Notes under the pieces: model-generated
What the model was told of the DNA's origin: nothing
Seen by the model: the letters and a program-made list of their open reading frames with translations, nothing else
Database searches by the model: none
Assembly (NCBI GenBank): GCA_038232575.1
Contig: JBBSNQ010000001.1
Span: forward strand, 1 to 27,975
Origin: Solirubrobacterales bacterium
GTDB taxonomy: Bacteria; Actinomycetota; Thermoleophilia; Solirubrobacterales; Thermoleophilaceae
DNA length: 27,975 bases
Direction of reading: 5' to 3'
Part shown: positions 1 to 27,975 of the stretch, piece after piece
How positions within the stretch are numbered: position 1 is the stretch's first letter
How the letters are laid out: each line of letters begins with the position of its first letter
Translations under genes and position numbers: made by a program

Positions 1-645
1 GATCGCGACGTCGTCCCAGCCCTTCTGGCCGAACACGATCCGCTCGCAGCTGTCGAGGTCGGTGCCGGTGAGGTAGAGCTCGCGCGAGAGCTTGCGGAAG
101 TCGTTGGTGCGGTCGGGGTCGCCGAGCACGCGCTCCATGTAGCGCTCCATGCGCCGCCCGTCGTAGAAGCCGGACGGCAGGCCGTCGGCCAGCTCGAGCG
201 CCAGGTCCATCACCGAGACGGAGCCGAGGTTGGCGAGCAGGGAGCGCGCCACTCCGAGCATGCGCAGCGGCATCAGCGCCATGCTGCGGGCCAGCTCGAG
301 GTAGCTCGGCGCCAGCACCGTCCCCATGTTGACCTCGCCCATCGGCGTCGGCACGCGCTGATTGAGCACGCGCATCATCTGCTCGGGCGTGACCCCGTTG
401 GCGGCCATGCTCGCCAGCACCGAGCCGACGCTCGTCCCAACGTAGACGTCGAACTCGTTGATCGTGCGGTCGACGAAGAGGAGGTCGAACGCGCGCAGCG
501 CCCCGACTTCGTAGACGCCGCCGGTCACGCCGCCACCGCCCAGCACGAGGGCGGTGTGCGGGCCGCGCCCGCGCCGGCGCCGCCGAGTACCGCCGCCGCC
601 CGGGGCGCGCTTCCGTGGCTTCTCCAGCTTTACGACATCGGCCAT
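1..645 (-). CDS. Patatin-like phospholipase (3' end runs off the window)
   Basis: Manual translation from ATG at 645 gives MADVVKLEKPRKR...ALVLGGGGVTGGVYEVGALRA...VYVGTSVGS, with a Gly-rich oxyanion motif and a GxSxG nucleophile. The frame stays open to base 1 (...FGQKGWDDVAI). Confidence 0.85.
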   Translation of the reverse strand, partial: MADVVKLEKPRKRAPGGGGTRRRRRGRGPHTALVLGGGGVTGGVYEVGALRAFDLLFVDRTINEFDVYVGTSVGSVLASMAANGVTPEQMMRVLNQRVPTPMGEVNMGTVLAPSYLELARSMALMPLRMLGVARSLLANLGSVSVMDLALELADGLPSGFYDGRRMERYMERVLGDPDRTNDFRKLSRELYLTGTDLDSCERIVFGQKGWDDVAI

Positions 646-730
646 CAGGTCAGAGAAGTATCCCAGCCCGGGCGGTCATCGGTCCGGCGCGCTCGAGCGG
701 ACGCCGCAACCGAGGCGCCGCTGGCCTGTT

Positions 731-736
731 TAGGGT
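731..736 (+). promoter_or_regulatory. Putative -10 hexamer TAGGGT for a leaderless dacB transcript
   Basis: TANNNT lies 6 nt upstream of ATG 743, with no SD, in an AT-rich patch of GC-rich DNA. Confidence 0.45.
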
Positions 737-742
737 TTAGCG

Positions 743-2059
743 ATGCGACGCCTGACCATCCTCGCGTGCCTGCTCGGCAGCCTGCTCTGCGTGGCCCCCG
801 CCGCCGCGCAGGGCCCCGGTGCCGCCCAGGCGCCCACCGCCGCCCGGGGCCCTGCCACGGCGCAGGCCCCCGCGACCGCAGCGCAGAGCCCTGATGCCGC
901 GCTGCGCAGTGCGCTGACCCGCACTATGCGCGCGGCAGGCGCCTCCTCCGGCGCCTACGTGCTGAACGCGACCGACCAGAAGGTCCTGTTCACTCGCAGG
1001 GCGTCCACGCCCCGGATACTCGCCTCGAACGCGAAGCTCTTCACGACCGCAGCCGTGCTCGGGCGGCTCGGCCCCGAGACCACGCTGCGCACCAGCGCCC
1101 TGGGCGCCGGTCCCCCCGGCCCCGGCGGCGTGCTGCGCGGGGACATCTACCTGCGCGGGAGCGGGGACCCGGGCTTCGGCAGCAGTGCCTTCGTGCGCCG
1201 CTCCTACGGCGGCGGCGCGAGCGTCGAGGCGCTCGCCCGCGCGATCCGGGCCGCCGGGGTGACGCAGGTCACCGGAGGCGTGGTCGGCGATGCCTCGATC
1301 TTCGACAGCCGCCGCGGCGGGCCCTCGTCGGGCTTTCGGCCCTCGATCTACGTCGGGCCGCTGAGCGGCCTCTCCTACAACCGCGGGCTCGCACGCACCT
1401 CGGGCAGCGCGTTTCAGAAGAACCCGCCCGCGTTCGCCGCGGCCCAGCTGCGGATCGCGCTGCGGCGCGCCGGCGTGCGGGTCGCCGGAAGGGCGCGTGC
1501 GGGCAGGGCGCCGGCAGGTGCGCAGGAGCTGGCGGGCCTCGCCTCGCCGCCGCTCGCACGGCTCGTGGCGATCACCAACAAGCGCTCCGACAACTTCTTC
1601 GCCGAGACGCTGCTCAAGCTCCTCGGCGCACGCACCCTGCGCTCCGGTTCGACCCGCGCGGGCGCGCGCAGCGCGAGCGCATTCGCGCGCACACTCGGCG
1701 CGCCGGCGCGGCTGGCCGACGGATCGGGCCTCTCGCGCGGCAACCGCGCCTCCCCGATGAGCGTCGGCCGGCTGCTCGATCGAGTGCGTGGCGAGAAGCA
1801 GTTCGACGCCTTCTACGGCTCGCTGTCGATCGCCGGGCGCGACGGTACGCTGCGGCGGCGCATGCGCAGCGGCCCGGCGCGCGGGAGCTGCCGGGGCAAG
1901 ACGGGGACGCTGTCGAACGTGAGCGCGCTGTCCGGCTACTGCACCTCGCGCAGCGGCGACACGATCGTCTTCTCGTTCCTCATGAACGGCGTCTCGCCGC
2001 CCGGCGCGCGACGGCTGCAGGACCGCATGGCGCAGGCGCTGGCCGCCTACCGCGGCTAG
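743..2059 (+). CDS. dacB: D-alanyl-D-alanine carboxypeptidase/endopeptidase (peptidase S13, PBP4 family), secreted
   Basis: Signal peptide, SxxK (ASNAK), SxN (SDN), KTG (KTGT) and the DGSGLSR motif. Confidence 0.9.
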   Translation: MRRLTILACLLGSLLCVAPAAAQGPGAAQAPTAARGPATAQAPATAAQSPDAALRSALTRTMRAAGASSGAYVLNATDQKVLFTRRASTPRILASNAKLFTTAAVLGRLGPETTLRTSALGAGPPGPGGVLRGDIYLRGSGDPGFGSSAFVRRSYGGGASVEALARAIRAAGVTQVTGGVVGDASIFDSRRGGPSSGFRPSIYVGPLSGLSYNRGLARTSGSAFQKNPPAFAAAQLRIALRRAGVRVAGRARAGRAPAGAQELAGLASPPLARLVAITNKRSDNFFAETLLKLLGARTLRSGSTRAGARSASAFARTLGAPARLADGSGLSRGNRASPMSVGRLLDRVRGEKQFDAFYGSLSIAGRDGTLRRRMRSGPARGSCRGKTGTLSNVSALSGYCTSRSGDTIVFSFLMNGVSPPGARRLQDRMAQALAAYRG

Positions 2060-2118
2060 CGCCCCGCCCCGATCTCCCTGCGCGAGCGGGCGCCCCGCCG
2101 GCCGGGCGGCGGCCAGGC

Positions 2119-4988
<2,870 letters not shown>

Positions 4989-4999
4989 GGTGGCGATCC

Positions 5000-5005
5000 A
5001 GCATA
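5000..5005 (-). promoter_or_regulatory. Putative -10 hexamer TATGCT for surE-ligA
   Basis: TANNNT lies 11 nt upstream of the surE ATG, inside the truA-surE spacer. Confidence 0.4.
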
Positions 5006-5067
5006 GAGCGGGCGCGATTAGCTCAGAGCGGCCCCGGCGTGCGGATCGGACCGCCCTCGCAAAGCGC

Positions 5068-5793
5068 TCAACGAGCGAGCCGGACCGCCTCGAGGCAGAG
5101 CCCGTGCGCTGGAGCCGTCTCCCCCGCCTCTCTCCGCGGCCGACCCTCGAGCAGCCGCTGGAAGTGCTCGAGCGTCTGCCGTCCGGCGGCGACCGCGAGC
5201 ATCGTGCCGGCGAGCACGCGCACCATGTGGCGCAGGAACGAGTCCGCCTCGATCCAGAGCTCGATCAGGTCCGGACCCGCCTCGCCCCACTCGGCGCGCC
5301 TCACCTCGCGCACCGTGTGCTCGTGCTCGGACTGCGCCGGTGTGAAGGCGGTGAAGTCATGGCTGCCGCGCAGCGCCTTGGCGCATCGCTCGAGCGTGCC
5401 GCGATCGACCGGATAGGGCCAGTGCAACGCGCGGCCGTGCTCGAGCGGGCTCGCCGTCGTGCGTGCCAGGACCCGGTAGCGGTAGAGGCGCGCGAGCGCG
5501 TCACGCCGCGCATCGAAGCCCTCGGGCGCGGCTTCGCTCGCCAGCACGCGCACGTCCACCGGCAGCAGCGAGTTCAGCCGCCCGCACCCAAGCGGCGTGC
5601 CCGGATGGCTCGCCACCTGGCCGCGAGCGTGCACGCCGGCATCGGTCCGGCCTGCGACCGTCACCCGCTGCTCGCGGCCGAGCACCTCCGCGATCGCCTC
5701 CTCGAGCACCCCCTGCACGGTGCGCCTGCCCGGCTGGCGCGCCCAGCCCGCGAATGCCCGTCCGTCGTACTCGAGCAGCAGCCTGGCGGTCAC
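5068..5793 (-). CDS. truA: tRNA pseudouridine(38-40) synthase
   Basis: LEYDG...GW..Q, AGRTDAGVHA and FLRHMVR motifs. Start re-called to GTG 5793 (MTARLLLEYDG). Confidence 0.95.
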   Translation of the reverse strand: MTARLLLEYDGRAFAGWARQPGRRTVQGVLEEAIAEVLGREQRVTVAGRTDAGVHARGQVASHPGTPLGCGRLNSLLPVDVRVLASEAAPEGFDARRDALARLYRYRVLARTTASPLEHGRALHWPYPVDRGTLERCAKALRGSHDFTAFTPAQSEHEHTVREVRRAEWGEAGPDLIELWIEADSFLRHMVRVLAGTMLAVAAGRQTLEHFQRLLEGRPRREAGETAPAHGLCLEAVRLAR

Positions 5794-5819
5794 GCTGCGC
5801 TCTCGAGCCTGGCCGACAC
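5790..5819 (-). CDS. Mini-ORF MSARLESAA, stop overlapping truA start
   Basis: SD AGGAG precedes GTG 5819. TGA 5792-5790 overlaps the truA GTG. Confidence 0.35.
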   Translation of the reverse strand: MSARLESAA

Positions 5820-5827
5820 GTCTTCTC

Positions 5828-6631
5828 CTAGGTCGGCTTGCGCGCGACGACCAGCAGATAGTCCGAGTCGATCGCCGCAGAGCCATCCGTGGCCCGGTTG
5901 CACGCCGCCGCCAGCTCGAGCGTCTCCCGGCGCAGCGCGGCGTAGGAGTCCGCGTCGAGCGCCTCGCGCGTGACGAGCTGCGGTCCGACATTGGCAGTCA
6001 TGAACTCCCACATCTCCTCCACCGAGCCGAAGCGGAACGGGACAGTGAGCCGATGCAGCTCGATCGCGGCAGCGAGGCCCTCGAAGCGCTCGCGCACGAT
6101 CTCCTCCACCCCCCAGTCGACCGGCCGGGGCACCCCGTGGGGCAGCGGCCTGTAGCGCGCCGTCAGCGCCGATGCGCGTCCGAAGTAGCCGTCGGGGGTC
6201 CAGCTCGCCATCGCCACGGTGCCGCCCGGCCGGACGACTCGGAAGAGCTCGTGCGCGACGAGTGGCGGGCGCGGGGCGAACATCGCCCCGAATGCCGAGG
6301 TCACGCAGTCGAAGCTCGCGTCGGCGAACGGCAGCTCCTCGGCGTCGGCGAGTCGCCACTCGACCCCGGGGGCCTCGGCGGCCGAGCGCGCGCGACCCAG
6401 CTCGAGCATCGACGGCGTCAGGTCCGTCGCCACCACGCTCGCCCCGGCCTGGGCCGCCAGCACCGCCACGTTGCCGGTACCCGCCCCGACGTCTAGCAGC
6501 CGCTGGCCGGGCGCAAGCGGACAGCGCTCGACGAGCTCGCGCGCTGCCGGCTCGATGACCCTGGCGACCGCCGGATAGTCGCCCCGGCTCCATGCCTCCG
6601 TGGTCCCCTGCTTGAGGCGGGCTACGTCCAT
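5828..6631 (-). CDS. Class I SAM-dependent methyltransferase
   Basis: LLDVGAGTG motif I and DAEELPFADASFD motif. Substrate unknown. Confidence 0.9.
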   Translation of the reverse strand: MDVARLKQGTTEAWSRGDYPAVARVIEPAARELVERCPLAPGQRLLDVGAGTGNVAVLAAQAGASVVATDLTPSMLELGRARSAAEAPGVEWRLADAEELPFADASFDCVTSAFGAMFAPRPPLVAHELFRVVRPGGTVAMASWTPDGYFGRASALTARYRPLPHGVPRPVDWGVEEIVRERFEGLAAAIELHRLTVPFRFGSVEEMWEFMTANVGPQLVTREALDADSYAALRRETLELAAACNRATDGSAAIDSDYLLVVARKPT

Positions 6632-6640
6632 CGCCCTGCG

Positions 6641-6650
6641 ATCCTAGGGT
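6641..6650. promoter_or_regulatory. Overlapping divergent -10 candidates (minus TAGGAT 6646-6641, plus TAGGGT 6645-6650)
   Basis: ATCCTAGGGT gives TANNNT on both strands. The minus hexamer is 9 nt upstream of the methyltransferase ATG. Confidence 0.35.
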
Positions 6651-6765
6651 GAGCGGCGCGGCGCCTCCCGGCGGGCGGCGCAGAGCGCCGCGCCGACCGA
6701 TGCGCGACAATCAGGCGTGGCGGTCGTGCGGCCGCATTGGCGAGCCCGCAATGCAAGGAGGAACG

Positions 6766-7710
6766 ATGGCAACGCAGCGCCGTTCGATCTCGGGGTCAGT
6801 GGTGGCGATCACCGGAGCCGCGCGGGGCATCGGCCGCGCGACGGCCCAAGCCCTGATTCAGAGAGGGGCGCGCGTCGCGATCGGCGACCTCGACCTCGAG
6901 CTCGCCCGCGAGAGCGCCGCAGCGCTTGGCGATGCGGCGGCGGCCTACGAGCTCGACGTCACCGACCGGCGATCCTTCCAGCGCTTCCTCGAGAGCGTCG
7001 AGGGCGATCTCGGTCCGGTCGACGTCCTCGTCAACAACGCCGGCATCATGCCGCTCGGATCCTTCATCGAGGAGGAGGACACGACGGCGGCGCGCATGAT
7101 CGACATCAACCTGCACGGCGTGATGCTCGGCATGAAGCTCGCGCTGCCCGGCATGCTCAAGCGAGGGCGAGGGCACGTCGTGAACATCGCCTCGGGCGCC
7201 GGCAAGTCGGGCTTCGCAGGAGGTGCGACCTACTGCGCCACCAAGCACGCGGTCGTCGGCCTGAGCGAGTCGGTGCTCGCCGAGCTTCGAGGATCCGGAG
7301 TCGAGCTGTCGATCATCATGCCGGGCGTCGTCAAGACGGAGCTGGCCTCCGGCCTCTCCGAGGCGCGGGGGATCAAGAACCTCGAGCCGGAGGACGTCGC
7401 CGCGGCGATCGCCGAGACGCTCGAGCAGCCCCGCTTCGAGGTCTTCGTCCCTCGCTCCGTCGGTCCGATCACGAAGGCCCTCTCGCTGCTCCCGCGCGGC
7501 GCGCGTCAGCGGGTCGCCCAGCTGCTGGGCGCAGACCAGATCCTCGCCACCGTCGACGCCGGCCGCCGCGGCGCGTACGAGCGGCGCATCTCGGCGAGCA
7601 GCGGCGATCCGGCCGCAGGCGGCGGCGACCCGCCCGCGGGCGGCGAGGAGCACACCGGCGAAGACTGGATCCCGGCGGGCACCGGTGGCGCCCGCGAAAC
7701 GCAGCCCTAG
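6766..7710 (+). CDS. Short-chain dehydrogenase/reductase (classical SDR)
   Basis: TGAARGIG, NNAG, and catalytic S plus YCATK. Start re-called to ATG 6766 behind the SD AAGGAGG. Confidence 0.92.
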   Translation: MATQRRSISGSVVAITGAARGIGRATAQALIQRGARVAIGDLDLELARESAAALGDAAAAYELDVTDRRSFQRFLESVEGDLGPVDVLVNNAGIMPLGSFIEEEDTTAARMIDINLHGVMLGMKLALPGMLKRGRGHVVNIASGAGKSGFAGGATYCATKHAVVGLSESVLAELRGSGVELSIIMPGVVKTELASGLSEARGIKNLEPEDVAAAIAETLEQPRFEVFVPRSVGPITKALSLLPRGARQRVAQLLGADQILATVDAGRRGAYERRISASSGDPAAGGGDPPAGGEEHTGEDWIPAGTGGARETQP

Positions 7711-7749
7711 CCGGCGCCGGAGGGCTGCTGCAGCCGAGCCGCCCAGCCG

Positions 7750-8103
7750 CTAGACGAGCTCGAGCAGAACCATCTCGGTCGAATCAGAGCGCCTCGGCCC
7801 GAGCTTGAGGATCCTCGTGTAACCGCCCGGACGCTCGGCGTAGCGCGGCGCGACCTCCTCGAAGAGCTTGTAGGCCGCGTACTTGTCGTGCCCCAGCGAC
7901 GCGAGCGCCTGGCGGCGCGCGTGCAGGTCACGGCGCTTTGCGAGCGTGATCAGCTTCTCGACCTGCGGCTTGACGGCCTTGGCCTTGGCTTGCGTCGTCT
8001 GGATCCGCTCGTGGTCGATCAGCTCTCGCGAGAGGTTCATCAGCAGCGCCTTGCGATGCGAGGAGCTGCGGGAGAGCTTGTGGCGGTTGCGTTGGTGGCG
8101 CAC
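7750..8103 (-). CDS. rplQ: 50S ribosomal protein L17
   Basis: MRHQR..HKLSR and [12 protein letters not shown] motifs. GTG start with a GGAGG SD. Confidence 0.97.
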
Positions 8104-8115
8104 GCCCTCCGCCTC

Positions 8116-8160
8116 CTAGCGACTCCCGCCGCGGGTATCGATGATCGGAGCGAAGAGCAT
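8116..8160 (-). CDS. Spacer mini-ORF MLFAPIIDTRGGSR
   Basis: ATG directly follows the rpoA TAG. Its TAG abuts the rplQ SD, 12 nt before the rplQ GTG, in the same frame. Confidence 0.3.
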   Translation of the reverse strand: MLFAPIIDTRGGSR

Positions 8161-9126
8161 CTAGACCGCATCCCTCAGCGAGAGGCCGCGAGCGCGCAGG
8201 GTCTCGACGACCTCCTCGATCGACTTGCCGCCGAAGTTCGGGATCGCGTTTAGCTCGGACTCGGACTTCTGCAGCAGCTCGCCGACGGTCTGGATGCCGG
8301 CGCGCTTGAGGCAGTTGTAAGAGCGCACGCCCAGCTCGAGCTCCTCGATCAGGATGTCGTCCATACCGCTCGGCGCGGTGGGGGCAAGGACGGCACCCTC
8401 GCCGCTGACTGCCCCGGCACCGTCGCCGCGCAGGGTCGCGAGCGCGTCGGGGTCGACGAAGATCGACAGGCTCTGGATCAGGATCTCCGCCGCCTCGCGC
8501 AGCGCCATCTCCGGCTGCACCGATCCGTCGGTCTCGACATCGAGGGTGAGCTTGTCGTAGTCGGTCCGCTGCCCGACGCGGGCGGCATCCACCTGGTAGG
8601 CGACGCGCTTGACCGGCGAGAAGATCGAGTCGATCGGGATCACGCCGATCGGCTGGTCCTCGTGCTTGTTGTCCTCGGCGGGCGAGTAGCCGCGGCCGCG
8701 GCCGATCGTCAGGTAGATCTCGACCTTGGCCTTCTTCTCGAGCGTCGCGATGTGCACATCGGGGTTGAGCACTTCGACGCCCGCCGGCAGGTCGATGTCG
8801 CCGGCCGTGACCGTCCCCGGCCCGCGCGCGACGAGCAGCACCTCGAGCTCCTCGGCCTCGGAGTGGATCCGGCAGACGATCTCCTTGAGGTTGAGGACGA
8901 TGTCCGTCACGTCCTCGGTGACACCTGCGATCGTCGAGAACTCGTGCGCGACGCCTTCGATGCGTACGCTCGTCACGGCCGCCCCGGCCAGCGAGGAAAG
9001 CAGCACACGCCGCAGCGAGTTGCCGAAGGTGTAGCCGAAGCCGCGGTCGAGCGGCTCAATCGTGAACGTGCCGCGGTTGTCCTCGACTTTCTCGGAGGAG
9101 ATCTGTGGCGTTTGAAACTCGAGCAT
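8161..9126 (-). CDS. rpoA: RNA polymerase subunit alpha
   Basis: EPLDRGFGYTFGNSLRRVLLSS and the alphaCTD VRSYNCLKRAGI motif. Confidence 0.98.
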   Translation of the reverse strand: MLEFQTPQISSEKVEDNRGTFTIEPLDRGFGYTFGNSLRRVLLSSLAGAAVTSVRIEGVAHEFSTIAGVTEDVTDIVLNLKEIVCRIHSEAEELEVLLVARGPGTVTAGDIDLPAGVEVLNPDVHIATLEKKAKVEIYLTIGRGRGYSPAEDNKHEDQPIGVIPIDSIFSPVKRVAYQVDAARVGQRTDYDKLTLDVETDGSVQPEMALREAAEILIQSLSIFVDPDALATLRGDGAGAVSGEGAVLAPTAPSGMDDILIEELELGVRSYNCLKRAGIQTVGELLQKSESELNAIPNFGGKSIEEVVETLRARGLSLRDAV

Positions 9127-9181
9127 GGTGGATCCCTTCAGGTAATCGCTCTTCGGCAGATGCCCGCCGCGGGAGCGCGGC

Positions 9182-9805
9182 TTACTTCGAGTAAAGCTCG
9201 ACGATGAGCTGCGCCTCGACCGGAGTGTCGATCTCGACCCGCTCCGGATCGCGCAGCACCTTCGCCGTCAGCCCGTCGTGGTCGGCCTGCAGCCAGGCCG
9301 GCACGACGGAGACGAGATCGGTCGCGTCGCGCACGATCTCGGTGATCGAGGTCGAGCCCGGCGCCAATGTTATGACGTCGTCGGAGCGCACGTGGTAGGA
9401 GGGCACGTCGACGCGCCGCCCGTTCACGTGCCAGTGTCCGTGCAGCACGAGCTGGCGCGCCTGCCGGCGCGAGCTCGCAAAGCCCAGCCGCACGAGCACG
9501 TTGTCGAGGCGCCGTTCGAGCAGCCGCAGCAGGTTGTCGCCGGTTACGCCGGCCTGGCGGCTCGCCTTCCGGTAGTAGCCGCGGAACTGCCGCTCGAGGA
9601 CGCCGTAGTAGCGGCGGGCCTTCTGCTTCTCGCGCAGCTGGACGCGGTACTCCGACTGCTTCTGGCGGATGCGGCCGTGCTCGCCCGGCGGGTAGGCGCG
9701 GCGCTCGACGCCGCACTTGTCGGTCAGGCAGCGCTCGCCCTTCAGGAATAGCTTGATGCCCTCGCGGCGACACTGCTTGCACTGTGAACCGCGCTCCCGC
9801 GCCAT
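9182..9805 (-). CDS. rpsD: 30S ribosomal protein S4 (Zn-binding C+ form)
   Basis: Start ATG 9805 (TGATG overlap with rpsK). [19 protein letters not shown] and LERRLDN motifs. Confidence 0.97.
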
Positions 9806-10203
9806 CAGACGCGCCTGCGCTTGCGGGGCCGGGCGCCATTGTGTGCCTGCGGCGTGACGTCGCGGATCGATGTGACCTCGAGACCGGCGGCCTGTAGCGA
9901 GCGGACCGCCGTCTCGCGCCCCGAGCCGGGCCCCTTGACGAACACTTCGACCTTCTCGAGCCCGTGCTCCATCCCCTTGCGAGCGGCCGCGTCGGCCGTC
10001 ACCTGGGCGGCGAAGGGCGTGGACTTGCGCGAGCCCTTGAAGCCCGCGCCGCCTGCAGACTCCCACGCTATGACGTTGCCGTCGGAGTCGGTCATCGCGA
10101 TGATCGTGTTGTTGAAGGAGGTCTTGATGTGCGCTTGGCCGACGGGGATGTTCTTGCGCGTCTTGCGGCGCCCCCGTCCAGCTCCTGATCGCGGCTGCGG
10201 CAT
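9805..10203 (-). CDS. rpsK: 30S ribosomal protein S11
   Basis: [20 protein letters not shown] and [12 protein letters not shown] motifs. Confidence 0.98.
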
Positions 10204-10206
10204 CGT

Positions 10207-10587
10207 CTACTTGCCTGCCTTCTTCTTGCCTGCGACCTGCATGCGGCGCGGGCCCTTGCGCGTGCGGCCGTTGGTCTTCGTCCGCTGGCCCTTCACCGGC
10301 AGACCGCGCCGGTGGCGGATCCCGCGGTAGGCGCCGATCTCGGTCAACCGCTTGACGCTCTGCGAGCGCTCGCGGCGCAGGTCCCCCTCGACCGTCAGGC
10401 GCTCGTCGATCACCTCGCGCAGCTTGATCGTCTCGTCGTCGGTGAGATTCCGGATGTAGGTGTCCCGCCCAATGCCCGTGCGCTCGAGGATCTCGCGTGC
10501 ACGCGCGGGACCGACTCCGTAGATGTAGGTGAGCCCGACCTCGGCCCGCTTGTTGAGCGGCAGGTTGATCCCGGCGATGCGTGCCAT
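10207..10587 (-). CDS. rpsM: 30S ribosomal protein S13
   Basis: Start re-called to ATG 10587 ([10 protein letters not shown]). [20 protein letters not shown] motif. Confidence 0.97.
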
Positions 10588-10592
10588 CTCTA

Positions 10593-10706
10593 TCAGCCCT
10601 GCCTCTGCTTGTGGCGCGCGTTCGGGCATATGACCAGCACCGTCCCGCGACGCCGGATCACCTTGCACTTCTCGCACATGGGCCTGACTGAAGCCCTGAC
10701 CTTCAA
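10593..10706 (-). CDS. rpmJ: 50S ribosomal protein L36 (Zn-ribbon form), TTG start
   Basis: (M)[36 protein letters not shown], 37 aa, with GAGGT upstream. Confidence 0.95.
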
Positions 10707-10738
10707 CGCTTCGCTACCTCGTTCTTGGAGAGATGTAC

Positions 10739-10792
10739 GGCGCCGCGGCCCAGGAGTCGGCCGCGCGCCACAGGCGACCGGAAAGAGTAGCA
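10739..10792 (-). promoter_or_regulatory. Extended -10 (TGcTACTCT, hexamer 10789-10784) plus leader hairpin (10769-10739) for the rpmJ-alpha cluster
   Basis: TGn-TANNNT lies immediately after the map stop. The stem GGCGC-GCGGCC/GGCCGC-GCGCC gives 11 bp with one bulge. Confidence 0.5.
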
Positions 10793-10793
10793 A

Positions 10794-11585
10794 TCACGAG
10801 GCCTTGCGCTCCTCGGCTGGGCTCTCCTGCCCCTGCAGGTGCCAGGGCGTGAGGATGCGAGGGCCCTCGGCGGTGATCGCGACGGTGTGCTCGAAGTGCG
10901 CGGCGAGCGAGCCGTCCTGCGAGTAGATCGCCCACTGGTCCTCGCCCAGCCTGATCGGATGCGAGCCGGCGTTGACCATCGGTTCGATGGCGAGCACCAT
11001 GCCCTCGGCGAGCTCCGGTCCCGTGCCCGGCGACCCATAATTGGGCAGCTGCGGATCCTCATGCATGTCACGGCCGACCCCGTGGCCCACCAGCGACCTC
11101 ACGATCGAGAAGTCGTCGGCCTCGACGCGCTTCTGGACCGCGTGCGAGATGTCCCCGAGGCGGCCGCCGGGGCGGCAGCGCTCGACCGCCTCGAACAGCG
11201 CCTCCCGCGTGGCCTCGAGCAGCCGGTTGGCGATCGGGCTCACCGGTCCGATCGGCATCGTGACCGCCGCATCGGCGATCCAGCCGTCGAGCCGGACGCC
11301 GACGTCGACTGAGAGCACATCGCCGCGCCTCAGCCGGTAGGGCCCAGGGATGCCGTGGACGACCATCGAGTTGGGTGAGGTGCAGATCGAGCCCGGGAAG
11401 CCGCGGTAGCCCTTGAAGGCCGGCTCGCCGTCCTGCGAGCGGATGAAGCGCTCGGCCGCCGTGTCGAGCTCGAGCGTAGTCACTCCGGGCCGTGCCTTGC
11501 CGCGCAGTAGCGCGAGGCAGCGGGCGAGGACATCGCCGGCGGCGGCGATCTGGTCGATCTCCTGCGGGGACTTCCTGAGGATCAT
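10794..11585 (-). CDS. map: Methionine aminopeptidase type I
   Basis: CTSPNSMVVHGIP, DVG...D, GHGVG..MHEDP, EPM and HFEHTV metal ligands. Confidence 0.97.
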   Translation of the reverse strand: MILRKSPQEIDQIAAAGDVLARCLALLRGKARPGVTTLELDTAAERFIRSQDGEPAFKGYRGFPGSICTSPNSMVVHGIPGPYRLRRGDVLSVDVGVRLDGWIADAAVTMPIGPVSPIANRLLEATREALFEAVERCRPGGRLGDISHAVQKRVEADDFSIVRSLVGHGVGRDMHEDPQLPNYGSPGTGPELAEGMVLAIEPMVNAGSHPIRLGEDQWAIYSQDGSLAAHFEHTVAITAEGPRILTPWHLQGQESPAEERKAS

Positions 11586-11642
11586 CGAACGGCCCGGCCC
11601 TGCACCAGGCGGCCTAGAGGGCCCTCGCGAGACGTTCGCCCA

Positions 11643-12317
11643 CTAGAGCTCCGCCTCGAGGCGCAGTGTCCGCAGCGTCGCGCTGATGCGGTCCCAGACC
11701 TCGTCGGCCGAGCGGCTGCCGTCGAGGCGGTGCAGGATGCTCTGCTCCTCGTAGTGCTCGATCAGCGGCTCGGTCTGGGCGTGGTAGGTCTCGAGCCGGT
11801 GGCGCAACGTCTCCGGCTCGTCGTCCGAGCGCTGCTTGAGCGGCGAGCCGTCGCGGTCGCAGACCCCCTCGCGGTCGGGGGGATCGAACTCGACGTGGTA
11901 GAGATGCCCGCTCTGCTCGCAGATCCGGCGGCCCGACAGGCGCCTGATCACCTCCTCGTCCCCGGCTTCGATCAGCAGCGCGGCCGTCAGCCGGCGTCCG
12001 CGCCGCTCGAGGCCCTGCTCGAGCGACTCGGCCTGCGCGGCGGTCCGCGGGAAACCGTCGACCACGAAGCCGTCGGCGGCTTCGTCGGAGTCGACGCGCT
12101 CGGTCACGACCGCCGTGATCAGCTCGTCCGGCACGAGGTCGCCGCGCTCCATGTAGCTGCCCGCCTCGCGGCCGAGCTCCGACTCTTCCTTGACCGCCGC
12201 GCGCAGGATGTCCCCGGTCGCATAGTAGGGCAGCTCGAAGTCCTCGACCAAGCGCTCGGCCTGGGTTCCCTTGCCGGCCCCCGGGGGGCCGAGTAGGACT
12301 AGGTTGAGCTCGCCCAC
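11643..12317 (-). CDS. adk: Adenylate kinase (long LID)
   Basis: GPPGAGKGTQA P-loop, DGFPRT and the LID segment RRIC..SG..Y...C..DG. Confidence 0.97.
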   Translation of the reverse strand: MGELNLVLLGPPGAGKGTQAERLVEDFELPYYATGDILRAAVKEESELGREAGSYMERGDLVPDELITAVVTERVDSDEAADGFVVDGFPRTAAQAESLEQGLERRGRRLTAALLIEAGDEEVIRRLSGRRICEQSGHLYHVEFDPPDREGVCDRDGSPLKQRSDDEPETLRHRLETYHAQTEPLIEHYEEQSILHRLDGSRSADEVWDRISATLRTLRLEAEL

Positions 12318-12326
12318 AGCCGCGCA

Positions 12327-12332
12327 AGGGTA
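12327..12332 (-). promoter_or_regulatory. Putative -10 hexamer TACCCT for adk-map
   Basis: TANNNT lies 9 nt upstream of the adk GTG, with no SD. Confidence 0.45.
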
Positions 12333-12383
12333 GCGTGGCCGCCGTGCCGGCGCCCGATCGCGGGTCCCGGCCGGCCCCGTTCT

Positions 12384-12416
12384 GGGCTCGGGGCCGGCGA
12401 CCCCGGCTCCGAGCCC
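12384..12416 (-). terminator. GC-rich stem-loop directly after secY (terminator or stabilising hairpin, no U-tract)
   Basis: GGGCTCGG-A-GCCGG / CCGGC-C-CCGAGCCC gives 13 bp with one mismatch, 4 nt after the stop. Confidence 0.5.
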
Positions 12417-12420
12417 GGAG

Positions 12421-13692
12421 CTACTTCAGGAAGCCCTCGTAGTTGCGCATCATCAGCTGAGCCTCGAGCTGCTTCATCGTGTCGAGCGCCACGCCCACGA
12501 CGATCAGGATCGAGGTGCCGCCGAAGAAGAAGTTGGCACCGGTCTGGCTGATCAAGATCGTCGGCAGCGCGGCGATCGCCGCGAGGTAGAGCGCCCCCGG
12601 GAAGGTGAGGCGGGCGAGAATGCGGTCGAGGAACTCCGCCGTCGGCCGGCCGGGCCGCACGCCCGGCACGAAGCCGCCGTGCTTCTTCAGGTTGTCGGCC
12701 TGCTCGACTGGGTTGAAGGTGACCGCCGTGTAGAAGTAGGTGAAGACGATGATCATCAGCGACTCGCCGATCAGGAATGCGGGTCCGCTCGGGCGGAAGA
12801 GAACCGCGAGGTCCTGCGCCCACTGCGCCTGGGAGAGCGTCCCGACGGTCGGCGGGAAGGCCATCAGCGAGGCGGCGAAGATGACCGGGATCACGCCTGC
12901 CATGTTCACGCGCAGCGGCAGGTAGGTCGAGCCGCCGCCCGCCATCCGGCGCCCGATCATGCGCTTGGCGTACTGGATCGGTATCCGGCGCTGGCCCTCC
13001 TGCATGAAGACGATGCCGACGATCACCGCCATCGCCAGGAAGGGCATCATCACGCGGAAGACCTGATCGGGGCTCGTCCACCATCCCTGGATGCCCTGCG
13101 GGAGGCTCGAGACGATGCTCGCGAAGATCATCAGCGAGATGCCGTTGCCGATCCCGCGCTGGGTGATCAACTCGCCGAGCCACATCACGAGCACCGTGCC
13201 CGCGGTCAGCGTCACGACGATCGTGAAGACGGTCGCGAAGCCGAAGTTGTCGACGACCTCGGCGCCGCCGCTCGAGGCAAAGCTCCGGAACAGGAACGTG
13301 TACCCGATCGCCTGGCCGAAGGCGAGCGCGACTGTCAGGTAGCGCGTGTACTGGGTGATCCGCTGCTGACCGACCTCGCCCTCCTTGCGCAGCTTCTCGA
13401 GCGTCGGAACGACGACGGTCATCAGCTGCAGGATGATCGAGGCGGTGATGTAGGGCATGATCCCGAGCGCGAAGATCGCGAAGCGCTGCAGACTGCCGCC
13501 CGAGAAGGTGTTCAGGAAGCCGAGCACGTTGCCGCCGCCGAACTGCGCGGAGGCGGCGCTGATGGCGTCGGGGTTGATGCCCGGTGCCGGGATGTAGGCG
13601 CCGAAGCGGTAGAGCAGAAGCATCGCCGCGGTGAAGGCGATCTTCCTGCGGATCTCGGGAATCCGCAGCGAGTTGGTGAGCGTCTGGAGCAT
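12421..13692 (-). CDS. secY: Preprotein translocase subunit SecY
   Basis: ALGIMPYITASII, GIGNGISL and GGTSILIVVGVA motifs, with multiple TM helices. Confidence 0.98.
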   Translation of the reverse strand: MLQTLTNSLRIPEIRRKIAFTAAMLLLYRFGAYIPAPGINPDAISAASAQFGGGNVLGFLNTFSGGSLQRFAIFALGIMPYITASIILQLMTVVVPTLEKLRKEGEVGQQRITQYTRYLTVALAFGQAIGYTFLFRSFASSGGAEVVDNFGFATVFTIVVTLTAGTVLVMWLGELITQRGIGNGISLMIFASIVSSLPQGIQGWWTSPDQVFRVMMPFLAMAVIVGIVFMQEGQRRIPIQYAKRMIGRRMAGGGSTYLPLRVNMAGVIPVIFAASLMAFPPTVGTLSQAQWAQDLAVLFRPSGPAFLIGESLMIIVFTYFYTAVTFNPVEQADNLKKHGGFVPGVRPGRPTAEFLDRILARLTFPGALYLAAIAALPTILISQTGANFFFGGTSILIVVGVALDTMKQLEAQLMMRNYEGFLK

Positions 13693-13701
13693 CGCCGCGG
13701 C

Positions 13702-13725
13702 CTAGATAGTCGGGGGATCGATCAT
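13702..13725 (-). CDS. Spacer mini-ORF MIDPPTI
   Basis: ATG directly follows the rplO TAG. It stops 9 nt before the secY ATG, in the same frame. Confidence 0.3.
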   Translation of the reverse strand: MIDPPTI

Positions 13726-14235
13726 CTAGTGCTCGAGCAGGGTGGCGCTCCCGCCCGCGGCCTCGATCTTCGCGCGTGCCTGGCGCGAGAACCCGTGCGC
13801 GCTGACCGTCAGCGGCTTCGAGAGCTCGCCGCGGGCGAGAACCTTGACCGGGGAGTCCTTGCGCGTCGCGAGCCCGCGCGCGGCGAGCTCGGCCGGTCCG
13901 ACCGAGGCGCCGCTCTCGAAGCGTGCATCGAGATCCTCCAGGTTGACGGGCTGCGAGTGGGTGCGGAACTGCTCGAAGGGCATCGACTTCTTCATGTGCG
14001 GCCCGCGCAGCTTGCGCATGCGCATGTGGATCGGCATCTGCCCGCCCTCGTAGGCGACGTTGCGCTTGGCGCCCGTGCGAGCCCCGGCACCCTTATGGCC
14101 GCGACCGGCGGTCTTGCCGTGGCCGGATCCCTCGCCGCGTCCGACCCGCTTGGCGGCGTGCCTCGACCCGCGCGCGGGCGCTAGTCGGTGAAGCAGCCCC
14201 GCCGGCGGATCCTCCTCGCGGGGGCGCTCAGCCAT
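13726..14235 (-). CDS. rplO: 50S ribosomal protein L15
   Basis: RVGRGEGSGHGKTAGRGHKG and YEGGQMP motifs. Confidence 0.97.
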   Translation of the reverse strand: MAERPREEDPPAGLLHRLAPARGSRHAAKRVGRGEGSGHGKTAGRGHKGAGARTGAKRNVAYEGGQMPIHMRMRKLRGPHMKKSMPFEQFRTHSQPVNLEDLDARFESGASVGPAELAARGLATRKDSPVKVLARGELSKPLTVSAHGFSRQARAKIEAAGGSATLLEH

Positions 14236-14440
14236 CGGCCTGCTCCTCGACCCGCACGAGATGGGCGACCGCGTACAGGGCGCCGCGGACGGTCGGATCG
14301 TCGGGACGATCGGCCACGGCCCCGATCCTGCCCAGGCCGAGCGTACGCAGCGTCGCGCGCTGGCGCGCGCTGGTGCCGTTCGGGGAGCGCACCTGGGTGA
14401 CCCTGACAGTGCGCTGGCGCTCGGCGGCCGCGGCTGCCAC
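14228..14440 (-). CDS. rpmD: 50S ribosomal protein L30
   Basis: VTQVRS..G...RQRATLRTLGL motif. GTG start via TAGTG overlap with rpsE. Confidence 0.93.
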   Translation of the reverse strand: MAAAAAERQRTVRVTQVRSPNGTSARQRATLRTLGLGRIGAVADRPDDPTVRGALYAVAHLVRVEEQADG

Positions 14441-15105
14441 TACGCGCTCGCCCCGCTCGGCGAGGCATCCTCGGCGGCGGGCGCAGCCGCCGGCTCGGTC
14501 GCCGGCTCGCTCGAGGTGCCCTCGCCAGGCTTCCCGGCCGCCGCGCTGTCGGCAGGCTGCTTCACCGCCGCGCCGTTGCCGCCGCGGCGGACGTCGATGC
14601 CGAGCACCTCGCGCACGGAGAGCCCGCGGAGCTCGGCAACGTCGCGCGGACTGCGCAGCGACTTGAGCCCCGCCATCGTCGCTCGCACCAGGTTGGTCGG
14701 GTTCTGCGAGCCGAGCGACTTGGAGAGCACGTCGCGGATCCCGGCCAGCTCGAGCACGGCGCGCACGCCACCGCCGGCGATGACGCCCGTTCCCTCCGAG
14801 GCCGGCTTGAGGAAGACCCTGCCGGCGCCGTGCACGCCCGTCACCTGATGGGTGATCGTCGAGCCGTGCATCGGCACCTCGTAGAGGTTCCTGCGCGCGC
14901 GCTCGACGCCCTTCTGGATCGCGAGGGGAACCTCGTTGGCCTTGCCGTAGCCGACACCGACCTGCGAGCGCTCATCGCCGACCACTACGAGCGCGGTGAA
15001 CGAGAAGCGGCGTCCGCCCTTGACCACCTTTGCGACGCGGTTGATCTCGACGACCCGCTCCTGCAGGTCGCCGCCGCCCGGCCCTGTGCGATCGCCGCGT
15101 GCCAT
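14440..15105 (-). CDS. rpsE: 30S ribosomal protein S5 with Ala/Pro/Glu-rich C-terminal tail
   Basis: Start re-called to ATG 15105. [16 protein letters not shown] and GTGVIAGG motifs. Confidence 0.96.
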
Positions 15106-15137
15106 GAGCTCGTTCGAGGGTACCTGACGCCCCCGCG

Positions 15138-15491
15138 CTAGAAGCGCAGGCCGCCCTCTCGCGCACCCTCGGCGAGCGCTCGCACGCGGCCGTGGTAGCG
15201 GTAGCCGCCGCGATCGAAGACGCACGCCTCGGTGCCCGCCTCGCGGGCGCGCGCGCCGATCAGCTCGCCGGCCCTGCGCGCCTGCTCCATCCTGCCCAGG
15301 TCGCGCAGGTCGGCCTCGGTCCAGCTGACGGCCGCGACCGTGTGGCCGCGGTCGTCGTCGATCAGCTGCGCATGCAGCCCGCGATTGGAGCGGAAGACGG
15401 CGAGCCGTGGCCGTTCGGCCGAGCCGCGGATCTTGGCGCGTACGCGCCTGCGGCGGCGCAGGCGCTTGGCGGGACGGGTCGCTTGACTCAT
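15138..15491 (-). CDS. rplR: 50S ribosomal protein L18
   Basis: [10 protein letters not shown] and [12 protein letters not shown] motifs. Confidence 0.97.
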
Positions 15492-16021
15492 GCGCGTTTA
15501 CCCACCTTGCGGGTGACCTGCTCGCCTTCGTAACGAATGCCCTTGCCCTTGTAGGGCTCCGGTGGGCGCACCTTGCGCACGCGCGCCGCGGTCTCGCCGA
15601 CCTGCTGCTTGGAGACCCCTCGCACCACGACCCGAGTCGGCTGCGGGACCTCGAACTCGATGCCGTAGGGCGCTTCGAGCACGACCGGGTGCGAGTAGCC
15701 GACCGCGAGCTGGAGATCGCTGCCGCGCAGCGTCGCGCGATAGCCGACCCCCTGGATCTCGAGCCGGCGCTCATAGCCGTGAGTCACCCCTTGGACCATG
15801 TTGGCGATCAAGGAGCGGGTGAGACCGTGCAGGGCGCGATGCTCGCCGCGCTCGGTCGGGCGGCTGACGCGGACCTCGCCATCCTCCTGCTCGACGGCCA
15901 TGTCGAGCGACACGCGCTCGGCGAGCTCACCCTTCGGCCCGTTGACGCGCACGACGCCCGGCTCGATCGCAACGGTGACGCCCTCGGGCACCGCGATCGG
16001 CGCTCTGCCGATGCGGCTCAC
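15488..16021 (-). CDS. rplF: 50S ribosomal protein L6
   Basis: Start re-called to GTG 16021 (MSRIGRAPI). [13 protein letters not shown] motif. Confidence 0.96.
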
Positions 16022-16140
16022 GACGCCCCAGATGGTTGATTTCGCGGCCGCCTGGGTCTGGGGGCAGGCGGGCGGGGTCGTGGACTCACCCATCTAGCCC
16101 GCGCGCGCGCAATCCTCTGCCTGTCAGCGAGATCCCCCAT
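16018..16140 (-). CDS. 40-aa Arg/Pro-rich spacer ORF between rpsH and rplF
   Basis: ATG lies 4 nt after the rpsH TAG. Manual translation gives [40 protein letters not shown]. Its TGA overlaps the rplF GTG. Codon usage is atypical. Confidence 0.35.
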   Translation of the reverse strand: MGDLADRQRIARARARWVSPRPRPPAPRPRRPRNQPSGAS

Positions 16141-16144
16141 GGCG

Positions 16145-16543
16145 CTAGTAGACCTCGGCGACGACCTCGCCGCCGATCCCCGCCGCGCGCGCCTCGTGTC
16201 CGCTCATGACCCCCTGCGAGGTCGACAGCACCGCGGTCCCCATGCCGCCGAGGACCTTGGGTATCTCGCCGGCGCCCACGTAGGTGCGCAGGCCGGGACG
16301 CGAGACCCGCCGCAGCGACGATATGACCGGCTGGCGGCTCGCCGCGTACTTGAGCCGCACGGCTATCACCTCGCCCACGCGAGCCGGCTCGACCGAGTAG
16401 CCCTCGATGTAGCCCTGCTCGGTCAGCAGCCGCGCGAGCTCGACCTTGAACTTCGACGCCGGCATCTCCACGACCTCGTGGCTGGCCGCAAGGCCGTTTC
16501 GGATGCGGGTCAGGAAGTCGGCTACCGGATCGGTCATGCTCAT
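16145..16543 (-). CDS. rpsH: 30S ribosomal protein S8
   Basis: MTDPVADFLTRIRN, RVSRPGLR.Y and STSQGVM motifs. Confidence 0.98.
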   Translation of the reverse strand: MSMTDPVADFLTRIRNGLAASHEVVEMPASKFKVELARLLTEQGYIEGYSVEPARVGEVIAVRLKYAASRQPVISSLRRVSRPGLRTYVGAGEIPKVLGGMGTAVLSTSQGVMSGHEARAAGIGGEVVAEVY

Positions 16544-16553
16544 CGCAAGCCTC

Positions 16554-16739
16554 CTACCAGCTCGACTTCACGAGGCCGGGCACGTAGCCCTCGTGGGCGA
16601 GCTCGCGCAGGCAGATCCGGCAGAGGCCGAACTTGCGGATGTAGGCGCGCGGGCGCGAGCAGCGCCGGCAGCGGTGGTTCACCCTCGTCTTGTACTTCGC
16701 CGGGCGCTGTGCGCGCGCGACCTGTGCCTTCTTCGCCAT
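16554..16739 (-). CDS. rpsZ: 30S ribosomal protein S14 type Z (Zn-binding)
   Basis: 61 aa with CRRC...CRIC. Confidence 0.96.
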
Positions 16740-16741
16740 GC

Positions 16742-17344
16742 CTAGGCCTCGCTTCCGTTGCTGCTCGGCTCCGGACGACCCTCGCGGGCGAACGGCATCC
16801 CGAAGGCCTCGAGCAGCGCGAGCGCCTCGGCATCGGTGCTCGCCGAGGTGGTGATCGCGATGTCGAGGCCGCGCACCTGGTCGATGGCGTCGTAGTCGAT
16901 CTCCGGAAAGATGATCTGCTCCCTGAGTCCCATCGAATAGTTGCCGCGCCCGTCGAAGGAGCGCGCGTTCAGTCCGCGGAAGTCTCGCACGCGCGGGATC
17001 GCGATCGACATCAGCCGGTCGAGGAACTCGTACATGCGCGTGTCGCGCAGCGTGACCGCCACGCCGATCGGCATGCCGTCGCGCAGCTTGAAGCCGGCGA
17101 TCGAGCGGCGCGCCACACGCACGTTCGGCGCCTGCCCGGCGATCGTCGCGAGCTGGCTCTTGGCCGACTCGAGCAGCTTTGAGTCCTGCTTTGCCTCGCC
17201 GATGCCCATGTTGACCGTGATCTTGACGAGCCGCGGCACGTCCATCGCGCTCGAGTAGCCGAAGCGCTCGCGCAGCTGGGGCGCCAGCGCACTGTTGTAG
17301 TGCTCCTTCAGGCGGGGCACGATCGTGGGCGCGGGAGCACTCAT
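16742..17344 (-). CDS. rplE: 50S ribosomal protein L5
   Basis: Start re-called to ATG 17344 (TGATG overlap with rplX). IPRVRDFRG and [10 protein letters not shown] motifs. Confidence 0.97.
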
Positions 17345-17670
17345 CAGTCGATCGCCTCCCCCGTACGGCGGGCGATGCGGGTGCGCCGCCCGCCCTCGCG
17401 GCGGATGCCGACGCGCGTGGCGTCGCCGCTCTTCGGATCGAGCAGCATCACGTTCGACACGTGGATCGGCCCCTCCGACTCGACCACTCCGCCCACCTTG
17501 CCGCCCTTCTGGGTGTCGCGCACCGTCGTGGGGCGCTCGTGGCGCTTGCGCATGTTCAGCCCCTCGACGTAGACGCGCTCCTTCGCGCGATCGACGCGCA
17601 GGACGCGGCCGGTCTTGCCGAGGTCCTTGCCGGAGATCACCTTGACCATGTCGTCGCGACGCACCTTCAC
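17344..17670 (-). CDS. rplX: 50S ribosomal protein L24
   Basis: GTG 17670 gives [19 protein letters not shown] (KOW motif). EGPIHVSNV motif. Confidence 0.94.
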
Positions 17671-17711
17671 GAGGTGATTGGCTCCGCGGCCGCGTGTGCA
17701 CGGGGGCCCAT
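17667..17711 (-). CDS. Spacer mini-[17 protein letters not shown]
   Basis: ATG directly follows the rplN TAG. Its TGA overlaps the rplX GTG. Confidence 0.35.
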
Positions 17712-18080
17712 CTAGAGGACCTCCGGCGCGAGCGAGACGATCTTCATGAAGTTCCGGTCGCGCAGCTCGCGCGCCACCGGCCCGAAGATGCGCGTCCCGC
17801 GCGGGTTGCGTTGGGGATCGATCAGGACCGCGGCGTTCTCGTCGAAGGCGATGTAGGTGCCGTCCTCGCGCCCCAGCTGCTTGCGCGTGCGCACGATGAC
17901 CGCGCTGACGACCTCGCCCTTGCGGACCGACCCGTTCGGGATAGCCCGCTTCACGGTGCCCACGATCACGTCGCCCACGCCTGCGTGGCGCCGGCGCGAG
18001 CCGCCCGGGATGCGAATGCACAGGAGCTCGCGCGCACCCGTGTTGTCGGCGATGCGCAGCCGGGTCTCGACACTGATCAT
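17712..18080 (-). CDS. rplN: 50S ribosomal protein L14
   Basis: ADNTGA and [13 protein letters not shown] motifs. Confidence 0.98.
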
Positions 18081-18490
18081 CGCGCCCGCTCCAGGATCTC
18101 GTCCAGCCGCCAGCGCTTGGTGCGGCTCAGCGGGCGGGTCTCGAGCACGCGCACGGTATCGCCGGTGTGCGCCTCGTTGCGCTCGTCGTGGGCGTGCAGC
18201 TTCGACGACTCGCGCAGGATCTTCTTGTAGACCGGGTGGCGCCGCGTCACGTCGATGCGCACGACGATCGTCTTGTCGCCCTTGTCGGAGACGACGAGTC
18301 CCTGGCGCGTGCGCCGGCTGCCCTCGGCGCGCGGGGCGGGCTCCGGCGCCGGGGCGCGCGAGGACGCTCCCTGAACGCGCTTCTTACTCTGGCTTGCGCG
18401 CCACCTGCGGCGCGAGGCAGCGCGCGCCCGGCGCTGGGCGGCGCGCTCGGCGCGCCGGGCCTTCGTGTCGATCTGCTCAGCCTTGGACAT
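18077..18490 (-). CDS. rpsQ: 30S ribosomal protein S17 with basic N-terminal extension
   Basis: Core [16 protein letters not shown]...HDE.N...GDTV...[10 protein letters not shown], preceded by about 55 extra aa. Confidence 0.94.
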
Positions 18491-18707
18491 CGCTCTGCCT
18501 CCGCAACTCCCGCTCCAGGTCGATGCCGCGCTCTCGGACCACGGTCAGGCCGCGGGCTAGATCGCGCTTGGTGGTGTCAATCCGCGCCGTGTTCTCGAGC
18601 TGACCCGTAGCGTGCTGGAAGCGCAGGTTGAACAGCTCCCGGCGCCGTTCGCCGACGAGCTCGACGAGCTGGTCATCCTCGAGCGCGTGCACCTCGCTGC
18701 CCTTCAC
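18477..18707 (-). CDS. rpmC: 50S ribosomal protein L29
   Basis: GTG 18707 (GTGA overlap with rplP). [16 protein letters not shown] motif. Confidence 0.95.
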
Positions 18708-19138
18708 GCGCCCACCGCGCCCGATTCGACTCCCTCGCGCAGCACGAAGCGCGTCTTGACCGGAAGCTTGTGGCCCGCCAGGCGCATGGCCTCGCGGGCG
18801 AGCGGCTCCGGCACGCCGGCGAGCTCGAACATGACCCGGCCGGGCTTGACCACCGCGACCCAGCCCTCGGGCGAGCCCTTGCCCGAGCCCATGCGCGTCT
18901 CCGCCGGCTTCTTCGTCACCGGCTTGTCGGGGAAGATGTTGATCCAGACCTTGCCGCCGCGCTTGATCTTGCGCGTCATCGCGATCCGGGCGGCCTCGAT
19001 CTGGCGATCTGTCACCCAACCCCGATCGAGCGCCTTCAGGCCGTACTCGCCGAACGAGACGACCGTGCCACCGCGTGAGTAGCCGGCGCGGCGGCCGCGG
19101 TGCTGCTTGCGATGCTTGACGCGCTTGGGCTGGAGCAC
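18704..19138 (-). CDS. rplP: 50S ribosomal protein L16
   Basis: GTG 19138 gives [25 protein letters not shown] motif. Confidence 0.97.
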
Positions 19139-19140
19139 GA

Positions 19141-19965
19141 TCAGCCACCCGGCCTTGCGGACTGCGCCGGCGCTGCGCCGGCGGGCGGGCGGTTGCCGGC
19201 CGTGGATGGACCACGACCGTCGCCGGGTGGGCGGCCCCCGCCACCCCCGGGCCCGCGGCTCGCGCCACCGCGCGCTCCGCCGGGCCGGCCAGGTGCCTGC
19301 GTGGGCGCATCGAGCTGGGTCAGATCCTGCGCGAAGCCCGACGGCATGATCTCGCCCTTGTTGATCCAGACCTTCACGCCGATGCGGCCGAAGGTCGTCT
19401 TGGCCTCGAAAAAGCCGTAGTCGATGTCGGCGCGGAAGGTGTGCAGCGGCACGCGGCCCTCGGAGTAGCCCTCGGTGCGCGCCATCTCCGAGCCGCCGAG
19501 CCGACCGGAGACCTGGACCTTGACCCCCTTGGCGCCCGAGCGCATCGCGGAGGTCAACGAGCGCTTCATCGCGCGGCGAAAGGCGACCCGGTTGACGAGC
19601 TGCTCGGCGATCGACTGCGCCACGAGCCTCGAGTCGAGCTCGGGACGCTTGATCTCGAGGATGTTGACCCGCACCGACTTCTGCGTCATCCGGTGAAGCT
19701 CCCTGCGCAGGGCGTCGACCTCGGAGCCGGACTTGCCGATCACGATCCCGGGGCGGGCGGTGTGGATGTTGACCTCGACCTCGGTCTGGCTCTTCTTGAT
19801 CGTGATCTGGGAGAGGCCGGCGTGCGCGAGCTTGCCCTCGATGTGCTCGCGGATCTTGACGTCCTCGAGCAGGTAGTCGGCGTAGTTGCGCTCGTTGAAC
19901 CAGGTCGACTTCCAATCGTGGATGTAGCCGACCCGCAACGCCTCTGGGTGGATCTTCTGGCCCAT
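19141..19965 (-). CDS. rpsC: 30S ribosomal protein S3 with Gly/Arg/Pro-rich C-terminal tail
   Basis: [17 protein letters not shown] and GRVPLHT.RADIDY motifs. Confidence 0.98.
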
Positions 19966-19971
19966 GCGCGC

Positions 19972-20580
19972 CTACTCCTTGGGTGTCAGGGTGATGGTCA
20001 TGTGACTCGTGCGCTTGCGGATCGGCGTCGCCCGCCCGAGCGCGCGCGGGCGGAAGCGCTTGAGCGTGGGGCCCTCGTCGACGTAGGCCCGGTGCACTCT
20101 CATATCCTCGCCCACGAGCTCGTGGTTGTTCTCCGCATTCGCGATCGCGGACTCGAGCAGCTTGAGTATGTCGCGTGCGGCCCCGCGGGGTGTGAGCGCC
20201 AGCACGGAGCGCGCCTCGGCGACCGGCTTGCCGCGGATATGGTCGATCACGAGCCGGGCCTTCCGCGGAGCGCAGCGGACGTACTTGGCCTGGGCGCGCA
20301 CGACCACCGCGCCGCCGGCGTCACGGCCCGCCGCGCGCTTGGGCGTCGCCGCTGCCACCTCGGCCGACCCGCGCCGGCGCGCGGCGCGCGACGGCTGCTT
20401 TCCTGCCTCGGCCTCAGCCTCGGCCGAGTCGCCTGCTTCGGGCTCGCCCTTCGCCGGCTCGCCCTTCGCCGCCGCGCCCTCTGGCTCCCCGTCTGGACCG
20501 CCCTCGAGACGCTCGGCATCGTCGTCCGTATCGCTCGGGTCGCTCTTCTCGCGATCGCTCTTTCGCTTGCGCTCTGCCAT
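19972..20580 (-). CDS. rplV: 50S ribosomal protein L22 with about 90-aa N-terminal extension
   Basis: Core AQAKYVR..PRKARLV...[26 protein letters not shown] precedes ATG 20580. Confidence 0.95.
20441..20470. repeat. Perfect 15-bp tandem repeat x2 (GGCTCGCCCTTCGCC) encoding AKGEP repeats in the L22 extension
   Basis: Bases 20441-20455 and 20456-20470 are identical. Confidence 0.85.
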
Positions 20581-20612
20581 CAGTCGTTCCTCAAGCTAGC
20601 GGTGGCGCTCAT
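20580..20612 (-). CDS. Spacer mini-[13 protein letters not shown]
   Basis: ATGA overlap with the rpsS stop and TGATG overlap with the rplV start. Confidence 0.4.
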
Positions 20613-20875
20613 CGGCCGCGACCGGTGTGTCCGCGGAAGAGGCGTGTCGGAGCGAACTCGCCGAGCTTGTGGCCGACCATCGACTCGGACACGAATACGG
20701 GCACATGCTTGCGTCCGTCGTGCACGGCGATCGTGTGCCCGACCATCTCCGGAAAGATCGTCGATCCGCGCGACCACGTCTTGAGCATCTGCCGCTCGCC
20801 CGAGGCGTTCATCGCCTCGATGCGCCCCATCAGGCGCTCCTCTGCCCACGGACCCTTCTTCGCTGAGCGCGACAT
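20609..20875 (-). CDS. rpsS: 30S ribosomal protein S19
   Basis: [10 protein letters not shown] and [13 protein letters not shown] motifs. Confidence 0.98.
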
Positions 20876-20877
20876 GG

Positions 20878-21720
<843 letters not shown>

Positions 21721-21722
21721 GC

Positions 21723-22019
21723 CTACTCCCCGATCTCCGCGCCCTCGAAGAGCTCGATCGAGTCCTCGGGATGCAGCTCGACGATCGCCTTCCGCCAAGC
21801 GCGCGTCTTGCCGTGCGTATAGCCGCGGCGCTTGGGCTTCGGCTTGACGGTGACCGTCTTCACGGACTGCACGCGCACCTCGAAGATCTCCTCGATCGCC
21901 TGGCGCACCTGCGTCTTGTGGGCCCGGTCGTGGATGCGAAACGTGTACTTGTTCGCCGTCAGCAGCGCGTAGCTCTTCTCGGACACGACGGGCCGGACGA
22001 TCACCGAGCGCGCGTTCAC
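21723..22019 (-). CDS. rplW: 50S ribosomal protein L23
   Basis: GTG 22019 (GTGA overlap with rplD). [14 protein letters not shown] and WRKAIV motifs. Confidence 0.96.
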
Positions 22020-22699
22020 GATGCGGCACGCTTCCCGGACTGGGTCCCGCGCGGCGTCGCCGCGCCGTCGTGCCGCGACGGCCTTGCGGCGAGTGCGCCC
22101 AGGTGCTCGAGCGCCGCCGGCGAGACGACGAGGCGGGCGGCGCCCGCGATCTCGAGCACACCGGCGTCGCCGGCGCGAAGCACGTTCACGTTGCGAATGT
22201 TGCGGAACGAGCGCTGGCACGCCTCCTCGCCCTCGGGCCCGAGCAGAACGAGCGTCGAAGCAGGCTCGCCGAGCCCGGACAACGCGCCGGCCGCCCGCTT
22301 GGTCGATGGCGAGTCGAACCCCGACGGGTCGAGCACAGCGAGCGATCCGCGCTCGGCATGGACCGTGAGCGCAGCCCGCAAGGCGCGCCGGCGCGCTTTG
22401 CGATTGACCTTGACCGTGTAGCCGCGCGGCTTCGGCCCGAAGGCGACGCCTCCGCCGACGCGCTGGGGCGCCGACAGCGGCCCCGCGCGAGCGCGCCCGG
22501 TGCCCTTCTGCCGCCACGCCTTCGCGCCGGTCATCGCGACCTCGGCGCGCGTCTTGGTCGAGGCGGTGCCGCTGCGGCGCGCGTTGCGCTCGGCGCGCAC
22601 GGCCTCGTGGACGAGCGCCCCGTGGAAGGGCTCATCGAAGAGCGCAGCATCGAGCTCGAGCGAGCCGGACCTGCCGATATAGGGGGCCTCGAGCGCCAT
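22016..22699 (-). CDS. rplD: 50S ribosomal protein L4
   Basis: TKTRAEV...[14 protein letters not shown] and [11 protein letters not shown] motifs. Confidence 0.97.
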
Positions 22700-23316
22700 C
22701 AGCGATCGGAGCGGATCTCCACCGTGCCGCCCTTCGGGCCCGGAACCGAGCCGCGCAGCAGGATCAGGTTGCGCTCGGGCAGCACGTCGACGATCTCGAG
22801 TCCCTTCTGGGTCGCCCGCTTGCCGCCCATCCGCCCGGGGCCGCGGATGCCCTTGAAGACGCGCGACGGCGTCGCCGAGGCGCCGATCGCGCCCGGAGCG
22901 CGCACGTTGTGCGAGCCGTGCGAGACCGGACCGCGGCTGAAGTTGTGGCGCTTGATCGTGCCCTGGAAGCCCTTGCCCTTCGCGGTCCCCGCCACCTTCA
23001 CGCGCTGGCCCTTCTCGAACGCCTCGACGGTCACCGTCTCACCGACTTGCAGCTCCCCGGCCTCGTCGCGGAACTCCACCACGTGGCGCATCGGCGGGGC
23101 GTCGACCTTTGCGAGGTGGCCGACCTCTGCGCGCGTCAGACGCTTCGCCCGGACCTCGCCAAAGGCGAGCTGCACGGCCTCATAGCCGTCGCGATCCTGC
23201 GTCCGGATCGCCGTGACCGGACACGGGCCGGCCTCGACGACGGTCACGGACTCGACCCGGCCCTCCTCCGTGAAGAGCTGGCTCATGCCGAGCTTCTTGC
23301 CGATCAGCGCAGCCAC
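22699..23316 (-). CDS. rplC: 50S ribosomal protein L3
   Basis: GKKLGMSQ, KGKGFQGTIKRH and PGRMG motifs. Confidence 0.98.
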   Translation of the reverse strand: MAALIGKKLGMSQLFTEEGRVESVTVVEAGPCPVTAIRTQDRDGYEAVQLAFGEVRAKRLTRAEVGHLAKVDAPPMRHVVEFRDEAGELQVGETVTVEAFEKGQRVKVAGTAKGKGFQGTIKRHNFSRGPVSHGSHNVRAPGAIGASATPSRVFKGIRGPGRMGGKRATQKGLEIVDVLPERNLILLRGSVPGPKGGTVEIRSDR

Positions 23317-23324
23317 GACGACGC

Positions 23325-23648
23325 TCAGGCGAGCTGGATCTGGATGTCAACGCCCGCAGGCAGCTGATCGAGCCGCTGAAGCGAGTCCACGGTCTTGGGC
23401 GTGGGCTCGAGGATGTCGATCAGCCGCTTGTGGGTCGGAAGCTCGAAGTGCTCGCGCGAGTCCTTGTCCTTGAACGGCCCGCGGATCACGCAGTAGACGT
23501 TGCGACCGGTCGGCAGCGGCACCGGGCCACAGATGCTCGCCCCGGTGCGTTGGGCCGTCTCGACGATCTCGCGCGCAGCCGCCTCGATCGAGGTGTGATC
23601 GTGGGCCTTCAGCCGGATCCGGATCTTGCTTTGAGAGATCGTTGCCAT
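23325..23648 (-). CDS. rpsJ: 30S ribosomal protein S10 (NusE)
   Basis: [17 protein letters not shown] and THKRLIDI motifs. Confidence 0.96.
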
Positions 23649-23667
23649 GTGTGGTTCGGTCGAGTCA

Positions 23668-24855
<1,188 letters not shown>

Positions 24856-24885
24856 GTTCTTACGCTCCTCTCGTCAACTCAACTT

Positions 24886-24916
24886 GGTCCGCCTGCGGGC
24901 GAACCGGGGAAAGATA
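24886..24916 (-). promoter_or_regulatory. Putative internal tuf promoter (-10 TATCTT at 24916-24911) with 8-bp leader hairpin (24905-24886)
   Basis: TANNNT lies 4 nt after the fusA stop, followed by the hairpin GGTTCGCC-CGCA-GGCGGACC. Confidence 0.5.
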
Positions 24917-24920
24917 CTCG

Positions 24921-27032
24921 TTACGCCGCCGCTCGGCTGGTCTCGCCGGTGCGGTGCTCGACGATCTCCTCCGCGATGCTCTGCGGAACCTCTTCGTAGC
25001 TATCAAACTGCATCGTGTAGCTGGCACGGCCCTGGGTAGTCGAGCGCAGGTCCGTCGCGTACCCGAACATCTCCGAGAGCGGCACCCGCGCACCCACCGC
25101 GAGCGCGTTGCCGCGCGGCTCCTGTCCCTCGACGCGCCCGCGGCGCCGCGAGAGGTCGCCGATCACGTCGCCGAGGAAGTCCTGCGGCGTGACGACCTCG
25201 ACCGCCATCACGGGCTCGAGCAGCGCGGGGCTGGCGCGGCGCGCGGCCTCCTTGAGCGCGAGCGAGCCGGCGATCTTGAAGGCGATCTCGGAGGAGTCTG
25301 TGTCGTGGTACTTGCCGTCGGTCAGGGTCGCGCGCACGTCGACCATCGGGTAGCCGGCCTTGACGCCCGTCTCGAGCGCCTCCTCGATGCCCTTCTCGAC
25401 CGCGGGGATGAACTCTGACGGCACCGACCCCCCCTTCACCTTGTTGACGAAGTTGAAGCCCTCGCCGGGCGTCGGCTCGAGGTTGATGTAGACAACGCCG
25501 TACTGGCCCGACCCACCGGTCTGGCGGATGAACTTGCCCTCGATGCGGCTGACGTCGGAGCGGATCGTCTCCCGATACGCGACCTGCGGCCGGCCGACGC
25601 CCGCCTCGACCTTGAACTCCCGCTTCATGCGATCGACGATCACGTCGAGGTGGAGCTCGCCCATCCCGGAGATCACCGTCTGGCCGGTCTCCTCGTCGCT
25701 GCGCACCTGAAAGGTCGGATCCTCCTCGGCGAGCCGCCCGAGCGCGATCGACATCTTCTCCTGATCGGCCTTCGTCTTGGGCTCGATCGATACGTGGACG
25801 ACGGGTGCCGGGAAGGAGATCGTCTCGAGCCGCACCGGAGCGGCCGGAACGCAGAGCGTGTCGCCGGTCGAGGTCTGCTTGAGGCCGACCGCGGCCGCTA
25901 TGTCGCCCGCGTAGGCCTGCTCCTGCTCCTCGCGGTGGTTGGCGTGCATCACGAGGATGCGTCCGGCGCGCTCGGTGCGCCCCGTGCTCGCGTTGAGCAC
26001 GCGCGCGCCGGCCTCGAGCCGCCCCGAGTAGACGCGGAAGTAGGTCAGCTTGCCGACGAACGGGTCCGACATGACCTTGAAGGCGAGCGCCGCGAACGGT
26101 CCCTCGTCGGAGGCGGGGCGAGTCGTCGGGCGCTCCTCCTCCTCCCCCTTGGCGGGCGGCTCGAGGCCCTCGACCGCCGGCACGTCGAGCGGGCTCGGAA
26201 GGAAGTCGATGACCGCATCTAGCAGCGGCTGGACGCCCTTGTTCTTAAACGAGGAGCCGCACAACACGGGAGTGATCGAGATGTCGAGCGTGGCAGCACG
26301 GATCGCCGACTTCAGCTTCTCGGCGCCGATCGACTGCTCCTCGAGGTAGGCCTCAGCGACCTCGTCATCGTGGTCGGCGACGGTCTGCACCAGCTGAGCG
26401 CGCGCCTTCTCGGCCTCGGCGGCCATCGCCTCCGGAACCTCCTCGACCGTCCACTCCCGCCCGAGGTCGTCGGAGTAGACGATCGCCTGCATGTTGATCA
26501 GGTCGACGATGCCGCCGAACTCCGCCTCGCTCCCGATCGGCAGCTGCAGCGGCAGCGGGTTTGCTCCGAGCCGATCGACCATCGTCTTGAGACTCTGCTG
26601 GAAGTCGGCGCCGATGCGGTCCATCTTGTTGATGTAGGCGATCCGCGGCACGCGGTACTTGTCCGCCTGGCGCCACACGGTCTCCGACTGGGGCTCGACC
26701 CCGGCGACCGAGTCGAAGACGGCGATCGCCCCGTCGAGCACCCTCAGCGAGCGCTCGACCTCGACCGTGAAGTCGACGTGCCCCGGCGTGTCGATGATGT
26801 TGACGCGGTGATCGCGCCAGAACGCGGTCGTCGCCGCCGAGGTGATCGTGATGCCGCGCTCCTGCTCCTGCGCCATCCAATCCATCGTCGCCGCGCCCTC
26901 GTGAACCTCCCCGAGCTTGTGGGTTCGACCCGTGTAATAGAGGATGCGCTCGGTGGTCGTCGTCTTGCCGGCATCGATGTGCGCCATGATGCCGATGTTG
27001 CGCGTTCTATCGAGTGGGCTCTGTCGTGGCAT
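24921..27032 (-). CDS. fusA: Elongation factor G (canonical)
   Basis: [26 protein letters not shown] and GMGELHL motifs; 703 aa. Confidence 0.99.
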
Positions 27033-27042
27033 TGTGCTTGGT

Positions 27043-27062
27043 GTACCGAGGCGTATCGAGGC
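27043..27062. repeat. 10-bp tandem direct repeat (GTACCGAGGC / GTATCGAGGC) in the fusA 5' UTR
   Basis: Two adjacent copies with one mismatch, between the terminator and the fusA ATG. Confidence 0.6.
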
Positions 27063-27064
27063 AG

Positions 27065-27086
27065 AAAAAAGGCCCTTCCGGGCCCT
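27065..27086 (-). terminator. Intrinsic terminator in the fusA leader
   Basis: Minus strand AG-GGCCC-GGAA-GGGCC-TTTTTT: GC stem, GNRA tetraloop and U6 tract, 32 nt upstream of the fusA ATG. Confidence 0.75.
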
Positions 27087-27116
27087 GTGGTGCGCAGGTG
27101 CTCGCTGCCCGGAGGG
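27073..27116 (-). promoter_or_regulatory. Antiterminator helix competing with the terminator
   Basis: CCCTCCGGGC (27116-27107) is complementary to GCCCGGAAGGG (27083-27073): 10 bp with one bulged A. Confidence 0.65.
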
Positions 27117-27122
27117 ATCGTT

Positions 27123-27143
27123 CTATGTGGTGTGAGTCCTCAT
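27123..27143 (-). CDS. Leader peptide MRTHTT (putative attenuator uORF)
   Basis: ATG AGG ACT CAC ACC ACA TAG. The stop lies 6 nt before the antiterminator strand. Confidence 0.6.
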
Positions 27144-27180
27144 GCTGGTGTCTGATGATGCCCCGCGCGGGAGAGAGCCT

Positions 27181-27816
27181 GTGAGCAGCCCGCCTCCCGA
27201 GCGCCGAGGCGGCTCGAAAGCGACCGACGATGCTAGCAAAGGCGGGCGTGCTGCACGCGGGACGGGGCGCGCGGCGCGGGCGCTTGCGGGCGGCGTGGCG
27301 CGCAGCTCGACGCGCGGGACGGGCGCCTTCCTGCGCGGCGTCGGCGCGGCGAGCTGGACCGAGCGGCTGGTGCTCGCCCTCGGCATGGCGGCGGCGGTGC
27401 TGCTTGTGGCCGCCGAGCTCACGCCGCTGTACGCGATCGACGTGGCGGGGGCGAGCTGCGATGTCGTCGCCGAGCCCGCGCTGCGCGATCAGTGCGTGAC
27501 GACGGGCGGCAACGCGCACTCCTACGGCTTCCTACTGCTCGCGCTGCTGGCGCTGGCGATGACCTTCGGCGCCGCGTTCGGCGGCAGCGCCCCTGCGGGC
27601 GCCGCGCTCTGCACGCTCGGGGTGGTCGTGCTGGCGATCTCGCTCGGCCGCGACCTGCCGGCCGCGCGGTCGACCGGCGAGATCGGCGTGCAGTTCCTCC
27701 AGGCCAACGCCAGCATCGCGGTCGGGCTCTGGTTCGAGCTCGCGGCGGGCCTGCTCGCGATCGCGGCGGGCGTCGTGCGGTTGCGGTGGCGGCGGCCGCG
27801 CGAGGAGCGCGCCTAA
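27181..27816 (+). CDS. Hypothetical membrane protein (about 4 TM helices, Cys pair in a loop)
   Basis: Basic disordered N-terminus followed by hydrophobic segments, with loop ASCDVVAEPALRDQC. GTG 27181 is preferred because of the GGGAGAG SD and because ATG 27142 overlaps the fusA uORF. Confidence 0.7.
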   Translation: MSSPPPERRGGSKATDDASKGGRAARGTGRAARALAGGVARSSTRGTGAFLRGVGAASWTERLVLALGMAAAVLLVAAELTPLYAIDVAGASCDVVAEPALRDQCVTTGGNAHSYGFLLLALLALAMTFGAAFGGSAPAGAALCTLGVVVLAISLGRDLPAARSTGEIGVQFLQANASIAVGLWFELAAGLLAIAAGVVRLRWRRPREERA

Positions 27817-27845
27817 ACGCCGGGATCCCGGGCGCTGCCTGCGCG

Positions 27846-27867
27846 GGGCCTGACTCCGGTGAGGCCC
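27846..27867. terminator. Possible stem-loop downstream of the membrane protein gene
   Basis: GGGCCT...AGGCCC stem with inner AC/GT pairs and no U-tract. Confidence 0.3.
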
Positions 27868-27890
27868 TCGTCGCGGCGCTCGGTTCGGGC

Positions 27891-27975
27891 TTACGCCTCG
27901 TTGGGTGCGCAGCGGCTCTCGGGTGCGAGTGGTGCGTCGCTTTCGCCCTCGCTCGCGGGTGGCGACGAGGTCCCC
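27891..27975 (-). CDS. Possible 3' end of a convergent gene (..SSPPASEGESDAPLAPESRCAPNEA*)
   Basis: Only an open frame from the window edge to TAA 27893-27891. No recognisable motif. Confidence 0.25.
   Translation of the reverse strand, partial: GTSSPPASEGESDAPLAPESRCAPNEA

Follow-up and report, generated by a model that had tools for sequence, protein, structure and literature searches.

The window, a 27,975-nt stretch of DNA, originates from the genome of an uncultured Thermoleophilia bacterium (Solirubrobacterales-type), available as a metagenome bin of 1.9 Mb in 411 contigs that is 88.7% complete with 2.7% contamination. Gene identities and starts in the window were checked with NCBIfam profiles, and genome-wide counts are based on the gene calls of a simple in-house caller. 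From rpsJ to rplQ, most junctions are overlaps or gaps of at most 10 nt, as an earlier note on this DNA had described. The note also reported six ATG mini-ORFs occupying longer spacers, which it interpreted as a translational relay across the ribosomal operon. All six are present on the minus strand at the positions it gave, although the last one begins with GTG and not ATG. Between rpsS and rplV (20580..20612), an ATGA start overlaps the end of rpsS and is followed by 10 codons and a stop within the TGATG at the rplV start. The rplN–rplX mini-ORF (17667..17711) has 14 codons, from an ATG abutting the rplN TAG (TAG-ATG) to a stop codon within the GTGA at which rplX starts. Between rpsH and rplF (16018..16140), the ATG lies 4 nt past the rpsH TAG, and 40 codons lead across a repeated element, presented below, to a stop codon within the GTGA that opens rplF. 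The rplF start was assigned to the GTG at 16021 from the NCBIfam profile and the N-termini of relatives. TAG-ATG arrangements are also found between rplO and secY (13702..13725, seven codons) and between rpoA and rplQ (8116..8160, 14 codons). The sixth mini-ORF (5790..5819, nine codons with a stop in GTGA) separates a methyltransferase gene from truA.

Errors in a fragmented metagenome assembly could create both the spacers and the frame breaks, and the 411 contigs and the 2.7% contamination of the bin would be compatible with this. However, independent contigs from the sequencing runs of other studies span the rpoA–rplQ, rplO–secY, rpsH–rplF and rpsS–rplV spacers with 0–1 differences. The four spacers are thus not artefacts, contrary to what the earlier note had allowed for, and an origin of the whole pattern in misassembly is scarcely conceivable.

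The excess of stop-abutting ATGs is real. Genome-wide, an ATG that is not a gene start directly follows 16 of 1440 stop codons, compared to about 0.4% at neighbouring offsets. The count of the TAGATG hexamer by itself is uninformative, as it is frequent as the antisense of Ile-Tyr codons. Relay-type ATG ORFs were found in 36 of 589 spacers, above the 17.3 ± 2.9 obtained with shuffled spacers, a comparison that the earlier note had suggested. Nine of these 36 are held by the 15 spacers that carry a repeat, where 0.1 would be expected. The cause proposed for the excess, in contrast, was not borne out, since all 16 non-start TAG-ATG abutments coincide with the end of this repeat or with a look-alike (three, including that of rpoA–rplQ, lack a significant match to the repeat model). 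The TAG-ATG abutment is accounted for by the end of a transposon, and not by selection at each junction. Once the repeat-bearing spacers are excluded, 27 ATG relay ORFs remain against 17.0 expected. The 1.3–1.6-fold excess of relay-type ORFs, with ATG or GTG starts, in repeat-free spacers lies beyond what the repeat explains and speaks for selected relays, although the shuffling ignores the stop-rich composition ahead of start codons.

The repeat is a small palindromic element with inverted ends CTAGATG…CATCTAG and is considered a MITE. About 22–24 copies are dispersed over many contigs of the 1.9-Mb assembly; a covariance model detects 19. They measure 28–70 nt here, with a long form of about 168 nt, and contain no transposase gene. 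The terminal inverted repeats are 15–16 nt long, as expected of a MITE, and 88.8% of their cells are paired when 16 copies are considered. The copies can fold into hairpins of −29 to −36 kcal/mol; covariation within the hairpin did not exceed that of shuffled controls, and only the outer six pairs were retained by RNAalifold. The word CTAG is five-fold under-represented in this genome, and 277 of its 982 occurrences are stop codons. The left end sits on a stop codon in 11 copies, all 11 being co-oriented with the gene that is terminated. Most copies reside outside ribosomal genes and bring the same ORFs wherever they sit, which is at odds with selection for a relay in the ribosomal operon.

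The copies inside the window were identified with nhmmer seeds taken from outside the window and with the covariance model R1, built without the window copies. The clearest one, between rpsH and rplF (16028..16097, minus strand), is 70 nt long (nhmmer E-value 2e-8, R1 E-value 3.4e-12). Its ends are inverted, its interior is rich in C when read on the mRNA strand, and its RNA hairpin has a predicted energy of −26.6 kcal/mol (z = −3.1). The 47 nt of the same spacer upstream of the MITE (16098..16144, minus strand) match no repeat of the genome and are absent from same-genus relatives, the spacer of which is 2–13 nt. A decayed 46-nt copy fills the rplN–rplX spacer (17670..17715, minus strand; nhmmer E-value 3.4e-4, R1 E-value 9.8e-6). 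The copy overlaps the rplN TAG on its left and finishes with the G of the rplX GTG; its hairpin is lost (z = −0.7). Changes in the right end of this copy place the stop of the ORF within the rplX GTGA, which could be taken in favour of a selected relay. The rplO–secY spacer carries a 28-nt stub (13702..13729, minus strand) reduced to the two inverted ends, with a marginal R1 E-value of 0.017 and a hairpin z-score of −3.8. Subtracting 24 nt leaves a spacer of 9 nt, to be compared to 9–10 nt in same-genus relatives. At this site, a TAG is found on either flank, where the empty sites have a single one; the palindromic ends blur the distinction between duplication of TA and of TAG. Finally, a 49-nt CTAG…CTAG segment follows the rpoA stop (8116..8164, minus strand), with the 7-mer of the repeat placed on the stop codon. 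It is possibly a decayed copy, as its match to the model is not significant (R1 E-value 1.7). In blastn searches against the genome, no repeat was found in the secY–adk, adk–map, rpsD–rpoA, rplR–rpsE and fusA–tuf spacers, nor in the 5′ part of rpsH–rplF, nor in the rpoA–rplQ and rpsS–rplV spacers and the one between the methyltransferase gene and truA.

Conservation, which the earlier note had proposed to examine, is lacking at the three junctions with a recognizable copy. In 20 relatives, including three of the same genus, the rplN–rplX and rpsH–rplF junctions are overlaps or gaps of at most 14 nt, and the rplO–secY gap does not exceed 18 nt. The rplN–rplX distance ranges from −4 to 14 nt, apart from one genome with 40 nt. 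Because the three junctions are tight (−4 to 13 nt) in same-genus relatives, the three spacers and their ORFs are recent insertions. The same-genus genomes provide empty sites for these three junctions and for a fourth site, on contig C28. The distribution of the element is likewise patchy, with 19 copies here and 0–11 among 60 relatives according to the covariance model, and when 185,579 species were scanned for the pattern, the matches fell mostly in Thermoleophilia, with genomes of Conexibacter and Patulibacter among them. The MITE has inserted at three junctions of the operon, and perhaps at a fourth. That mini-ORFs would have been selected at each long ribosomal spacer, so as to couple stoichiometry or to shield the mRNA from Rho, is unlikely: the spacers and ORFs are missing even within the genus. 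The arguments in its favour, besides the repeat-free excess and the rplN–rplX stop, are a geometry that suits termination-reinitiation and the several genes downstream of mini-ORFs that start without a Shine-Dalgarno sequence.

An autonomous partner of the MITE was found in relatives. The same ends flank both short elements (42–222 nt) and one of 988 nt (L160:4158-5145), the ORF of which matches the IS982 transposase model NF033520 with 143 bits (cut-off 130) and the Pfam family DDE_Tnp_1. Full-length partners of 978–1011 nt consist of a single ORF of about 300–320 residues between inverted repeats, as described for the IS982 family, whose members measure about 1 kb and enclose a single transposase gene within their inverted repeats (PMC7335449). 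Among 301 genomes searched within the order, IS copies with these ends were detected in 36. The ends of the family are given as 5′-AC-3′ (PMC7335449), which the (C)TAGATG…/…CATCTAG ends of the partner do not match, and the partner therefore looks like a divergent IS982 subgroup. Searches with the protein and with the family model did not recover an IS982 transposase in this assembly (88.7% complete, 411 contigs), so that the partner is represented in relatives only. An IS630-type transposase gene on contig C369, located in a CTAG, was rejected as a partner since its ends differ.

Strong hairpins right behind stop codons and an orientation bias relative to transcription are also features of REP/REPIN palindromes spread by RAYT (Y1) transposases, and could be expected of regulatory or processing hairpins in the RNA of the ribosomal operon. 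No Y1 transposase (PF01797) was found in this assembly, whereas control genomes were matched, and IS982-type elements have the same ends. Scanning the whole window against Rfam returned no match with E-values up to 1. With most copies outside ribosomal genes and no hairpin remaining in the rplN–rplX copy, an origin of this kind is highly improbable.

It is very probable that the mini-ORFs are mostly the ends of a MITE that lands on stop codons, with a relay as a presumed by-product. The ribosomal-operon junctions of the group are tight ancestrally. The MITE inserts at the TA of a TAG stop, usually within the rare word CTAG; its first base restores the TAG, its next three bases supply ATG, and CATCTAG forms the far end. 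As the sequences show, each insertion automatically generates an ATG abutting the stop and often a stop just ahead of the next gene. Ribosomes finishing at the upstream TAG would probably reinitiate at the ATG of the element, melt the hairpin and stop beside the downstream start. If ribosomes restart through the element in this manner, insertions would be tolerated inside operons. The relay would then result from the ends of the element rather than from an adaptation of the operon. Such a passive relay through MITE copies is plausible: stop and start abut at the 5′ end and the ORF terminates within or close to the following start, a geometry that fits termination-reinitiation. Copies placed on stop codons are nearly always co-oriented with the gene, and the ATG frame of long copies is kept open, both of which hint at translation passing through the element. 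The original relay proposal is thus supported in part, whereas an evolved, operon-wide relay is not supported by ORFs that are unconserved and TAG-ATG motifs that belong to a transposon.

A further question is whether the family itself, comprising full elements and MITEs, is adapted to stop-start junctions, by rebuilding the stop, providing a restart codon and keeping a frame open from end to end, so that insertion is non-polar. The orientation of the copies is biased, as described above for this genome and also among long copies elsewhere, with 13 co-oriented only, two reversed only and two both. Of the 25 long copies in which the left TAG can be read, 19 have an ATG frame free of stops, namely all 17 copies with a length that is a multiple of three, diverged as they are, and two in which the ATG is 2 nt further in; the other six have one stop each. 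The other two sense frames of long copies contain 1–2 stops each. On the transposase strand, four of six full-length elements can be read from end to end without a stop, versus 2.5–5.6 stops after codon shuffling (P = 0.001–0.064 each), and the corresponding frame is open in none of 310 host genes of similar size. In addition, the end of the element seems to provide the start of a DAHP-synthase gene, directly behind an upstream TAG; when this junction was compared in relatives, only the upstream gene was matched. Several observations oppose adaptation. The copies are related and the counts are therefore not independent. The open antisense frame is a shadow frame common at high GC, open in 36% of host genes, and both frames are broken in six of 12 full-length copies, the L160 element being counted among the 12. 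Short copies have no frame preference, the ATG frame reaching the far-end stop in five of 12 copies here, as read by eye, for four expected. Furthermore, a frame open on both strands cannot account for an orientation bias. Adaptation of the family is therefore a tentative proposal, rather doubtful than probable, and by-product ends are preferred. Were it true, ribosomes would be handed across the insertion and the ribosomal operon would bear it without polarity, by means of a translational relay carried by a transposon.

No report of this element in Solirubrobacterales or Conexibacter was found in the literature, and a review of MITEs does not mention a type that seeks stop codons. The IS982 family includes a MITE example, MITECca01 with ISCca4 of Cardinium (PMC9769881; family review PMC7335449). 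Like such MITEs, the present element is short and non-coding, has the inverted ends of an IS of about 1 kb, and occurs in several sizes due to internal deletion. It differs by its size (28–70 nt with a long form of about 168 nt, for about 240 nt in Cardinium) and departs from the family by its (C)TAGATG ends instead of 5′-AC-3′, its preference for TAG stops and its Thermoleophilia hosts. With REP/BIME, Correia, ERIC and RUP elements, it shares a palindromic structure transcribed between the genes of operons, orientation effects and hairpins near stops; unlike them, it has stop and start codons in its ends and a different transposase family, RAYT not having been found. Rickettsia palindromic elements are inserted in frame within genes, so that the protein incorporates them (PMC10969869). 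They have in common with this MITE an open frame through a mobile palindrome, which here lies behind a stop codon and forms a separate mini-ORF.

A precedent is found in mycobacteria. MIRUs consist of direct tandem units without inverted ends or a known transposase. This MITE, in contrast, occurs as single palindromic copies with an IS partner, and does not qualify as a MIRU. MIRUs were described as mobile intergenic repeats of operons, with a small ORF of their own coupled to a flanking gene (Supply 1997, as summarised in PMC12548453). They are located at start codons with a −4 overlap, and the coupling is thought to render the insertion harmless, which sets a precedent for a relay (2025 review, PMC12548453). 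The MITE occupies the upstream stop codon instead of the start codon, and only the proposed logic of the coupling is common to both. If the ends of the MITE were adapted for reinitiation, the family would constitute a second, independent case beside the MIRUs, and a natural and portable model of termination-reinitiation coupling.

An adaptive account gives way to a mechanical one that can be tested, in which a MITE seeking stop codons writes stop-start mini-ORFs into operon junctions, including those of an operon that ranks among the most conserved known. Such spacer ORFs should be expected when annotating Thermoleophilia genomes, and should not be taken for small proteins, leader peptides or antimicrobial-like peptides.

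Two of the six mini-ORFs have another origin. In most relatives, the start codon of rplV overlaps the rpsS stop and is followed by an acidic N-terminal extension. In the window, this frame is broken after 10 codons, and contigs from two other studies show the same sequence with at most one letter changed. The mini-ORF between rpsS and rplV is therefore what remains of the ancestral start of rplV, separated from the gene where the frame of a dispensable extension was broken. The earlier note had named a true N-terminal extension as contradicting a relay, and this proved to apply here, the ATG of the mini-ORF being the rplV start in most relatives. The GTG ORF ahead of truA is outside the ribosomal operon and is not derived from the repeat. 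It belongs to a type that is common by chance, as 64 of the 574 spacers without a repeat (11%) contain a relay-type ORF starting with GTG, for 48.8 after shuffling.

The window is contig C1 of a metagenome bin of 1.94 Mb (411 contigs, 71.6% GC). Genes were called with a simple codon-bias caller, and those that matter here were re-checked with NCBIfam, which placed the rplF start at a GTG (16021, minus strand). On the minus strand, the S10-spc-alpha ribosomal operon runs from rpsJ (23648) to rplQ (7750), and its junctions are mostly overlaps or gaps of at most 10 nt, as an earlier note had described. That note had also reported mini-ORFs in six longer spacers (rpsS>rplV, rplN>rplX, rpsH>rplF, rplO>secY, rpoA>rplQ and MTase>truA), taken to form a translational relay across the operon. 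The observation is confirmed: all six are found where they were reported, but the sixth, before truA, begins with GTG. An excess of such arrangements is supported by the counts. ATG ORFs starting at or near the upstream stop and ending near the next start occur in 36 of 589 spacers genome-wide, against 17.3 ± 2.9 after shuffling, and an ATG that is not a gene start directly follows 16 of 1440 stops, compared with about 0.4% at nearby offsets. Assembly errors do not account for the mini-ORFs, as contigs from metagenomes of other studies span four of the spacers with 0–1 differences.

All 16 abutments are TAG-ATG, and nearly all have one sequence in common, a palindromic repeat. Its left end consists of CTAGATG followed by a GAT-CC motif, and the right end repeats this in reverse complement and terminates in CATCTAG. 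The assembly contains about 22–24 copies of 45–70 nt (nhmmer). Two of them, at contig ends (C2:126-191 and C14:101-166), have identical flanks and are most likely one locus assembled twice, so that the copy counts are probably slightly too high. The inverted ends are 89% paired over the copies. On the mRNA strand, whole copies form a hairpin of −29 to −36 kcal/mol; the opposite strand folds more strongly. A covariance model built solely from copies outside the window was run on the window, where it matched, on the minus strand, the spacers rpsH>rplF (16097-16028, E 3.4e-12), rplN>rplX (17715-17670, E 9.8e-6) and rplO>secY (13729-13702, E 0.017). In the rpsH>rplF stretch, an inverted repeat corresponds to the two ends of the element, and the Arg/Pro-rich peptide predicted there results from translating its C-rich interior. 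The match at rpoA>rplQ (8164-8137, minus strand, E 1.7) is not significant; the 7-mer of the repeat is present on the stop, beyond which there is no significant likeness.

The same ends flank elements ranging from 42 to 222 nt in length as well as one of 988 nt, the ORF of which passes the IS982 transposase model. Of 301 genomes of the order, 36 contain full-length IS982-type elements with such ends; neither such an element nor a RAYT gene was found in the window's assembly. The word CTAG is five-fold under-represented in the genome, and 277 of 982 CTAG sites are stop codons. The frequent location of the repeat on stop codons is explained by the element seeking CTAG/TA, since many of these sites are stops. 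Upon insertion, the first base of the element restores the TAG, the following three bases are ATG, and the far end brings another TAG. An IS630-type (DDE_3) element on contig C369 of the same assembly (L070) is also inserted in CTAG, with TA on both flanks; it represents a second, unrelated family on this rare target word.

The mini-ORFs at the three matched junctions are not conserved. The comparison covered 20 relatives, including three from the window's genus. In this set, rplN>rplX, rpsH>rplF and rplO>secY are overlaps or gaps of at most 14 nt (18 nt at rplO>secY), apart from one genome with 40 nt at rplN>rplX. The sole exception to these tight junctions is a genome of another genus (G018), with a long copy of the repeat at the same rpsH>rplF junction (L039:3645-3810). 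A degenerate copy lies directly 3′ of the rplQ TAG in a same-genus genome (G003, L031:10310-10367); with the G018 copy, this indicates that the ribosomal operon was hit more than once. Without 24 nt, the rplO>secY spacer would measure 9 nt, similar to that of the closest relatives, and the copy on contig C28 is absent from two same-genus genomes, where the junction is 7 nt with TAG. Copy number is patchy, with 19 in the window's genome versus 0–11 in 60 relatives. A long form of 165–171 nt also occurs in relatives. A pattern scan of public genomes assigned the repeat, and hence the lineage of the window, to Thermoleophilia (Solirubrobacterales, Conexibacter, Patulibacter, Gaiellales).

The orientation and open frames of the copies point towards a possible relay. 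Eleven copies in the window's genome have their left end on a stop codon, and every one is co-oriented with the gene that ends there; among long copies in other genomes, 13 are co-oriented only, two reversed only and two both. Of 25 long copies in which the left TAG is readable, 19 have a stop-free ATG frame and six have one stop each in it; the other sense frames contain 1–2 stops. Four of six full-length elements also lack stops in the +1 frame when it is read from end to end along the transposase strand, where codon shuffling gives 2.5–5.6 stops; none of 310 host genes of similar size has this frame open. However, the copies are related, so that these counts are not independent, and short copies have no frame preference. 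Moreover, a frame open on both strands leaves the orientation bias unexplained; in four full-length IS982-type elements of this family (L160:4158-5145, L221, L238, L240), both strands have an open frame that stretches from the ATG of one end to the TAG of the opposite end. The bias may instead be due to the stronger antisense hairpin. The results do not support a relay that is an adaptation of the operon. A passive relay borne by the transposon is still plausible; the same coupling logic was described for mycobacterial MIRUs in a 2025 review (PMC12548453). A DAHP-synthase gene (L265:1107-2199; contig C40 of the window's assembly, about 2806-3898) starts directly after the TAG of the upstream gene, and its first sequence exactly matches the left-end pattern. 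The ATG of the element may be the real start codon of this gene; another possible start is a Met within the gene, about 31 codons further on.

Two mini-ORFs are without the repeat. In most relatives, rplV starts at a codon overlapping the rpsS stop, followed by a variable acidic extension. In the window, the frame from this start ends after 10 codons, with rplV beginning anew at TGATG; its product L22 (19972-20580) carries about 95 extra N-terminal residues of acidic, low-complexity sequence ahead of the L22 domain, and the extensions of relatives are of equal length and unrelated sequence. GTG ORFs of the type found before truA are present in 64 of 574 repeat-free spacers, versus 48.8 after shuffling.

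Elsewhere in the operon, rplE probably starts at the ATG of a TGATG overlap with rplX (17334-17346), in frame and eight codons upstream of the called GTG, as in most relatives, so that this junction would be an overlap and not a 23-nt gap. The start codon of rpmJ (L36; 10593-10706) is TTG, and infA, which in many bacteria lies between map and rpmJ, is absent from that position. The rplR>rpsE (15103-15124) and secY>adk (12315-12334) spacers, on the minus strand, have no Shine-Dalgarno sequence and contain a −10-like TAnnnT hexamer about 11–12 nt upstream of the start codon; many relatives share the motif at the same spacing. These features suggest internal promoters giving leaderless rpsE and adk transcripts. 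The tuf>rpsJ spacer (23649-23667) is 19 nt long, versus 67–87 nt in nine relatives, where it contains a conserved GC-rich hairpin resembling a terminator or attenuator, which seems to have been deleted in the window's genome.

Follow-up and report, generated by a model that had tools for sequence, protein, structure and literature searches.

Why does a transcription terminator stand in front of fusA, the essential gene of elongation factor G (EF-G), and could the ribosome itself decide whether this terminator works? The question is raised by a Solirubrobacterales bacterium known from a metagenome-assembled genome (1.94 Mb, 411 contigs, 71% G+C); the window analysed here is the whole of its contig C1, 27,975 bases. 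A sequence-only reading of this DNA had noticed a short upstream open reading frame (uORF) encoding MRTHTT, a box six nt after its stop codon and a GGCCC-GGAA-GGGCC-U6 terminator, and had proposed that together they form a ribosome-sensing leader on a housekeeping EF-G gene. A second reading of the minus strand confirms all three elements. The core of the proposal, i.e., a uORF, an antiterminator and a terminator that sense the ribosome, is also supported, and it withstood each of the computational tests that the sequence-only reading had put forward as a possible refutation. The leader is probably a ribosome-dependent transcription attenuator of the whiB7 or trp type, which would raise the transcription of fusA, tuf and the ribosomal-protein genes when translation is slow.

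The product of fusA is the top EF-G match of the genome, and all the EF-G domains are present. The gene is followed by tuf (EF-Tu), and rpsJ lies 19 nt past tuf on the same strand; then come the S10, spc and alpha ribosomal-protein genes, secY, adk, map and rpoA. Read on the minus strand, the ATG of fusA (27032) is 32 nt past the T-run of the leader terminator. Over more than 16 kb beyond this terminator, a scan of the contig found no further terminator-like site that has a T-run, so the leader may gate much of the translation super-operon.

In the source genome, rpsL-rpsG are on a separate contig, C3. In relatives, rpsG is found 200–1170 nt upstream of fusA, often with a divergent gene between the two. 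The records of close relatives are titled Solirubrobacterales and Solirubrobacteraceae; in other Thermoleophilia and in other Actinomycetota, rpsG adjoins fusA and there is no leader.

This divergent gene is also the one upstream of fusA in the window. Its longest open reading frame covers 27142–27816 of the plus strand, but homology and codon bias begin further in. The frame of this gene has a GC3 of 0.91 and a GC2 of 0.61, like fusA and tuf, and the overlapping minus-strand frames are unlike that. About 19 relatives have a homologue upstream of fusA, again on the strand opposite to it, and the alignments begin at residue 26–107, mostly at about 75–95. The true start of the gene is probably near 27295, and with this later start the leader is intergenic. 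The idea that the hairpin is the terminator of an upstream co-directional gene was rejected on the same grounds: the neighbour is divergent by codon bias and its strand is kept in relatives, so the hairpin is not simply the terminator of that gene.

The organism is present in soil and rock samples (DNA runs X1–X5). The sequence of the leader is confirmed by DNA contigs of two independent samples (X1 and X2), with no difference inside 27033–27143. Parts of 26400–27975 were found in 24 sequencing runs, and none of the RNA runs among them was found to contain the leader: they are restricted to the conserved GTPase region of fusA, to which many organisms contribute, as are the contigs of two metatranscriptomes.

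The features of the locus are collected in Table 1.

Table 1. Features of the fusA leader and of its neighbourhood, in window positions.
Feature	Positions	Strand	Basis
Extended -10 promoter element, TGCTAGCAT (predicted)	27230..27238	-	TGCTAnnnT kept in relatives
5' leader part: conserved GTCGCTTTCG-like start and long hairpin	27144..27224	-	Fold, relatives
uORF MRTHTT*, 6 sense codons, rare ACA last, stop TAG	27123..27143	-	Read directly
Antiterminator 5' strand (box), CCCTCCGGGC	27107..27116	-	Pairs with 27083-27073 in the MFE structure
Intrinsic terminator: GGCCC/GGGCC stem, GGAA loop, U6	27065..27086	-	Terminator scan
fusA (EF-G, 703 aa), first gene after the leader	24921..27032	-	Pfam GTP_EFTU, EFG_III, EFG_IV, EFG_C
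tuf (EF-Tu)	23668..24855	-	Pfam
Divergent gene, membrane-like protein	27295..27816	+	GC3 0.91; no Pfam match

The conserved promoter signal is an extended -10 element, TGCTAnnnT, without a -35 element; a scan of the contig for the sigma-70 consensus called no promoter. The TGCTAnnnT motif is present in 73 of the 73 distinct leaders that were collected for comparison, 29–108 nt (median 65) upstream of the uORF. Transcription is predicted to start about 7 nt downstream of this element, near 27223. The promoter thus precedes the terminator, which places the terminator inside the 5' leader of fusA, with the start site being a predicted one. A start of fusA transcription downstream of 27065 had been named in the sequence-only reading as an observation that would count against it; the conserved promoter was found upstream of the terminator instead. 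The window contains only two TGCTAnnnT sites. The second one follows map (10792–10784), and may re-supply the distal part of the super-operon.

Just after TGCTAnnnT, a GTCGCT-like start is conserved among the 73 leaders. The part of the leader that extends from there to the uORF varies in length among relatives, and its fold in the window (-34 kcal/mol, z of -0.85) is not significant. The base composition changes towards the uORF: the 12 nt before it and its sense codons contain 28% A and 25% G, compared to 16% and 36% for the strand. A region that is rich in A and poor in G would keep the start site unstructured. Leaderless translation of the uORF was considered and rejected, as no TANNNT precedes the ATG at a suitable distance, and the -10 element that is conserved is 29–108 nt upstream.

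The terminator consists of GGCCC (27084–27080), the GGAA loop, GGGCC (27075–27071) and a run of six T (27070–27065), all on the minus strand. Neither strand of the contig (27,975 bases) has another run of six T or six A, and no terminator-like site of the contig other than the leader hairpin has a clean T-run. The hairpin alone has a folding energy of -10.0 kcal/mol. Its stem is nearly invariant in the 73 leaders, 92% of the cells being paired, and it therefore gives no covariation support. Folding and covariation had been suggested as checks with the sequence-only reading; the fold returned the antiterminator, as described below, and the covariation of the terminator stem was uninformative.

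The box occupies positions +7 to +16 after the stop codon of the uORF. It can pair with GCCCGGAAGGG (27083–27073) through seven contiguous base pairs, a bulged A and three more base pairs, i.e., 10 bp over 11 nt. Since the target of the box reaches into both arms of the terminator, this pairing excludes the terminator. The 10-bp pairing and the mutual exclusion of the two helices, which had been read from the sequence, hold both on direct reading and with RNAfold. Indeed, RNAfold chooses exactly this antiterminator in the 141-nt leader and in 27122–27065 alone (-21.4 kcal/mol), and the duplex between the box and the terminator of the window copy has an energy of -15.9 kcal/mol. A weak pairing of the 1:2 type, GAGG with CCUC, had also been suggested. 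It amounts to 4 bp only, and the MFE structure pairs the GAGG of the uORF with a downstream CCUC located before fusA; no recurrent 1:2 pairing was seen in relatives.

The z-scores of the single-sequence folds are unremarkable (0.34 and -1.04), and the case therefore rests on the comparison with relatives, which is strong. The MFE structure of the free RNA, from the uORF to the terminator, favours the antiterminator and breaks the terminator in 20 of 32 leaders, compared to 8.0 ± 2.1 when the spacers are dinucleotide-shuffled; the maximum in 100 trials is 14, and none of them reaches the observed 20. Similarly, 17 of the 32 leaders have at least 4 nt of the 5' arm of the terminator paired within the region from +4 to +18 after the stop, versus 5.9 ± 2.0. 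In 71 leaders, the 20 nt that directly follow the stop were paired with the 5' arm and loop; the duplex has an energy of -12.7 kcal/mol, versus -10.0 ± 0.3 kcal/mol for shuffled sequences, and the rest of the spacer gives -5.1 by the same measure.

Composition was controlled by combining each box with the terminators of the other leaders. The cognate pairs are more stable (-12.85) than the permuted ones (-12.04 ± 0.22), and none of 2000 permutations equals them; the leader sequences are related to one another, so the significance of both the shuffling and the permutation results is overstated. The box and the loop co-vary, the pairs UCC-GGA, AUCC-GGAU, ACA-UGU, UCGC-GCGA, UUC-GAA and CUC-GAG being found in different leaders.

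These data bear on the simplest alternative, according to which there is no switch at all: the hairpin and its U6 would be a constitutive partial terminator or an element that stabilises the RNA, and the uORF would be passive. The single-sequence folds are indeed not unusually stable, for about half of the relatives the terminator is the predicted equilibrium structure even without a ribosome, and a genus that lacks the uORF (g34) retains a hairpin-U8 close to the promoter. However, a terminator located between a conserved promoter and an essential gene, together with a box that pairs better than shuffled and permuted controls, is characteristic of conditional termination, and the uORF is under codon-level constraint. 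This explanation is the least probable of the alternatives, and very little credence can be given to it.

The leader unit, which is compact (about 190 nt), precedes fusA in relatives whose EF-G is 68–83% identical; the order of its parts is kept and their spacing is similar. Relatives thus keep the uORF, the terminator and the competing helix, as the sequence-only reading required. A covariance model (R1) was built from 32 leaders (A1). In the source genome, R1 has one match (27059–27155) and no other copy was found. The model matches 123 of 151 sampled genomes of the order Solirubrobacterales, almost always once per genome, and 106 of 127 high-quality genomes of the order. No match was obtained in 125 genomes from seven other families of the class.

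Two lineages depart from this pattern. In the genus g34, none of six genomes is matched, and the promoter is directly followed by the hairpin-U8, without uORF. In the lineage G114, a second complete copy is located before tuf, with its own promoter, a uORF encoding MRTMST and a terminator. The presence of this second predicted module ties the unit to the elongation-factor genes.

The uORF is the best-conserved part of the leader. The codons of the window copy are ATG AGG ACT CAC ACC ACA TAG, and an in-frame uORF occurs at the equivalent place in all 73 distinct leaders. It has exactly six sense codons in 64 of them and seven, eight or nine in the others, the changes being of whole codons only. 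The start codon is ATG in 69 cases, GTG in three and TTG in one. The consensus peptide is M-E-[T/S/N]-[S/P/R]-[T/S/A]-[T/R]. Codons 3–5 show mostly third-base variation (ACC, ACG, ACT or ACA), which follows the G/C third-base bias of the genome, and the serines of these codons come from both TCN and AGC. Wobble variation and the use of two serine codon families are the pattern expected of a translated and selected peptide, and not of a pure RNA motif. No consistent Shine-Dalgarno sequence precedes the uORF across the 73 leaders; fusA and rpsJ likewise have none, and the internal genes of the operon have one.

These constraints are relevant to the possibility that a protein controls termination, the uORF being secondary. 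The protein could be a product of the operon (L4, as in the E. coli S10 leader, S7 or EF-G) or another RNA-binding protein. The operon of fusA and tuf continues across the 19-nt gap into rpsJ-rplC and so includes genes of the S10 operon. In addition, sequence as well as structure is kept in the terminator stem and at the 5' start of the leader, which is often true of protein sites, and attenuators defined by structure only have been predicted elsewhere near rpsL and fusA (PMC2965389). Control by a protein leaves unexplained the strict conservation of the uORF in frame, length, start, stop and codons, as well as the fixed distance between the box and the stop, and no Rfam ribosomal-protein leader is matched. 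It is considered quite unlikely.

The composition of the peptide calls for another comparison. Threonine or serine is found at position 3 in 48 of the 64 six-codon uORFs and at position 5 in 48 of 64, threonine occupies position 6 in 38 of 64, and the window copy has three threonine codons. The leader could accordingly be imagined as an amino-acid attenuator that senses the charging of Thr- or Ser-tRNA through a peptide rich in these residues. However, many copies have no or one threonine (MENGAT, MVSHSR, MESDRR, MEAETG), there is no tandem run of regulatory codons, and the genes that would be controlled encode translation factors instead of enzymes for threonine or serine biosynthesis. Moreover, the production of more EF-G and ribosomal proteins during starvation contradicts the logic of stringent control. 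Such sensing is thus very unlikely. The more specific suggestion of Thr/His-tRNA supply made in the sequence-only reading is unsupported for the same lack of threonine in many copies, and histidine is not conserved in the uORF.

The end of the uORF has particular features. The last sense codon is of the NNA type in 68 of 73 leaders (93%), compared to 2.6% of NNA codons in fusA and tuf; among the 64 six-codon uORFs it is ACA in 37 and AGA in 10. The stop codon is TAG in 56 leaders and TAA in 17, and it is never TGA, which should be the commonest stop in high-GC bacteria. Both features suggest a special tuning of this part of the uORF.

The effect that a ribosome on the uORF could have on the two helices was computed by holding the nucleotides under the ribosome single-stranded and calculating the equilibrium probability of the terminator stem. 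The mean probability over the leaders is 0.49 in the free RNA, and becomes 0.52, 0.72, 0.84 and 0.91 when 5, 9, 11 and 13 nt after the stop are masked. In the window copy, the corresponding values are 0.02 (free), 0.00, 0.45, 0.99 and 0.97. The footprint of a ribosome whose A site contains a stop codon extends about 9 nt past this codon, so the switch point, between +9 and +13, falls at the leading edge of a terminating ribosome. By the same geometry, ribosomes at earlier codons of the uORF leave the box free. The core of the box (+11 to +16) is at the very edge of the cover expected from a ribosome at the stop, and occlusion would therefore be partial: masking 9 nt gives the window copy a terminator probability of only 45%.

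The masking geometry, in which the box is within reach of a ribosome at the stop codon and of no other, is also what would be expected if the same parts sensed termination or recycling at the stop of the uORF, and not the arrival of the ribosome. The output would then report on RF1, RRF or EF-G-dependent recycling, and the sign could be the opposite, a low level of EF-G leading to longer occlusion and hence to more termination. The RF1-readable stop, the rare NNA codon and the extreme shortness of the frame would tune the residence of the ribosome on the stop, consistent with the stop and last-codon usage described above. Recycling takes a large share of ribosome time on short open reading frames, and stalling at the leader stop has been proposed for fusB (PMC4838388). 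Against this, positive feedback on an essential factor would be an odd design. In addition, termination would be decided once, within about 80 nt after the start of the uORF, so the time of arrival should outweigh the time of residence. Sensing of release or recycling in this way is judged unlikely, although it deserves more credit than the other alternatives.

The preferred reading remains that of an attenuator that responds to the timely arrival of the ribosome. From the parts of the leader and their conservation, we infer translation of the uORF, termination at the hairpin, the sign of the response and the signal that is sensed. Transcription would begin at the conserved extended -10 promoter, and the nascent leader would present the A-rich, unstructured start site of the six-codon uORF. 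If a ribosome reaches the stop of the uORF before the terminator is made, its footprint would cover the first part of the box and keep the box from capturing the 5' arm of the terminator and its loop; the GGCCC/GGGCC-U6 hairpin would form, and transcription would halt about 35 nt short of fusA. With a ribosome that comes late, or with none, the box would pair with the 5' arm and loop, and the resulting antiterminator would allow read-through into fusA, tuf and the ribosomal-protein genes.

A ribosome could be late because free ribosomes are few, because translocation or decoding is slow, because it pauses at the rare NNA codon that ends the uORF, or because a translation inhibitor is present. 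The candidates for the step that is sensed are initiation, translocation, decoding of the rare NNA codon, RF1-dependent release and recycling by EF-G and RRF. Since the operon encodes the factors that set the speed of elongation, the loop would be homeostatic: a poor translation capacity would lead to more EF-G, EF-Tu and ribosomal proteins.

A more specific form of this model can be put forward tentatively; it is possible, but its chances are somewhat less than even. The hexapeptide uORF could be a speedometer of the machinery for elongation and termination: the time that one ribosome takes for initiation, five translocations and one rare codon would set whether polymerase enters the operon of EF-G, EF-Tu and about thirty ribosomal proteins. 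Its features would be the rare NNA last codon, the stop that is always readable by RF1 and the fixed distance to the antiterminator box. An entire bacterial order would then regulate its own translation capacity directly and without a protein, and this regulation would replace the feedback of the S7 or L4 type that was lost when fusA separated from rpsL-rpsG.

The matching of EF-G and EF-Tu supply to the number of ribosomes is known mainly from E. coli, where it involves translational coupling to S7 and promoters controlled by growth rate. In the Solirubrobacterales, the essential, single-copy fusA is detached from rpsL-rpsG and is headed by its own predicted promoter and a terminator that would be gated by the uORF. 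If the model is true, the leader is a clean natural case of a ribosome gauging its own performance to set the transcription of the translation apparatus. The six codons, the NNA last codon and the stop that is never TGA could also inform about the effects of context on termination and recycling in very short open reading frames.

The closest known system seems to be the leader of whiB7, in which efficient translation of the uORF leads to Rho-independent termination, and translation stress to the formation of an antiterminator and to read-through (PMC10274678). The two leaders share the phylum (Actinomycetota), a distal promoter, a short uORF, a Rho-independent terminator and an antiterminator (PMC10274678). 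The uORF of whiB7 is longer, diverse in sequence and rich in alanine, and it controls a transcription factor for antibiotic resistance (PMC10274678). In contrast, the uORF of the fusA leader encodes a hexapeptide and ends in a rare NNA codon followed by TAG or TAA, and the target would be the gene of a housekeeping EF-G, with those of EF-Tu and of ribosomal proteins behind it. No sequence similarity between the two leaders was detected, with no Rfam match; indeed, an Rfam cmscan of 26500–27975 at E ≤ 10 gave three chance-level hits only, none of which is in the leader.

The classical leaders trpL, thrL and hisL also have a uORF, a region 2 that is masked by a ribosome at the leader stop, and a 3:4 terminator. 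Unlike them, the fusA leader has no tandem cognate codons and no conserved 1:2 pairing, its uORF is of six codons, and it precedes genes of translation factors.

Short uORFs are also found before genes whose products act with EF-G or resemble it. The tet(M) gene of Tn916 is subject to transcription attenuation by a leader peptide. The fusB gene has a 20-residue leader and is controlled by translational attenuation, with proposed stalling at the leader stop codon, and very short open reading frames are dominated by EF-G-dependent steps (PMC4838388). These leaders thus share with that of fusA a short uORF and a proposed readout of ribosome stalling. However, fusB and tet(M) are mobile resistance genes, and the control of fusB occurs by unmasking of the ribosome-binding site; here, an essential chromosomal gene would be controlled by transcription termination. 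Unlike the fusB and tet(M) leaders, the fusA leader is vertically conserved across an order.

Other attenuators of translation operons are of a different kind. The leader of the S10 operon of E. coli works by L4-mediated, NusA-dependent attenuation. In streptococci, an attenuator defined by structure only has been predicted between rpsG and fusA (PMC2965389). The sequence-only reading knew of no attenuator described for a canonical fusA, which must be qualified by this prediction; the streptococcal element has no uORF. Both the S10 leader and the predicted rpsL and fusA leaders (PMC2965389) have, like the one studied here, a U-tract terminator a few tens of nucleotides before the first gene of a translation operon. 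They lack a uORF and are thought to be controlled by proteins, in contrast to the present leader and its conserved uORF. In a full-text literature search, no description was found of a published uORF attenuator on fusA or in the Solirubrobacterales.

The class of mechanism to which the fusA leader would belong is therefore well known. What is new is the target, EF-G and its operon, the vertical conservation across an order, and the design of the uORF, with its hexapeptide, its NNA codon and its RF1 stop. If the model holds, the leader logic of antibiotic-resistance genes such as whiB7, erm and the ABC-F genes also serves core housekeeping genes.

The window holds only one TGCTAnnnT box besides that of the fusA promoter, the sequence TGCTACTCT. 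It lies immediately past the stop codon of map and ahead of rpmJ-rpsM-rpsK, and is followed, as at fusA, by a GGTCGC-like start. Like the fusA box, it is likely to act as a promoter of this type, here inside the operon. The spacers ahead of fusA and rpsJ contain no Shine-Dalgarno sequence and are merely A/C-rich, unlike most internal genes of the operon, which have GGAG-type sites.

Features of the window and of related loci
Feature	Position	Strand	Remark
TGCTAnnnT box TGCTACTCT	10784-10792	-	ahead of rpmJ
Spacer ahead of rpsJ	23649-23667	-	
Spacer ahead of fusA	27033-27064	-	
Divergent ORF	27142-27816	+	longest reading frame; hydrophobic protein
Repeat, window end	27827-27975		terminal 149 bases, contig end
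Repeat copy, L005 (G000:C3)	362-510		after rpsG on contig C3
Two leader copies, L127 / L156	G114:C1:1053119-1057500		one relative

One relative has two complete leader copies, 2.3 kb apart: one precedes fusA and the other, with its own TGCTATCAT box and a uORF encoding MRTMST*, lies 88 nt ahead of tuf. In another, incomplete relative (G093, 70% complete), fusA and its leader are found on each of two contigs, C16 and C36 (L157 and L158). The two versions of gene and leader resemble each other without being identical, and the pair reflects either a duplication or the presence of two strains in one bin.

The covariance model of the leader matches none of the six genomes of genus g34. In the g34 leader (L024 / L160, G040:C20), the uORF is absent, and the hairpin GCCCUGC-UUCG-GCGGGGC with its U8 comes directly after a TGCTATAGT box; about 150 nt of additional leader separate the U8 from fusA, which starts with GTG. 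The g34 leader is thus either a reduced form of the fusA leader or a different one.

The divergent ORF is kept between rpsG and fusA across the order, and a Pfam search with it gave no match. Its longest frame overlaps the fusA leader. Homology and codon bias begin about 50–90 codons into this frame, so that automatic annotation would probably set the start too far upstream.

The end of the window is part of a dispersed repeat, which occurs in at least 29 copies (82–92% identity) within the 1.9-Mb MAG, many of them at contig ends. If C3 and the window adjoin, the orientation of their two copies would give a long inverted repeat. The metagenome depth jumps about 100-fold at the window-end copy. 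The repeat is probably a MITE/REP-like element that caused the assembly to break.
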